NCBI GenBank assembly: GCA_965218095.1
Contig: OZ244587.1
Coordinates: 1,280,001-1,344,000 of the forward strand
Direction of reading: 5' to 3'
DNA length: 64,000 nt
Source of the DNA: Candidatus Poribacteria bacterium
GTDB lineage: Bacteria > Poribacteria > WGA-4E > PCPOR2b
Made by a program: the position numbers and the translations under genes. A model generated the notes under the pieces. The model did no database searches and was not told the origin of the DNA. It worked only from the letters and a program-made list of their open reading frames with translations. Positions 1 through 64,000 of this stretch are shown here, piece after piece (the first letter of the stretch is position 1; every line of letters begins with the position of its first letter).

Positions 1-279
1 AATCCGATCTCCCTCCTCCAACGACCGCCCCATGCTGTCGGTTTGAATATTTTTCCCTAGTTCTTCGATTGTGCCAATCATTTCATGACCGAGAATTTGC
101 GGGATGCCGCTGGCAATCTTGGGGCCGTGTCCTCGCCAAAAGTGCAGATCTGACCCGCAGATATTCGCCATCCGCATTTTGACCAGGAGATCATCCGTTC
201 CCGTTGATGGCACGGGATACTCTCGGAATTCCATCGGTGTTTGTGGCTGCGTAAAAATGGCAACCTGTCCTGTTTTCAT
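1..279 (-). CDS. Zinc-dependent alcohol dehydrogenase (MDR family), N-terminal part, runs off the window
   Basis: Manual translation MKTGQVAIF...NICGSDLH...ILGHEMIG...EGDRI contains the CGSD and GHE zinc motifs; AGGAG RBS upstream. Confidence 0.9.
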   Translation of the reverse strand, partial: MKTGQVAIFTQPQTPMEFREYPVPSTGTDDLLVKMRMANICGSDLHFWRGHGPKIASGIPQILGHEMIGTIEELGKNIQTDSMGRSLEEGDRI

Positions 280-296
280 TGTGAGCTCCTCCTGTG

Positions 297-322
297 CGTG
301 AGACGTGAAACGTAAGGCGTCA
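297..322. repeat. Degenerate 7-nt periodic repeat (CGTGAAA/CGTAAGG type)
   Basis: cgtgaga cgtgaaa cgtaagg cgtcaa; the same family recurs at about 3645, 4178, 5525, 11097, 48290, 51915 and 60805. Confidence 0.75.
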
Positions 323-327
323 ATTTC

Positions 328-732
328 TTATTCCGCGTATTCGTCGAAATTAATCACCTTCCACTGTCCGCCAACCCGTTCAGTCAGAATCACGGTGTTG
401 CGCACGCTGTTTGAGATGCTTGTGTTTTTAATGGTTAGCTGATACCTGAAGACGACCTGATTTTCAGCCTTCACTTTTTTCCCGACCTTTTCATACGCAA
501 TTTGTGGGTGCACTTTCGACTCCTCACTTCCATTGCGGACTTCCCGTAATAACTCAATTTCCTCCTCCAGTTTTTCCTTGGCAAGGCCATCACTCAAGCG
601 CAACGCCATTCCCTGATTGGCGTGCAGGTAATAGTTATAAACAAAGTCTTCAGCGACGCCATCAGACGTGTTTCTATCTGAACAAGCGAATATGAACAGT
701 AGAAGACTGAAGCCAACCCATGCGGTTTTCAT
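328..732 (-). CDS. Hypothetical lipoprotein (NTF2-like C-terminus)
   Basis: MKTAWVGFSLLLFIFAC lipobox, AAGGA RBS, ends ...GGQWKVINF. Confidence 0.7.
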   Translation of the reverse strand: MKTAWVGFSLLLFIFACSDRNTSDGVAEDFVYNYYLHANQGMALRLSDGLAKEKLEEEIELLREVRNGSEESKVHPQIAYEKVGKKVKAENQVVFRYQLTIKNTSISNSVRNTVILTERVGGQWKVINFDEYAE

Positions 733-777
733 GACATTTTCCTTTTGCTGACGCGTTTGGACGATTCGCAATTTTGC

Positions 778-806
778 TTGACGTGGTTTAGACGGGTTGA
801 TATAAT
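778..806 (+). promoter_or_regulatory. Sigma70-type promoter
   Basis: TTGACG-N17-TATAAT upstream of ORF 851. Confidence 0.7.
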
Positions 807-850
807 GCCTGATAATTGTTATACTTGACTCTTGGAAATAGAAAGGAAAA

Positions 851-1681
851 TTGATGATCATTTACCGCTGGTGTATTCTATTCCAATGGATTGTGTTGTG
901 TTGCTTCATTTGTGTGGGAGGATGTGATCGTCCCAAAGAGGAGTCACCGGCTGGTTCGACCCCAAAACCGGATCAGACTTCCCAACCGGCGACGCCAAAA
1001 CGTGCGCCGAGGACCCTGGAAGCGTTCCAAAGCGCAATTGAAGCTAGACAGGTAGGAACAATCAGCGGAAGCGCGTTATTCAAAGGCGCCCCCCCCACAC
1101 CGAAGGAACTCCGTGTGACGCTAAACAAGCGCACATGTGGGCATACATATCAATCCGAAAGTCTCCTCATCTCTGGAAAGGGAGGGATTCAGAATGTCGT
1201 CGTGTCGCTGCTGAGAATCCCTGAAGGACTGCCAATCGAGACTTCTGAATCTTTGGTCAAAATGGATCAGCAAAGATGCGTTTTTATCCCGCATGTGCTG
1301 ATCGTCCGTGCCGGCACAGAATTTGAAGCTTTAAGCAGCGATCCGGTACTGCATAACTTCCATGCCATTGGAAATCATAATAAAGAGATCAATGTCACGC
1401 AGACCAAGACGAAAAGGAGGCGGCTACCTGTGATGTTTCCTGAACCTGACACAGTCATGGTGATCTGTGATGTGCATAGCTGGATGAAGGCGTGGATTAT
1501 TGTCGCGGAACACCCCTACTACACACTCACAAATGCAGAAGGTCAGTTTCGGTTGGAAAATGTACCAGAAGGGAGCTACCAGATTAAGGCGTGGCATGAG
1601 GAACTGGGTGAGCAGATTCAAAAGGTCACAGTGAAAGTCAATCAAGATACAGGTATTGATTTCGAGTTTAGTCAACCATAA
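851..1681 (+). CDS. Lipoprotein with cupredoxin-like and carboxypeptidase-regulatory-like domains
   Basis: Lipobox VGGC; MDQQRCVFIPHV, LHNFH...CDVHSWM (type-1 Cu-like ligands), GQFRLENVPEGSYQIKAWHE. Confidence 0.8.
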   Translation: MMIIYRWCILFQWIVLCCFICVGGCDRPKEESPAGSTPKPDQTSQPATPKRAPRTLEAFQSAIEARQVGTISGSALFKGAPPTPKELRVTLNKRTCGHTYQSESLLISGKGGIQNVVVSLLRIPEGLPIETSESLVKMDQQRCVFIPHVLIVRAGTEFEALSSDPVLHNFHAIGNHNKEINVTQTKTKRRRLPVMFPEPDTVMVICDVHSWMKAWIIVAEHPYYTLTNAEGQFRLENVPEGSYQIKAWHEELGEQIQKVTVKVNQDTGIDFEFSQP

Positions 1682-1685
1682 CAGA

Positions 1686-1784
1686 ATCGGTTTGAGGCGT
1701 TTCTAAGTGGTTCAGTGCGCCATGTCCGTATAGGGTTGGACCTGACAGGTTTTTGAAACCTGTCAGGTCTGGTGTCAAACCGAT
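1686..1784. repeat. About 100-bp element with inverted ends enclosing a REP-like palindrome
   Basis: ATCGGTTTGA (1686) / TCAAACCGAT (1775) flank acctgacaggttt-tt-gaaacctgtcaggt; lies between convergent genes. Confidence 0.75.
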
Positions 1785-1815
1785 ATGAATTTATGGGAGT
1801 AGGACCACTAAGTTT

Positions 1816-2187
1816 CTATTCCCATCTGGTCTGTGCCGAAGTGCCTGTATGCCTGTTGTATCTGTCGATATAGTCTCCCCGGGGTGGGCTGAAGATATCC
1901 AGGACGCACGCCGGTCCCTCAACCACAACTCCCGAATGCACCACATCCGAAGGAACAATGAAGGCGTCTCCTATTCCCAAGACCTTTTCCTCTGAACCAA
2001 TCCTGAACTTCAACTTTCCCGACAATACCAGGCCTGCCTGCTCGTGTGGATGGCTGTGTTCCGGAACTTCACTACCTTCCGTCATTTCCAAAAAGGAGAG
2101 CATCAGATGTTCCCCGGAGATAATACTACTGAGCGCCCCCGGGAATAATTCCATTCGGGGCAGTTCCTCGGAAGCTATAAACGGCAT
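1816..2187 (-). CDS. Cupin domain protein
   Basis: PEHSHPHEQ...VPSDVVH...LDIFSPPR; start chosen at MPFIASE after GAGG RBS. Confidence 0.85.
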   Translation of the reverse strand: MPFIASEELPRMELFPGALSSIISGEHLMLSFLEMTEGSEVPEHSHPHEQAGLVLSGKLKFRIGSEEKVLGIGDAFIVPSDVVHSGVVVEGPACVLDIFSPPRGDYIDRYNRHTGTSAQTRWE

Positions 2188-2286
2188 GTCTTCCCTCCTC
2201 AAACTTTTCCAGAAAAATAAGTAGGCGGGGCATTGCCCCACCCCTTACCAATGTTCACGGTCAACATATCTGCTTTTGATTCCCGG

Positions 2287-2751
2287 TCATTTTTTAACGA
2301 CCTTAATCTCTTTCGATGCCTTCCACGGTGCGGTATGGTTGGGTTGTTCCATTGCCACTAACGTGGTGCTCTCTTCCAACGCAATCGTAAAAGTGACCTT
2401 AGGCATTGTATGAATCGGATGCAGATAAGCCCGCGCTAACTCGACATCATTTTTGTAGATCGCAATCCAGTTGACATAGTGCTCATAGAGGGTTGGATGG
2501 ATTGCATCGGCACCGATAGTTACAGTTACATCAAACCATTCACCGGCACGAACCTCACCTGGACACTCAATTTTCGGTGTATGTTTCGCATCGTGCTCTG
2601 TTTTGATGTGTTTGAAATCGCCGATTACATCTTCGTCAAAAACCTGCTCAAGTTGATTTGCAACAACGGGAATCGCAATCAACACAGCAATGACTCCCAG
2701 ACTTAACGCTCCAATCTTGAAAGGCTGGTTTTTCAACAATCGAAATAACAA
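2287..2751 (-). CDS. Class II SOR-like (desulfoferrodoxin-fold) protein with N-terminal export signal
   Basis: KHTPKIECP...HPTLYEHYVNWI...PKVTFTI; hydrophobic N-terminus; TTG start after AGGAGG. Confidence 0.75.
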   Translation of the reverse strand: MLFRLLKNQPFKIGALSLGVIAVLIAIPVVANQLEQVFDEDVIGDFKHIKTEHDAKHTPKIECPGEVRAGEWFDVTVTIGADAIHPTLYEHYVNWIAIYKNDVELARAYLHPIHTMPKVTFTIALEESTTLVAMEQPNHTAPWKASKEIKVVKK

Positions 2752-2978
2752 AATGATACCTCCTGTTGATAGATTTAAATCAGGAGTTACGCAGCTGGTT
2801 TTGTCCCATCCACGATTCATCTGCATCTTGTATCATCTGGGTCAGGATTCAACAAGATCCAGGAGGGTGACATTTAACTCAATATGAAATGCGTAATCCC
2901 TATTAAAGACAACGTGATTATACCACACCGTCCGAAACAGTACCAACGAAAACTTCAGTCGGCTGAAGATGTGGCGAT

Positions 2979-3407
2979 TTAGTTCAGCGATGGTACTGCT
3001 GCGGTACCAGAAAGCGCCATCTCTCTCGGCAATGGAGAGGCGTGGTGATGCACCATCTTCCAATCCTCGCCTTCGCGTTTGAAGACGTTCGTCGCTTGAG
3101 CGAACGATATGCCCATCCTCCCGCCAGCGAAGGTATGGATCGATTCTACACACGTTACCCATGCAAACTGTTTATCGACATGAATCGAAACCTCACTGGG
3201 GTGGATGTGCATCCGATGTGTATTCTGGAAGATATTGACCCAACTCTGGCGAATTTCCTCCCAGCCGGTGAGCGTCTCCCAGTTCGGATGAATACATTGC
3301 ACCCAATCCGCTTGTAGCCATACGTCGTCCATCATGTCAATGCTCAAATTTTGCATCGCTTGATAAAAGTTGAGATTTGCCTGTTCAACCTGTTGTTGAT
3401 TTGTCAT
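2979..3407 (-). CDS. SnoaL/NTF2-like protein
   Basis: ANLNFYQAM...CIHPNW...ATNVF...WKMVHHHASP. Confidence 0.85.
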   Translation of the reverse strand: MTNQQQVEQANLNFYQAMQNLSIDMMDDVWLQADWVQCIHPNWETLTGWEEIRQSWVNIFQNTHRMHIHPSEVSIHVDKQFAWVTCVESIHTFAGGRMGISFAQATNVFKREGEDWKMVHHHASPLPREMALSGTAAVPSLN

Positions 3408-3429
3408 TAATTTCTCCGGCTATCGATCT

Positions 3430-3580
3430 CCACCTTAATCCGGCAGATCCACCGAGGTGGCGAGCCAACAAGAAGCACGGACATGGCACCGATGCTGATT
3501 ACAGGCCACCTGTTGTCGGTATGATCGGGCAAGGGAATGGTCAGGTCTGTTTGCGCGTTGTCCATCACACGGAGGTTGTC
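3430..3580 (+). mobile_element. IS1595-family transposase remnant
   Basis: DPPRWRANKKHGHGTDADYRPPVVGMIGQGNGQVCLRVV resembles the internal RRANKxRGHGT..DRPP motif; about 50 codons only. Confidence 0.6.
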
Positions 3581-3666
3581 AGAAAAAGATCGTCAGATCG
3601 TCCTGATTAATAGAGCTGGATCTGATCTCTACAGTGGCTTACATGTTACGCATCACATATCACGCT

Positions 3667-4074
3667 TCACTCGCCACTAAAGAGCCCCATCCCCGCAGAC
3701 CCATCTGCAATCTTCCGAATCTGCTTTTCAAAGCCAGACGGTGAAAACGTCCATGTGAGCCAAAGTGGCGCATCACCGGTGTTGACAAAACGGTGTTCAA
3801 CCTTCGGTGGGATAAAAATCACCGTCCCCGGTTTCAGGTCCGCGACCTCATCCCCGACGAACCCTTTCCCTTGACCGCCAAAGATAAATATGATCTCTTC
3901 AGCTTCGTCATGGGCGTGCATTGGGATCTCGCTATGGGTATCGATCTCCTCCAGCCCCGCGGCAAAGCGTTCTGTTTCAACGGTGTTCGGTTCGATGCAG
4001 GTGTATAATGTGCGCGGGGTTTCCCCTTCAATCCGAACGACTTCAGCGTCTTCTTTGTGGAAAAAATATGTCAT
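3667..4074 (-). CDS. Cupin domain protein
   Basis: PMHAHDEAEE...IPPKVEHRFVNTG. Confidence 0.85.
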   Translation of the reverse strand: MTYFFHKEDAEVVRIEGETPRTLYTCIEPNTVETERFAAGLEEIDTHSEIPMHAHDEAEEIIFIFGGQGKGFVGDEVADLKPGTVIFIPPKVEHRFVNTGDAPLWLTWTFSPSGFEKQIRKIADGSAGMGLFSGE

Positions 4075-4200
4075 CGTATCTTCCTTTCTCTGTGTACATT
4101 GATAAAAGTCTATCTTTTGATTTCTATTGGTGCAGGAAACTCCCAGAAATGTAAAATCTCTTTTTGTGAGGTCGATATTTCACGTTTTACGTTTCACGCA

Positions 4201-5502
4201 TTACGTCTTCTGCGGCTTTTTCTTCGCCGCGGGGAACAGGATGTTGTTCAGGATGAGCCGGTAACCCGGTGAGTGTTTGTGGAGATCCAGGTTGGTTGGC
4301 ACTTTTCCTTCTCCGACGAGGTGGCGATAGTCCTCCGGATCATGTCCGCCGAGGAACGTAAACGTCCCCCTGACCAACTTGCCATGGATGTACTTGGCGT
4401 AACGGCTTCCCTCAATGTCACCCATGATTGTCACAGTGTCGCGGATGGTGTCCTTGTTAAACGAAGTCGTCTGTCCGAGAAATCCGCGTACCCGACTCAC
4501 ATGATTCTGAGTGAGCATCGTCGGGATGGGATCATGCTTTGCAGCAAACTCAAATAACACGAAATCCTCCACGCCTGATAGCGGGTTGAGATCCGGGCGC
4601 GGGTTATCGATATTTGAAAATTCATACCGATTCGGATTTGGGTAGAGCGTAAAATTCTCAAAGCCGAAGGTTCTATCAAAATTAAGTTTGGACTGATAGT
4701 CTAGGTCGAGTGGTGTCCCGTCGAGTTCAGGCGCAACGATATCTACGCTTCCGCCCCCTGTCGAGAGCGCGATGTCCAATGTTTCTGGCGCCGAACACAT
4801 GGCAAACAGAAATCCACCCTTGACGATGTAATCCTGGATCTGCTGGGCAATATCCACCTTGTGTTTCGGCACGCCATCAAATCCCGCTTCTGCCGCAGCC
4901 TGTTCAAACAGGTGCTTGCGCTGCTGATACCATACTTGCCCCTTATAAGCACTGTAGAATTTTCCGTGCTGCCCCGTGAAATCCTCATGGTGCAAGTGCA
5001 GCCAATCGTACTCTTTCGTGAACAGGACCCCCGCTGCAACCTGCTTATCCCAGATTGTGTCATAGGGAATCTCTGCGTACTCCAAAGCGATTTTTACGGC
5101 ATCATCCCATGGATCTCGGTAGGGCGTATCCTCCGGTGGCGCATAAACAGCGATCTTGGGTGCTTTTTCCAGCAAGATCTCATCCATATTGCTATTATCC
5201 ATTTCGGACTGGATAGCACCATAATCGGAAACGGAGATCGGCTGAAAACTGACGCCCATCACCTGCGCCTTGAGTTGCACCTCCGGAGTGTCTCTCAGAA
5301 GAAAGGAGCCTCCCCGATAATTCAACAGCCACTTTGCACCATACTGCCGTGGACCTTCCAGCGCCCAATATGTCAATCCATAAGCCTTCAAGTGATTAAT
5401 TTGTGTATTATCCATCGGCACAAGTAACCACTGTGCAGAGGTGTTGCTGACTATCATCAAGAAAAAGAGTGATACCAGCAGGGTGCTTTTTGCTGAATTC
5501 AT
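4201..5502 (-). CDS. Conserved exported protein, class I glutamine-amidotransferase-like (family often mislabelled asparagine synthetase B)
   Basis: Signal peptide; HLKAYG, WLLNYRGGSF, PWDDAV, HLHHEDFTGQ, GGFLFAMCSA, GGHDPEDY, SPGYRLILNNILFP. Confidence 0.75.
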   Translation of the reverse strand: MNSAKSTLLVSLFFLMIVSNTSAQWLLVPMDNTQINHLKAYGLTYWALEGPRQYGAKWLLNYRGGSFLLRDTPEVQLKAQVMGVSFQPISVSDYGAIQSEMDNSNMDEILLEKAPKIAVYAPPEDTPYRDPWDDAVKIALEYAEIPYDTIWDKQVAAGVLFTKEYDWLHLHHEDFTGQHGKFYSAYKGQVWYQQRKHLFEQAAAEAGFDGVPKHKVDIAQQIQDYIVKGGFLFAMCSAPETLDIALSTGGGSVDIVAPELDGTPLDLDYQSKLNFDRTFGFENFTLYPNPNRYEFSNIDNPRPDLNPLSGVEDFVLFEFAAKHDPIPTMLTQNHVSRVRGFLGQTTSFNKDTIRDTVTIMGDIEGSRYAKYIHGKLVRGTFTFLGGHDPEDYRHLVGEGKVPTNLDLHKHSPGYRLILNNILFPAAKKKPQKT

Positions 5503-5514
5503 CGATTTTTCCTC

Positions 5515-6354
5515 CTAAAAAAGTAATACGTATTGCGTATTGCGTAAAACAACCTTCCCAGCCTTCCCCTTCCTTCCTTTCCTTGTATAAAATGAACTCA
5601 TGAACAGCACTTCAAAATTTCGTGTCGTCATCTCCCCAATTTTCTTTAGTGAAACACCGCGGAGTTCAGCGATTTTTTCTGCTATGGTGCGAACATAAGC
5701 CGGTTCGTTGCGTTTGCCGCGCCGAAACTGTGGCGCCAACCATGGGCAATCCGTCTCCACAAGCAAACGGTCTGCGGGCACTTCCCGTGCTGCGTCTTGC
5801 AGTGCCTTCGATTTGCGGTAGGTTACCGGTCCGCCGATGCCGATGTAAAATCCGAGATCGAGGCTCTGTCTCACGAGCTCCACGTCGCCTGAAAAGCAGT
5901 GCATCACGCCGCACACCTTTCCGAGCCGCGCTCGCAAAATTGGGAGGATGTCGTGATATGCCTCGCGGTTGTGAATGACGATTGGGAGATCTAATTCCTC
6001 TGCCAGATCCAATTGTCGTTCAAACGCCATCTTTTGGATTGGACGCGGCGAGAGATCGCGATAGTAATCGAGTCCCATCTCGCCAAGCGCGAGCACCTTC
6101 GGATGGGCAGCAAGTTCACGAAAAATTCGTATGGTTTCGTCATCCAGGTCTTTCGCATCGTGTGGATGGATGCCGACAGTGGCATAGACCTGATCATATT
6201 GTTCTGCAAGATTGATCGCCCCACGGCTGGTCTCCGGATCGAATCCGATCGCCAAAATCGCATGAACACCAGCTTGTCGGGCGCGTTCTATCATTGCCTC
6301 CCGATCGGCATCGAACTGATTGAGTTGAATGTGGGCATGTGAATCAATGAACAT
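5515..6354 (-). CDS. tatD: TatD-family DNase
   Basis: DSHAH, GIHPH, GEMGLDY, IHNRE, HCFSG, ETDCPW, RNEP. Confidence 0.95.
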   Translation of the reverse strand: MFIDSHAHIQLNQFDADREAMIERARQAGVHAILAIGFDPETSRGAINLAEQYDQVYATVGIHPHDAKDLDDETIRIFRELAAHPKVLALGEMGLDYYRDLSPRPIQKMAFERQLDLAEELDLPIVIHNREAYHDILPILRARLGKVCGVMHCFSGDVELVRQSLDLGFYIGIGGPVTYRKSKALQDAAREVPADRLLVETDCPWLAPQFRRGKRNEPAYVRTIAEKIAELRGVSLKKIGEMTTRNFEVLFMSSFYTRKGRKGKAGKVVLRNTQYVLLF

Positions 6355-6473
6355 AATAAAATTTCCGATTTCGTTAATATCACTCCATCAAGGTTCTCTC
6401 GACACGAATTTGAGTGTACAAAAACATTCTCGTGAGGTGAGGCGCTTACAATTGTCAACCGATCATTGACAAG

Positions 6474-7538
6474 TTAGGGACGATAAATAATCTGAAAAAC
6501 CTTAATGTCATTCATTGCGAAATCACTCACGAAAACGAAATTCGCTTTGGAAACTGCAATGCCTAAGGGGTCTACAAGCACCTCATTGTCAAATGCCATC
6601 ACAAGCTGTCCATCTTTCGTGAAGACCTGGATGCGCTGATTTCCTCGATCTGTTACATAGAGATAACCCCAGCGATCCAGTTCGATGTGACTCGGTTCTC
6701 GAAATTGCCCCAGCCCTTCTCCTTCAGTCCCCCATATTTTGACGAGGTTGCCGCTGAAGTCGTATTTCTTGATCCGATGGTTGCCTGAATCGACAATGTA
6801 GACATTCCCACGGGCGTCTGCGACGAGATCTGTTGGATCGCGAAACTGTTCCCTTGCCCCACCAAAACCTCCTCGTGTCAGCACGGGGAGGCCTTCAGTG
6901 TTAAACTGGACGAATCGGTTGTTTCCCGTATCGACGATGTAGACCTCCCCATTGCGCCCGATGCCAATGCCGCTTGGCAGATCGAGATCTATTACAGCAT
7001 CCCCATCTCTATCCTCATAGCCGGTGTCCGATCGGCTTCCAACCATGACGTGGAAGATCCGGTCTACGAGGTCGCAGTATTGGATGCGGTTGTTATCTGT
7101 GTCCGCAACATAGAGGAGTTCGGTCCGCTGAAAATTGATGGCAACATCGCTCGGATTATCAAATTCCCCCCGCCGCCAACCACGCACCCCAAATTCCGCG
7201 ACGAAATTCCCTTCGGGGTCGACGACCTGGACGCGGTTGTTTCCCGAATCGGCGACGTAGAGGCGCCCAAGACGATCGAAATCAAGCCCAGCCGGACGCA
7301 GGAATTGACCCGCCCCCTGACCGGGACGACCAATCGTTTCGATATAGTTGACGCTCAGTATGTGCGGAGCAGGGTGGTCATGAATGGATGGAACAATCTG
7401 GGGCGGCGTAATCTTTTTTGTTAGGAAAAGCTCAGGCTCTGCTTCGACAGCTTGATCAACAGCGGGGCGCAGGGAAGCACAACTCAAACCAAAGGAGAGA
7501 AAGATCAGAATGTGCAGGAAAACGCATCTCGCCTGCAT
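6474..7538 (-). CDS. NHL-repeat (6-bladed beta-propeller) lipoprotein
   Basis: Lipobox GLSC; repeated F..P.g...D..G..YVADS.N.R.Q units. Confidence 0.9.
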   Translation of the reverse strand: MQARCVFLHILIFLSFGLSCASLRPAVDQAVEAEPELFLTKKITPPQIVPSIHDHPAPHILSVNYIETIGRPGQGAGQFLRPAGLDFDRLGRLYVADSGNNRVQVVDPEGNFVAEFGVRGWRRGEFDNPSDVAINFQRTELLYVADTDNNRIQYCDLVDRIFHVMVGSRSDTGYEDRDGDAVIDLDLPSGIGIGRNGEVYIVDTGNNRFVQFNTEGLPVLTRGGFGGAREQFRDPTDLVADARGNVYIVDSGNHRIKKYDFSGNLVKIWGTEGEGLGQFREPSHIELDRWGYLYVTDRGNQRIQVFTKDGQLVMAFDNEVLVDPLGIAVSKANFVFVSDFAMNDIKVFQIIYRP

Positions 7539-7541
7539 CGC

Positions 7542-8147
7542 TTACCCCTTTTGGACTCGAAACTTAAATACAAAGGTGGTTTCTGTTTCGGTGAATTCGC
7601 TGTGGACTTTGGGAACAATAATACGTAAACTTGAAGATTTAATACTGCGCTTGTGGAAATATAGGAAGAATTGAACACGACGTTTTGGCATAATCGTTGT
7701 TCTCTCAATGTCTTCGCGCGGCAACGCTACGGGATCACCCATTACGCGAAGCGCCCTATTTTCTCTAAAATCCTGGCGGAATTCAGGGGGCAACTTGGGT
7801 TTAAAGTTTTTGCCGAGATGAAATGAAAGCTGAGACCTGTGGATGGGCTTTGCGACATTGCCGGACTGATCGAGCATCGAACAATTCTTCTGTTTAAGCG
7901 AAATCCAGTGATTCGTACTATTGAAGACTATAATTCCGAATGCATCCACCTCTTTTACATCATTCAAGGGGACTGCCATCACTGTGACACCGTTTTTGAC
8001 ATGGACAACTGCCCCTGACCGGGGGAGGATGGTTGCCTCCGGATCAAAAACAGGAACAATGCGGATCGGTTGAAAGGCGGAACAGCCCAGATTTGCGAGG
8101 AGTAATATGGTAAGTAATTGTAGGCTCAGTTGTATGTATTTTTTCAT
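7542..8147 (-). CDS. Hypothetical lipoprotein
   Basis: Lipobox NLGC; 4-nt overlap with the upstream stop codon. Confidence 0.7.
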   Translation of the reverse strand: MKKYIQLSLQLLTILLLANLGCSAFQPIRIVPVFDPEATILPRSGAVVHVKNGVTVMAVPLNDVKEVDAFGIIVFNSTNHWISLKQKNCSMLDQSGNVAKPIHRSQLSFHLGKNFKPKLPPEFRQDFRENRALRVMGDPVALPREDIERTTIMPKRRVQFFLYFHKRSIKSSSLRIIVPKVHSEFTETETTFVFKFRVQKG

Positions 8148-9280
8148 TTTCCTTCGGCGAAAAAAGCGAGCAACTTACTAAGTGTTGCCGGTAGGTCTTG
8201 ACGCTGCACGTAGTGATCTATAATCACGTCACGTTGTGCATAGCTGGATGAAGGCGTGGATTGTAAGTCAGCCCCGCGAGAGGCGTTAGTCTGTTCGCCG
8301 GGTCCACCTTGACACACGTGGTTCTGTTCCACAAGTACGAGATCCCCCAGCGGGAACTTTGTTGAGAATCCTCCCAGGGAATTTTGATCGGTTAGAAGCG
8401 TAATCTGTGGCAGACAGGCTTGTGACAAGTTGTCCATTTCAACTGTCAGATATGTAATTTCGGCGGATAAAAGTTCAGGCTGTCCGGGTTGATTGGATTT
8501 TCTCTTAGGAAGCGCATCACCTGGATAAACAGTGATAAGAGGGAGTTTTCTCTCCAACGCTGTACGAATTGCAGCGAGCAGCGTTACGAAATGGACCCGT
8601 TGAGGGACAGCATAGGGGTCAACAACGACGAGGATCGCCGGATGACTCGAAATTGTTCCTTCTCCTGCTGCGATTTGCCATCGGACCTGATTCGGCGCCG
8701 TGTTTCGATTAACGAGATCTGTAAGTCTAATAGCAGCCGATAACTTTTTGTCGATTGAAGGCGGGTAGAGATCGGATATCGCATCCGAATCGAACAGATA
8801 GCGGAGACGTACATCAGCAGGCATCGGAGAATAATAATTACAGTGTGGACAAACATAAAAATTCCGTTCCAATGTCTGTTTGAATACAAACTCATTACAG
8901 AATGTACACTTATTCCACAGCCCACTGCGCCTATCTTTTTGAAAACTGGCTATAGCCTCATTTTCATCCTCATATCGATCGAAGAGAGTGACAAGCTTGG
9001 CCATGACAATCAAGCTCTTGATGTTTCCACTGACCTGGAGTAGAGCAATCCACCCGCTTTTTCTTTGAACTGATGTATAGCCGGCAACAATGACACCAAG
9101 ACCGGAGCTATCCACCATGCGGACTTTTTCGAGATTCAACAGGATTTTAACCTCGCCCTCCTCAGCAGCATTAATCTGTTCATCAATGATATGCTTGAGA
9201 ACTAAGCTATCGGAACCGATAACCCTGCCCTCAATATCTAAAATCGTGACACCTTCTCTTTTGCGAATATTTACATTCAT
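8144..9280 (-). CDS. STAS (anti-sigma antagonist) fused to an AccD-like zinc ribbon and degenerate carboxyltransferase-beta domain
   Basis: N-terminal STAS with VDSSGLG; then LWNKCTFC...ERNFYVCPHCNY...RLRYLFD, LLTDQNSLGGFSTKFPLGDLVLVE, IIDHYVQRQDLPATLSKLL. Confidence 0.85.
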   Translation of the reverse strand: MNVNIRKREGVTILDIEGRVIGSDSLVLKHIIDEQINAAEEGEVKILLNLEKVRMVDSSGLGVIVAGYTSVQRKSGWIALLQVSGNIKSLIVMAKLVTLFDRYEDENEAIASFQKDRRSGLWNKCTFCNEFVFKQTLERNFYVCPHCNYYSPMPADVRLRYLFDSDAISDLYPPSIDKKLSAAIRLTDLVNRNTAPNQVRWQIAAGEGTISSHPAILVVVDPYAVPQRVHFVTLLAAIRTALERKLPLITVYPGDALPKRKSNQPGQPELLSAEITYLTVEMDNLSQACLPQITLLTDQNSLGGFSTKFPLGDLVLVEQNHVCQGGPGEQTNASRGADLQSTPSSSYAQRDVIIDHYVQRQDLPATLSKLLAFFAEGK

Positions 9281-9310
9281 TTGGCGGCCTCCTTGGATTG
9301 AAGTGATGGC

Positions 9311-9339
9311 AGCCTATTGGGTTGCCCTGAGTTTGTCAA
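9311..9339 (-). promoter_or_regulatory. Internal sigma70-like promoter ahead of the STAS-AccD gene
   Basis: TTGACA-N17-TAGGCT, followed by AAGGAGG RBS. Confidence 0.5.
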
Positions 9340-9360
9340 GAAATTGAGTCGGGACGACGC

Positions 9361-9792
9361 TTATCGCTTATCATCCGACTCTTTATGTTTAACCATTCTG
9401 ACAACTGTGCCTGACTTTTCGTAAGTGACGACATCCATACACGATTCCATCAGAAAAAGTCCTCTGCCACTACTCTTTAAAAGGTTTGCCGGATCCAACG
9501 GATCTGCCACTTTTTCCCGATCGAAACCTTGCCCCCCATCCCGGACGACAACTGTGAGCTTATCTGGATGAACAACGAACTCAAAGTGAGTTCGCTTATT
9601 CACATCCTCATTATTCCCATGTTTAATTGCATTCGTCCCGGCTTCAATCACTGCCAGATTCACCTGTTCGCATGTTTCCTCATCGAACCCCATCTCTCTA
9701 AGAATTTCGGAGATAAGCACGTCTAACAGGTAAACAAGCTGCATTGAGCTCGGGAGATCAAGGTGAATGACTTGCTCGGTTGTCTGTCCCAC
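9361..9792 (-). CDS. RsbW/SpoIIAB-like anti-sigma factor Ser kinase
   Basis: EAGTNAIKHG, DGGQGFD, SSGRGLFLM (HATPase_c_2 boxes). Confidence 0.9.
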   Translation of the reverse strand: MGQTTEQVIHLDLPSSMQLVYLLDVLISEILREMGFDEETCEQVNLAVIEAGTNAIKHGNNEDVNKRTHFEFVVHPDKLTVVVRDGGQGFDREKVADPLDPANLLKSSGRGLFLMESCMDVVTYEKSGTVVRMVKHKESDDKR

Positions 9793-9796
9793 CTGG

Positions 9797-10978
9797 CTAT
9801 TCCTTTCCGTGTTTAATTTTTATAACGACAATTGTGATATCATCGTTCCGATGATTTGTTCCGCTAAAATTCAAGAGATCCGTCTCAATCGCCTGGCAAA
9901 GCATTTCAGCGGATAGATTTCGGCTCGACTGAAAGATTTCAGAGAGCTTTTCTTCACTGTAAAACGTTCCATCAGACTCACGCTCTGTTTCCGTGACTCC
10001 ATCCGTATAGAGCAGAATCTCACCGCCGGGCTCACAGTGAATCGCCTCAGGTTCGAATTCGGCAAAGTCGAAACTACCCAACACTATGCCACCGACTTTC
10101 AGTTGATCAACATCAGTGCCTTGATTTTTCAGATACAGCGGGTAACAGTGTCCTGCATTTGAATAAGTAAAAGTCATCGCAACGGGATCCAAAATTCCGT
10201 AGATCATCGTGGCGAAAAGATCCGGATCGGTGTCAATTACAAGTAGGTCATTGATCCGCTTGAGAATGGCTGCCGGCGAGGCTTCTTCACGACAAACGAG
10301 CCGAAGGGTGGTACGAATCATTACCATCAGCAAAGCTGCAGGAATGCCTTTGCCGCGGACATCGGCGATTGCGATGCCTAAACGATTGTCCGCTAACGGA
10401 ATAAAGTCGTAGAAATCCCCCGAAACTGTCATTGAACTCCGCAGCATGCCGGCAATATCAAATCCTGGCAGGTCAGGGGCGCCTTGAGGTAACAGCTTTT
10501 GCTGAATCATTGCCGCCGTTTGGAGGTGTGAGGCAAGCTGTTCAATTCCTGCTTCACTGAACCAATCTCCCATTGCCCCAATGAGCGGATTGATATATTT
10601 TGTCGGGCGCGTTCGCCCAAGTACGGCTTCAATTCGGGCCGTCAACTCACCAAGGTCAAAGGGTTTTGTGATGTAATCGTCTGCACCGGCGTTCAGCCCT
10701 CGAACCTTCTCGTGAGTTTGGGCTCGCGCCGTAAGCATAATGACGGGAATGGTACGGGTTTGTGCATCCACTTTGAGTTTTTCCAAAACCTCAAACCCAT
10801 CCACCACCGGCATCATCAGATCGAGGAGGATAAGATCGGGCAAATGCGTTTTCGCTTGTTCTAACGCACTTATGCCATCATTTGCAGTGATAACATCGAA
10901 TCCATCAGCAGTCAGACTCATCTCAACCAACTCAAGAATATCGATATCATCATCCACAGTGAGGATTGTCTCAGCCAT
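9797..10978 (-). CDS. Response regulator fused to SpoIIE/RsbU-type PP2C phosphatase
   Basis: Receiver DDD...LLDLMMP...TKPF; PP2C SGDFYD, ADVRGKG, YTDGVTE, DDIT. Confidence 0.93.
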   Translation of the reverse strand: MAETILTVDDDIDILELVEMSLTADGFDVITANDGISALEQAKTHLPDLILLDLMMPVVDGFEVLEKLKVDAQTRTIPVIMLTARAQTHEKVRGLNAGADDYITKPFDLGELTARIEAVLGRTRPTKYINPLIGAMGDWFSEAGIEQLASHLQTAAMIQQKLLPQGAPDLPGFDIAGMLRSSMTVSGDFYDFIPLADNRLGIAIADVRGKGIPAALLMVMIRTTLRLVCREEASPAAILKRINDLLVIDTDPDLFATMIYGILDPVAMTFTYSNAGHCYPLYLKNQGTDVDQLKVGGIVLGSFDFAEFEPEAIHCEPGGEILLYTDGVTETERESDGTFYSEEKLSEIFQSSRNLSAEMLCQAIETDLLNFSGTNHRNDDITIVVIKIKHGKE

Positions 10979-11096
10979 TATTTAGAGATACTCCTTGAAT
11001 TAAAGAACTCCGCAAGTGGGCTAATGAGCAAATCAGCGAATCGTGAATCGGTTCATGGGTTCATTGAAATCCTGAACTCATGTACGAATGAACTTC

Positions 11097-13385
11097 TTAC
11101 GTTTTACGCATTACGTATCGCGCATCACATTTCACGTCCTGATCTTTTCCAACCAGAGATAATACAAACTGAAAATTGCTGCCTTTTCCTCGATCTCCGT
11201 CGTCAATCCACAAGGTTCCACCATGCGCCTCAATAATACTTTTGGTAATCGATAATCCCAAACCGGAACCGCCTTGCTGACGTGTGTGAATATCACTGAG
11301 CTGATAAAATTTGTCGAACACCTTTGGGCGTTCTTCGACTGGAATGCCTGGCCCTGTATCAATCACCTCAACGTGCAAGAGATTGCCATCAACTTTAAGT
11401 TTAACGACAACTTCACCGTTATTCGGCGTAAACTTAATCGCATTGCCAATCAGATTTGTAAAGACTTGGCCCATGCGCTCTTCGTCTCCGATAATCTCGG
11501 GAATTGATTCAGGAGCGATGAACTTCAACTGAATTGATTTCTCATCGGCTTGCGGGCGAATCTCCTCAATCCGCTGGGTTGCAATTTCCAGAAGCGAAAT
11601 CGGCGTCTCTCTCATTTGTATCCGCCCGGACTCAATCCGTGAAATATCGAGCAGATCGCTAATCAGAGCGGCAAGCCGCTTCGATTGGCGTTGGACCCGC
11701 GCGAGGCTATTCCGCTGTTTGTCGTTAATTGGACCAGCCTTGCCGTCTAGAATGAAAGAAACGAAACCGATGATGGAAGTCAGCGGTGTACGCAATTCAT
11801 GAGAGACCAAGGAGATGAAATCGGATTTCATCTGGTCAATCTCTTTTTCTCGTGTAATATCATCGAAAAGGTAGACCGTGCCGAGTGCAAAGCCGTTTTC
11901 GTCAAGGAATGGGCTGGAAATGATCCGCAGAACCAGCTTCTCATCATTGTGAACTAAAGTGACTTCAGATATTACCGGTTTATTCAGAGAGATTTGGCGT
12001 TGATTCTCCTTGAAGATGTTAATTAATTCTTCATTTTGGATAATCTGGGTGAAATCCTTACCGATTCCATCTGTGCTGACGTTCAGCAGGTATTTAGCAG
12101 CAGGGTTGATGTGAAGCACACGGTTATTCGAGTCCACAAGGATTAACCCTTCTGCGAGACTATTCACGATAGCGGTCATCTTCTTCTCTTCTTTTGTCAA
12201 CTTTTCGACCGCATTTTTGAGGTTCCACCGCATTGAATTGAATTCGCCTGCCAGAATGCCGACTTCACTGCTACTGGTGACGGGAATCTCCTGATCGAAT
12301 TCCCCATGCCCGATGGCTCGCGCCGCACTTGCCACCTGCATAATCGGTGTGACAATGCGTCGGGAGAAAACAAGTGCAATCAGAATCACAACCAGGCAAG
12401 AGATCAGCGTGCAAGTCAGGATTCGCTTGGTGAGTTTTGTCACTTCGTAGAAAGCCAATGAGGTGGGCTGCGAAACCAGAACTGTCCAGTTTTCGAAGTT
12501 TTGCTTATCATGACTTTGTTTCCTCCATCGCTGGGTGCGTGCCCAACCATATACCCTTTTTTCCCCTCGTACATCGGTTTCCCCATCCATTTCATAGCCA
12601 TAATACTCATCGCGCGCACTAATTGCCGCCATCGCCGCATCGCTCATTTCAACACGATCCAAGAAATCGTAACCGCCACCCGGGGAAGAAGCGATGACTC
12701 GCCCGTGCTCATCAATGAGACAAATTTCTGTTACCTGAATCTGCTTATCTTCATCGGAAGGCGACTTGACCAGTTCAGAAAGTTCAGGTAGTGGGCTAAC
12801 AGCTTTCAACACACCGACCACTTTCGAGTCAGAGGTTTTATCAGGAATTGGCAAAGCGATTGACAGATAGTGATGTTGTTTTTGGGCATCATATTGGACA
12901 TCGCTAATAAACTTATACCCGAACCCATTATTATAAGCCCTGCTCCACCAGTCTTCATCGATCTTTTGAGAACGTAAACGTTCATCAGTTGCGATAATAA
13001 CCTCCTGGTGCAGGTTGGTAATAATTATCTTGCTATCAGGACCCAGACGCCTTTCAAGCCTTTTGACGTCATCCCACAAGTGCGTAGAGATTTGATCCAA
13101 TGTCGATGATACGTTGTCTACATTGGTGACGGCGACCGCTGGGCCGATGCGCCACACCAGCGCTTCAATTGGTATCAACAGCCTGAGAATCGTGCGATCC
13201 GCTTGATCAATCTTCTCTTGAGCCAGTCGTACCAAGCTTTCGCCGATTGTGTTTTTCAACGCAATCTTCCCGGACCAATAGGCCAAAGCGGAAACGACAA
13301 GTAAAGGAATGAGCGAGACCAGCAGGAAGAGCAACACAAGCTGCCCGCGCAAGCCTATTCTGAGACAAAGGCGTTCAATCATCAT
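11097..13385 (-). CDS. Membrane sensor histidine kinase (Cache-like, HAMP, PAS, HisKA, HATPase)
   Basis: Two TM helices, SHELRTPLTSI, NLIGNAIKF, DTGPGI, GGSGLGL. Confidence 0.93.
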   Translation of the reverse strand: MMIERLCLRIGLRGQLVLLFLLVSLIPLLVVSALAYWSGKIALKNTIGESLVRLAQEKIDQADRTILRLLIPIEALVWRIGPAVAVTNVDNVSSTLDQISTHLWDDVKRLERRLGPDSKIIITNLHQEVIIATDERLRSQKIDEDWWSRAYNNGFGYKFISDVQYDAQKQHHYLSIALPIPDKTSDSKVVGVLKAVSPLPELSELVKSPSDEDKQIQVTEICLIDEHGRVIASSPGGGYDFLDRVEMSDAAMAAISARDEYYGYEMDGETDVRGEKRVYGWARTQRWRKQSHDKQNFENWTVLVSQPTSLAFYEVTKLTKRILTCTLISCLVVILIALVFSRRIVTPIMQVASAARAIGHGEFDQEIPVTSSSEVGILAGEFNSMRWNLKNAVEKLTKEEKKMTAIVNSLAEGLILVDSNNRVLHINPAAKYLLNVSTDGIGKDFTQIIQNEELINIFKENQRQISLNKPVISEVTLVHNDEKLVLRIISSPFLDENGFALGTVYLFDDITREKEIDQMKSDFISLVSHELRTPLTSIIGFVSFILDGKAGPINDKQRNSLARVQRQSKRLAALISDLLDISRIESGRIQMRETPISLLEIATQRIEEIRPQADEKSIQLKFIAPESIPEIIGDEERMGQVFTNLIGNAIKFTPNNGEVVVKLKVDGNLLHVEVIDTGPGIPVEERPKVFDKFYQLSDIHTRQQGGSGLGLSITKSIIEAHGGTLWIDDGDRGKGSNFQFVLSLVGKDQDVKCDARYVMRKT

Positions 13386-13397
13386 ACATTTATGTTT

Positions 13398-13736
13398 CTA
13401 CGAATCAAAAGCGTTCGTTGCGGATTCTTCATCTTGATAAATTTCAAGAATTGTGTTTAGCCGTGTAACCTGTAAGACATTCATGACAGTTTTTTGCGGG
13501 TTGAGCAAGACGAGTTTTCCAGCCATATTCTTGAGGGACTGCAAGGTGGCTATAATTGTTCCCAACGCAGAACTATCTAACAGAGGTACCTTCGTCAGGT
13601 CTAAGATTAAACGTCCTCCGCTCTGCTCAATCTGCATATCCATTTCACGTTTAAGCGCATTGACCGTATTCCCAATGATTTTACCATCAACTCGGAGAAT
13701 TGGAATGTTGTTCTTACTGATGGTTGTCTCAAACAT
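13398..13736 (-). CDS. STAS anti-sigma factor antagonist (RsbV/SpoIIAA-like)
   Basis: LDSSALG phospho-Ser motif; ATG directly follows the rsmG stop. Confidence 0.9.
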   Translation of the reverse strand: MFETTISKNNIPILRVDGKIIGNTVNALKREMDMQIEQSGGRLILDLTKVPLLDSSALGTIIATLQSLKNMAGKLVLLNPQKTVMNVLQVTRLNTILEIYQDEESATNAFDS

Positions 13737-14474
13737 CTAATAAAGCTCCTTAATTCGTATAGCGACATAGGTCCGATTTAGCTCGGGGATATGGCTGTTG
13801 ATAACAGATTGGACATGGCCACCCAGTGATCGCAATTTAGGGGTCACTGATTGAATCTCCGGTTCAACATTGCACGACTTGTAAGCAATCCATGTGCCAT
13901 CTCGCTTCAATAGTGGAAGGCAGTAAGTCAGCGAATCCTCTAAAGAAGCGACATAACGGGTCAAGACCCAATCATAAGCGTTTTGTTCGGTACATTCTTC
14001 AGCACGTTGAGTGATGATGCGGACATGCGTCCACGACGCGGCAGCGTTCGATTGAGCGTTCCGACTCAGTTGAGAGATAAGGAACCGTAGAAAACTTGCC
14101 TTCTTTGATGAGGATTCAAGCAAGACTAACTGAACCCCAGGGATATAAATTTTGATTGGTATGCCGGGGAAACCTGCCCCCGTCCCAATATCAATCACTG
14201 AATCTCCTAGCTTGATGGAAAAATGTCGAAGGACGCTTAACGAATCGAGGAAATGCTTCATAATGATTTCTCGATCAGCGCAAATCGATGTCAGGTTTAG
14301 TTGTGAATTCCAGCGTTTGAGCTCAAGCCAGTAAGTGACAAATTGATCGAGCTGTACCGGCCCCAACGGAAAGCCGTGCTGAAGAAGTGTCTGCTTCAGG
14401 AGATCTCGAAATTCCTTCTGCGTATTGTGTACTGCGTGATGCTTTTTAGGTGATCTATTTCCCCACTTACCCAT
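13737..14474 (-). CDS. rsmG: 16S rRNA m7G527 methyltransferase
   Basis: WNSQLNLT, KHFLDSL, DIGTGAGFPG; downstream of mnmG. Confidence 0.93.
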   Translation of the reverse strand: MGKWGNRSPKKHHAVHNTQKEFRDLLKQTLLQHGFPLGPVQLDQFVTYWLELKRWNSQLNLTSICADREIIMKHFLDSLSVLRHFSIKLGDSVIDIGTGAGFPGIPIKIYIPGVQLVLLESSSKKASFLRFLISQLSRNAQSNAAASWTHVRIITQRAEECTEQNAYDWVLTRYVASLEDSLTYCLPLLKRDGTWIAYKSCNVEPEIQSVTPKLRSLGGHVQSVINSHIPELNRTYVAIRIKELY

Positions 14475-14478
14475 TGAC

Positions 14479-16371
14479 TCATTGACTCATTTCCCGTTCT
14501 TTTCGCTTGTACTGTTCGACCCAGACCATAAGTATCGAGCTATCCGCAGGCGAAACACCAGGGATACGCGATGCTTGTCCAATGGAGATTGGACGAATCG
14601 TTGCGAGTTTTTCGCGCGCTTCCGTTTTTAAGCCACTGATTGAATCGTATTCAAAATCATCCGGAATCCGAAAGTGTTCCATCTTTTTGAACTGTTCGAT
14701 TTGCACAGCTTGACGGTGAATGTATCCCTCGTATTTGATTTGAATTTCGACCTGTTTCTCAACCGCTTTGGGCAGTGATCGAAGATTCGGCGCAAGCTGC
14801 TGGATTTGGTCGTAATGAATTTCTGGGCGTTTGAGCAGATCTGCCAGGGATGTTGGCTTGCTAAGTTCGCCAATATTGACCTGTTTCAAAAGATCTTGCG
14901 TGCCCGGTGATGGTTTCAGGTATGTTTGATTTAAGCGATTTAATTCTTCACCCACGAGTTTCCGCTTGATTTGGAAACGATTGTAACCGTCATCATTGAC
15001 CAACCCAATCTGGCGACCAATCTCCGTCAATCGTAGGTCTGCGTTATCCTCACGCAACTCCAGCCGATACTCCGCCCGCGATGTAAACATGCGATACGGT
15101 TCGCGGATGTCCTTCGTGACGAGGTCATCGATGAGGACGCCAATGTATGCCTGGGACCGGTCTAGAATCAGCGGCTCCTCACTGCGCACCTTCAAGGCGG
15201 CATTAATCCCTGCCATCAATCCCTGTGCGGCGGCTTCCTCATAGCCGGTAGTACCGTTGAGTTGTCCCGCAAAGTAAAGGTTCTTCACCTGCTTGGTTTC
15301 GAGCATCGGGTAGAGTTGCGTCGCCGGGGCAAAATCGTACTCCACCGCATAAGCGAAGCGCATAATCTCGGCGTCTTCCAGTCCTTTGATGCTGTGTACC
15401 ATATCTACTTGAACGTCTTCCGGCAAACTGGCGGAGATTCCATTTAGGTAAATCTCGTCTGTATCTCTGCCTTCAGGTTCGACGAAGACCTGATGTCGAT
15501 TTTTGTCGGCGAAACGCACCACTTTGTCCTCAATCGAAGGGCAATACCTGGGCCCAATGCCGGCGATCCGGCCGCTGTACATTGCAGATCTATGAAGATT
15601 GTCGCGAATAATCTGATGCGTCTTTTCGTTCGTGTAAGTCAGGTGGCAAGGCATCTGGGATTGCGTAATCTTTTCTGTTGAGAACGAAAAAGGACGTGGA
15701 TGCGCATCGCCGGGTTGAATCTCCATCACACCAAAAGCCACGGTATGCGCATTGACGCGAGGCGGCGTTCCGGTTTTCAAACGACCAATTTCAAATCCGA
15801 GATTCAAAAAACTCTCTGATAGTTTTTCCGCCGACGATTCTCCGGCACGTCCTGCGCTGTAGGATACATTGCCGAGATGCACCAATCCCTTGAGAAACGT
15901 GCCTGTGGTCAGGATTACCGTTTTGGCAAGATAGGCGGTTTGGGTGTAGCTTAATATCCCGATGCACTTACCCCGCTCGGTCAACAGGGCATTGACCAAC
16001 ATCTGCTTAATATCGAGATGCGGTTGCCGCTCCAGCACTCGCTTCATCTCATACTGATACGCCTTTTTGTCCGCCTGCGCACGACTTGAGCGGACAGCCG
16101 GACCTTTCTTCGTATTCAGTTGGCGAAACTGGATGCCCGTTTTGTCGATATTCTTCGCCATCTCGCCACCGAGTGCATCGATCTCCTTGACGAGATGCCC
16201 TTTTGCAAGTCCACCGATTGCCGGGTTGCAGGACATTTTCGCGATTGTGTCGAGGTTAATTGTGACAATCAATGCCTCGCAGCCCATCCGCGCAGCGGCG
16301 AGTGCAGCTTCACACCCGGCGTGTCCTGCACCCACAACAAGGACATCATATTGTTTGTGATAGGTATTCAT
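14479..16371 (-). CDS. mnmG: tRNA uridine 5-carboxymethylaminomethyl modification enzyme
   Basis: GAGHAGCEAA, MSCNPAIGG, GPRYCPSIEDK, NGTTGYEEAAAQG, EPYRMFTSRAEYRL. Confidence 0.98.
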   Translation of the reverse strand: MNTYHKQYDVLVVGAGHAGCEAALAAARMGCEALIVTINLDTIAKMSCNPAIGGLAKGHLVKEIDALGGEMAKNIDKTGIQFRQLNTKKGPAVRSSRAQADKKAYQYEMKRVLERQPHLDIKQMLVNALLTERGKCIGILSYTQTAYLAKTVILTTGTFLKGLVHLGNVSYSAGRAGESSAEKLSESFLNLGFEIGRLKTGTPPRVNAHTVAFGVMEIQPGDAHPRPFSFSTEKITQSQMPCHLTYTNEKTHQIIRDNLHRSAMYSGRIAGIGPRYCPSIEDKVVRFADKNRHQVFVEPEGRDTDEIYLNGISASLPEDVQVDMVHSIKGLEDAEIMRFAYAVEYDFAPATQLYPMLETKQVKNLYFAGQLNGTTGYEEAAAQGLMAGINAALKVRSEEPLILDRSQAYIGVLIDDLVTKDIREPYRMFTSRAEYRLELREDNADLRLTEIGRQIGLVNDDGYNRFQIKRKLVGEELNRLNQTYLKPSPGTQDLLKQVNIGELSKPTSLADLLKRPEIHYDQIQQLAPNLRSLPKAVEKQVEIQIKYEGYIHRQAVQIEQFKKMEHFRIPDDFEYDSISGLKTEAREKLATIRPISIGQASRIPGVSPADSSILMVWVEQYKRKEREMSQ

Positions 16372-16395
16372 TTTTATCACACGCTTTCTGACTTG

Positions 16396-16554
16396 TTAAT
16401 TTCGGGCTTTCTTAGCATAGCATTCTTGATCAGAAACACCATATGAATCACTGCGCCATGAACGCGGCTCCGAGGGTCCATCCTGCGTAATTGTCCATCC
16501 GTCTTCGATGAGGGCATTCCTCACAGTATCATGGTAAATATCGCGCTGGGGCAA
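16396..16554 (-). pseudogene. XisH-family N-terminal remnant
   Basis: Manual translation MPQRDIYHDTVRNALIEDGWTITQD matches the XisH start; unrelated sequence follows. Confidence 0.7.
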
Positions 16555-16581
16555 AGGGAATCACCTTGCCATCAGGTTGGC

Positions 16582-17562
16582 TTACAACCCCGAATAGATG
16601 ACACTCAACACCAACTGTCCAACAACATCCAAACTCTCTGCACTACATTTATCGGGAGTATCTTCAACCGTGTGCCAATAGGGGTAATCGAAGTCGATGA
16701 TATCGATTGTCGGGAGGCCTGCTCGGATGAGGGGCAGGTGATCATCCATAATCGGAGGCCCCAGCCGGCGTTGAAACGCCGATAGTCCCATCTCTTCAGC
16801 CCGTCGCCAAATTGCCTCTGTTAATTCTCGTGCCGCGTTCCACGAATATCGCTCCATCGGCAATTCTAGGTTTTGATCGCCCACCATGTCCAGCAAGATA
16901 CCAAAATCTGCCTGCCATCTTCCCATATTCCGGGCAAAGTGCGTGGATCCGAGAAACATATTGGAAATCGTTCTGCCATAATCTTCACCGTCAAACAGGA
17001 CGATAATCACTTGGGTCGGAGGCGGTTTGGATTTCAGAACCCGTGCAACCTCCAGCAGCACTGCCACGCCCGAAGCGCCATCGTTTGCGCCAAGGATTGG
17101 ATCGTTTCGATTGGATGGATCGGCATCCTGGTCGGCGAATGGGCGGGTATCCCAATGTGCGGCGAGGAGAATCTTTCCACCCTCATCTTCCCCGAAGCGC
17201 GCCAAGATATTATTCATCTGAAGCGTCTCGTCTTGGCAGCGAAATTCAAAAGGCTGAAGCACGACTTCGGCAGCAAACTTTTCAAGTTCTGCAAACAGAT
17301 ATGCACTCGTCTCCCGGTGGACAGGTGTGCCCGGAACACGCGCTCCAAACTCACACTGCTTCTCCAAGTAGGCAAATGCACGTTCGGCGTTAAAGGCGCC
17401 ATCACCGATTGGCTCCTCTGCCAAAACAGACGGAGACGAATCGGAGTCGGAAGGGGTGCAAACCAACAATCCATCGGAGCCGAGGATAATCATGCATAAC
17501 ACACTCCACAACAGCATCCCGATGGATCGGGGCAACCTGAGTTCGCGAGGAAATCGGTTCAT
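16582..17562 (-). CDS. M28-family peptidase / glutaminyl cyclase-like, exported
   Basis: AHWDTRP, GANDGASG, DGEDYG, LLDMVGD, DDHLP, YWHTVED; start uncertain. Confidence 0.9.
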   Translation of the reverse strand: MNRFPRELRLPRSIGMLLWSVLCMIILGSDGLLVCTPSDSDSSPSVLAEEPIGDGAFNAERAFAYLEKQCEFGARVPGTPVHRETSAYLFAELEKFAAEVVLQPFEFRCQDETLQMNNILARFGEDEGGKILLAAHWDTRPFADQDADPSNRNDPILGANDGASGVAVLLEVARVLKSKPPPTQVIIVLFDGEDYGRTISNMFLGSTHFARNMGRWQADFGILLDMVGDQNLELPMERYSWNAARELTEAIWRRAEEMGLSAFQRRLGPPIMDDHLPLIRAGLPTIDIIDFDYPYWHTVEDTPDKCSAESLDVVGQLVLSVIYSGL

Positions 17563-17583
17563 GGGTTCATTTTATGTTTTCGC

Positions 17584-18183
17584 TTAAACTTGTCGGCGTC
17601 CTTCCAACGCTTTGGCGAGTGTAACTTCATCAATATACTCAAGGTCGCCTCCAACCGGAATGCCATAAGCAATTCGAGTGATGGCGATTCCAAGATTTTC
17701 GAGGCGTTTTGTCAAATACAGCGCAGTCGCCTGTCCCTCAGTGGTATAATTTGTCGCAAGGATTACTTCTTTAATGTCTTCATAGCTGATCCGTTCAAAG
17801 AGCGTGTCAATTCTTAGATCCTTCGGGCCCACACCGTCCAACGGCGATAAAACACCCATGAGCGCATGATATAAGCCTTTATACTCCTTTGTTCGCTCAA
17901 TTGCTAAAAGATCATCAGGCTCTTCAATAACACAAATCGTTTGACGGTCACGCTCGGGATCTGCACAGATATAGCATGGGCTCCGATCTGTGATATTTCC
18001 ACAGATTGTGCAGTAGGAGAGGTGAGTTTTCATATCGGAAATCGCTTGTGCCAGTTTGGCGGTTTCCGATTCAGGCATTTTTAACATATAAAATGCCAAA
18101 CGTTGTGCTGTTTTAGGACCGATTGTCGGCAGTTTTTGTAACTCGTTAATTAAACGTGCCAGCGGTTCAGGATAATGGAGCAT
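17584..18183 (-). CDS. recR: Recombination protein RecR
   Basis: LPTIGPKTAQRLA, C4 zinc finger, EGQATA, GIPVGGDLEY. Confidence 0.97.
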   Translation of the reverse strand: MLHYPEPLARLINELQKLPTIGPKTAQRLAFYMLKMPESETAKLAQAISDMKTHLSYCTICGNITDRSPCYICADPERDRQTICVIEEPDDLLAIERTKEYKGLYHALMGVLSPLDGVGPKDLRIDTLFERISYEDIKEVILATNYTTEGQATALYLTKRLENLGIAITRIAYGIPVGGDLEYIDEVTLAKALEGRRQV

Positions 18184-18258
18184 TTTTCGGATTCGGATTG
18201 TGGATATTGGATTGCCAAAGGGAAAAATCAGCAATCGGAAATCTATAGTCCGCAGTAT

Positions 18259-18567
18259 TTACATCAGCCCTGGGATTTTAACGCCCCCGGTCAACTTGCT
18301 CATCTCTTGAGTCATCAATTCTTGAGCCTGATGGTGTGCTTCATTGACAGCGGCAACAATGAGATCCTCGAGCATTTCAACGTCATCTGGATCTACCACC
18401 TCGGGTGAGATTGTAAGTGACACGAGTTCTTGCTGACCATTGGCAACGGCTGTTACCATGCCTCCACCAACGGTTGCTTCGACAGTGCGGCTGGCAAGCT
18501 CTTCTTGAATCTCAAGCATGCGCTTTTGCATCTTTTGGGCCTGTTTCATAAGATTGTTCATATTCAT
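18259..18567 (-). CDS. ybaB: YbaB/EbfC nucleoid-associated protein
   Basis: MKQAQKMQ...GGGMV...EMLEDLIVAAVN; dnaX-ybaB-recR synteny. Confidence 0.95.
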   Translation of the reverse strand: MNMNNLMKQAQKMQKRMLEIQEELASRTVEATVGGGMVTAVANGQQELVSLTISPEVVDPDDVEMLEDLIVAAVNEAHHQAQELMTQEMSKLTGGVKIPGLM

Positions 18568-18619
18568 TTCAATGACCTCTCATAAAGTTTGTCAAAATAG
18601 TTGACATCCAAATAAAGGT

Positions 18620-20503
18620 TTATTTGGGTTCGATTTTAAGAATTTTTGCTTCAAAGAGATTGAGAGTAGGAGCAAGCTGCAGATCACGTTCAGCCTCATG
18701 CTGAAGCATCATTGGTGTTGTTTCCTGTGTCCTCCTCTTGGGAGAAGCCGTTGTGTTGATATCAGGAGTCGCGCTCGAAGCAACAAAGTTAATTTGAACG
18801 GGACGCCCAAGCAAATCGGTAAGTATCTCCCTGAACAAAGCCTTTTCATCATCATCAATTAACTCCGTATAGGCGGGAGGACAAGCAATTTTCAGTTCCA
18901 GACTGGCTGACGAAGCTGTTCCTCCTTCGTTATCCGGTGACAGGGTCGCGTTCTTCAAGTATCTGTTTAATATCGTTTTCCCTTTGTTTTGAAGCCTTTC
19001 TAAGAATTTTTCCCAAACCTTCGCCAGCTCATTTGAATCACGAATCAGGTTCTGTACATCTGAGGGACCCGACCTGAAGCGGGCATCACTCTCACGATTT
19101 TTGTTTATATCGACGCCGGCAGAAATTTGCTCAGACCCGGTACGATTGCCCGAAGATGGGTTTGCTGCATGCGCGAAGGTTTGATGTGGCGCTAATTCTG
19201 AATCTGTGTTGGCTTCTGAAATCGAAGCAGAAGCAGATGGTCTCGGTGGAAGCGTCTGTTCATCCACAGTTGATTCGGAAGCCACCGGGAGCGCTTGGGA
19301 TAGAAATTGTCTGCCTGGAGCATCGCTCCTGTCAATCTTGTCCTCAATCTCCGATAGTCGTTTCAAAATCCTGGTAAGCTGGATGCCTTCCTGGATTGAG
19401 CAGGCGTCAATCAGAGCGGATTCAAACTGGATTTGTGCATAACCATGCTGCTTAATTTCGCTGCTTGTTCGCATCAGGATTTTGATAATTCTTGATAAAC
19501 GCTCTGGGGAAGCAAGGTTCGCTTTCTCCTTCATCAATTGCAGTTCTGACCTGGAACTCTGGATTAAATTCTCTAAGTTCGACCCAATGGCTAAGAGCCT
19601 CAAGTTTCTGAAGCAGGTAATCAGTTGATGAAGGCATTGCGTCAAGTCTGTCCCATTTTTTACTAACTGGTCAAGCGCCTGGAGCGACTTCGGCAGATTA
19701 CATTGCAAAATCGCATCAATCAGTTCACTTGTCAGATGACTTGAACCAAACCCCAGGATCTGGTTAATTTGCTCCAAATTGAGGTTCTTCCCTGGTGACG
19801 CGGTTAGTCGTTCTAACAAGTTCTCTGCGTCCCTCAGACAACCTTCTGATTCCTGTGCGATCAGAGATAGTCCCTGTGCATCAATGTCGACATCTTCTGC
19901 CTCACAGATGGCTTGCAGACGGACTGTGATTTGATTTTGCTCCATGTAGCGAAAATCAAAATCTTGACAGCGCGATATGATTGTCTTAGGGACTTTGTGG
20001 CGTTCGGTTGTCGCGAGGATGAAAATGACGTGCGGCGGGGGTTCCTCAAGCGTTTTCAAAAGGGCATTAAACGCCTCTTGAGTCAGCATGTGGGCTTCAT
20101 CAATGATGTAGATTTTATAACGGCAGGAAGCTGGGGCGAGTCTGGTATTCTCGCGCAATTCGCGGATGGGGTCGATACCTCGATTAGAGGCAGCGTCCAT
20201 TTCAATGACATCAAAAGATTGCCCCTGAGAGATTTCCAGACAGAATTGGCAACCATTGCAAGGTTCAGCCGTCAATTCTTGGCTAAACTCAGTTTCTCGG
20301 TAACGGTCGGGACAATTGACTGCTTTCGCAAGAATGCGGGCGACTGTTGTCTTCCCGGTTCCTCTTGGTCCCCAGAACAGATAGGCATGCCCAATCCGAT
20401 CGGATAAGATTTGATTTTTCAGGGTTGTTATCACATGCGTTTGCCCAACGACATCTTGGAACGATTGGGGACGCCATTTCTGCGCTAAAACCTCATAAGA
20501 CAT
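18620..20503 (-). CDS. dnaX: DNA polymerase III subunit gamma/tau
   Basis: KWRPQSF, GPRGTGKTT, DAASNRG, IDEAHML, LKTLEEPP, SRC. Confidence 0.97.
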   Translation of the reverse strand: MSYEVLAQKWRPQSFQDVVGQTHVITTLKNQILSDRIGHAYLFWGPRGTGKTTVARILAKAVNCPDRYRETEFSQELTAEPCNGCQFCLEISQGQSFDVIEMDAASNRGIDPIRELRENTRLAPASCRYKIYIIDEAHMLTQEAFNALLKTLEEPPPHVIFILATTERHKVPKTIISRCQDFDFRYMEQNQITVRLQAICEAEDVDIDAQGLSLIAQESEGCLRDAENLLERLTASPGKNLNLEQINQILGFGSSHLTSELIDAILQCNLPKSLQALDQLVKNGTDLTQCLHQLITCFRNLRLLAIGSNLENLIQSSRSELQLMKEKANLASPERLSRIIKILMRTSSEIKQHGYAQIQFESALIDACSIQEGIQLTRILKRLSEIEDKIDRSDAPGRQFLSQALPVASESTVDEQTLPPRPSASASISEANTDSELAPHQTFAHAANPSSGNRTGSEQISAGVDINKNRESDARFRSGPSDVQNLIRDSNELAKVWEKFLERLQNKGKTILNRYLKNATLSPDNEGGTASSASLELKIACPPAYTELIDDDEKALFREILTDLLGRPVQINFVASSATPDINTTASPKRRTQETTPMMLQHEAERDLQLAPTLNLFEAKILKIEPK

Positions 20504-20591
20504 AATTTCCCCCATCAGGCGAGGCAGGGCTGATTAAAAACACTCAAGTACTGTAGCTGATGAAAGAGAAAGGGGACGGGGATGGAAAATC

Positions 20592-20866
20592 CTGGCTATG
20601 CACCTAAAGCTTGACGAGTTCCCCTAAGCGTTACCCAAGCAGTTAACTCCAACTAGGCTTCCCTGCGTCACACTCTCAGCTTATCTACCGCTGCTTCTTT
20701 CCAGACCTGACGGGGTTTGATAATTTCAAGTTGCTCAGGACCCAATCTTCATCGCCACTTACTTGGGCCAGTCCTCAAGAGAAGATCACCGCACAATAGG
20801 AATTCAGCCCTGCTATAGCGGATTGCAGGTTCAGGGCACCGCTACCTCCCCGCTTAGCATAGCCAA
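20592..20866 (-). ncRNA. ffs: Signal recognition particle RNA, large (Alu-containing) type
   Basis: 5' GGCTATGC pairs with 3' GCATAGCC; Alu part GCGGGGAGGTAGCGGTGCCCTGAACCTGCAATCCGCT; helix 8 TCAGGTCTGGAAAGAAGCAGC; upstream of dnaX. Confidence 0.93.
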
Positions 20867-20885
20867 GTCTTGATAGAGGTGATGG

Positions 20886-20976
20886 TGGCGGAGAGAGTGG
20901 GATTCGAACCCACGGTACGGTTTCCCGCACACATGATTTCCAGTCATGCCAGTTCAACCAACTCCTGCATCTCTCC
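20886..20976 (-). tRNA. tRNA-Ser(GGA)
   Basis: Cloverleaf, anticodon loop CT-GGA-AA, long variable arm, G73 plus CCA. Confidence 0.97.
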
Positions 20977-21082
20977 GAAAAATCAGAATAACAAAAATCG
21001 CCGCTGTCACTGCGTAGGAGCAAGTCTTTCCTATGCTATTCTAAAAGTCCACAAAATCATTGACGATCAGAAAAATATATGA

Positions 21083-21155
21083 TGGAGCAGACGGGATTTG
21101 AACCCGTGACCTCATCCGTGCGAGGGATGCGCTCTCCCAACTGAGCCACTGCCCC
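21083..21155 (-). tRNA. tRNA-Ala(CGC)
   Basis: G3:U70 pair, loop CT-CGC-AC, A73; CCA not encoded. Confidence 0.96.
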
Positions 21156-21161
21156 ATAAGG

Positions 21162-21248
21162 CGGAGAGAGTGGGATTCGAACCCACGGTGACTTACGCCA
21201 CAGCAGTTTTCGAGACTGCCCGATTAAACCTAACTCTCGCATCTCTCC
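21162..21248 (-). tRNA. tRNA-Ser(CGA)
   Basis: Loop CT-CGA-AA, long variable arm, G73 followed by CCT. Confidence 0.96.
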
Positions 21249-21254
21249 GAAAGT

Positions 21255-21704
21255 TTAGATTCGCCGATCGCGGAAAAAAGATTTGAGTAGATGGCTGCTC
21301 TCCTCCGCTAGAACGCCTTGCGTGACCTCCACCTGGTGATTGAGCCGTTTGTCCTGCAACAGATTGAACAACGTTCCCGCAGCCCCAGCCTTTGGATCTG
21401 AAGTTGCGTAAACAACCCGAGGGATGCGAGCCAAGACAATCGCCCCACAACACATCGGACATGGTTCCAAAGTCACATAAAGCGTCGTATTTGTCAAACG
21501 CCAATCACCGATAGATGAAGCAGCCAATCGAATCGCAATCAGTTCTGCGTGGGCAGTTGGATCCCCGGTCTGCTCCCGCTGGTTGTGGGCGCGAGCAAGG
21601 GCAATGCCATCCTTAACGATAATCGCTCCAACGGGAACTTCACCGAGTGAAGCGCCTTTACGCGCGATTTCAAGGGCTTCGCGCATCCAGAACTGATCTG
21701 ACAT
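21255..21704 (-). CDS. tadA: tRNA adenosine(34) deaminase
   Basis: GEVPVGA, DPTAHAE, TLEPCPMC, DPKAGA, LNH, FF.RR. Confidence 0.95.
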   Translation of the reverse strand: MSDQFWMREALEIARKGASLGEVPVGAIIVKDGIALARAHNQREQTGDPTAHAELIAIRLAASSIGDWRLTNTTLYVTLEPCPMCCGAIVLARIPRVVYATSDPKAGAAGTLFNLLQDKRLNHQVEVTQGVLAEESSHLLKSFFRDRRI

Positions 21705-21742
21705 ATACAGAAAATCAAAAAGGGGCAATCGCCCCAATGAGC

Positions 21743-21778
21743 GTTTTCAGTCCCGCCACAAAACCACGGGACTGAAAA
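21743..21778. repeat. Inverted-repeat hairpin between tRNA-Arg and tadA
   Basis: ttttcagtcccg...cgggactgaaaa. Confidence 0.6.
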
Positions 21779-21791
21779 GGATATTTCTTTA

Positions 21792-21865
21792 AGCGCCTGA
21801 GAGGATTCGAACCCCCGACCTTCTGATCCGTAGTCAGATGCTCTATTCCACTGAGCTACAGGCGC
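21792..21865 (-). tRNA. tRNA-Arg(ACG)
   Basis: GCGCCTG/CAGGCGC acceptor stem, loop CT-ACG-GA; CCA not encoded. Confidence 0.96.
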
Positions 21866-21886
21866 ATCAAAAGGCGCATCAAAAAA

Positions 21887-21974
21887 TGGCGGAGAGGGTG
21901 GGATTCGAACCCACGATGGCTTGCGCCATAACTGCTTAGCAGGCAGCCCAGTTCAACCACTCCTGCACCTCTCC
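21887..21974 (-). tRNA. tRNA-Ser(GCT)
   Basis: Loop CT-GCT-AA, long variable arm, GCCA end. Confidence 0.97.
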
Positions 21975-21986
21975 GTATAGTTGTAA

Positions 21987-22074
21987 TGGCGGTGGGAGTA
22001 GGATTCGAACCCACGGTGGCTTGCGCCACAACGGTTTTCAAGACCGCCGCTTTCGACCACTCAGCCATCCCACC
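21987..22074 (-). tRNA. tRNA-Ser(TGA)
   Basis: Loop CT-TGA-AA, long variable arm, GCCA end. Confidence 0.97.
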
Positions 22075-22088
22075 AAAAAAGTGTCTTT

Positions 22089-22117
22089 ATTGTACCAAAA
22101 AAAAGGGCTGTTGTCAA
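22089..22117 (-). promoter_or_regulatory. Sigma70 promoter of the tRNA cluster
   Basis: TTGACA-N17-TACAAT 14 nt upstream of tRNA-Ser(TGA). Confidence 0.85.
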
Positions 22118-22331
22118 GAACCATTGAACGCCTTTAGAAATTCCTCATCTGATGAATTTTTCTTGCGGCGCTTCCCAATCAAATGCTGCAGTTCAAAAGA
22201 CAGCGTTTTGAACGATTTGATCCCCATGAACCGCTGAAGAGGGCAATTTTGGGCATAGCTTTTCTACTGCAACATATCTCTGATTAATACACAATTGGCA
22301 AAAAACACAACAAAAAATTCCAAAGCGGTAC

Positions 22332-22360
22332 TTGACGACTTGTCAAAGACATGCTATCAT
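22332..22360 (+). promoter_or_regulatory. Sigma70 promoter of the phyH-phyH-M24 cluster
   Basis: TTGACG-N17-TATCAT with TG extension; -35 lies in the inverted repeat TTGAC-N5-GTCAA. Confidence 0.65.
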
Positions 22361-22441
22361 TCGTGAGGTTGAATCAGATATTCATCTTTCTTTTCTTCCA
22401 AAGCGCAATCTCAAATTCCTAAATCTCAAGGAGATACAATA

Positions 22442-23284
22442 ATGACATCAACACAACTCAATGACCAGCAGATGGCATTCTTCGACACGTTTGGCTTCTT
22501 GTACTTTCCCGGGCTGCTAGCTGATTGCGCCAACAAAATCGTTGATGAGTTTGAATCCATCTGGGCAACCCACGGCGGTGGGCACCACGGCAAGCTGCAT
22601 GACGGGGTGAGTCGTTCCTGCATCTTTCCGTTCCCCGATCAGAGTGAGTTCCTCAGTTCCCTGCTGGACAACCCGCGCATCCACGACATCGCTGCCAGCA
22701 TCTGTGGCGACGACTTCAATTACACGGGCGGCGATGGCAACTTCTACGCCGGCGATACCCGCTGGCACTCCGATGGCTACGACAGAAACCGGCTGATGAG
22801 TATCAAGATCGCTTTCTACCTCGATCCACTGACGGGCGACACCGGCGCCCTGCGCGTCATTCCTGGCAGCCATCGCGTTGGGGACGCTTATGCCGACGCC
22901 GTTGAACGCAACATCCGAGAAAGCGGAAAGATCTGGGGCTTGCCCGGCAGCAAAATTCCCGCCCTAGTCCTGGAGACAACACCTGGCGACATCGTCGTCT
23001 TCAACCACAACCTCAAGCACGCTGCTTTTGGCGGGGCAATGCGCAGACGGATGTACACGATGAACTTCTGCTGTCGATATCCCGAGGATCGACTTGAGGA
23101 GTTGCGCGAAAAACTGGGCAGGTTGGCGCGATTTTGGATCGATCGCATCCACGGTGAAGCGATGATTCACACCGCTGGGCCAGAGCGGATGGTACACCTG
23201 AAGCAGGTCATGGAAAATGACACACATCTCGCTGCGTTACACCAGCAGTTCAAAAAGACGATGGAAGAACCGTCGCGGGGTTGA
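22442..23284 (+). CDS. PhyH-family Fe(II)/2-oxoglutarate dioxygenase
   Basis: FFDTFGFL, WHSD, GALRVIPGSH, PGDIVVF...LKH...RR. Confidence 0.9.
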   Translation: MTSTQLNDQQMAFFDTFGFLYFPGLLADCANKIVDEFESIWATHGGGHHGKLHDGVSRSCIFPFPDQSEFLSSLLDNPRIHDIAASICGDDFNYTGGDGNFYAGDTRWHSDGYDRNRLMSIKIAFYLDPLTGDTGALRVIPGSHRVGDAYADAVERNIRESGKIWGLPGSKIPALVLETTPGDIVVFNHNLKHAAFGGAMRRRMYTMNFCCRYPEDRLEELREKLGRLARFWIDRIHGEAMIHTAGPERMVHLKQVMENDTHLAALHQQFKKTMEEPSRG

Positions 23285-23312
23285 CGACGGCTCTGCGAAA
23301 AGGAGCAAAACA

Positions 23313-24011
23313 GTGGATCTAAATGAAGCCAAAGTGCATTTAGCTGATGAAGGCTACTGTCTGTTAGAAGATCAGTTCGATCCATGTGAAGCGGAACGCC
23401 TTGATGCGATAGCACGCCGTTTCATGGAACATCAGGAAGGATATATCAGTATGGAGGGGGCGCTCAATCAAATCCCAGAGCTTGCACCGCTGTGCATCCA
23501 TCCCCCCATCCTTGAGCTCGCGGAAGCGGTGCTTGGGGAGAATTTTATCCAGGCAAACAATGTCGCTATGAAGTGGTGTAAACCCGGCGCAAAGGCCGGA
23601 GGCTTACATGCGGACTGGCCGTTATGGGATGTGCCGCAGCCGTGGGCTCAGTTTCCCACGGGATTTCAGATCTTTTGGATGCTCACAGACTTCACGCCCG
23701 AGAACGGCACCACCGTGGTTGTGCCTTTTAGCCACCACACACGACGTCCCCCGACACCCAACCGAACCTATCCACAGGAAATACCAATTGTTGGGAAAGA
23801 GGGATCAGTATTGCTCTTCCACAACGGGATTTGGCATCGGAGCGGCGCGGATACAACCCATGACCGGCATCACATGGCGGCCAACATCTTCTATCTCCCC
23901 TGGTTTGTCAACAGGCCGAAAGAAACCTGGCCGCTGGTGAAGCGTGAGATCTACGACACATTCCCTTCTCGGTTGCAGGAATTGCTGGTGCGTTCCGTTG
24001 AGGCGAATTAA
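23313..24011 (+). CDS. PhyH-family Fe(II)/2-oxoglutarate dioxygenase
   Basis: LHAD, LTDFTPENGTT.VVP.SH, WHRSG; GTG start after AAGGAG. Confidence 0.9.
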   Translation: MDLNEAKVHLADEGYCLLEDQFDPCEAERLDAIARRFMEHQEGYISMEGALNQIPELAPLCIHPPILELAEAVLGENFIQANNVAMKWCKPGAKAGGLHADWPLWDVPQPWAQFPTGFQIFWMLTDFTPENGTTVVVPFSHHTRRPPTPNRTYPQEIPIVGKEGSVLLFHNGIWHRSGADTTHDRHHMAANIFYLPWFVNRPKETWPLVKREIYDTFPSRLQELLVRSVEAN

Positions 24012-24055
24012 CGAACAAACGCTCATGTAGACAGGCTTCTGAAAGGAGTGACACT

Positions 24056-25315
24056 ATGCTTTTCAACAAAGCCCGGGCAATGGAGTACATGCGTCGCTGC
24101 AGTGTAGATGTGCTAGTAGCGACCTCGCCGGTCAACATTACCTATTTTTCGGATTATCTCTGCTGGATTGATCCGCTATTCAAAGGATATATGATGGTAC
24201 CGGGCGCATCAAGCGACCTCGATTCGACCGGTGCATACGCGGTCTTCCCGCTGGAAGGTGAACCGGCGCTCGTCGTCAATCCGGCGTTTGCAGTAAATGC
24301 CTCCGAGCTATGGGTGCGTGACCTGCATATCTTCGGCGGCCCCGGCTTGGACGACTCGCTGCCGCCTGCCACGTTGTCCGACGCAGAGCAGCGCATCTTT
24401 GATCTGCTCGATGCGTCGCAGTCGAATGCAACGCCAACTGACGCGTTTTTGAGCATCCTGAAGGCGCGGGGGCTGATTGACGCTCGGATCGGACTGGAGA
24501 TGGAAGGGTTGTCACTGGCATCGAGGGCGACAATTGAGGGGGCGTTGCCGAGAGCGACGATTAAGGACTGCTCGAATCTCATTCGCCTCATTCGGATGGT
24601 CAAAACCGAAGATGAACTGTCGCGACTGACCCGCGCTGCCGAAATCAGCGAGGGGGCAGCCTTGGAAGGCCTGGATCTGGCTCGGCCGGGTCACCCGATC
24701 GCCGATGTCGTCCAACACTACCGTGCGCGGATAGCCGAGCACGGGGCAAATTTCGATCACTTTGCATTCGGCATACGGGGTCTAGGCCTCGCCACGGAGC
24801 CGAACTACCTCCTGACTGATGACGATCTGCTCTACGTGGATTATGGCTGCATTTATCAGGGGTGCTTCTCGGATAGCGGCACGACGTTGACGATGCGCGA
24901 ACCGTCGGCGACGCTGCTCGATAGGCACGCGGCGTTGCGTGAGTGTGTTACAGCAGGGGTGGACGCAATTCGGCCGGGAGCGAAAGCATCGGAGGTTCAA
25001 GCCGCCATGTGGGGTGCCCTTAGTGCGCACGGCATCACAGCCTCGTTTCCTCATGGACATGGTTTGGGGCTGGAAGTTCGCGATTACCCAATCATCGTTG
25101 CTGACAACGGGCTCCGCATCCGTGATGGTTGCGTGGACGTACCATCAGACCTGCTGCTCGAAACGGACATGGTCATCAATCTGGAGGCGATGATCTCCCT
25201 GCCAGGCGTCGGCTCGCTGCATATTGAGGTTTCGTTCGTCATTACAGCAGATGGCAGTCGCCCGCTCGTGCCGCAGGATCGAACACGTCCTGTGCAACCG
25301 TCTGCGCCAAACTAG
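24056..25315 (+). CDS. M24-family (Xaa-Pro peptidase / creatinase-like) hydrolase
   Basis: Creatinase-like N-domain, RMVKTEDE, VDYG...SD, GHGLGL, NLE, HIE. Confidence 0.88.
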   Translation: MLFNKARAMEYMRRCSVDVLVATSPVNITYFSDYLCWIDPLFKGYMMVPGASSDLDSTGAYAVFPLEGEPALVVNPAFAVNASELWVRDLHIFGGPGLDDSLPPATLSDAEQRIFDLLDASQSNATPTDAFLSILKARGLIDARIGLEMEGLSLASRATIEGALPRATIKDCSNLIRLIRMVKTEDELSRLTRAAEISEGAALEGLDLARPGHPIADVVQHYRARIAEHGANFDHFAFGIRGLGLATEPNYLLTDDDLLYVDYGCIYQGCFSDSGTTLTMREPSATLLDRHAALRECVTAGVDAIRPGAKASEVQAAMWGALSAHGITASFPHGHGLGLEVRDYPIIVADNGLRIRDGCVDVPSDLLLETDMVINLEAMISLPGVGSLHIEVSFVITADGSRPLVPQDRTRPVQPSAPN

Positions 25316-25375
25316 GGCTGCTCAGCGGAAATAATTCCACAGTGCACCAAGTCACTAGCGTTGTCCTCGCCTCCG

Positions 25376-26082
25376 TTAATACACGATAACCAGATGTCGA
25401 ATCTTCTCCAGTGTTTTCTCCCCGATACCTTTGACATTCGTGAGATCATCGACGCTAGAAAATCCGCCGTAGGTTTCGCGGTACTCAATAATGCGTCGTG
25501 CCATCGCGGGACCAATGCGAGGAAGCGTTTGCAACTGTTCCGATGTCGCGGTGTTAAGGTTGATGAGCGGGCTATCCGTTAACGTGGGCGCGGGTACCAA
25601 AGTTGAAGGGGAAGCACAGGAGGAGCGGAGGAGGCAGGATTGATGTGTGGATTCGTCCGCTGCACATCGCTGGCAGGAGATATAGCTTGGGGAATTTCTG
25701 GGACGTAGATCTGCTGCTCATCGCGGACCTTAGCAGCGAGATTCAGACGGTGAACATCAGCCTGATCTGTTCCCCCACCCGCCTTTTCGATGGCATCTTG
25801 TACACGCACACCGGGAGAAAGGCGATAAACCCCCGGCGATTGCACTGCGCCTGTCACATGGACAACGATTTCTGGCAGTGGGGACAGTTGTTGTGATTTC
25901 GGCGCGGATTTTGTCGGTTGGCTTGGTGAGAGGTGATCTGCCTCCGCACCAACGACGAGATCTGGCTCACCGAGAAAAAGCGCCGGGCGAAAATGCTTTA
26001 GGATCCAATATCCACTTCCTGCCAATATCACAACGATCAGGAAAATGAGGACTTTTTGATATTGTTGGTCGAGGGTGTTCAT
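25376..26082 (-). pseudogene. comEA: Competence protein ComEA, frameshifted in the linker at about 25600-25625
   Basis: TM plus SLBB ([25 protein letters not shown]) in one frame; HhH ([19 protein letters not shown]...VKGIGEKTL) in another. Confidence 0.85.
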
Positions 26083-26167
26083 TGATTTTGAGGAGAAAAA
26101 AAGAGGATTCGGAAATTCCTACGGTCTACAGAAGGTTCCAAAAAAATTGCTTATGTTGGCAGAACGA

Positions 26168-26196
26168 AGTATAATCTGAGTTAGTAAAGTTGTCAA
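26168..26196 (-). promoter_or_regulatory. Sigma70 promoter of comEA
   Basis: TTGACA-N17-TATACT. Confidence 0.75.
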
Positions 26197-26471
26197 GGAG
26201 TTTTACCGAAGGGAGTTCGGCAACATTTTGAGACTGTTGCATAGACCGACCCCCGATTTGACGGGGATCCATGCAGGAGAGAAAGTAAAACCGGGGGTTC
26301 CCTCCCAAGTTGACATCGGGCGCAAAGCCGCGTCCGGCTTGACACGTTGTCGGGGCAATTTTGCCCTGGATGTGGCAAATTTTCGTGTCAACCTGAAGGT
26401 TCAAACCTCCATGAATGCTGGTCGCGGATGCAACGGTCTCCATTTTTTGGTCGGTTGCCATTGAAAGTTGC

Positions 26472-28411
26472 TTAAATCCAGCTATACACAGCAGAACGCA
26501 GAACAAGGCTCAGAATTGGCCAGAAGCACCCTATCAACGCTTCGCCGAGTACCAGTCCGATAAAGAAAGGCATCGCTCGACGATAGGCGCTAATACTGCC
26601 ATGTTTGAGTATGAGCCACTTGGCGCTCATCCCGAACAGCAGGGGAAACCAGACCAGATTCATTGTACCGGGGGCGACACCGACCACGTAGCCTGCGGGG
26701 TGAAGCGGACACCAGACGAACCGGGTGCGGAGAAACATAATGCCAAGGTTCAAGACAAAGCCCAATCCGAGAACCGTCATCGCCAACCAATCCGTCGGCT
26801 TGGGATTAATCAACCAAGATGACAGAAAATTGTATGCCTCCGCACCGCCTGAGTGGATCTGCTCAGAATCCGCCGCGACCCCTTCCTTGTAAATCGTGTA
26901 TGGATAGAGAATGAGGCTCGATTCAATCCCAACGACACTGGCAATTACCAGCACAATTAGCATGGTGCGGTTTCGGATTCCCGCTCGATCAGCCAGTTTG
27001 AAGGCTTCCATCTGATCGGGCATTGGGTGCGTCCGAAACGATGCGTAACTTGCCCCGCTCAACCAATTCATCATGGAAAGTACTGTCAAATTCCCCGCCC
27101 GGAGCCGGCGCGTGCCGAACATGGAGATTGTCAGGTATTGTGGGGTGACGTAACCAACGGACTGAATGGGAGGGCCCAACTCCGCTCGCATGCGCGTCAA
27201 TCCAACAACGATCAGCAGATAGATCGTGATAAAGATCGCATAACCCCGGATCGACATGCCCCCTTTTATACAAAAGCCCATCAATACCAAAAGGCAGATA
27301 CACAATGTAATCACTGTGGTATGATAAGAAACTGGCTCGTCTGCTTCATCCGCCTGATCCGGACGAATGACGCGAGCGATGACTTGCGCAAAATGCTTTC
27401 TGCCACTCCAGCAGGTGACGACAAGCAGAGCGAGGAGCGCACCGGCACCTTGTTCCCCGAAAAATGGATACCCCGGCAGGTTTACAATACCAGCCATGCT
27501 TCCGAACAGCAGTTGTCCCTTTCTCATCATGTAGAAAAATGCGCAGGAAAAGGAGAGATCCAAAGGGAGGATAAAGCCGAGACCAATCAGGTAAGGGTGG
27601 AGACGCAGCGGCATGCTCCCCAGTACATTCCACGGTTTGTGTGTGAAGTAGATGTTGAGGTCATATTTCTTCACGGGAATTGAAGGCAAGGTCGGAAAAA
27701 AATACTGAAGCCCATTCAGCAGGTTGATGCCAGCGGCAATCCCAAAGCCAATCCAGAGCAAGCGGTTTCTGAAAATTGCTCCGGATTGCGTCGTGATCTC
27801 GAAAGGGATCTGGATAACCGGATACGCCAATTTTTCATGCGCCACCCATTGCCTTCTGAGAATTGAGGTGAGACAGAGGAAAATCAGCATCAGCGAGAAG
27901 ATGACAATCGACCACGATAAGATTGGCGTCAACCAATACCGCATGTAGCCGTCTTTGAAGAAATTTACCTCTCCCTCGAAAAAATCGGTGATGGCTTTGG
28001 GGTGGGAGACAACAAGCCATTTTGGCAGGTGGCGAAATAGCAGCGCTTCCCAGTCGTTTTCAGGGGTTGCAAAACGGAAGGCATACGGTATCAGTCCCAT
28101 CAAGCGAGGCATACACGAGGCATACAGTCGTGCTCTGAGAAGGCGCTTCCTACAGCGAGCATGCCGTAGATCACGATAAGGTCTTGCCGGCTAAGTGCGG
28201 CTTTTGGAGAGATGTGACGGACAACTATGTTCAACCACGTTATCACTAGGAGGGCAAACATGACGTTGACCGACAGCGTAACAGTCGTCAGGTGCGCTGT
28301 ATGCCATAACATTTCCACGTAGGCAATCCAGTAACTGTTGGCAGTGATCAACACCGCACCGATCAGCACTGCACGCTTAGTAATTCTGGCAGATGGTTCT
28401 TTTTTCATCAT
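26472..28411 (-). pseudogene. DUF6785/DUF6784-type polytopic membrane protein (OPT-like), frameshifted
   Basis: ORFs 28100-28453 and 26472-28112 join in frame when one copy of an 11-bp tandem duplication is removed; TPENDW, RQW..EKLAYP, RMRAELG, PLHPAGY, PFFIGL motifs; paralog at 40438. Confidence 0.8.
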
Positions 28412-28579
28412 ATCAAAAACTCTAAATCCTGGATGCCTCAATGGATATTCCACTTTAGCGGGTATGAGAGTTTTCCTGAGAGGGCATACACAGGGATGCG
28501 CCTACGAGAACCACCTCAGAGTGGGCAGATCTGTGTGTCTGCTACTGGTGAATAATTACCAGATTCAGCTCGCATTCAC

Positions 28580-28700
28580 GACGATTCCGAGCAGTGCGTC
28601 AGCATTGAATGGATTCGGAAAGTTTGGAAACAGCGTCGTCCGCTTGAGTGGATCCAACTTCACCCAACCCAACGTTGTCACAAACAGCCTAATAGGAAAG
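28580..28700 (-). pseudogene. Remnant of a secreted protein C-terminus (FlgD-Ig / sorting-domain-like)
   Basis: Manual translation LFVTTLGWVKLDPLKRTTLFPNFPNPFN. Confidence 0.5.
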
Positions 28701-28978
28701 GCGGGCTTGTCGAGAGTTTTACCAAATATCTAACGCGCTGTCAATAAAAAAATTGCGGAAGTAACAAACAGCCCTGCACTTAACTTGATAGTCCGGCAGA
28801 GGGGTTTACCAGAATTTTATGTGTTTTTAATTCAGAGTTTTTAATTCAGAAATGGTATAATTAAAAAAGTTACTGAGTTGCGGGGTTGGCACGACCGGAT
28901 TCAGTGCCAGCCGGCCAATGTGGGGGCGTGAACAGCAGCGGCTCGAAATCAAGATGGCATAAAAAGAAAGGGGTAACC

Positions 28979-29800
28979 ATGCCAACAATAGCAATGTCCA
29001 GTTTGGTACACGCCGGCGAGCCATTTTCAGCCCAGAAGACGACGGAACTCATTGAAGAACTTGGCCGGGAAGGGTTTGTATTGATCCCAAACGTTCTGAC
29101 ATCTGAGGAGGTTGAAAACCTGAAGGTGCGTTTCGACCAATTTTTCGCCGATCCAAAGCACTTTGAAACGGACAATCTCTATAGCGACTGGATTGGCGTC
29201 CGCTTGTTCGAGACGGATACGATGTTCCGTAACATGCTGGTGCGCGAACCGATCATCAGCCTTGTTGAGGCAGTCTGCGGAAAAGACTGCCATCTGATTG
29301 CCGACGGTGCGATACGGAACCGGCCAGGCGAGGCCATTTCCAACTTTCATGTTGACGACACTGTGTTTTTCCCGCTGCCGGATGACGTCCCCCGGCACGA
29401 CCCTCGTATCCCGTTGCCGGTGTTCCAGTTGACGGTTCAGATACCGCTGACCGACATCCGGTCGATTGAATACGGACCAACGCAGTTTGTCCCTGGAAGT
29501 CATTACTCGGGCCGACACCCTGACGACAAAGAAAACCCGAGTTTCGAGGGGAAGGGGCCGGTATCTATTTTGTGTAAGCCTGGCGACATCTATCTCCAGA
29601 CTGGCCAGTGTTGGCACCGGGGCGCGCCCAACACCTCCGATCGGACACGCTACCTCTACCAGATGGCGTATGGCCCGCGCTGGGTGTCACAGCGGTTTTA
29701 TCCCTTTCTAAACTACCGGATGCCCGATCATGTCCACGATGGCGCAGGAGAACGTCTGCTGCGCGTGCTGGGGAAACACTCCAAGGGGGCCTACGGTTAA
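28979..29800 (+). CDS. PhyH-family Fe(II)/2-oxoglutarate dioxygenase
   Basis: EGFVLIPNVL, FHVD, GPTQFVPGSH, CWHRGAPN...R. Confidence 0.9.
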   Translation: MPTIAMSSLVHAGEPFSAQKTTELIEELGREGFVLIPNVLTSEEVENLKVRFDQFFADPKHFETDNLYSDWIGVRLFETDTMFRNMLVREPIISLVEAVCGKDCHLIADGAIRNRPGEAISNFHVDDTVFFPLPDDVPRHDPRIPLPVFQLTVQIPLTDIRSIEYGPTQFVPGSHYSGRHPDDKENPSFEGKGPVSILCKPGDIYLQTGQCWHRGAPNTSDRTRYLYQMAYGPRWVSQRFYPFLNYRMPDHVHDGAGERLLRVLGKHSKGAYG

Positions 29801-29830
29801 TTCTTCGCCCATGCAAGGAGCTAAACTTTG

Positions 29831-29974
29831 ATGGAAGTTGACAATGGCAAAATAGTCGAGATGTTTAATCGCATGAACCTTGAATATCCGGGTTTGGAGA
29901 AGGTCAGAGACGCCGTGGAAGCCGGGGATTACCCTACCGCTGAAGCGACTTATCTGGAATACTATCGCGCCTGA
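29831..29974 (+). pseudogene. N-terminal remnant of a heparinase II/III-like protein
   Basis: AAGGAG RBS; MEVDNG...MNLEYPGLEKVRDAVEAGDYPTAEATYLEYYRA stop after 47 aa. Confidence 0.55.
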
Positions 29975-29977
29975 AGT

Positions 29978-30372
29978 GAATGTTACAATCATCGGGCGGA
30001 AGATCCGGAATTTGCTCGGCTGACTTTCTGCCTACTCGGCGTTGCCCATCCATCAGATTTGATTCACGACGCCGACGCGGGGCTCTTCAACACCGGTCGG
30101 CACATTGTGTTGGACGACTTCACCGCCGCTGAAGCGGTTCCCCTGGCGAGAGGACTGGGGAACGATGAGCACACCGCAGGAGCACTCCGTCAAGGGACAA
30201 AACCGCGCAGATCCGGGACGTGGCGACCGGAAAGTTCCGTGGACAACCATTGCGGCATTGGGATAGGGTTATGGGTGTGGCGTTCAGCCCAGATGGAAAA
30301 TTCCTGGCTACCGCGTTGATGGATAACACTGCCCGGCTGTGGCGCACACTGGCAGCGCTGACGCCTCCTTGA
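29978..30372 (+). pseudogene. Internally deleted AAA-like (AAA_35 type) plus WD40 protein remnant
   Basis: ECYNHRAEDPEFARLTFCLLGVAHPSDLIHD...FNTGRHIVLDDFT, then out-of-frame DKTAQIRDVATGK...PLRH...GVAFSPDGKFLATA..DNTARLW. Confidence 0.75.
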
Positions 30373-30404
30373 CCACCTCTGTGTCTTCCCCCATAGGGAT
30401 TAAG

Positions 30405-31799
30405 TTAAGCCGAAATCGTGCCATTGGATAGGGGTTTATTGGCTCCTCTCCTCTGAAAGCAAGGTTTCACCTGGCCTGTCACGTAGGTTGAATTTGTCAT
30501 GAGGCGATCCAAAGCCTTGAGGTAGCGATGGGGGATTCTGGCTTTGACCTGGATTGAGTCACCTTGATAGTCAGTGTCCAAAACCTCACCGTGTTTATAC
30601 AGATAATCCAACGCCTTCCCATCCCGATAAGAAAGCGTAAGCGACACATCAATGTTGTATGTTGAGAAGCGTTCTGCGAGAAGGTCTTTCAGTTCTTCTA
30701 ACCCTGTTCCATTCTGCGCCGAGATTGCGAGGCTATCAGGATATTTGCTTCGGAACAGTTGGATTTGTCCCTCATCTTCCAGCAGATCAACCTTGTTGAG
30801 CAGCATAATTGTTGGTAACTCGAAGGCGCCCAACTCTTTAAGCACCTCATCAACGGCATCGATCTGACTTTCCGCCTGTGGATGGCTCACATCTACCACA
30901 TGGAGCAGCAGAACTGCCTCCGCAACCTCCTCCAGCGTTGCCTTGAATGCAGCCACCAGATGGTGTGGGAGCTTTTTGAGAAAACCAACCGTATCACTCA
31001 ACAGAACCCGTTGGTTGTCTAGCAAATCAACAAGGCGGGTTGTTGGGTCCAAGGTTGCGAACAACTTATCTTCAGCCAAGCGGTTCTCGCTCGTCAAAGC
31101 ATTGAAGAGCGTTGATTTCCCGGCGTTGGTATAACCGACAATTGAAACGTTAATCATCTCCTGACGGTTGCTTCGCTGCACACGGCGATGCTTCTCAATA
31201 CCTTTGAGCGCCTTTTTGAGGCGTGAAATTTGTGAGCGAATCAACCTTCGGTCGATCTGAAGCTGGGTCTCACCGGGACCGCGGACTATTCCGCCAGCAC
31301 GTCCGGCACTGACTCCTGCCGTTCCGCCCGCGCCTGTGCCAAGCCGGGAGAGGTGCGTCCACATTCGCGTCAAACGCGGCAAGGCATATTGCAGTTGCGC
31401 CAGATCCACCTGTAATTTTGCAGCTTTCGTTTGCGCACGTTGCGCGAAGATCTGTAGAATCAGGCTCGTTCGGTCGATTGCGATGATATCGAGGCCTTTT
31501 TCTAGGTTGCGCGTTTGCGCTGGCGTGAGGTCGTTATCAAAAATAATTGCTTCCACCTTGAGTTCACCGATCACCGCTTCCAATTCCTCTATCTTTCCCC
31601 GCCCAATAAAATAGGCGGGGTCAGGCGTCTCTTTCGGCTGTATGGTTTCAGCAAACACTTCCATCCCCGCTGTCTCTGCGAGCCGTCTTAGCTCTTCCAG
31701 TGAACTTTCCACCTCGCTCCGCAGCTCATCCTTCAGCTTTACACCAACAAGGATAGCCCGTGTTGGGGAAGTTGTCATAGTATCTTGCCCTTCGTGCAT
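30405..31799 (-). CDS. hflX: Ribosome-splitting GTPase HflX
   Basis: GPGETQL, GYTNAGKS, LFATLDPT, DTVGF, NKVD. Confidence 0.97.
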   Translation of the reverse strand: MHEGQDTMTTSPTRAILVGVKLKDELRSEVESSLEELRRLAETAGMEVFAETIQPKETPDPAYFIGRGKIEELEAVIGELKVEAIIFDNDLTPAQTRNLEKGLDIIAIDRTSLILQIFAQRAQTKAAKLQVDLAQLQYALPRLTRMWTHLSRLGTGAGGTAGVSAGRAGGIVRGPGETQLQIDRRLIRSQISRLKKALKGIEKHRRVQRSNRQEMINVSIVGYTNAGKSTLFNALTSENRLAEDKLFATLDPTTRLVDLLDNQRVLLSDTVGFLKKLPHHLVAAFKATLEEVAEAVLLLHVVDVSHPQAESQIDAVDEVLKELGAFELPTIMLLNKVDLLEDEGQIQLFRSKYPDSLAISAQNGTGLEELKDLLAERFSTYNIDVSLTLSYRDGKALDYLYKHGEVLDTDYQGDSIQVKARIPHRYLKALDRLMTNSTYVTGQVKPCFQRRGANKPLSNGTISA

Positions 31800-32009
31800 A
31801 TCGTCTCCTTTCGGCGACATGCTTGTAACGGAAGTATGTGTATACTCAACACCGCGTGAAATTGTGTTTTTTTTATCCGCGAATCTTTGCCAATCTTCAC
31901 GAATAGGAATTAAAAATTCGCGTCAATTCGCATTATTCGCAGATGATGATTTAAAAAGCACAGTTTCTACCGTTGGACAGTATAATGAAAATGGCAAACT
32001 GAAGAGGCC

Positions 32010-32730
32010 CAAATCGAATCAGATCCCAGGCACCCACCGCTAACGCGGCATTGGTCTACCCATGTCATCGGTCCCATCCCAGACGGACTGTGTCGATCCA
32101 ACTTCATTGCTCTGAAGTTCTCGAACCAAAATCCCTCGCATATCATAAATACGAACGGTTGCTGATAAACTTGAAGGGTTATCAAAGGGTAGGGTAAGGC
32201 ACGTGGTATTATACCTGTTATCGCTACCGTTAGGGGTAAAGGGGTTGGGAAACGGTGGCCTCATCTTGAACGTCCGAGGCGCCGCGGAAATGGGGAAGAT
32301 GGCAAACAAACCAGTAGTGATATTGGCAGTTTTTATCTCCACAGTATTGTCTGTCTTGTCGAGGGGCCCGCCGAAATTATTCCATCGCACGCCGTCTCAC
32401 TTGAAGACACTTAACAGTCTATTGGTCGAGTCATCACTTGTTGTGCCGTCAGTGGGAAATTCCAGAATGAGGGCCGCAGGTTCCTTGAGCATACCGGGGA
32501 CTTCCGCTTGAATTTCCGGATCTCTCAAGGTAATACGGTACGCGATAAGCGGCGCAACCACGTCGGACGGAATCTCGGGATCGGCAGCCGCCGGCAGGAC
32601 CTCCGCAGCCCGCGTGATGGCGACCGCTGCATCCCTGATCATCGATTAGGGTGGAATGATAAGCTGCGTGGCGTCGTCCTTTATGCCATCAAGGAACACC
32701 ACCACCCTTTCACTACTTCAGATGACTAAG
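32010..32730 (-). pseudogene. Decayed secreted protein with C-terminal FlgD-Ig / CHU_C-like domain
   Basis: In-frame stops (IPP*SMI, FK*DGVRW); PNPFTPNG...VRIYDMRG.LVREL...WDGTDDMG; no start or signal peptide. Confidence 0.75.
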
Positions 32731-32792
32731 CCTCATCTAGTCCAGGAGGACTCTTCCACAGAAGTGTGCGTCTCCACGGGCTCTTCGATAAT

Positions 32793-34454
32793 TTATGAAC
32801 CACCCTCCTTAAATTCAGCATTCAGCCAAAGGATTCGTTGCGTATAAGCTGCCACTTCAGCTGTTATCCTGGCTTCGTTCCAGTGTCCTCTCTCAGCGAG
32901 AAATCGTGCGATTTTCGGTGCTATGTCAACGCCTTGACCTGCTGTCAAACCGACTCGCATGCGCCGCCAGAGCAGGTCGTCGAGTGTCATCGCCATTTCA
33001 CCCCAAAAGGCATAAAGCACCTCTGCTTTCAAAAACACCAACGATTCCGCCATCGGCTCCGCAAGTGCTGGATCCTGGTCTATGAACTTTTGAATCACTT
33101 TCGCACCTTGACCATAGCGTTGGATGAGCCGTTCTCTCTCAGCAGTGGTAAGCAGGTTAGCGTGCCGCGCCAACTCTTGTCCGCCAGCATTTCGCAACGG
33201 GTTCGTCGCTGTTTTACAGCAACGTGGGCGCTGAAGTCCTTCTGCAATGCGGTTGACAGCTTCCTCAGCAATCTTTCGGTGCGTGGTCAACTTTCCACCA
33301 TAGATATACATCACGCCACTTTGACTCTCGGTTATCAAGTGCTCCCGTGAGGCAAAACCGCCGTTTTTAGGGGCAATGAGGGGGCGCACGCCAGCATATG
33401 CGGAAACGATGCTTGCCCGGTTTAAGGTTGCCGTCGGAAAAATTCGAGCCATTTCCGAGAGCAGATAGTCCACCTCATCGGTAGAGGGACGAACGGAATC
33501 AAGGTCAGCCTCAGGATTGGATTCGGTAGTGCCGACCGCGGATAAATTAGCGTCGTAGCGAAGCGAAAAAACAATGCGAGGCTTCTCATTCTGTCGTTTT
33601 TCCGTCTGTGTGAACGCAGCGATGCCATAGTGGCTTCGGTTCAAGCGGGGCAATAGGAGGTGAATCCCCTTTGCCTTTCGGTTTGTCAACCTTGGCACAC
33701 CGTTGTAGGCTGGGTCTTTCGCCCAAAGCTGGTCTGTCCAGGGCCCCGTTGCCGACACAATTTTCTGTGCGACAATCTCAAACTGTTCGCCAGAGATTAC
33801 ATCTTCAACCCGGACTGTGTATGCGTGGTTGGCTCGATCGGGCTGAGCAATGGATTCGAGAAACCGGACGTAGTTGGCAATAACCGCCCCGTGCTGATGC
33901 GCATCCTTAAGTGTCAGTAAGGTCAACCGTGCATCATCGACCATACTATCCCAAACGACGATGCACCCTTTTAACGATTTCGTCTCAATTGGCCCGACCA
34001 AATGCCGAATCTGCGCTGCATCACGGAACGTATACGCGCTCTCAGCCTTATCTGCTTTAGAGAGATAATTATAGTACTGCGCCGCGACACGCATACCGGC
34101 GAGTGGATACGGATCTCCCTTATAATTGAGTATGGCAATTGGCACCGGTTTGACGAGGTTCGGCGCGATGCGCAATAGAATCTCTCGTTCACGACGCGCC
34201 TCTTTTACCAGCGCAAAGTTACACTTGATGAGATACCGAAAACCGCCATGGATGAGTTGCGAGGTAGCACTGCTTGTACCATTGGCAAAGTCGCCCTTCT
34301 CAATTAACCCGGCTTTGAAATGCCCGTTTAACGCGAGGTCACGAATCAGCCCCGCCCCCACGATGCCGCCACCGATGACCAAAACATCCAACGGCTCGCT
34401 CTTTAAGCTTTTAATATTCTGTGCCCGAGTTCGGGCCGAGAATTCGTATGGCAT
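32793..34454 (-). CDS. glpD: FAD-dependent glycerol-3-phosphate dehydrogenase / oxidase family
   Basis: GGGIVG, DFANGTSS..SQLIHGGFRY, DDARL, ATGPW, AGVRPL, GGKLTT. Confidence 0.88.
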   Translation of the reverse strand: MPYEFSARTRAQNIKSLKSEPLDVLVIGGGIVGAGLIRDLALNGHFKAGLIEKGDFANGTSSATSQLIHGGFRYLIKCNFALVKEARREREILLRIAPNLVKPVPIAILNYKGDPYPLAGMRVAAQYYNYLSKADKAESAYTFRDAAQIRHLVGPIETKSLKGCIVVWDSMVDDARLTLLTLKDAHQHGAVIANYVRFLESIAQPDRANHAYTVRVEDVISGEQFEIVAQKIVSATGPWTDQLWAKDPAYNGVPRLTNRKAKGIHLLLPRLNRSHYGIAAFTQTEKRQNEKPRIVFSLRYDANLSAVGTTESNPEADLDSVRPSTDEVDYLLSEMARIFPTATLNRASIVSAYAGVRPLIAPKNGGFASREHLITESQSGVMYIYGGKLTTHRKIAEEAVNRIAEGLQRPRCCKTATNPLRNAGGQELARHANLLTTAERERLIQRYGQGAKVIQKFIDQDPALAEPMAESLVFLKAEVLYAFWGEMAMTLDDLLWRRMRVGLTAGQGVDIAPKIARFLAERGHWNEARITAEVAAYTQRILWLNAEFKEGGS

Positions 34455-34455
34455 G

Positions 34456-35868
34456 TCAAACAGCATCACTTTCTGCGAGCATTTCGGCATGACGAGCAAT
34501 TTTGCCGATAGCAGCGAGGACGCCTTCTGCGGCGTGGGGAATCGGATCGGTCAAGACAGGCAGGAACACCAGCCGCGAACAGGCTTTTTCGCTTACGGGC
34601 AGGTCACCTTCGACGTAGCCGTGGTAATCTCCCCCCATTTCAGGTGTACAGAGGGCCCCCCGCCCGTTCGTATAAATGTCAAGCCCCTCCGTAAACAGTG
34701 GCAGGCTATGGAGAAGCGGATACGGGTTGTCATTCGTTGGCAAGCTTCCTGAGAAGAGCGGCACCCCATCGCCGACCAAGAGTGGATATGGGTTATTATT
34801 TGCAAGAACTCCTTCTTTTCGGAGTGCATCAGCGAACACAGGTGCCGGTAGCCCGCTCATTTCTGCCGGGTGGTAATGGATAGGGAACCCAAAGAAACCA
34901 GCCGGCTCTACCCCCGCGTATGTCTCAACAGCACTGACCCCCGGAACCGCCCGCAATCCGTTTGACACCTCTCGAATGTAGGTGCGACGCTTCGCGTTCA
35001 GTGCATCCAGTTTCTCCATCTGCACCGATGCAATGCCGATTGCGAGCGGGTGTGCGCGATATTTAACCCCAAGCCCCATAGGGGGGAGATGCTTGTATTT
35101 GGGGTTCCCCCCCTCAATTTTGACCGAGCGGTTCACCTGCCCGAGTAAACAGGCGCGTTCAAAAACCGCAGCATCGTTGGTCGCCAGTACACCGCCTTCG
35201 CCACCGCTAACCGGTTTGCTACCTTGTAAACTCCAGGCACCAACGTGTCCGATGCTTCCGCACGGCTCGCCTTTGTAGCTTGCGCCATGCGCGTGCGAGC
35301 AATCTTCTATCACAGGGACACCGGTCTCCTTGCTCAACGCCATCAGCGCATCCATATCACAGACGTTCCCCCACAGATGGACAGCCACAATCGCCTTCGT
35401 CCGCTCTGTGATGCGCCGCCGAACGTCAGCCACATCAATTAGCAAGGTTCGCGGATCAATTTCGCAAAAGACCGGTTTCGCCATCAGCATCAGCGCAGGC
35501 GTAATCGAACATATCCACGTATAGGTTGGGCAGATGACTTCATCTCCCGGACCAACCCCGAGACCGAACATTGCACTATGTATCGCCGCGGTGCCGTTGA
35601 TAAGGCTTATCGCAAATTCGGTGTGATACCGTTCACACCACATCTGCTCAAACGCTTGAACAACCGGAGATGCACCCGAAAGCTCGTTGCGAAGGGTCAT
35701 TTGATAGGCGATTCGTGCCTCGGCTTCCGTGATTTGGTGCCACTGTTCAAGTTTCGGATAGGCGGAGGCAGTCGCTGATTCAAAGATGGGCGTTCCGCCC
35801 AACACGGCGGGTAAGTTTTTCAGGTCGGTTTTAGACATGAGAGGGCATTCAACCTCCGTCAAATTCAT
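34456..35868 (-). CDS. DegT/DnrJ/EryC1/StrS PLP aminotransferase
   Basis: NGTAA, VHLWG, EDCSHAHGA, SLQGSKPVSGGEGG. Confidence 0.92.
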   Translation of the reverse strand: MNLTEVECPLMSKTDLKNLPAVLGGTPIFESATASAYPKLEQWHQITEAEARIAYQMTLRNELSGASPVVQAFEQMWCERYHTEFAISLINGTAAIHSAMFGLGVGPGDEVICPTYTWICSITPALMLMAKPVFCEIDPRTLLIDVADVRRRITERTKAIVAVHLWGNVCDMDALMALSKETGVPVIEDCSHAHGASYKGEPCGSIGHVGAWSLQGSKPVSGGEGGVLATNDAAVFERACLLGQVNRSVKIEGGNPKYKHLPPMGLGVKYRAHPLAIGIASVQMEKLDALNAKRRTYIREVSNGLRAVPGVSAVETYAGVEPAGFFGFPIHYHPAEMSGLPAPVFADALRKEGVLANNNPYPLLVGDGVPLFSGSLPTNDNPYPLLHSLPLFTEGLDIYTNGRGALCTPEMGGDYHGYVEGDLPVSEKACSRLVFLPVLTDPIPHAAEGVLAAIGKIARHAEMLAESDAV

Positions 35869-36591
35869 TCGCTCCCCAACCGCTAACACGGATTGTTTTC
35901 AAGAAAGAATAGCACAAGGGTCATTCGCGTTCGTGCGTAACTGCTTACTGTCCCTGCTTGCAATGGGCAGGTTTTTCCTTCTGCACAATTGTGCTCATCA
36001 TCCGGGGACAGAATCTGCGTGCGTTAACATGGGGCGGTATCTATTATTAACAGTGTTTCGTGAGTCAGCTACCCCGCACTAAAGGACGGAAGACGCTAGG
36101 ATTTAGACCATTTTGTCACATCGTGAAGGGTTTATCTTTCTACAATCCTGTAAATCCACACCAAGATTCAAGGATTATCAAGATTGTGGAGGGGCAAAAC
36201 CTCAATTCTGATGGAGGATTCTATCAATTTCCAGAATCGTTGTCAAGAGATATTTTGACATCTGACCGTGCGATTTCCGCCCCTTGCATGTCGCTCACGT
36301 GTGCACTGATGATTTGTAAGACGAGTTTTGTTATCTGCCCAGCCCCCTGCCAAGAATGAAAAGTTTCAATCGGTTCATCTATAAATTGCTTTCGGGGATG
36401 TAGTTCCATGCGACTGTTCTGCTTCTGAAGGAACCCATCCGGCGTCAAATCTGAGGGAATATCACTGACTTAACAAGCGAAGTTATTGCAAATCTGTTAC
36501 AGTGTCATTACAAATTCCCCACGCATGGGCTCAATCGAGTTTACCGAGGGGCTGACCCAGAAAAAACAGGTACAGACAGACTTCAAGTATG

Positions 36592-36627
36592 AGTCGTCGG
36601 CAAATGCTCACGGTTTTGCCGACGACT
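36592..36627. repeat. Palindromic REP-like hairpin
   Basis: agtcgtcggcaaa-tgctcacggt-tttgccgacgact. Confidence 0.7.
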
Positions 36628-36895
36628 GAGTAGAGCCACCTCCTTTCGATTCGTAGTTTTGGGGTGAATGTATCGCCGAATCATTTCATCGCAAAGTTTA
36701 CGACCAATAACACCGAAATTCAACCTGTTTTTCTGTTTTTTCTCGTGGGGAATTTGTACAGTGTCATCAAAAAAGAAATACCCGCATCCAACATTTGCCA
36801 GACACAGGCGGCTTCCTCTGGAATAAAACGAATCAAAGCAGACTGATAGCAATATACTACCCAGTCTACCTGTTTCCCAATGTCACACACAACGC

Positions 36896-37392
36896 CTAAT
36901 CTTTGATGTCAGTTGTGGCTCCCAGGCCTGGGCTATCAGTACCCAGAACCGCGCGTGGGCCTTCGCCCTCATTGCAAACATACAGGATTCTGTTGCCATC
37001 CCCATTGGTGTCGCCCAACGCTTCGGCAAAAAATGTCGATGCGGTAGCAGCCGTCACCTCATACGCAAAGCGGACATCGGCGTTTGTGGAAAAACCAATA
37101 CCGTCGAAGTTTGTAGGAGCTGGGCCTATCACCGTCCACGGTACGGACTGTTCGTCCACGGACCCCGCGGCCCGGGGCGAGGCCGTACATAGTATCCGTT
37201 AGTCAACTTATAGCTCTCTTCGGAGAGCTTGATGCCATTGAGGTTGGTGCTCGCCTCAGAGTGCCTGGCACCCGCCTAGAACTTCAGGTAGACTAGGATG
37301 CTGACCCCAGCGAGAATGACCACAATGGCTACAGCAATCAGGAGCTCCATGAGGGTAAACCCTCTTTGGTCTGTTGCAAACTGCTTGAACAT
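36896..37392 (-). pseudogene. pilA: Type IV major pilin pseudogene
   Basis: MFKQFATDQRG|FTLMELLIAVAIVVILAG prepilin motif; TAG at LKF*AGARHSEASTNL; frameshift near 37190; C-terminal ALGDTNGDG. Confidence 0.85.
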
Positions 37393-37423
37393 GAATCGTA
37401 AGCTCCTGTAGCCAGCCCAAACC

Positions 37424-38365
37424 TCATTTCAACTTTTTCATACGACCTTCTACTTTGGGTATGAGATCTCGCAGGACAGGGTTGGTACGAGCAAGGTAGA
37501 TAGCCTTTTTGTACTGAGTCCTGGCTTGCTCATCGTTGCCCTGTTCATCATAGACCATTCCCAAATTGTAATGGGCTGACGCATTGTTCGGATTGATGTC
37601 GACTGCCTTCTTCAATTCTGCCATGGCCTGGTCGAGTTTGCCTTGCTCCCTGTAGGTACTTCCTAGATTGCTATACACCTGTGCCAAATCCGGGCTGATG
37701 GCAATCGCCTTTTTGAAGTGAACAATCGCCTCATCGAGCTTGCCTTGATTGTAGAGGGTCATGCCCAGATTATGATGGACTCGTGCGGAATCCGGAAGGA
37801 GGTGAATTGCTTCTTTGAATGCTGCAACGGCTTCATCAAGTCTGCCTCGACTATCATAGGCCCTCCCCAGATTGTAGTATGCTCGCGCATCGTCAGGATT
37901 GAGACGAATCGTCTCTTTGAAGTGGGCAATGGCCTGGTCGAGTTCGCCTTGACTCCTGTAGGTGTATCCCAGATTGTTATGTACTCGTGGATCGTCTGGG
38001 TCGATGCTGACTGCCTTTTTGAACACCACTATAGCAGCTTCATGATTGCCTTCTACAAGATAGGCAAGCCCGAGACTATTATGTGCTTCTACAAAGCCCG
38101 GGTTGATGCGAATCGCCTTTTTGTACGCGAGCATCGCTTTATCAATTTGACCCTGGCGATAATAGGTAATCCCCAGATCGTAATATACCTCCGCAAAGCC
38201 TGAATCGATGTCAATCGCCTTTTTGTACGCTAAAATCGCTTCAGTAAATCTGCCTTGCTCCCGATAAGTATTTCCTTGATTATAATGCGCTATCGCTTCT
38301 TCATCACGGCAGGAAATGAGAAAGAAACTCACCCCGATGAGGTAAATCGCAAACAAGTGTTTCAT
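37424..38365 (-). CDS. TPR-repeat lipoprotein
   Basis: Lipobox LISC; about 8 canonical TPRs (NLG..Y..QG..D.AI..FKKAI.I.P). Confidence 0.92.
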   Translation of the reverse strand: MKHLFAIYLIGVSFFLISCRDEEAIAHYNQGNTYREQGRFTEAILAYKKAIDIDSGFAEVYYDLGITYYRQGQIDKAMLAYKKAIRINPGFVEAHNSLGLAYLVEGNHEAAIVVFKKAVSIDPDDPRVHNNLGYTYRSQGELDQAIAHFKETIRLNPDDARAYYNLGRAYDSRGRLDEAVAAFKEAIHLLPDSARVHHNLGMTLYNQGKLDEAIVHFKKAIAISPDLAQVYSNLGSTYREQGKLDQAMAELKKAVDINPNNASAHYNLGMVYDEQGNDEQARTQYKKAIYLARTNPVLRDLIPKVEGRMKKLK

Positions 38366-38537
38366 TCTGGGTCTCTCCCCGTATCGTAAGTCTCAAGCGA
38401 ATCCACGAAGCTCAACGAAGGCTGTGACTTGCTCCCTGATGTGCTGACTCATTAAGATGGGGCATATCCCGGGCATCGGAAAATCTTTCTATCCTGTCTG
38501 AGATTTTCCGCTTGATTTTTCCCTGATTTTGCGGTAC

Positions 38538-38566
38538 AGTGTAGCATCATTAGGGAATAATGTCAA
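38538..38566 (-). promoter_or_regulatory. Sigma70 promoter for TPR-pilA, overlapping a divergent promoter
   Basis: TTGACA-N17-TACACT on minus; TTGATT-N17-TACAGT on plus at 38512-38540. Confidence 0.55.
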
Positions 38567-38608
38567 TAAAGAAAGACAAGAAAGCGATCTACTCAGAAGG
38601 CAAAATTC

Positions 38609-40441
38609 ATGGCGAATCACTCTGACAGAGGAAAAGACCAACCCTCAACTTCATTTGCGGGGCCTCATCGTCAATCAGACAATCCGAAATCGATTGACCC
38701 CATTACAGTGGAACTGATCAAGAACGCGCTCGATGCGCTAGTGGATGAGATGGCGCTGACGCTGGTGCGCACGGCGTATTCGTCCAATCTAAAAAACTCG
38801 ATGGATCTGTCGGCGGCGGTGTGTGACATATACGGGCAACTCATCGCACAAGGCTTGACGCTGCCATTGCATCTCGGCTCGGTGCCCGAGTATATGCGAG
38901 CGGTCATCTCCAAGTTTGGTGAGCAGATACGTGATGGTGACATCTATATCACCAATGACCCGTATGAAGGTGGATCGCATCTGCCAGACATGTATTTGTG
39001 CAAACCGATCTTTCTCGACGATTCAGCGCCCATCGCCTTCGTCGTTTGCATTGCCCATCACACGGACATTGGCGGCAAGACACCGGGCGGCAATGGCTGC
39101 GACGCAACGGAACTCTATCAGGAAGGCTTGTGCATCCCACTGCTTAAACTCTACGACGCAGGCGTGGCGAACCAAACTATCTTCGACTTCATCGCTCGCA
39201 ACGTGCGCATTCCGCGACAGGTCCTCGGCGATTTACGGGCGGAACTAGCGTGCTTGCACGTCGGCGAGCAGGGGTTGCGCGCCCTGTTCGAGAACTACAG
39301 ACTGGAGCAACTGTCAGCCTACTTTGCTGAACTGCTCAACTACGCCGAGCGAATCGCGCGGTCGGAGATCGCCGCGCTGCCCGATGGCGTTTATGCGTTC
39401 ACCGACCATCTTGATGACGACGGTATCGATCCCGACCCGATTCCGATTACGGTGACGGTCACGGTTCGCGGCGACCAACTGACGGCTGACTTTACAGGCA
39501 CATCGTTGCAGGTCAGAGGCGGTATCAACTGTCCGCTCTCGTTCACGCAATCGACCACCTATGCCTGCGTGCGCTGCTTGATGGGTGCAGACGTGCCGAA
39601 CAATAGCGGCTATTTCCGCCCGATTACTGTTATCGCACCGGAAGGCACGATTGTTAATCCACTGCCGCCGGCACCGGTTGCAGCGCGAGGCTTGACGGGC
39701 TTTCGCATTGCCAACACCGTGTTTGGGGCGCTCGCTCACGCTGCCCCAGACCGTGTTCCGGCGTGCGAAATCGGCGGCGATACCGGCGTGAGCATCGGCG
39801 GCTATGAGCGCATCGTACGGGACGGAAAGACCGAATTGCGGGGATTCGTCTTCCTCGAATTTCTCTACGGCTCGTGGGGTGGGCGTCCGAATCAGGATGG
39901 GATTGATGGTGTGGCAAGCGCAGTCGTGAATTTTGCCAACAATCCCACCGAAGTGCTGGAAGCCGAGGCACCGCTGCGCATTGAGGGTTACGGCTACCTC
40001 CCTGACACCGGCGGCGCGGGGGTGCATCGCGGCGGGCTGAGTTTGGTGCGCGACTTCCGCCTGCTTGCTGAAGAGGCCACACTGCAAATTCGCGCCGACC
40101 GCACAAAGTATCCGCCCTATGGCCTGCACGGTGGGGTGGCGGGCGCACCGTCACAGAACATCTTGAACCCCGATGGCGAAGCGCGTGAACTGCCTCCTAA
40201 GCCCACGCTGACCATCCAGCGTGGCGATCTCTTCCGCCACATCGCAGCCGGTGCAGGGGGATGGGGGGTGCCCTTCGAGCGCGATCCGCAAGCGGTGCTA
40301 GCAGATGTGATGGAAGAGAAGGTTACGCTGGCGCACGCACGTGATGCCTACGGCGTGATGATTAACCCGCAGACGTGGCAAGTAGATGAGGAAACCACGC
40401 AGCGAATGCGGGATAGTCACGGACAGGGAACAAATCGATGA
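38609..40441 (+). CDS. Hydantoinase B / 5-oxoprolinase family subunit
   Basis: DPIT.E, RTAYS, HLGS, NDPYEGGSHLPD, HHTDIGG, QEG, GGAG.HRGG, GAGGWG.PFER. Confidence 0.93.
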   Translation: MANHSDRGKDQPSTSFAGPHRQSDNPKSIDPITVELIKNALDALVDEMALTLVRTAYSSNLKNSMDLSAAVCDIYGQLIAQGLTLPLHLGSVPEYMRAVISKFGEQIRDGDIYITNDPYEGGSHLPDMYLCKPIFLDDSAPIAFVVCIAHHTDIGGKTPGGNGCDATELYQEGLCIPLLKLYDAGVANQTIFDFIARNVRIPRQVLGDLRAELACLHVGEQGLRALFENYRLEQLSAYFAELLNYAERIARSEIAALPDGVYAFTDHLDDDGIDPDPIPITVTVTVRGDQLTADFTGTSLQVRGGINCPLSFTQSTTYACVRCLMGADVPNNSGYFRPITVIAPEGTIVNPLPPAPVAARGLTGFRIANTVFGALAHAAPDRVPACEIGGDTGVSIGGYERIVRDGKTELRGFVFLEFLYGSWGGRPNQDGIDGVASAVVNFANNPTEVLEAEAPLRIEGYGYLPDTGGAGVHRGGLSLVRDFRLLAEEATLQIRADRTKYPPYGLHGGVAGAPSQNILNPDGEARELPPKPTLTIQRGDLFRHIAAGAGGWGVPFERDPQAVLADVMEEKVTLAHARDAYGVMINPQTWQVDEETTQRMRDSHGQGTNR

Positions 40442-42348
40442 AAAACACGTCTATCACCTTTCAAAGCGGTTTAACATGGAAGTCCTTTCTCATTAGCCTG
40501 TTGCTCATTCCGATCAATATTTATTGGATCATCGAGCTTGAAGTAGTTCGGGCTAACTACCCAACGCTTATCCATCCGCAATTTAACGCTATTTTTAGTG
40601 TCTTTTTGTTCCTTTTGATTGGGTACACACTCGGCAAAATCTCCCCGACACTCGGCATTTCTCAGCAGGAGCTCCTCACCATCTATTTCATGTTGTGTAT
40701 TATTTCCTGCCTTTGTTCGTGGGACATGATGCAAATCTTAGTGCCGGTCATGAGTTATGCGTTTCGGTTTGACACCCCTGAAAACGACTGGCAGCAATTG
40801 TTTTGGAAGCACCTTCCACAGTGGCTCACCGTGCGAGACGGAAAAGCCCTGATTGGTTACTACGAAGGGGGTTTAAACCTCTACACCGGGGGCTATTTTA
40901 AGGCATGGCTTGTCCCCGCCGTTTCATGGAGTTCGTTCATCTTTGTGTTGATGGTTGTGATGTTATGCATTAACACGTTGTTACGCATCCAGTGGGCAGA
41001 ACGTGAACGGTTGACTTACCCCCTCATTCAACTCCCGCTAGAGATGACCAATCCCAGAGTGGGGTTCTTCAAAAATAGACTGATGTGGTTCGGTTTCGGC
41101 ATCACCGCGTTGATAAGTATCATCAACCTGCTCAACTCAATCTACCCTGTCGTTCCCTATATCCCCATCAAACGGATGAGGGTGGGGCCGGTATGGCTTG
41201 CATTCTATCCGTTCGCAATTGGCATTGGATTTCTCATGCCGCTGCATCTCCTGTTTTCATGCTGGGCGTTTTACTGGCTGTACAAGATCGAACTGATGGT
41301 CGGGGACCTCATGGGTTGGCGAAGTCTTCCACGTTTCCCTTATGCCGGCGAACAGGGCTTCGGTGTATATATGGGGCTGTTAGGATTCGCCCTGTGGACC
41401 GGCAGATTGCATTTCAAAGGATTGGTGCGTCATCTGTTCAGTTCCCGGACATCCCCGTGGCGACTGGATGACACCCGCGAACCGATGTCCTATCGCCTTG
41501 CGGTCGCAGGCATCCTGACCGGTATGACCTTCCTGGCGTTCTTCTCCTACAAAGCCGGAATGTCGTGGTGGGTGATTCCAATTTTTTTTGGAATTTACTT
41601 CTTATTGGGGATAGCGGTTGCCCGGCTGCGTGCGGAGTTGGGCATTTTAATACACGGGCATGGTTTTCTTCCGGGTATCCAGACACACAAGATAATTATT
41701 GCCGGTGTTGGTACACGTCGACTTGGTACGAGCACCCTCACCGTTTTTTCGCTGTATATGTTTTTCAATCGCGCCCATTGGGTGAATCCGATGCCGGAGC
41801 AATTGGAAGCCTTCAAAATGGCGGAAAGGGGGCATATCAATCTGCGTCATACGGCGGTTGCCATTTTGCTGGCAACATTGATCGGATCGATTATGACTTT
41901 TTGGCTATTTTTGGATAGCATCTATCGAAATGGCCATGAATCTGGATACTATCACCCACATTCACTGTGGTACGGGTTGATGGTCTATGGTCAGCTTGAA
42001 AATTGGCTGACCTATCCGAAGGAGACCGATAGCCCAGCGCTTGCGTTTATGGGAGGTGGACTTGGGTTGACTGTCCTGTTGATGTTTTTGCGAACGCGCT
42101 TTCTGTGGTGGCCCCTCCACCCACTCGGCTATGTAACAGCAAGTAGTTGGGGAATGGGTGTTCTATGGTGCTGTTTCTTTGTTGCCTGGGTAATCAAAAC
42201 TGTCATTCTGCGTTATGGTGGACTCGGACCGTATCGACGTGCTGTTCCTTTCTTTTTGGGAGTTATATTGGGAGATTATATTTGCGGTAGTATTTGGAGC
42301 ATTGCGGCTATTTTGACCACCACCCCGCTATATAACCTTTTTCCTTAA
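40438..42348 (+). CDS. DUF6785/DUF6784-type polytopic membrane protein (OPT-like putative transporter)
   Basis: Many TM segments; TPENDW, QW.ERERLTYP, RLRAELG, WWPLHPLGY, PFFLG; ATGA overlap with upstream gene. Confidence 0.8.
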   Translation: MKNTSITFQSGLTWKSFLISLLLIPINIYWIIELEVVRANYPTLIHPQFNAIFSVFLFLLIGYTLGKISPTLGISQQELLTIYFMLCIISCLCSWDMMQILVPVMSYAFRFDTPENDWQQLFWKHLPQWLTVRDGKALIGYYEGGLNLYTGGYFKAWLVPAVSWSSFIFVLMVVMLCINTLLRIQWAERERLTYPLIQLPLEMTNPRVGFFKNRLMWFGFGITALISIINLLNSIYPVVPYIPIKRMRVGPVWLAFYPFAIGIGFLMPLHLLFSCWAFYWLYKIELMVGDLMGWRSLPRFPYAGEQGFGVYMGLLGFALWTGRLHFKGLVRHLFSSRTSPWRLDDTREPMSYRLAVAGILTGMTFLAFFSYKAGMSWWVIPIFFGIYFLLGIAVARLRAELGILIHGHGFLPGIQTHKIIIAGVGTRRLGTSTLTVFSLYMFFNRAHWVNPMPEQLEAFKMAERGHINLRHTAVAILLATLIGSIMTFWLFLDSIYRNGHESGYYHPHSLWYGLMVYGQLENWLTYPKETDSPALAFMGGGLGLTVLLMFLRTRFLWWPLHPLGYVTASSWGMGVLWCCFFVAWVIKTVILRYGGLGPYRRAVPFFLGVILGDYICGSIWSIAAILTTTPLYNLFP

Positions 42349-42512
42349 AGCGAACATGAGGAACAGGGAACACGAAACAGGTCAGACAGCGCAGTTGTCT
42401 CCCCTGAGACGGAAACTGTTGGGGCTTGATCGATGGGAAGACTAAAGTCAAAGAGACTCCCAGACCTGACAGGTCTACCAAATCCATACGGACTAAAAAA
42501 AGGAATCAGAAC

Positions 42513-43502
42513 ATGGAAAAACGAAGATGCGGCAGATCTGGCATCGAAATCTCTGTGCTAGGAATTGGCTGTTGGTCTTATGGCGGGGGCGATTACTGGG
42601 GCCCACAGGCGCAAGCGGATGTGGATGCTGTGGTTCAATCCGCGTTGGACAACAGCATCAACCTCTTTGACACGGCGGAGGGATATAATGAAGGACGCAG
42701 TGAGGAATCGCTGGGCAAAGCGTTGAAAGGGCGACGACATGAAGCGGTGATTGCCACCAAGATTAGTGCGAACAACACCGAACCTACTGTTTTGCGCAAG
42801 CATTGTGAAGCCAGCCTACGTCGATTGCAGACCGATTATATCGATATTTACATCGTGCACTGGCCAATCATAGAACACTCCGTCGAGGCTGCATTTGGGA
42901 CTTTGACTGCGTTGAAGACGGAAGGTAAAATCCGCTCAATTGGCGTCAGCAACTTCGGCGTCCAGCAGTTGTCCGAAGCCCTCGCCACAGGCACTCAGAT
43001 CGACGTGAACCAGCTCTGCTATAATCTCCTGTCGCGGGCGATTGAGGTAGAGATTTTGCCGTTGTGCCTGAAACACGAGATCGGCATTTTAGGCTACATG
43101 TCGCTGCTGCAAGGCATCCTGACCGGTATGTATCGGACGGTTGATGAGATTCCGCCTCTCCAGGCGCGCTTCCCGCACTTTCACAGCAATCGCCCGGATG
43201 TAGCGCATAGTGAGGCAGGAGCAGCGGAGGAGGTGTTCCAGACGATTGACGGCATAAGAGAAATCGCAGCAGCAGAGGGGGTTCCGATGAGTCAGCTCGC
43301 GATAGCCTGGACAATCGCAAAGCCCGGAATTAAATGTGAATTGGTCGGAACCCGCAACGTGTCGGAACTCCAGGAGAACCTTCAGGTCGCCTCGCTTTCC
43401 CTTTCTCCTGAGACAATCGCGCAACTGGATGCGTTGACCACTCCCCTGCTACAGAAACTCGGTGCGAATGCAGACTACTTTGGAAACACACGAATCCGTT
43501 AG
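42513..43502 (+). CDS. Aldo/keto reductase
   Basis: FDTAEGY..GRSEE.LG, ATK, SLRRLQTDYID...HWP, GKIRSIGVSNF. Confidence 0.93.
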   Translation: MEKRRCGRSGIEISVLGIGCWSYGGGDYWGPQAQADVDAVVQSALDNSINLFDTAEGYNEGRSEESLGKALKGRRHEAVIATKISANNTEPTVLRKHCEASLRRLQTDYIDIYIVHWPIIEHSVEAAFGTLTALKTEGKIRSIGVSNFGVQQLSEALATGTQIDVNQLCYNLLSRAIEVEILPLCLKHEIGILGYMSLLQGILTGMYRTVDEIPPLQARFPHFHSNRPDVAHSEAGAAEEVFQTIDGIREIAAAEGVPMSQLAIAWTIAKPGIKCELVGTRNVSELQENLQVASLSLSPETIAQLDALTTPLLQKLGANADYFGNTRIR

Positions 43503-43528
43503 CGAATTCTTGAAGGAGGGCGAAGATA

Positions 43529-43665
43529 GTGACACAGTATAATGTCTTGATTGTTGGCGGTGGTCATAACGGACTGGTTGCAGCAGGCTATCTGGCGGAA
43601 GCGGGGCTGAACGTCCTGCTGCCAGAACGGCGTGATATATTGGAGGTAGCGTGCGTGACGGTAAA
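43529..43665 (+). pseudogene. N-terminal remnant of a phytoene-desaturase-like FAD oxidoreductase
   Basis: AAGGAGG RBS; VTQYNVLIVGGGHNGLVAAGYLAEAGLNV...ERRD...ACVT then lost. Confidence 0.75.
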
Positions 43666-43794
43666 TAAAAGTAACAGTTTGAACAACATGGGCGTATAAC
43701 CTGTGAATATTTTAGATTGTGTACGCGTGAACGTCCAGATTTTGATATTGATCCAACGGGTTCAACGCAAAATATAATAGAGGTGAAATCAGAT

Positions 43795-44865
43795 ATGTCT
43801 AGCAAAAATACCCCTCAAGTTAAAATTCCCTCAATAATGAAGGCCGTTGTGTACCACGAATTTGGTGGGCCAGAGGTTCTGTGCTACGAGGAAATACCGA
43901 CGCCCGAGCCGGGAGAAGGCGAAGTGCTAGTCAAAGTGCTCGCTGTTGCTATTGATTATATCCAACTTCACATCCGGCATGGTGGCAGCGGTCGCATCGG
44001 ATCAGCGCGAGAGCCGAGCTACGGCATCAAGCATCCGCCGTACGTTCCCGGTGGAATGGCCTGCGTGGAAGTTGTGGCAGTCGGCTCTGACACTGAAGGC
44101 GTCGAAATCGGCACACGCCATCTGATCGGTGGGTTGCGACCGGGTTCATGCGTCGAGTTTGGCATGGTTAATGACAGGGCTTTACAGCCCCGTTCTGACG
44201 GCAGACCTGGCCCGACAGCCTATCCGACATCCTTCACACCGGCGCAGGCGGCCGCCTTCGACTATGCGCCGGTTGCGTATCACACACTGAAAATCGCGGC
44301 GGGTTTACAGGCGGAGGAGACCGTGCTCATTCACGCCGCCGCGGGCGGCACAGGAGTCCTAGCTGTCCAGCTTGCCAAGTGCTTCGACGCGTTGGTCATA
44401 GCAACAGCGGGAAGCGAAGAAAAACTCGAATTGGTGCGAGAACTGGGCGCCGATGTCGCGATCAACTATCAAACTGATGACTTCGTGGCTGCTGCGTTAG
44501 CGGCTACAGATGGACGTGGTGTGGATGTCGTGTGGGAACTGGTGGGCGGCGAGGTCTTCACCCGAAGCCTCGATTGCATGGCCGAAGGTGGTCGGATGGT
44601 GAGTTTCGGCTCAAACTCCTTCACAGGTACAGGTCAGATCGATTTCTGGCCGTTTTGGGTGAAGGAGCTGAAGCTCATTGGGTGGGGTGGTATAGGCAAT
44701 GCACAAGCTCGCGCACCCGAGATTATGGAGGAGCTGATCGCCCTTGCCGAGGCTGGCAAACTCCAGCCGGTGGTAAGCCATGTGTACCGATTTGAGGAGG
44801 CATCTCAGGCGCACCGCCTGATCGAGGAACGAAAGTCAATTGGGAAAGTGGTACTGGTCCCGTAG
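43795..44865 (+). CDS. NADPH:quinone oxidoreductase (zinc-independent MDR)
   Basis: FGGPEVL, HAAAGGTG...QLAK, GRGVDVV, GKVVL. Confidence 0.9.
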   Translation: MSSKNTPQVKIPSIMKAVVYHEFGGPEVLCYEEIPTPEPGEGEVLVKVLAVAIDYIQLHIRHGGSGRIGSAREPSYGIKHPPYVPGGMACVEVVAVGSDTEGVEIGTRHLIGGLRPGSCVEFGMVNDRALQPRSDGRPGPTAYPTSFTPAQAAAFDYAPVAYHTLKIAAGLQAEETVLIHAAAGGTGVLAVQLAKCFDALVIATAGSEEKLELVRELGADVAINYQTDDFVAAALAATDGRGVDVVWELVGGEVFTRSLDCMAEGGRMVSFGSNSFTGTGQIDFWPFWVKELKLIGWGGIGNAQARAPEIMEELIALAEAGKLQPVVSHVYRFEEASQAHRLIEERKSIGKVVLVP

Positions 44866-44966
44866 GTCTTTCGCCCAGCTCGCACACCGTCATGTTGCTG
44901 TAGGCCAGATCGCCGCCATTTGCCACACCTCCATTCGTTGTCATTCGTATCTCACCCTCACAGAAC

Positions 44967-45033
44967 TGAGTGGTGGAGTGGTGAGTAGGAAGGGGTAAAT
45001 CCCTAATCACCACTTACTAATCACCACTCACTG
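44967..45033. repeat. Inverted pair of degenerate ~8-nt periodic repeats
   Basis: tgagtggtggagtggtgagtagg ... taatcaccacttactaatcaccactcact between convergent genes. Confidence 0.6.
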
Positions 45034-45119
45034 GTTCCCAAATGGCCAATGATTCGACCGTAAACCTCGGGGAATTGAATAAAAATTGACGAGATGTTGA
45101 AAATGAGCTTAGAAACACC

Positions 45120-45641
45120 TCACCCATCCCAACTGGCGATGAAGTCTTCGACATCGAAATCGGCAGACATTTCGGTAAGCAAGTACCGCATCGGCCGAGA
45201 CCCCAGGTCAGGAACAGACCGCTCCACGTCCGACTGTATACCCTTCAACAGCGCTTGTTCAATGGGATCGATGTCACGATGCCAGGCAGCGGGTCCATGA
45301 TCTCGCACAGGGCTGCACATGAGCGCTATCAGGAGGATGGCTACCTCCGGTGCCTTCATGAGTTGTTGACTAACGCCGAGTATATTTTCGTGAAGGCAGA
45401 ACTCCGCCGTGTTGGCGGTTTCTTCATCAACGACACCGTCGAAAAACACTCGCGGCTGTACGCTGGTTTCCCAGACACCGCCTGGCGGGTCATCAAGGTT
45501 CCGCGCCCACTCCCAAATGGCCTTCTGCCGCTCGACGAGAATCTCAAAGCTCTCACGCAGTTCGTCTAACTGTTCCGGCGGGATGACCTCCCGCAAAATG
45601 ATATACCCATCGTCAAGAAGTTGTTGCGGGTTGACTTCCAT
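45120..45641 (-). pseudogene. PhyH-family dioxygenase with probable internal deletion
   Basis: DDGYIILREVIP...WHRD present; VPGSH and distal His segment absent. Confidence 0.6.
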
Positions 45642-45692
45642 ATTTGGTTCTCCTTCCGTTAATCGTCTCACCGCATGTCCACTTCTAAATCT

Positions 45693-46730
45693 CTATTTCA
45701 CCAGATCTGCCTCCCGGACGCTGACCTTCAGGTCGCCCTGACCGGTGAAGAGCCACAGCAAGCCCGGCTCAATTTCATAAAGGCACGCATAAGACAGCCA
45801 AGCATCTTTCTCTCGGACAATCACAGCGGGTTTGGTCCATGTCGCCCCTTCGTCCTCCGAAAAGGCAATCGAGAGCTCCTCCCGATGCCAACTCGCCTTG
45901 GCTTCAGAAAATTGTCCGCTGCGCCGCGGAAAACTGTTCTGTCCCTCCGGGTATAAGCGGTTCCATACCAGCACCAATCGTCCACTAGCCAGCCGAGTGA
46001 GGTAGCCCGGCGAGGTGCTGGCTTCGATTGCGCTCGGTTGAATCACCCGCCATGATAATCCTTGGTTGTCCGAATAGGCCTCCCAGAACCGATCCCAATT
46101 GGTGCGGATTAACATCCACAGCCGGCCATCTTTCAACTCGACCAACGTGGGTTCAACGGCTCCGTCGTGGTGTCCATGACCACCGAGATCGATGATATTA
46201 CTTCTCTTCCAGGTCGTCCCGTTATCGGCTGAAGAACAGGTACAGATAACGTTGCGACCAGGGTTACGCATATAAAACTGTACTGGCGCCACGATCCGCC
46301 CGATTTTTGTCTGGATTATATTTATGGGGGGATGGCCAATAATTCCCTTAAAGAGCCGTTGTCGATCAACCCACGTCTGCCCCTCGTCCAGACTACGTAT
46401 TGCCCACAGGTCGCCGTGGTCATCTTCGCCTGGTTCTCCGGTGGCATCATCCCAATTCAAGACTCGTTCATCCATCCAGACCACGATAATCACACCATCA
46501 ACAGTTTTGAAAATCTGCCTGGCACTACTCGGTATGCCTGGCCCTGACCCCGCGTAAATCGTCCGTGCCTCAGACCAACTTTTGCCTTGATCGTTGCTGA
46601 TGCGGACAGCGTTGCCTTCCACAATCATCAGACGGCTATCGTTCAATCTGACGAATGGACCGCTTTTGTCTATCGAAAGCAGCTCGAACCGCGGATCGAT
46701 CCAGCGCTTTCCCTCAGCATCGTTCTTCAT
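45693..46730 (-). CDS. Sialidase-like / BNR-repeat glycoside hydrolase
   Basis: Asp-boxes SNDQGKSW, SLDEGQTW, SADNGTTW, SDNQGLSW, SEDEGATW. Confidence 0.9.
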   Translation of the reverse strand: MKNDAEGKRWIDPRFELLSIDKSGPFVRLNDSRLMIVEGNAVRISNDQGKSWSEARTIYAGSGPGIPSSARQIFKTVDGVIIVVWMDERVLNWDDATGEPGEDDHGDLWAIRSLDEGQTWVDRQRLFKGIIGHPPINIIQTKIGRIVAPVQFYMRNPGRNVICTCSSADNGTTWKRSNIIDLGGHGHHDGAVEPTLVELKDGRLWMLIRTNWDRFWEAYSDNQGLSWRVIQPSAIEASTSPGYLTRLASGRLVLVWNRLYPEGQNSFPRRSGQFSEAKASWHREELSIAFSEDEGATWTKPAVIVREKDAWLSYACLYEIEPGLLWLFTGQGDLKVSVREADLVK

Positions 46731-46819
46731 ACTCAACACTCCTTGTGTATCAAGTCTATCCAATTCTCATCAAGCGAAGACTCCATTGCTTTATATTTAC
46801 TGTCATATAACCTACATTC

Positions 46820-46896
46820 GCCCCCCGGCCTCCAATTTTGGGGGAGTTTGTGGGATTTTCGCTATTCTCCCCCAGCATTGGGGGGCCGAGGGGGCA
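46820..46896. repeat. Composite GC-rich palindromic repeat
   Basis: gccccccggcctccaattttgggggag...ctcccccagcattggggggccgagggggc. Confidence 0.7.
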
Positions 46897-46960
46897 AGCC
46901 ACCAGTGGATCTGCCGATGAGATCTTTTAATCCAAAGTCAAGATAATTACCTGTTAAATT

Positions 46961-47003
46961 CTCGTTAGCCCGAAAGGTTTCAAAAACCTTTCGGGCTAAC
47001 GAG
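46961..47003. repeat. REP-like perfect hairpin
   Basis: ctcgttagcccgaaaggttt-caa-aaacctttcgggctaacgag. Confidence 0.8.
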
Positions 47004-47126
47004 TTCCAAAAAGATTTGTGTCGAAGTAAACAGATGCCCCTCATCCATTCTTCCCACTTTTGAAACGGCATTTTTACTGCCCGCCGCGTTTTCGAGGCAG
47101 TCGCTACCGGAGGTTCTGGACTCAGG

Positions 47127-47533
47127 TTACACCTTCGATTCCAGAATCTGCATCACCTCGAAGACAAGGCATTGGGTGAACGGAAAAAGGCTATGCGGCG
47201 CGATCCAAAATCGGCACTGATTTCTACCGGTTCGATAAGCGCTTCCGTACCCAGCCGTGTGATCTGTTGGCACGCCCCATCCAGGTCGTCGACTTCAAAT
47301 ACCCCATGGGTCAGACCGGGCATGAGCCAATGGTTGAGCTTGTCTTCAAAGACCGGTTTTGGAGTCAAAAAGAGACGGGTTCCGCCAAACTCCAGCAGCG
47401 CATACGCATATTCCCCATCGGGTCTGGAGCGTGTTCCACGCAACAAAAGTTTGGTGCCCAGTTCTTCGAGAAGGCCAATTTCTCCATCCAGATCGCCAAC
47501 TTTCAAGCCAATGTTCTAAAGACTTGCATCCAT
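47127..47533 (-). pseudogene. VOC / glyoxalase-family pseudogene
   Basis: AGGAGG RBS; MDASL*NIGLKVGD (early TAG); THGVFEVDDLD; frameshift before LVFEVMQ. Confidence 0.8.
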
Positions 47534-47620
47534 ACTTTGTCCTCCTACTATAATCCTGAATTATAACCCACCGTGTGAAAAAGTCAAGATCTTTATTTCC
47601 GGTTTCCTGAACATCCATCA

Positions 47621-47649
47621 TTGTCAAATTTTGCAGCGTGTGATATACT
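47621..47649 (+). promoter_or_regulatory. Sigma70 promoter of the DUF4398-OmpA pair
   Basis: TTGTCA-N17-TATACT; divergent TTGACT-N16-TATAAT on minus at 47560-47587. Confidence 0.65.
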
Positions 47650-47702
47650 TTCAAACAAAATGCGACATATACTTAGCACCGCATGAAATTGCGCTTTGAA
47701 AT

Positions 47703-47729
47703 CTTGCGAAGGTTTGAAATCTTCGCAAG
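47703..47729. repeat. REP-like hairpin
   Basis: cttgcgaaggttt-g-aaatcttcgcaag. Confidence 0.7.
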
Positions 47730-47793
47730 GGTTGGCCCCCAAAAAAGCTCAATTTCTGGCGGCGGGCAGTATACACCATTCAGGAGAAGTTTG

Positions 47794-48201
47794 ATGAAAC
47801 AATCGATAATATTTGTAGGTTTCGGTTTGATCGTTGCTCTGATTAGTCTTGGATGTGGGACATCGAATCAGCTTGCGGCGGAAATCGTCTACGATGCCAG
47901 AGCACAGGTAAATTCAGCCAAAGAAGTGGAGGCTCAAAGTTTAGCAAGTCAAGAATTGGCGGATGCGGAACAGATGCTCTCCAGGGCAGAAGATGCACTG
48001 AGCGCTGGAAAAGAGAAAGAGTCGTATCGTCTAGGGATGCGTGCCTACCTGAAATCCAAAGTTGCGGAAGCCATCGCCATCGCCAATCGAATAGAGGCGA
48101 AAGCTCGCACAGCAGAACAGGAGTTGGAGTTGAAAGTACAAGCTGTGGAAGCCACACGCCGTGCGCTCGGACAGGCGGAAAGGGAGTTAGCACAGTTATG
48201 A
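47794..48201 (+). CDS. DUF4398-like lipoprotein
   Basis: Lipobox SLGC; A..A.A...A.QEL..AE..L..A helical pattern; precedes an OmpA gene. Confidence 0.8.
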   Translation: MKQSIIFVGFGLIVALISLGCGTSNQLAAEIVYDARAQVNSAKEVEAQSLASQELADAEQMLSRAEDALSAGKEKESYRLGMRAYLKSKVAEAIAIANRIEAKARTAEQELELKVQAVEATRRALGQAERELAQL

Positions 48202-48268
48202 TCAACGCCTGTTGAAAATCTCGATCCTATCGGGGAAGAATAATCATCAACCGTCAGAGGAACGATAT

Positions 48269-50062
48269 ATGTCCCAATTGAACCGATTCATACGACACGC
48301 AATACGCAACACACAATATACAATACAAGGATGCATGAACAGATACTGTAGGAGGGTGAGCGCTGTCCCCTATTGGATCCAGTCTTGGTGGTCGTCGCTC
48401 ACCCTACTGCTAGTGATATTCGGCTTTGTGGGCTGCGCCGGAAAAGTGGATCCAATCCTGCTTGAATCAAGCCTGAACGACACCCAGAATGCCATTTCCG
48501 ACGCACGGCATTTGGGCGCCAAAGAACATGCGACTGAAACTTTGGCTAAAGCAACGAGGCTACTCGACGAGGCGCAACAAGCGCAACGTGCTGGGAACGG
48601 AATTCAAAGCCTGGAGTTGGCATTTCAGGCACAGATGGAGTCACAGATTGGGGGCGCACAGGCACGTCAACGCATTGCTCAAAACCGCATTGAGGAAGCT
48701 CGTGCTGAGACATTGAGGGCGATGGTTCAGAAGATGGAGTATAAGATTCAAATCGCCCAGGCGCGTCAGGCGATTGCGGAGGAGCAAGCGAAGCGGGCTT
48801 TGGCAAGAGCCGTTCGCGCAGAGCAGCGTGCATCAGCAGCACAAGCCGAATCAGAAGTCGCTAGAAGTAATGCGAAGAAAGCCCTTCTTCGAGCCCAAAC
48901 ACAACAGTCAATTGCTAAAGCGAAACTGATATTCGATGCCGCCAAAGAGGCCGGAGCGCTCACCTATGCAACGGACGACTATCGAGAAGCTGAAAACCTG
49001 ATTGTCCAAGCGCGTTCCCTGCTCGCGCAGGACAAGTTCGATCAAGCCAAATCGATAGCTGTCCAGGCCGAGGATCGCGCAAATGAGGCAAAGATCGCTG
49101 CCATTGCTGGGGCGAACGCTGCCGCCAACGAATCACAAGCGGCAAAACTCCAGGCATATACAAATGCAAAAGTCGGAATCACACGCGCGCAGTTGGAGCT
49201 CGATCGGGCGGAAAGCGTCAATGCGTTTGAACATGCAGAAGCCCTTTTTCAACGCGCTGTGACAACTCTCGAACAGGCGAATATGGCGCTAAAAAGGGAG
49301 GCATATGATCAGGCACTGCAACTCGCTGCGCGAGCCGAAAGCAGCGCGCGTGACGCTTTCGCTACTGCTGAAGTCGTTGAACGGGAGCACCGCGCAAAGG
49401 AAGCAAAAGAGGAACAGATCGCTCAAGCCAAGGACACGATCTTCAAGGCGGAAGAAGCACTAAATCAGGAGACGTCAGCGACAGTAACAACGTTCAGCCC
49501 CAAACTCTACGAACAGGCGAAAACTTTGTTCGCTGACGCCAAGCAAGCCCTTGCAAATGAAAATTACACTCGTGCGATTAGCGATGGGCAGTTGAGCTAT
49601 AGGCGCTTGGAGAGTGCGATTGGGAAAGCCAGACGGATCGAGGCGATTGAGACGCAGATTCTCGATGCTGCGAAAGCCATTTCCGGTGCAGAAACGGATC
49701 AAACGGCGAAAGGCGTCCTCATCCGATTCAGTGGTGAACTTTTCAAATCCGGGAGTTCGGAAATCAATCTGAAATTCCTCCCGCAGATCTGCCAACTCGC
49801 TGAAGTTATCAAAGCGTACCTTGATTACAAAGTTCGGATCGAAGGGCATAGTGACAGCAGTGGGGAAACTGATGCCAATCTCAGGTTGACGGCGAAACGC
49901 GCCAACACCTTTACGAAATACCTCGCCGAAAAATGCGATGTCCCAGCGAAACGGATGACCCCTGTTGGTTTGGGCGAAGGCTATCCCATTGTGGACAACA
50001 GATCTAAGGCGGGGCAAGATAAGAATCGGCGGATTGACACGATCATCCTGACGCGGGAGTAG
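48269..50062 (+). CDS. OmpA-domain lipoprotein with repeated DUF4398-like helical units
   Basis: Lipobox FVGC; Ala-rich repeats; IEGHSDSSG...NLRLT..RA...GLGE.YP...NRRID; start uncertain. Confidence 0.88.
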   Translation: MSQLNRFIRHAIRNTQYTIQGCMNRYCRRVSAVPYWIQSWWSSLTLLLVIFGFVGCAGKVDPILLESSLNDTQNAISDARHLGAKEHATETLAKATRLLDEAQQAQRAGNGIQSLELAFQAQMESQIGGAQARQRIAQNRIEEARAETLRAMVQKMEYKIQIAQARQAIAEEQAKRALARAVRAEQRASAAQAESEVARSNAKKALLRAQTQQSIAKAKLIFDAAKEAGALTYATDDYREAENLIVQARSLLAQDKFDQAKSIAVQAEDRANEAKIAAIAGANAAANESQAAKLQAYTNAKVGITRAQLELDRAESVNAFEHAEALFQRAVTTLEQANMALKREAYDQALQLAARAESSARDAFATAEVVEREHRAKEAKEEQIAQAKDTIFKAEEALNQETSATVTTFSPKLYEQAKTLFADAKQALANENYTRAISDGQLSYRRLESAIGKARRIEAIETQILDAAKAISGAETDQTAKGVLIRFSGELFKSGSSEINLKFLPQICQLAEVIKAYLDYKVRIEGHSDSSGETDANLRLTAKRANTFTKYLAEKCDVPAKRMTPVGLGEGYPIVDNRSKAGQDKNRRIDTIILTRE

Positions 50063-50134
50063 AAAGGAGATAAGGAGCAAGGGAGGCAGGGGAGAAAAGG
50101 AAGGTGGAGTTCAAGAGTTCACTCACGCATCACA

Positions 50135-50491
50135 TTGTACGCATCGGAGGTTTACAAGCGCGTGCCAGATCAAGACACATCTCAAAAGATTGAACCGTTC
50201 ATCATCCACCAGATTGCGCAAAGTCTGTTCGCGGATAGATATATCATCATCTACGATAACACAATTCAGTTTCACAGCCACTGCTACCACGTCAAACGGA
50301 TTGAGGACATGGCTCACCCATACAGCGGGCACTATTACCTGGTGGATGCGAATACGCAACTAGCCATGCAGACCGATGTGGACTTCGCCGCACCGGGATG
50401 TTACGGGGTAATCTTTGATCCGACCACAGGGGAAATTGTTGGTTATGATGGTAGTGAGAATGAAGTAGGAAAAGGTGTATACAGAGAATAA
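50135..50491 (+). CDS. Hypothetical protein
   Basis: 118-aa open frame with protein-like composition; no motif recognised; start uncertain. Confidence 0.55.
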   Translation: MYASEVYKRVPDQDTSQKIEPFIIHQIAQSLFADRYIIIYDNTIQFHSHCYHVKRIEDMAHPYSGHYYLVDANTQLAMQTDVDFAAPGCYGVIFDPTTGEIVGYDGSENEVGKGVYRE

Positions 50492-50500
50492 GATTTGAAA

Positions 50501-51839
50501 ATGATAACAGGCACAGTCTACCTTAACCAGAACGAAGATGGCGCCCATCAACCTCATGAGCCAGGACTTGCTCGCGTTGTGGTATCAAATGGGTATGATG
50601 TGATCTCCACCGATGACGATGGCAGATATCAACTCCCTGACGTAGAGGCAGAATTTGTGTTCATTTCCGCGCCGGGGGGTTATCGCCTGACTTCGCCGTT
50701 TTATCACCCCATCAATTCCTTCCGCTTAAATGGTTTCAACTTTGGACTTGTCCCCGACAATCAACTTTCTGCCTTTACCTTCGTCCATTACACCGACATG
50801 CACTTAACGGATGGGCGCCATCCGGTGGAAGGGTTTCGTGAATTCATCGCAGAGGTTAATGGGATGTCTCCAGCGCCGGCATTCGCAACCGGGACGGGCG
50901 ACATCACCCTTCAGGGTGGGGCGAGGGAGATGTATGCCAAAGCGGTCGAGGCTTTCAACGTTCCAGTCTACCACGCGATGGGCAACCACGAGATGCTCGT
51001 AGGACAACCTGATCCGAAGGCTGCATACAAAACGCTTTTCGGTCCAACCTACTACTCATTCAATATAGCGGTGTACATTTTGTCGTTATGGATGGGCACC
51101 AGGCTAATCCGAGGCAGGAAGGGTGGAAGAATGTAATTGGCTCCGTCAGTGACTGCGAGCTAGATTGGCTGCGTGCAGACCTGCAACACATCGAACCGGG
51201 GATGCCTATCATCGGGTTCATTCACATACCGCTTGTCAGTACCTTTACTGAACGTCGAGGGGAGCACCCGCTGAGTGCGCCCTGGTGGGAGGTCGTCAAC
51301 TACGATGCGGTAATCGATGTCTTCGCCGAGCACAACACCAAGCTCATCTTACAAGGGCACCTGCACGAGAACGAACGCATCCACTACCGGGGAATTGACT
51401 TCATCACATCGGGGGCAGTGTGCGGCAGTTGGTGGCGGGATGTGCTCAATTTCGATGGCAGCCCACGAGGGTATCAGATCGTATCAGTCGTCGAAGATGA
51501 GGTGACATCGCTCTACAAATCGACTGGATTTCCCCTCAATCATCAACTCCGAATTGAGGCGCCAGAAGTAGACAAGCCGAAAGCCCGAAGATACCGATTG
51601 GGGTCAATGTGTTCGATGGCACAGCGGAGACGCGGGTGGAATACGCCATCAACCAGGGGGAGTGGCAACCGATGGCCTTCAGCTCGACCCACCTTACCTA
51701 TACAACGCGATCCTGTCCTCACTACTGGAAAGCAACTGTCCGCACGGAAAACCTGCCATGCGGGGCCCACCTGTTGAAGGTGTGAGCAACTTTTCCGACC
51801 GAAGACAGCTATCAGGGGTGCCGGTGGATAGAAGTGTAA
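50501..51839 (+). pseudogene. Calcineurin-like metallophosphoesterase pseudogene
   Basis: TDMH, TGD, GNHE, GPTYYSFN, HIP, GHLH motifs split by frameshifts at about 51066 and 51580, plus an in-frame TGA at 51783. Confidence 0.85.
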
Positions 51840-51957
51840 GATAGGCGAACACGAAGAAAACGAGAAGAAGGTACAGGGAGATTAGAAAAGGAAGAATGGA
51901 AGAAGATGAGAAATTTCACGTAAGACGTTTTACGCAATACGCTTCACGCTTCACGCT

Positions 51958-52821
51958 TCACGTCAAATATTTACCGGTTAACAGATTAAGCCGATGCTTT
52001 GTTGCTTCGGGGATATGTGCCGAATCTGTTGCAATCGACTTCTCAAGCGCCCGGGGGCAAGGACACCCTTCGCGTCTATCCGGAATTTTAGGAATAATAG
52101 CTTTGACAGTACGCTTTGCAATCTCTACATTCGCCGCTAGATTCTGGAAGATCATCTCCGCCGTGACGAAATCGTGTTCTGGATGCCAGCAGTCGTAATC
52201 AGTTGAACAAGCGAGAACGGCGTAACAGATCTCTGCTTCACGAGCGAGTTTTGCTTCAGGGGCAGCCGTCATACCGATCACGTCGAACCCAAGCTGTCTA
52301 TAAACATTCGATTCAGCCTGGGTGGAGAAGGCAGGGCCCTCCATACAGATATATGTGCCGCCTATGTGAACCGTCGCGCCAACTTCGGTGGCATTGTCAT
52401 ACAGAAGTTGACTGAGGATGGGGCAAAACGGATGGGCAAGGCTGACGTGGGCAGAGATTCCTTCACCGAAAAAGGTATTCATCCGATTCTTGGTGTGATC
52501 ATAGAGTTGATCGGGGATAACGAAGTGGCGTGGCTCAATCTCAGCCTTGAGGCTACCGACCGCGCTCGCGGAGATAATCCACTCAACCCCCAGGTCTTTC
52601 AGAGCGTAGATGTTAGCGCGCACATTGATCTCTGATGGGAGCAGCCGATGTCCAACGCTGTGACGTGGCAGAAATGCGACGCGCGTTCCTTCGATTGTGC
52701 CTAGAGTTAACGGATCGCTCGGTTTTCCAAAGGGGGTATCGACGTCAATCTCTTCAATGTCCGTTAATTTCTCCATTTGATAAAATCCTGAACCGCCAAT
52801 CACTCCAATTTTAACGTTCAT
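51958..52821 (-). CDS. mtnP: S-methyl-5'-thioadenosine phosphorylase
   Basis: IGGSG, TPFGKPS, RANIYAL, EGPAFST.AES, IGMT..PEAKLARE, TDYDCW. Confidence 0.95.
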   Translation of the reverse strand: MNVKIGVIGGSGFYQMEKLTDIEEIDVDTPFGKPSDPLTLGTIEGTRVAFLPRHSVGHRLLPSEINVRANIYALKDLGVEWIISASAVGSLKAEIEPRHFVIPDQLYDHTKNRMNTFFGEGISAHVSLAHPFCPILSQLLYDNATEVGATVHIGGTYICMEGPAFSTQAESNVYRQLGFDVIGMTAAPEAKLAREAEICYAVLACSTDYDCWHPEHDFVTAEMIFQNLAANVEIAKRTVKAIIPKIPDRREGCPCPRALEKSIATDSAHIPEATKHRLNLLTGKYLT

Positions 52822-53209
52822 GAGTTCTCCATTCCAGAATGGCATTCGATTAAATGGATAAAATGTGAACAGTATCACATTGCCCATTCAAGTTGATATA
52901 TATCCTATTTTGACAATGTTAAATTACTGCGTAACAGGGATTCGCCGCACATCTGGGGAGATATATTCCTTAAAACGCTCAATAAACGCCGGTTATCCTA
53001 ACTCTCCAATGCCGGTTTCAGACTCTGGTGTAATGTTTGCTGAACGCACAACGCCCTACGGCATTACGATTGACGTTTCCCGAATATAAGCGATAAAATG
53101 AAAATGCGAATGAGGGACGAGCTGCTGGACTATTTTATCAAATTGCCACATTTTTTTCAATGGGTTTTCAGCAAAGCAAATAAGAAACCCGAGAGAAGAG
53201 ATTAAAGTT

Positions 53210-54166
53210 ATGAATGCATTTGAAAGGGCGATCGCCAAATACAATGGAGAAGGATTACACGGTCTGGATATCGAAACAATCCAGGTGAACATCGGGCTCA
53301 AGTGTAATCTGGAGTGTGCCCACTGTCACGTAGTTTCTTCGCTGCGTCGGAAAGAAATGATGGATTGGGAAACAATGGAACACGTGATAGCTGCCGCGGA
53401 GAAGGCACAGGCGAAACTCGTGGATATTACAGGTGGGGCGCCAGAAATGCACCCGCTGTTTCGCCAGTTTGTAAGGACATTGCGGGAAAAAGGGTTCCTT
53501 GTTCTGGTGAGAACAAATCTCACGATTTTACTTGAACCGGGATTCGAGACAATGCCTGATTTCTTTCGGGAGCAAGCGGCCCAGCTTTGTGCATCTTTAC
53601 CCTGTTACCTGGAAGAAAATGTCGATAAACAACGCGGCACGGGCGTTTTTGAGGGAAGTATAAAAGCATTAAAGTTGCTCAACAACTGCGGATATGGGAT
53701 AGAACCCCATCTCCCCCTGAATCTTGTATACAACCCGGTCGGACCAACGCTTCCACCAGACCAATCTGAACTTGAGGAGGATTACAAACAGGAATTGAAA
53801 TCAAAATATGGAATCGAATTTACCCATCTGCTGACAGTCGCTAACATGCCTATCGGCCGATTTCGCAGTGACTTGAAACGAGCAGATCAGCTTGAAGTAT
53901 ATAACCAACTTCTCCGCGATTCGCTCAATTCAGCGACGTTGGATGGGCTGATGTGTCGTCACCAGATTAATATTGGGTGGGATGGGAAATTGTACGATTG
54001 TGATTTCAATTTAGCGCTCAAGCTGCCTGTGGAAAGGCATCTCCCGCAGCATATCAAGGATTTCGACCCTGACCTGTTTGCTCGCCGAAGATTGATGACA
54101 GGATTTCACTGTTTCGGATGCACAGCAGGGAGCGGGTCATCCTGCGGCGGTGCATTAGTCCAATGA
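53210..54166 (+). CDS. arsS: ArsS-like radical SAM protein (DUF3641 type), Cys form
   Basis: CNLECAHC, DITGGAPE, ASLPCY...NVD.QRG, NMPI.RF, YDCDFN, HCFGCTAG.GSSCGG. Confidence 0.85.
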   Translation: MNAFERAIAKYNGEGLHGLDIETIQVNIGLKCNLECAHCHVVSSLRRKEMMDWETMEHVIAAAEKAQAKLVDITGGAPEMHPLFRQFVRTLREKGFLVLVRTNLTILLEPGFETMPDFFREQAAQLCASLPCYLEENVDKQRGTGVFEGSIKALKLLNNCGYGIEPHLPLNLVYNPVGPTLPPDQSELEEDYKQELKSKYGIEFTHLLTVANMPIGRFRSDLKRADQLEVYNQLLRDSLNSATLDGLMCRHQINIGWDGKLYDCDFNLALKLPVERHLPQHIKDFDPDLFARRRLMTGFHCFGCTAGSGSSCGGALVQ

Positions 54167-54269
54167 ATTGAGGTCCCTTATGAAACACTGATCGGATCGG
54201 CGCCTCGTGATCTATTGATTGCCGATTCGCTCATTTTCAGAGCAGGTTTGTTAAGGATATTCAGGTCAG

Positions 54270-55091
54270 ATGGTATTATTACATTGTGAGAATTTAACGA
54301 TTGAAGGCGAATCGAGTTCAGCGGTGGCGACTTATCTGCGGGTGAAAGAACTGGATCTCATCTTTGACTTAGGTCGATGTCCGATGAGTTTCATCGGAAC
54401 AGAACACGTTTTCATCTCCCACTTCCATTTAGATCACTATTTTGGGATACCGATTTATGTCAGCCAGCGGTGTCTGAATGGCATGCCACCAGGGAACATC
54501 TATGTTCCGAAAGCGGGCGAAGATCAGTTACGAGAGATTATTGAACGGATTTCGTTGTTGGATTGTGGGAAAATGTGGGATTATCATCTCACACCGGTGC
54601 AAGCGGGCGATGAAATTTCATTTCGTGGTAATCTTGTTGCACACGTCCTACCGCTCGATCACCGTGTGCCAGCAGTAGGCTACCTCGTTTGTGAAAAACG
54701 GGACAAGCTCAAACCGGAGTTTTTCGGTTTGCCGGGAACGGAGATTGCTCAGTTGCGACGCACCGGCGTAGAAGTTACGAGCCGGGTTGAACTGCCGTTA
54801 ATCGCCTACCTGGGAGACACCCGCACTGTTCCGGTTGACGCTCACCTGCTACTCAACCAATGTCGGGTTCTGATCTGTGAGTGTACATTCCTATTTCCTG
54901 AACATCGGGAGCGAGCAGAGAAGACAATGCATTTACATCTTGATACCCTGCCGGCATTGCTAGAAGCGTTTGAGAGCGAACACATTGTCTTAACCCATTT
55001 CTCGCGGCGGTATACCCCTGAAACCATCACTCAACGGATTAATGCCGCGCTTTCACCAGAAAACCGATCGCGTGTTCAGTTGCTGATCTGA
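54270..55091 (+). CDS. Metallo-beta-lactamase fold, short RNase Z-like
   Basis: SHFHLDH, HRVP..GY, KLKPEF.GLPG.EI (arm), GDT, ECTF, H, THFSRRY. Confidence 0.85.
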   Translation: MVLLHCENLTIEGESSSAVATYLRVKELDLIFDLGRCPMSFIGTEHVFISHFHLDHYFGIPIYVSQRCLNGMPPGNIYVPKAGEDQLREIIERISLLDCGKMWDYHLTPVQAGDEISFRGNLVAHVLPLDHRVPAVGYLVCEKRDKLKPEFFGLPGTEIAQLRRTGVEVTSRVELPLIAYLGDTRTVPVDAHLLLNQCRVLICECTFLFPEHRERAEKTMHLHLDTLPALLEAFESEHIVLTHFSRRYTPETITQRINAALSPENRSRVQLLI

Positions 55092-55439
55092 GTGTAGAAG
55101 AAACGTAACATCTTATTTTGACTTTGTTAGATCTATACTTCCGCATTTTTCAGGGCGACATTTTAACACCTGTGAAGTGCCTTAAGTGAGCTAAAGTTGA
55201 GGGTTCGGCGCATCGAATGACAACATGACATTTCTTCAATTCCGCATGATAAGCGGACTTGCAGAAAGGGGCCGTCCCAAAAGTTGCCGCCAGACCCATT
55301 CCCAGAATGTAACAAAGTCATCTTAGACTCAGTGGCTAAAATAACCTCATTATCGCGTAGCCAAACCCCCGAAAATCGGGGTTAAATCGAGCTGATTAAA
55401 GCAAGCGATATGTCTCTACTTTCGACATTAGTAGAAAAT

Positions 55440-55472
55440 AAAAAAGCAGGGAATCTTCTTCCCTGCTTTTTT
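55440..55472. terminator. Bidirectional intrinsic terminator
   Basis: aaaaaagcagggaa-tcttc-ttccctgctttttt. Confidence 0.85.
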
Positions 55473-55500
55473 GCCGATTGATACCTAAATACATTGCCGT

Positions 55501-56892
55501 CTACATGCCACCAACTTGCGCCTTTTCGGCTTCAGCTTGTCGTCTCTTCGCATCAGGATTATCGTTTGGATCTTTATCGGAGGTCGCAGCTTCCTGCTCT
55601 TGATAAAACAGGGCGCCATCCCCATCCTGATCAAGTTCAAATTGACGGACAATCTGTTCAGCTTCACGGTAAAAATTTCCTTCTCTGCCTAGACTCATGT
55701 ACGCCTTGAAACCTCTGTAAGCTTCGCGAAACTCACGAATTGCGCGATAACAGACAGCTTGCTGATAAACCGCCTGATCTCGCCAAGTTGATTCGGGCGC
55801 GGCTTCAAACAGATCGTCAAACGCAGCAATTGCACGCTGATATTGTCCGTCTTTTTGATACAGGTTCCCTATCCAATACAGAGCGTCTGCGGCAGCAAAC
55901 TTTTTGTATGACATGTTTGTCGCTAGGCTTCGGTAAGCGGCAATTGCAAACGGATAGTTTTTCATCTGGACCCAACCCCCCGCAATACTCTGGAAATCCT
56001 GGGCGACGCGATCATCGTAACCGGCGACGTACCGATCACTCGGAGTTACTTTCCGACCGGCTTCCTCATATTGTAACGCTAACCTATTCGTAAACTTACG
56101 GATGTCATCCTGGTCTTGCGCAATCTCTCTCAGGATGTCCACCGACCTCTTCAGCAAGGTTGTCGCCTCAGAGGCTTCGTAAGACTCCGGAAACTTCTCA
56201 ACGACTTTGACAAATGCACCCCAACCGCCATTGTTGGAATAGTCATAGAGTTTATAGAAATAGATATTGCCGATCTGGAATTGCGCTTGGGGCGCCTTTT
56301 CATGTTCAGAAAACTGTTCGACCACTCTCTCGTAATGTTTAATTGCTTCTGGATAGTTCCCAAGCGCTTGGTAGGCTCTTGCAACGTCATACAACGCTTG
56401 CATAGCCATGTCCTGACTCTCCTCATCTTCAAGGAGACGACGGTTTTGATAAACACGCTTCTTCTCCTGGATGAGTTGACGATTTTGGCGGATATCAGCA
56501 ATACCACTCTTTGCTTTACCACCCAAGTAGCCGGTAGGGGCAACATCTACAATGGCTTGATAATGCTCGGTAGCCTGATCCCATTCGTAACGCTTTTTGT
56601 AGATTTCCGCCGATTGAAAATGTGACCACAGGGCATATTTCCCTGTCGGATTCTGCTCGATGATTCCGAGGTACCCTGCAAGTGCACCATCATACAATTT
56701 TTTCTGCTTGGCAAGATTCTGCTGTTCCTGTTCTTTGGTGTCTGTGCCAATTCGCATGCCTTCAGCAGCCTCAAATTTACGGTCTGCATTTTGTATCTTT
56801 ACACTTGATGGCATAATACTCGCGCAGCCGGTAATCATTGCAATCACGATTACAAGTGCAAAACAGTAGGAAAGACGTACAAAGCGATTCAT
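55501..56892 (-). CDS. BamD/YfiO-like TPR lipoprotein with C-terminal acidic TSP3-like motif
   Basis: Lipobox ITGC; YfiO-type TPRs (..FPES..A..A); DQDGDG...E...TSD.DPND; AGGAGG RBS. Confidence 0.8.
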   Translation of the reverse strand: MNRFVRLSYCFALVIVIAMITGCASIMPSSVKIQNADRKFEAAEGMRIGTDTKEQEQQNLAKQKKLYDGALAGYLGIIEQNPTGKYALWSHFQSAEIYKKRYEWDQATEHYQAIVDVAPTGYLGGKAKSGIADIRQNRQLIQEKKRVYQNRRLLEDEESQDMAMQALYDVARAYQALGNYPEAIKHYERVVEQFSEHEKAPQAQFQIGNIYFYKLYDYSNNGGWGAFVKVVEKFPESYEASEATTLLKRSVDILREIAQDQDDIRKFTNRLALQYEEAGRKVTPSDRYVAGYDDRVAQDFQSIAGGWVQMKNYPFAIAAYRSLATNMSYKKFAAADALYWIGNLYQKDGQYQRAIAAFDDLFEAAPESTWRDQAVYQQAVCYRAIREFREAYRGFKAYMSLGREGNFYREAEQIVRQFELDQDGDGALFYQEQEAATSDKDPNDNPDAKRRQAEAEKAQVGGM

Positions 56893-57200
56893 CGTTATTC
56901 CTCCTAAATTAGAATCAGTGAATCGGGATCTTGGGAGGTTTGTGTATCCCCGTTGTAGATTGGGAACGCTTTGACCCTCCAAAATCTTGACTCAGCGAAT
57001 AACCGGTTCATCTCCCACCAAATCCGTCGGATTGAGCCGCAACTCGGGTCGAGTGGCGAAGCCGTATCGAGACCTGTATCGAAGCCAGGGACTTCTCAGA
57101 CCTCGCAAAACTGGATTTGGAAGGAGCCTTCTCAGCAGTTGAGATAAAGGTAAAAATGGCTAATCCAACAAATTCAATATATTTGTATGGATGCTAATTC

Positions 57201-57229
57201 ATTATAATCGTTTTCCCAAAAATTGTCAA
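57201..57229 (-). promoter_or_regulatory. Perfect-consensus sigma70 promoter
   Basis: TTGACA-N17-TATAAT, about 300 nt upstream of the 56892 start. Confidence 0.85.
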
Positions 57230-57310
57230 CAATCATTTTGTATTATTCACGTTCAAAATCAGTCAAGATTGCCGGCATTGCCTTATAATCACGGCCCACG
57301 CCAGAAAATT

Positions 57311-58207
57311 TTATTGACCTAACTGTGTCGTGAAGTTGATGAAGATCTCACCGGACTGATCGACCTGTGGCACATTCCTGGGCAAGTCATGGAATCGAAT
57401 TCTTTCGACGTACCGCCTGGCCTGCTCCTTTAGCCTGACCTCACCAACTGTTGTCCGTGATCCGGGCTTGATTCGCACTTCATACACGGTTCCGTCTGGT
57501 CTCACCTTGAAGCTGAGTTGGACGCCTCCCCCTTGTTTGCCTTTCGTCTGAATAAGTTTGCCTAAATGATACCCCCGCCCACTGACTTCACCGGAGATTT
57601 CAAACTCGAATCCAACACCGCTTGTAACGCGACTCTTCCCGGTGTTGATCACGCTTGCTGTAGATACGTTCCCTGTTAAGTTGTACCCGCGCTTCCCTCT
57701 GGGTTGCTGCCGCTTCCCCACATCGGGCACCCCTCGACGTCCCAAAGTTCCGTGATGTCCGGCCTGGTCAGCCAGCGGTTTCTCCCGAACCGTTGCATTC
57801 GTTGCCTCCAAATCATCGACCAGCGCCTGATTTCGCCCCTCGGAAGGGACTGCCCCTAATGACAGGCGATCAGGATTTTGATTGGTGGTGCGCGCCAGGG
57901 GGAGATTGGGTAAGCCGCCTGTAGATGCAGTAGGATTTAGATAGCGTTGAACATTATGGATGGAGTGAATCGGCGGTAACTCATCAGGTATTTGAGCCCG
58001 TCGAAGCCGAGCTGCGATAGGAATTTCTTCTTCGATTCTCTTCTGTTCTGGTTTGTTCGTGAGGATGTCCACAGTTATGGGCGTGTCATCCGGCTTCAAC
58101 ACTGGTTTTGTATAGGCTGCCACGGCTAACGCGAGGATAAAAATGAGATGCTCAACGATTGCGATCGCAAGAAAAGCACTGATTCTAACTTCGCCTCGTA
58201 CTCTCAT
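57311..58207 (-). CDS. TonB/TolA-like energy transducer
   Basis: Single N-terminal TM with EH, long disordered linker, C-terminal G.VQLSFKVRPDGTV...A...RF; TGATG overlap with exbB. Confidence 0.8.
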   Translation of the reverse strand: MRVRGEVRISAFLAIAIVEHLIFILALAVAAYTKPVLKPDDTPITVDILTNKPEQKRIEEEIPIAARLRRAQIPDELPPIHSIHNVQRYLNPTASTGGLPNLPLARTTNQNPDRLSLGAVPSEGRNQALVDDLEATNATVREKPLADQAGHHGTLGRRGVPDVGKRQQPRGKRGYNLTGNVSTASVINTGKSRVTSGVGFEFEISGEVSGRGYHLGKLIQTKGKQGGGVQLSFKVRPDGTVYEVRIKPGSRTTVGEVRLKEQARRYVERIRFHDLPRNVPQVDQSGEIFINFTTQLGQ

Positions 58208-58911
58208 CAACCAGTCTCCTCTTTGATTAAGCTCCGAATATCTTCAAACTCCCCTTGGAACAACTTATATTCTTCCGCTGTAAGGAAACGAACCAAAGAC
58301 ATTCCATGTCTTTCTAGCTCCGTTAAAAAGCTTTGCGCTTTACTGCTAAAATAGTGATATGCAACATAGGTCGGTAAAGCGACAATTAAACCGGCGGCTG
58401 TCGTGATTAGGGCCTGGGAGATGCCATTGGCGATATTCATCGATTGCCCCACCTGTCCTTCCGGCTCATAGAGACTCCCAAATGAAATTATCATGCCGAG
58501 AAATGTGCCAAGTAAACCGGTGTATATTGCAATGGCGGAAAGCATTCCCAGGGTGCGGAGGTATCGCGTCAAAACAGGCTTTTCGACGTTCATGGTTAAA
58601 CGGATAACCCGTTTGAGCGTTTCTTCGTCGGCCTCCCGACGCTCGATGCCGGCGCGGAGGATGTTCGTCAACGGGCCAGGCTTCTTTTCACACATCTTGA
58701 TGGCGATATCGGGATTTCCCTGCACAAGCTCACGGTAGATGCTGCGGGTCACAAAGTGTGACGGGATAATTCGCTTGCGACGCAGATGATAAGTGCGTTC
58801 CAGAATAATTGTATGCGCCCAGATTGAATAGATGAGAATCGGGATGAGAATGAGTCCCCCTTTGCTCAACTGTTCTAATCCTGAAACGATCATTTCAATC
58901 AGATGGTTCAT
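58207..58911 (-). CDS. MotA/TolQ/ExbB proton channel family
   Basis: KGG.ILIPI...ER, GLLGTFLGMI.SF, IANGISQALITTAAGL.VA.P. Confidence 0.92.
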   Translation of the reverse strand: MNHLIEMIVSGLEQLSKGGLILIPILIYSIWAHTIILERTYHLRRKRIIPSHFVTRSIYRELVQGNPDIAIKMCEKKPGPLTNILRAGIERREADEETLKRVIRLTMNVEKPVLTRYLRTLGMLSAIAIYTGLLGTFLGMIISFGSLYEPEGQVGQSMNIANGISQALITTAAGLIVALPTYVAYHYFSSKAQSFLTELERHGMSLVRFLTAEEYKLFQGEFEDIRSLIKEETG

Positions 58912-59118
58912 AGTGAATTCGCAAACCTCCGTCAAAAGTCATCACTCAAATCGCCTTTCCCCTTTGTCGGGCTAAAGGTCGAGCTGGTCCTTGTTGCGCT
59001 CAATTGGTCAACACCCAAGATACAATAAGGGCACTGTACGACAGCGAAGGGGAAATGACAGGAGACTTCTTCCTCACTGCTGCCGTCAGCATTCATGCAA
59101 GGGAACTGCTCCAAAGGC

Positions 59119-60933
59119 TTAAAATCTCAGTTCAATTCCAAAATCGAAGTTACCCTGCGATAGCTCATACCCTTGCAGCAAAAGATAATCACCGATAGCA
59201 AACGCCCCGCCAACAAAGGCATCAACATAGTTTCCAATAGTCTTACTCAGTTTCGGCTTTAACAGGAGGTAGCTTCCCAGCGTTTCATCAGTCGTCCCAT
59301 CCACATGCTTGGCGCCCTGAAATTCCGCGCCAAGTGTTACACGGAAATCCGTTGGGAGATGATATACCAGATCCAAATCTATCAGATCCGTCGGTCTGTA
59401 AGGAATCTGTTCACCCACCTCCGGCTTATGAACTTCATGGATGTACTGAAACCGGAGATCCAGTCGGTCAATGATGCGAGCGGAAAAATGAAGCTGCCCC
59501 CCATAAATTGACGCATCAATGTTCGTCGGTGTCCATGTTCGTTCCGCTCCGATTTCAGCAGAAGGTTTCACCCCCGTTTTATCAAAATGTTCCTCCTGCG
59601 AAGTTAAAACAGCGAGATCATCAATCCGCTTTGCAAAGCCCGACAGGTTCACCTCAAATTTCCCGCCCTGATGATACTTCAACAATATCCCCCCGTTCCA
59701 GGTCTTTTCTGGTCGAAGGAAAGGGTTCAGGCTGATGTAATCTGTGTCAAAGTAAAGCGATGACAAACCGGGTCTCGATGTTGTCCGCATTCCCTCAAGT
59801 TGAATTAACCAACGCTTATGAAGATTGGTCGTAAGTGCAAAGGACGGATTCAATTGTAATCGTGTTTTATCTTTACCGGCATCATCACGCTCACGGAGGC
59901 TCACCCCTTCCGCCTCTGTGCTGAGAACAAACGGACCAAATGAAGTGAACTGATCACGGACGTACAGCCGAAAGATCGTCGCCCAAATATCTCGATTGAA
60001 CCGCTCATCTGTTGCTGTTGCGGAGAAGTATTCGACGTGACCGCCGGTATGAATCGGGTTCAGGAAGGGCCACGAAATCACCATGTCGAAATTGAGGCGG
60101 AGATCTGTCGCCCCATCCTGCAGATCGAATTCACCGTGTTCAAGGCGAAGTAACGCCGTATCAAGGTTCAACGTTGACCACGTTGTTTCGGAAATCTGCT
60201 GCTTCCAATTCAGATCGGAACGAAAAAGTAACAAGTCCTTCTGGGGGTTTGGACTGCCCCCTTTAATCCCCTCAACTGGCGAAGGCAGCCACTCAAGGGT
60301 TTTAAGGTGCAGCCCAAGATCGAAGGAGATCTCGCTAAGTTCCTGATACTGATGACTTCCTCCGCCGCGAAAACCGTCAAGGTTATAGTCCCCCCGTTCT
60401 TTGGTACGCGCATCACGAAGTTGCCGCCGCTTCAAGTGAAGAAAACCGCGCATTTGCTCCAAATGCCCCGCGAAAAGCACCTGATAGAAAAGCGATGCCG
60501 GCAAGCTCGGATAGGCGGTGAGGTGAACAGTGTAGTTTTTGGGGGGAGGCGGTTCGGGTTTGACCGCTTTTTGCGGCGTGACAATGGGCGGCAGGTTCCA
60601 CAGGCGTTCCTTGGCATACAGCGCAATCGCGTGAACCAATTGGGGCGCTGACGGGTCGTTGAAACGGCTGCGCGGTTCAAGGACGATTCGGGTTGTGTCA
60701 ATAATTTCCGCGCGTATGACTTCCGGCAAATCTGCTTCGAGCTGCTCCCCCGATTGCTGCCGCGTTTGGGCGTGGGCTCGCGATAACCCGAAGCCCAGAA
60801 GGATGAGTAAAACGTAAAATATGAGGCATGAGACGTGAAACGTGAAACCCCGATGGATCGGGGCAGGCTGTGAAACGTAGATGAACCAATGAACGAATGA
60901 ACTCATTTCCCCTTGTCTCACCCTTCCCTTCAA
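59119..60933 (-). CDS. Outer-membrane beta-barrel, TonB-dependent-receptor-like
   Basis: Signal peptide ending AHA-Q, NPFLRPEK, IPYRP, C-terminal GIELRF; true start uncertain because the N-terminus lies in repeats. Confidence 0.7.
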   Translation of the reverse strand: MKGRVRQGEMSSFVHWFIYVSQPAPIHRGFTFHVSCLIFYVLLILLGFGLSRAHAQTRQQSGEQLEADLPEVIRAEIIDTTRIVLEPRSRFNDPSAPQLVHAIALYAKERLWNLPPIVTPQKAVKPEPPPPKNYTVHLTAYPSLPASLFYQVLFAGHLEQMRGFLHLKRRQLRDARTKERGDYNLDGFRGGGSHQYQELSEISFDLGLHLKTLEWLPSPVEGIKGGSPNPQKDLLLFRSDLNWKQQISETTWSTLNLDTALLRLEHGEFDLQDGATDLRLNFDMVISWPFLNPIHTGGHVEYFSATATDERFNRDIWATIFRLYVRDQFTSFGPFVLSTEAEGVSLRERDDAGKDKTRLQLNPSFALTTNLHKRWLIQLEGMRTTSRPGLSSLYFDTDYISLNPFLRPEKTWNGGILLKYHQGGKFEVNLSGFAKRIDDLAVLTSQEEHFDKTGVKPSAEIGAERTWTPTNIDASIYGGQLHFSARIIDRLDLRFQYIHEVHKPEVGEQIPYRPTDLIDLDLVYHLPTDFRVTLGAEFQGAKHVDGTTDETLGSYLLLKPKLSKTIGNYVDAFVGGAFAIGDYLLLQGYELSQGNFDFGIELRF

Positions 60934-60952
60934 CCCTTTTGCCCGAGTTTAC

Positions 60953-63900
60953 TTACTTAAAGAGCTGTTGAAGTTTGCTCTTCGCAACTTCGTGCAGCCG
61001 ATCCCATTTCTTCCGCTCCCCTGCATCCTCGATTTGTTGGACATTCGATTCATAAAACTTAATTGCGTTCTCATACTCATCCTTCGCCTGGTGGGTGTAT
61101 GCCGCTTGAGCTAAGGTGTCACCGGCCTTGGCAAAGGCATCAGCGGCGTAAACCGTTGCCTGGAGCGCCCTGAACGGATCATGGTCCTTGTACAGGATGC
61201 GGACACGCAAATACGTTGCACCGGCGTCATTATGCTTCCCCATGAGTGCTTGCGTTTCTGCCAAACGAATTACTCCGTCGATGACAACATCAACAGGGTA
61301 TCGCTCCGTGCCCTTCTCGCGAATGACATCGTAAGCCTTAATCGCCTCCGGGTATTTTTTCTGAGCGCGATAGGTATCACCCAAAGCCAGCTGTGCAAAC
61401 TCCGCCTGCTTTGAATCCGGGTGGTCGTCAAGAATTCGACGGTATACCTCAATAGCTTTGTCCCATTGGACGAGCTCTTGGTAGCACAAGCCTGCAAGTA
61501 TGAGCGCCCGGAGGACATCAGAACTTTTCGGATACTTCTCAGGAACTTCAAGGAGCGCCTTCACCGCGTTACCAAGGTTTCGGTTCGGATTATTTGTATC
61601 ATACCAGGCATAACCGATCTCATACGCTGCGGTGGGAGCAAATTCACTTCTGGGGTCAATCCGTTCAAACGCCGCAATCGCTTGTCGATAAGACCCTAAA
61701 GCAATGTAGCATTTACCGATATTGTACTGAGCCAGCCATGCGGATGGGGTATTGGGATACTGGTTAATCGCGTTCTGGAATTCAGCGATAGCACGTTTAT
61801 AGTCCTTATCCTCGTAATAGAAACGACCAATCTGGATCTGGACATCTGGCGTAAGCTCACGGTTAGGGTACTTCTGAATCAGTGTGCGATACATCTCTAT
61901 CGCTTTCTCTTTTTGACCTGAATTCTCGTATGCCGTTGCGATGCCGTGCTGAGCATCGTCCGCCCACTCGCTTTTTGGATGATGCTGGATGACCTTTTCG
62001 TAGGCGCGAATCGCTTCGGTGTAGTTTTGGAGGTTATAAAAGCTCTCGGCAATGTAGTATTGAGCTTCAGGACGGAGATCGACCACCTTTTCAGCGCCCG
62101 CCTCCCGAATAGGGTTGGGATATTTGTCAACGACCCTCTGATACTCTTTAATCGATTGTGCAAATTTACCCTGCTTAAAATAGGCGTTGGCGACGCCAAA
62201 AATGGCTTTAGGCACAAGCTGCGATCCAGGGTGTTTGTTAAGCATTTTATTGAAGGCTGTGATGGCTTCAGGATATTTCTCTTGTTTATAAAGCGTCCAC
62301 CCAATCTGATACCGCGCATTATCTTGCCAACTGCTGCCGGGATAGCCGGAGATAACCTGATCGAAAGCACCAATTCCATTGTCATAGTGCTTGAGGTTGA
62401 CATAAGCAATCCCGATATGGTATTGCGTCTTGTCTGCCAGATCGCCTTGTTGGTGATTCGCGAGAACTTCCTTCCAGGCTTTGACCGCCTCTCGGTAGTG
62501 CTTTTGCTGATCGGGGCTGTTCTTCGAGAGCGTTGCTTCAGAGAAATGGGTCCAACCGATTCCATAGCGGCATTTCTCCGCCCATGCTCCCCGTGGTTGC
62601 TCACTCAGCAAGGCTTGATATTTTCTACGAGCGGATTGAAAGACTTCCGAGGTTTGCTCGCTCCAATAAGTACTTTCGGCGATAAAGAATTTCGCCCGAT
62701 ATCGCAAACGGCTATTTGGAAAACCCTGAAGCAGTTGCTCACAGGTTTGGAGGGTTCCCGGATAATCTTCTAGCTCAAACCGGGCACGTGCCTTCCAAAA
62801 CAGTGCCTCATCAACAGGAGCGGTTTCCCGGTTAGCGTTACGGTTTTCTGCCAAGAAGCGATCAAAAGCCTGCGAACTTTTTTGATATGCTTTCTGGTTG
62901 AAATAAGCGAATCCAAGCTGGTAAAAGGCATAAGGTTTAAGTGAGCTGGCGGGGTGAGATTGCAGCAGTTCATTCAAAGCATCGATGGTTTGAGGATAGT
63001 CTTTCAATTCAAATGCGCTCGTTGCTTTCCCATAGAGCGCATCATCCCCATACGCTGATTTCGGTTTGACTTTCTTATAGTTGAGAATGGCTGAGTTAAA
63101 TTCGCGCTGCAAACGGAAGCATTCCCCCATACGAAAGCGCGCTGCGTCCGCGAGATCGGAGCGCCGGTTGTCTGCAACCACCTTGAATTCGACTCGCGCT
63201 TTTGCGTAATCTCCTTGCAGAAAATTCACCATAGCAATGCCGTATTGGGCATCATCGACAACTTCGCTTCGCGGATAGAGATTGACGACCTTTTGATATT
63301 CATGAATCGCTTCAGGATATTTCTTCTGCTCCAGCAGGACTTCGCCAATCCAATATTGCGCTTCCGCGGCGATGGGAGAGGTCCCATGCTGCCGCAGTAG
63401 AAGATCGAAAGCGTTCTTTGCCTCCTCCATGAGCTTTTGCTGAAAATAACACTCACCGAGCCTGAATTGCGCATCTATGGCAAATTGCTGATGCTGGCTG
63501 TCGTTCTGGTAGGCATTGATAACTTTCTGATAAGCGTCTTGCGCTTTCGCCCAATTGCCAAGATTGAACAAGGATTCGGCGGCACGGTAGAAAGCTTCTG
63601 GAACCGCGTAGTGGGTGGGATGGACTTCGACGAATTTGGTGAGTCCATCGTGAGCCGCTTGATATTTTTTTAGTCGGTAAAGGCTCCACCCCTTTGCATA
63701 CAGGGCGTCTGGCGCTTCGCTGGATTGGGGGTATTTCGTGAGGACCTGATCGTAGTATTCGCCGGATTTCTGGTAGAGTCCCAGGTTGTCGTAAGACTCG
63801 CCGATCAGATAAAGGCTGTGGGAGGTGACGCAGGCGTCATCTGACTGTTGAACTATTTTTTCGTAGGCTTTGATTGCTTCTTCATACCTGCCCTGATGGA

Positions 63901-64000
63901 ACCAGGCAGTCGCCGTGCCGCGAACAGCGTCTAAACGCAGTGGACTGTCCGGATAGTCGATTTGGATCTGTTTGTAGTGCTGGATTGCCTCGTCATATTC
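60953..64000 (-). CDS. Very long TPR (YfiO/CpoB-type repeats) protein, 5' end outside the window
   Basis: Frame checked open from 64000 (EYDEAIQHYKQ...) to the stop at 60953; more than 20 YP.S...DDA.Y.IG repeats. Confidence 0.92.
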   Translation of the reverse strand, partial: EYDEAIQHYKQIQIDYPDSPLRLDAVRGTATAWFHQGRYEEAIKAYEKIVQQSDDACVTSHSLYLIGESYDNLGLYQKSGEYYDQVLTKYPQSSEAPDALYAKGWSLYRLKKYQAAHDGLTKFVEVHPTHYAVPEAFYRAAESLFNLGNWAKAQDAYQKVINAYQNDSQHQQFAIDAQFRLGECYFQQKLMEEAKNAFDLLLRQHGTSPIAAEAQYWIGEVLLEQKKYPEAIHEYQKVVNLYPRSEVVDDAQYGIAMVNFLQGDYAKARVEFKVVADNRRSDLADAARFRMGECFRLQREFNSAILNYKKVKPKSAYGDDALYGKATSAFELKDYPQTIDALNELLQSHPASSLKPYAFYQLGFAYFNQKAYQKSSQAFDRFLAENRNANRETAPVDEALFWKARARFELEDYPGTLQTCEQLLQGFPNSRLRYRAKFFIAESTYWSEQTSEVFQSARRKYQALLSEQPRGAWAEKCRYGIGWTHFSEATLSKNSPDQQKHYREAVKAWKEVLANHQQGDLADKTQYHIGIAYVNLKHYDNGIGAFDQVISGYPGSSWQDNARYQIGWTLYKQEKYPEAITAFNKMLNKHPGSQLVPKAIFGVANAYFKQGKFAQSIKEYQRVVDKYPNPIREAGAEKVVDLRPEAQYYIAESFYNLQNYTEAIRAYEKVIQHHPKSEWADDAQHGIATAYENSGQKEKAIEMYRTLIQKYPNRELTPDVQIQIGRFYYEDKDYKRAIAEFQNAINQYPNTPSAWLAQYNIGKCYIALGSYRQAIAAFERIDPRSEFAPTAAYEIGYAWYDTNNPNRNLGNAVKALLEVPEKYPKSSDVLRALILAGLCYQELVQWDKAIEVYRRILDDHPDSKQAEFAQLALGDTYRAQKKYPEAIKAYDVIREKGTERYPVDVVIDGVIRLAETQALMGKHNDAGATYLRVRILYKDHDPFRALQATVYAADAFAKAGDTLAQAAYTHQAKDEYENAIKFYESNVQQIEDAGERKKWDRLHEVAKSKLQQLFK

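Follow-up and report, generated by a model that had tools for sequence, protein, structure and literature searches.

A STAS domain fused to a degenerate AccD in a partner-switching gene row of Candidatus Poribacteria: a candidate phospho-switched pseudo-subunit of acetyl-CoA carboxylase

The window analysed here is a stretch of 64,000 nucleotides from Candidatus Poribacteria bacterium (assembly GCA_965218095.1, contig OZ244587.1, positions 1,280,001 to 1,344,000). On its reverse strand lies a row of signalling genes in which a STAS domain and a degenerate copy of AccD, the carboxyltransferase beta subunit of acetyl-CoA carboxylase (ACC), share one open reading frame (ORF). The genes of the row, in reading order, are as follows.

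11097..13385, reverse strand: sensor histidine kinase, dCache-HAMP-PAS-HisKA-HATPase by domain matches
9797..10978, reverse strand: receiver (REC) domain fused to a PP2C (SpoIIE-type) phosphatase (PF00072, E 1.4e-28; PF07228, E 8e-52)
9361..9792, reverse strand: RsbW-like serine kinase, HATPase_c_2 (Pfam PF13581, E 7.8e-27)
8144..9280, reverse strand: fused STAS-AccD-like ORF of 378 aa, comprising the STAS domain, a short junction, a zinc ribbon and a degenerate AccD body
7542..8147, reverse strand: lipoprotein-like gene, 201 aa, its start overlapping the stop of the fused ORF by 4 nt
6474..7538, reverse strand: secreted NHL-repeat beta-propeller protein (PF01436, E 5.4e-38, six stretches)

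The operon order sensor kinase, REC-PP2C, RsbW-like kinase, STAS, AccD-like, lipoprotein and NHL is conserved. In related loci, too, the sensor kinase gene heads the row, the RsbW-like kinase gene lies upstream of STAS, the lipoprotein-like gene is kept downstream of the AccD-like gene in most cases, and the NHL gene is the last conserved member. The two genes directly upstream of the fused ORF encode a cognate RsbW-type kinase and PP2C phosphatase, and RsbW is the top NCBIfam match of the former (E 3.9e-25, under the RsbW cut-off). The partner-switching setting proposed by an earlier, sequence-only reading of this DNA is thereby borne out. Downstream, the 201-aa protein matched no Pfam family in a Pfam search; its nearest Atlas clusters are labelled "lipoprotein family protein" and otherwise unnamed. 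Judged from their sequences, both it and the NHL protein have signal-peptide-like N-termini. Among the ORFs of positions 5000-13000 there is no sigma-factor gene, and scans of positions 5000-14500 gave no excess of promoter-like sites (9 versus 11.1 expected from shuffles) or of terminator-like sites (4 versus 9.3).

The N-terminal half of the fused protein and its boundary contain the following features.

8954..9280, reverse strand: STAS domain of RsbV/SpoIIAA type, residues 1-109 (Pfam PF01740 at 3-109, E 7.9e-10)
9104..9109, reverse strand: Ser58-Ser59 of DSSGLG, candidate phospho-acceptor (alignment to SpoIIAA)
8936..8941, reverse strand: fusion junction, Gln114/Lys115 (DNA alignment with split relatives)

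The STAS domain scores 38.9 bits on PF01740, above the cut-off of 22.6, and 49.1 bits on TIGR00377, slightly below the cut-off of 53.45. It also matches SpoIIAA (1auz, E 5.3e-7), with which it shares DSSGLGVI letter for letter. In SpoIIAA and RsbV this motif bears the phosphorylated serine, and its counterpart in the fused protein is a candidate phosphorylatable residue. The free-standing STAS genes of relatives encode proteins 55-88% identical to this half.

How the two halves came to be joined can be read from the DNA alignment with split relatives, in which a stop codon, a spacer and the first AccD-like codons have been deleted in frame. In all 36 related loci of Poribacteria type with both parts present, the STAS and AccD-like genes lie side by side as separate genes; none has them fused (0/36). 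Fused frames had been considered in several relatives and were rejected, as ORF analysis shows stops between the genes in all of them. In a genome scan, a separate STAS gene stood directly upstream in 36 of 39 degenerate-type loci, and so it did in 3/3 informative loci from metagenomes that represent a second group of greater divergence. When further STAS-AccD fusions were sought among proteins of 207-662 aa, one of 67 matches was fused, namely the query's own cluster; six longer proteins among the matches to the AccD half are AccD-AccA or other fusions without STAS. The sequence-only reading had named absence of the fusion from related genomes as a refuting result. By that rule the claim about architecture fails; the functional link between the two parts stands, as the gene pair is conserved.

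One may suspect an assembly error, or a pseudogene created by an accidental deletion, and the restriction of the fusion to one lineage would suit such an explanation. DNA contigs from two other studies (X3 record 16 and X4 record 24), however, run across the junction (0 gaps), and one differs at 12 bases, which gives the fusion the independent assembly support that had been called for. Other assemblies encode the same 378-aa protein or close copies of it, in three sequence variants, all full length and with the frame intact. Sponge RNA libraries yielded contigs over both halves; under a 31-letter rule none of these crosses the junction, the best extending 17 nt beyond it. In relatives, both halves are under purifying selection (see below). 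These observations show that the fusion is genuine, recent and limited to one lineage, and an artefact or a decaying gene is scarcely credible.

The C-terminal half contains the following features.

8147..8920, reverse strand: carboxyltransferase-beta-like body, residues 121-378, predicted to be non-catalytic (TIGR00515 and AF2 fold)
8840..8917, reverse strand: C4 zinc ribbon of AccD, residues 122-147 (PF17848, Zn_ribbon_ACC, E 3.2e-8)
8597..8617, reverse strand: PYAVPQR, residues 222-228, where canonical AccD has GGSMG (alignments)
8474..8527, reverse strand: YPGDALPKRKSNQPGQPE, residues 252-269, where canonical AccD has SGGARMQEG (alignments)
8228..8317, reverse strand: variable polar segment, residues 322-351, where canonical AccD has IGFAGPRVI...LPEGFQ (alignments)

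The NCBIfam accD model TIGR00515 aligns residues 99-374 with its positions 3-279 of 285, at a score of 70.5 bits that is far under the cut-off of 317.45; the other AccD copy of this genome scores 307-308 bits against the same cut-off. The ribbon scores 34 bits on PF17848 (cut-off 24.5), and its four cysteines are invariant in 36/36 rows of the family alignment. Other AccD features kept are AGEG, LPLIT, LTD, PLGDxVLxE, ID.YV.R and the C-terminal helix. The block losses were read from alignment to E. coli AccD, the genome's canonical AccD and other canonical AccDs: GGSMG, SGGARMQE and IGFAGPRV are replaced in the fused protein and in every degenerate relative aligned. At the second site the fused protein reads YPGDALPKRK..., and members of the second degenerate group carry long insertions at the SGGARMQEG site.

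The description given by the sequence-only reading, a single ORF with an intact DSSGLG-bearing STAS domain followed by the AccD zinc ribbon, recognisable later AccD segments and none of the three hallmark motifs, thus survives closer analysis: one 378-aa frame holds a STAS domain above the Pfam cut-off, PF17848 together with the retained LTD and ID.YV.R, and the motif losses extend to all degenerate relatives aligned. In carboxyltransferase, the oxyanion hole is formed by glycine main-chain amides (PMC2831308). On alignment grounds, it is supported that the C-terminal half is a pseudo-AccD, i.e., a presumably dead paralogue of the catalytic subunit.

It might still be an enzyme, a carboxyltransferase-fold protein of altered chemistry or substrate under STAS regulation. 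Some crotonase-fold enzymes have varied oxyanion holes, and the fold here is kept and selected. Nevertheless, all three blocks on which canonical conservation peaks are gone and no new conserved block has taken their place; among the replacing stretches is the segment with the lowest conservation in the whole protein, and Pfam Carboxyl_trans matched neither the fused protein nor the four degenerate relatives scanned. We regard retained catalysis as highly improbable.

The sequence-only reading had staked part of its case on whether this half models as a carboxyltransferase, and the AF2 model does adopt the beta fold. Residues 121-378 superpose on E. coli AccD (2f9y_B) with a VIA Z of 21.1 and an rmsd of 3.3 A over 201 aligned residues, and the top 8 Foldseek matches of the AccD-like model are all AccD chains. 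AF2 means over 10-residue blocks mostly exceed 90 along the AccD-like body; those for residues 321-350, the polar segment, are 58, 46 and 51.

Among relatives, the median dN/dS of the AccD-like protein is 0.157 (121 usable of 153 pairs) and that of STAS is 0.055 (121 usable of 136 pairs). The AccD-like half is under purifying selection and does not evolve neutrally, which settles the other question raised about it earlier. Within the family, the ribbon holds 9 of the 19 invariant positions (9/27 versus 10/240 elsewhere, Fisher p 1.4e-5), and the polar segment shows the lowest conservation, 0.31-0.46. In 19 canonical AccDs, by comparison, conservation of the ribbon (0.54) is not higher than elsewhere (0.60) and peaks on the catalytic blocks. 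Constraint in the dead AccD family no longer lies on the catalytic blocks and has shifted to the zinc ribbon.

This genome contains one canonical AccD and one AccA besides the fused protein, which establishes the separate catalytic copy that the sequence-only reading had wished to see; AccA gave a single match at E<=1e-30 in each of 25/25 genomes. When AccA was modelled in complex with the AccD-like half, a score of 0.66 was obtained in each of three runs, the best of three controls reaching 0.00; at least 53% of contacts are shared between the runs, with a partner pLDDT of at least 77. The mark used for this score is reached by 58/80 solved complexes and by 2/110 mismatched pairs. The score may be a memory of solved AccA-AccD structures, and it speaks for likeness rather than proving binding. 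The earlier suggestion of a decoy subunit is therefore backed at the level of the model, subject to the possibility that the score mirrors those structures. Residues of the modelled AccA interface are not significantly more conserved than the rest (0.69 versus 0.64, Mann-Whitney p 0.12), and the zinc ribbon lies outside the confident interface.

We propose, tentatively and at slightly less than an even chance, that the AccD-like protein is a phospho-switched, non-catalytic "poison" beta subunit of ACC. The dead AccD would keep the parts needed to enter ACC, that is the zinc ribbon and the C-terminal surface that faces AccA in the model, and would form a non-working subunit for want of the catalytic-core glycine blocks. 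Since there is one AccA per genome, any AccA captured by the dead subunit would be lost to the catalytic AccD, and such capture would lower malonyl-CoA synthesis. The STAS module would control the availability of the dead subunit for such capture: STAS would be phosphorylated on its DSSGLG serine by the RsbW-like kinase, and the REC-PP2C, governed by the sensor kinase, would remove the phosphate. In the fused lineage, STAS would act in cis, from a position just N-terminal to the ribbon. The zinc domain of AccD and its N-terminus contact biotin carboxylase (BC) and the biotin carboxyl carrier protein (BCCP) in ACC filaments of E. coli (PMC11160672). A fuller version, in which the poison subunit takes the sole AccA, docks through its ribbon on biotin carboxylase and BCCP, and silences the ACC holo-complex under two-component and partner-switch control, is doubtful at present.

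Not all observations favour the poison subunit. The lack of significant extra conservation in the modelled AccA interface speaks against it. At loci L100-L102, AccD-like identity is 25-29% versus 57-65% for the signalling proteins, and AccA identity among relatives is 65-86%. Such fast divergence of the AccD-like protein would be unexpected if it had to fit a highly conserved AccA, and it counts against this proposal. Likewise, the strong conservation of the ribbon fits nucleic-acid binding equally well.

One hypothesis is accordingly that the dead AccD, alone or with AccA, represses the translation of accA/accD or other mRNA through its zinc ribbon, gated by STAS phosphorylation. Nowhere in the family is constraint stronger than in the ribbon, which also stands clear of AccA in the confident part of the model, and a precedent exists in E. 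coli, where carboxyltransferase binds accA and accD mRNA through the AccD zinc finger and translation is repressed (PMC2831308). The physiological role of this RNA binding is contested, however, and E. coli cryo-EM work shows protein contacts enclosing the zinc domain (PMC11160672). Moreover, the rest of the beta fold and the C-terminal helix are conserved too, which a mere RNA binder would not need. We consider the nucleic-acid role improbable.

The dead AccD could also take the place that a sigma factor holds in classical systems, as the sequestered target of the RsbW-like kinase, with a downstream partner other than ACC, such as the lipoprotein and NHL envelope proteins or some enzyme. A kinase, an antagonist and a phosphatase without a sigma factor in the operon, the conserved downstream genes with the lipoprotein start overlapping the fusion stop, and the rapid divergence of the AccD-like sequence would all agree with this idea. 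On the other hand, the signal-peptide-like N-termini suggest that the NHL protein and the lipoprotein would not reside in the cytoplasm, the features retained are those of an ACC subunit, and the AccA model passes its controls; a target other than ACC is likewise given a low probability.

Finally, the degenerate pocket might bind acetyl-, malonyl- or long-chain acyl-CoA and signal to STAS/RsbW, which would make this half an input rather than an output of the module. The canonical beta subunit carries a malonyl-CoA site (PMC2831308), the fold is retained and selected, and the operon has neither a sigma factor nor another obvious output. But the module already possesses its own input in the dCache sensor kinase and REC-PP2C, the canonical carboxyltransferase site is built together with the alpha subunit, and the glycine blocks lining the pocket are replaced, one of them by a variable stretch of low model confidence. 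A role as metabolite sensor appears rather remote.

The poison-subunit proposal can be set beside several known systems. With canonical AccD (TIGR00515; PDB 2f9y_B, 2f9i_B, 8uz2), the AccD-like half has in common the C4 ribbon, the whole-length beta fold, the AGEG, LPLIT, LTD, PLGDxVLxE and ID.YV.R segments and the modelled AccA pairing. Unlike canonical AccD, it is devoid of GGSMG, SGGARMQE and IGFAGPRV, with a variable insert and a low-confidence loop at two of these sites, and its gene sits in a signalling operon, here fused to STAS, whereas the canonical AccD is encoded separately. With RsbV/SpoIIAA-RsbW/SpoIIAB-RsbU switching, it shares the STAS DSSGLG, the adjacent HATPase_c_2 kinase and the PP2C phosphatase; the phosphatase here differs in bearing a receiver domain under a sensor kinase. 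Unlike those systems, the operon has no sigma factor, the gene after STAS encodes a dead metabolic-enzyme subunit, and, in the fused lineage only, STAS and dead AccD form one polypeptide.

STAS domains that act on targets other than sigma factors have been described. All4160 of Anabaena PCC 7120 is a glycosyltransferase with a STAS domain, and the phosphatase HenR together with kinases controls it (PMC13555669). There, too, STAS is joined to an effector that is no sigma factor, and phosphorylation throws the switch within a module resembling partner switching. The fused protein shows the same pattern, STAS and effector in one polypeptide with a kinase and a phosphatase encoded alongside. The All4160 effector is an active enzyme, while here it would be a dead subunit from another pathway; within its own family, the present fusion is exceptional. 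MlaB, another STAS protein, controls the ABC ATPase MlaF in the trafficking of phospholipids (PMC7367683); its direct target is likewise lipid-related machinery and not a sigma factor. Its partner is different, and the fused protein falls outside the MlaB family, matching the mlaB model weakly (E 0.019, 15.4 bits, cut-off 90).

A parallel in principle comes from plants, where BADC proteins, inactive BCCP homologues, inhibit heteromeric ACCase (10.1101/634550). As in our proposal, a non-functional paralogue of an ACC subunit displaces the functional one and acts as a negative regulator. BADC proteins are related to BCCP rather than to carboxyltransferase beta, belong to another kingdom and have no STAS or kinase control; inhibition in the present case is a prediction. 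In our literature search, no paper was found that ties STAS or partner switching to AccD, carboxyltransferase or Poribacteria.

Post-translational tuning of bacterial acetyl-CoA carboxylase is poorly understood, and sigma-less partner-switching modules are common while their outputs are mostly unknown. In this family, a candidate phylum whose members are sponge symbionts pairs such a module with a dedicated partner, a conserved and selected dead ACC subunit. The proposal would add a bacterial case to the pseudo-subunit principle, of which plant BADC proteins are the known example. If its fuller version is true, an extracytoplasmic signal would be coupled directly, after translation, to the committed step of fatty-acid synthesis in bacteria, partner switching would gain a new class of output, and the natural fusion would serve as a "Rosetta stone" for contact between STAS and the degenerate AccD. 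Even if the proposal is wrong, the family would remain a clean case of a pseudoenzyme whose zinc ribbon has taken over the constraint that the active site used to carry. Two genomes depart from the common arrangement: in one (L066), the AccD-like gene lies away from the STAS operon, and in the other (L072), only a STAS remnant is found upstream of it. The dead AccD can therefore persist without an adjacent intact STAS, which also counts against the poison subunit.

A single uninterrupted ORF of 378 aa (8144..9280, minus strand) carries a STAS domain at residues 3-109 (Pfam, E 7.9e-10) and an acetyl-CoA carboxylase zinc ribbon at residues 122-147 (E 3.2e-8), both above cut-off. The STAS half matches SpoIIAA (1auz) at E 5.3e-7 with DSSGLGVI identical, and includes the DSSGLG motif, which carries the phosphorylated serine in SpoIIAA/RsbV; the fusion is a STAS protein, sigma-factor output excepted. 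It is not an AccD on either score or catalytic blocks: the NCBIfam AccD equivalog aligns residues 99-374 with model positions 3-279 of 285 at just 70.5 bits, where the cut-off is 317.45, and in alignments with E. coli, own-genome and other canonical AccDs, GGSMG, SGGARMQE(G) and IGFAGPRV are all replaced. The protein retains the four cysteines, the C-terminal helix and the segments AGEG, LPLIT, LTD, PLGDxVLxE and ID.YV.R. ORF analysis, Pfam/NCBIfam and alignments thus confirm the sequence-only reading of STAS and AccD ribbon in one ORF with the hallmark AccD blocks absent. The separate canonical accD whose presence that reading wanted confirmed occurs in one copy (307.8 bits, all three blocks), together with one copy of its partner AccA (373.8 bits); AccA gives a single match at E<=1e-30 per genome in 25/25 genomes, with 65-86% identity among relatives.

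The neighbours of the fusion all lie on the same strand, separated by short gaps:

11097..13385, minus strand, sensor histidine kinase (dCache-HAMP-PAS), first of the row
9797..10978, minus strand, receiver-PP2C phosphatase
9361..9792, minus strand, RsbW-like HATPase_c_2 kinase, just before the fusion
7542..8147, minus strand, lipoprotein-like gene (201 aa), its start overlapping the fusion's stop by 4 nt
6474..7538, minus strand, NHL-repeat protein (secreted propeller), end of the row

We make these anatomical statements on fusion and operon with high confidence. No sigma factor stands among the listed operon neighbours, and promoter and terminator consensus sites around the fusion do not exceed those in shuffles. 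In a rival account, the dead AccD might be a target that the RsbW-like kinase sequesters, the output lying elsewhere. The lipoprotein-like protein (window 7542-8147) has no Pfam family and is translationally coupled to the fusion by its overlap; in most related loci the dead AccD is likewise followed by this protein and the secreted NHL propeller. As a separate observation, four stretches of 31-50 nt (window 8025-8060, 7579-7619, 10658-10688 and 10788-10837) are matched with 1-2 differences by other contigs, several of which are far deeper (up to 136x) and loose at either end. The matches were seen in DNA runs, at 3/4 places in RNA runs too, and may be conserved words held in common with other abundant organisms or small repeats.

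A word-indexed protein search with the fusion returned 67 matches, of which 57 (P0002-P0058) align to the AccD-like part of the query alone; these proteins are mostly 260-300 aa long, with the zinc ribbon at most as Pfam domain, and several are named Candidatus Poribacteria. The fused form was represented among the 67 by the query's own cluster only. In 40 related genomes, a STAS gene of about 115 aa, 54-88% identical, directly precedes a distinct AccD-like gene; ORF analysis shows stop codons parting the two and an apparent GTG start about ten codons ahead of the ribbon. Scanning one genome from each species turned up 53 loci, 39 of degenerate type, and all 36 of these that hold both parts are split, the AccD-like match lying 63-1009 nt beyond the STAS stop. 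The fusion is lineage-specific (0/36 two-part relative loci fused): as an architecture it is narrower than the sequence-only reading supposed, and as a gene pair the link between STAS and the AccD-like protein is wider than that reading supposed. The row of kinase, REC-PP2C, RsbW, STAS, AccD-like, lipoprotein and NHL genes is common to most degenerate-type loci. Another degenerate group of greater divergence (P0072/73/75/77), traced in metagenome contigs, is split at all three loci; two (L100, L102) have the same upstream row, and the third (L101) has STAS directly upstream of the AccD-like gene. In the family and order sample, where counts are lower bounds, clear AccD-like matches occur in at least 23/24 genomes of family f1, at least 5/6 of f2, 5/5 of f3 and at least 0/5 of f4 (none among the matches listed).

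The individual loci vary. The spacer of the split relatives L004-L020 and L047-L084 is long for an operon and shows little conservation across four aligned sequences, and the longest spacers (L075-L078) might have room for an extra small gene. Locus L083 begins within the AccD-like gene; L066 has it (4001-4747) among unrelated genes, that genome's STAS operon being on another contig; and L072 holds only a broken STAS remnant (about 3625-4011), with the RsbW-like gene on one side of it and an intact AccD-like gene on the other. In L019 (2366-3568) and L021 (2268-3476), from two genera, a putative GHMP-kinase-like (galactokinase-like) gene, so called from the GRVNLIGEHTDYN motif only, replaces the lipoprotein gene.

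Aligned with split relatives, the window is without the stop codon, the entire spacer and the first AccD-like codons, ...ASFQ being joined in frame to KDRRSGLWNKC. The fusion's protein cluster has four members: two of 378 aa from 6.27 and 6.35 Mb assemblies, one from a 1.5-kb metagenome contig, and a fragment; full-length members differ at one to three residues. At least half of the sampled words were found in nine runs of three studies, and the junction (about 8938/8939) is bridged without gaps by contigs of two of these studies, with 0 base differences in one and 12 in the other, which supports the fusion from independent assemblies. Two sponge RNA libraries yield contigs over portions of each half, where DNA carry-over is possible, and none of these crosses the junction by the bridging rule.

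Neutral evolution of the C-terminal half does not hold. By Nei-Gojobori over 18 orthologues (L003-L020; L021 and L022 fell outside the motif filter), its median dN/dS is 0.157 (range 0.103-0.225; 121 usable of 153 pairs), and that of STAS is 0.055 (17 rows; 121 usable of 136 pairs). An AF2 model built for the fused protein from an alignment of 80 rows (mean pLDDT 78.8, pTM 0.68) is confident for the greater part of the AccD-like half, with residues 321-350 or so as the exception, and weak at STAS residues 69-103, where the alignment is shallow. The best eight Foldseek matches to it are all AccD chains, and VIA-align of model residues 121-378 with E. coli AccD 2f9y_B (Z 21.1, rmsd 3.3 A, 201 aligned) gives the modelled half the carboxyltransferase beta fold. 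The AccD-like half is a pseudo-enzyme under selection; residual enzymology is an unlikely rival account, to be set beside the retained fold and selection on one side and the replaced catalytic blocks on the other. A CoA-ester sensor is another: PMC2831308 places the malonyl-CoA site in the beta subunit, with oxyanion holes from glycine main-chain amides.

Constraint is concentrated in the ribbon. The 36-row family alignment has 19 invariant positions, 9 of 27 in the ribbon versus 10 of 240 elsewhere (Fisher p 1.4e-5), and the lowest conservation (0.31-0.46) falls on the stretch replacing IGFAGPRV and what follows. Mean conservation is 0.77 in the ribbon versus 0.63 in the rest, as against 0.54 versus 0.60 in 19 canonical AccDs, where it peaks on catalytic blocks, a contrast that is no more than indicative, since rows are mutual relatives and the sets differ in depth. 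An RNA-binding regulator, a further rival, would suit a conserved ribbon, given that mRNA binding by carboxyltransferase is attributed to the AccD zinc finger (PMC2831308). In E. coli ACC filaments, the N-terminus and the zinc domain of AccD attach to biotin carboxylase (BC) and BCCP, which buries the zinc domain (PMC11160672).

For the decoy-subunit option, AccA and the AccD-like half (alignments of 14 and 36 rows) were modelled as a complex in three runs with three controls, against a score mark attained by 58/80 solved complexes and 2/110 mismatched pairs. The score was 0.66 in 3/3 runs (best control 0.00), with at least 53% of contacts common between runs and partner pLDDT of at least 77; the pairing is thus favoured by the model, although the pass may show likeness only because AccA-AccD complexes are solved. 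The confident modelled interface comprises the LSQ..LP strand region, GD, the ID motif and the C-terminal helix, and its residues are not significantly more conserved than the rest (p 0.12).

We suggest that the dead AccD may have kept assembly surfaces and lost the chemistry, and would act as a non-catalytic rival of AccD for AccA, perhaps for BC and BCCP. The phospho-state of STAS, which the RsbW-like kinase and, under the sensor kinase, the REC-PP2C presumably set, would determine whether it is free to engage. The fusion places STAS about eight residues before the ribbon, where E. coli AccD has its N-terminal BC-binding peptide. We rate this STAS-switched competitor tentatively, somewhat below an even chance. 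By analogy, All4160 joins a STAS domain to a non-sigma effector and is under phosphorylation control (PMC13555669), as the fusion might be, and plant BADC is an inactive ACC-subunit paralogue serving as inhibitor (10.1101/634550), a role the dead AccD may share. A full-text literature search found no precedent for a dead AccD as conserved partner of a partner-switching module; both principles are known. We judge the finding real and interesting.

In a full HMMER search of 1.84 billion representatives with the AccD-like half, 718 proteins pass E<=1e-3, of which 34 pass E<=1e-10 and 7 pass E<=1e-30. Scored on the NCBIfam AccD model, 15 of 27 proteins taken from the best matches reach just 34-114 bits, one is intermediate (184 bits) and 11 are canonical AccDs or their fragments (271-397 bits); the degenerate family is therefore small. 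Shorter degenerate AccD-like proteins of 220-247 aa (cluster P0070 with 25 members, and cluster P0074 with 39, named Candidatus Poribacteria and including Tara ocean sequences) match the AccD model only in the zinc-ribbon region, and may be members eroded further, in pelagic lineages.
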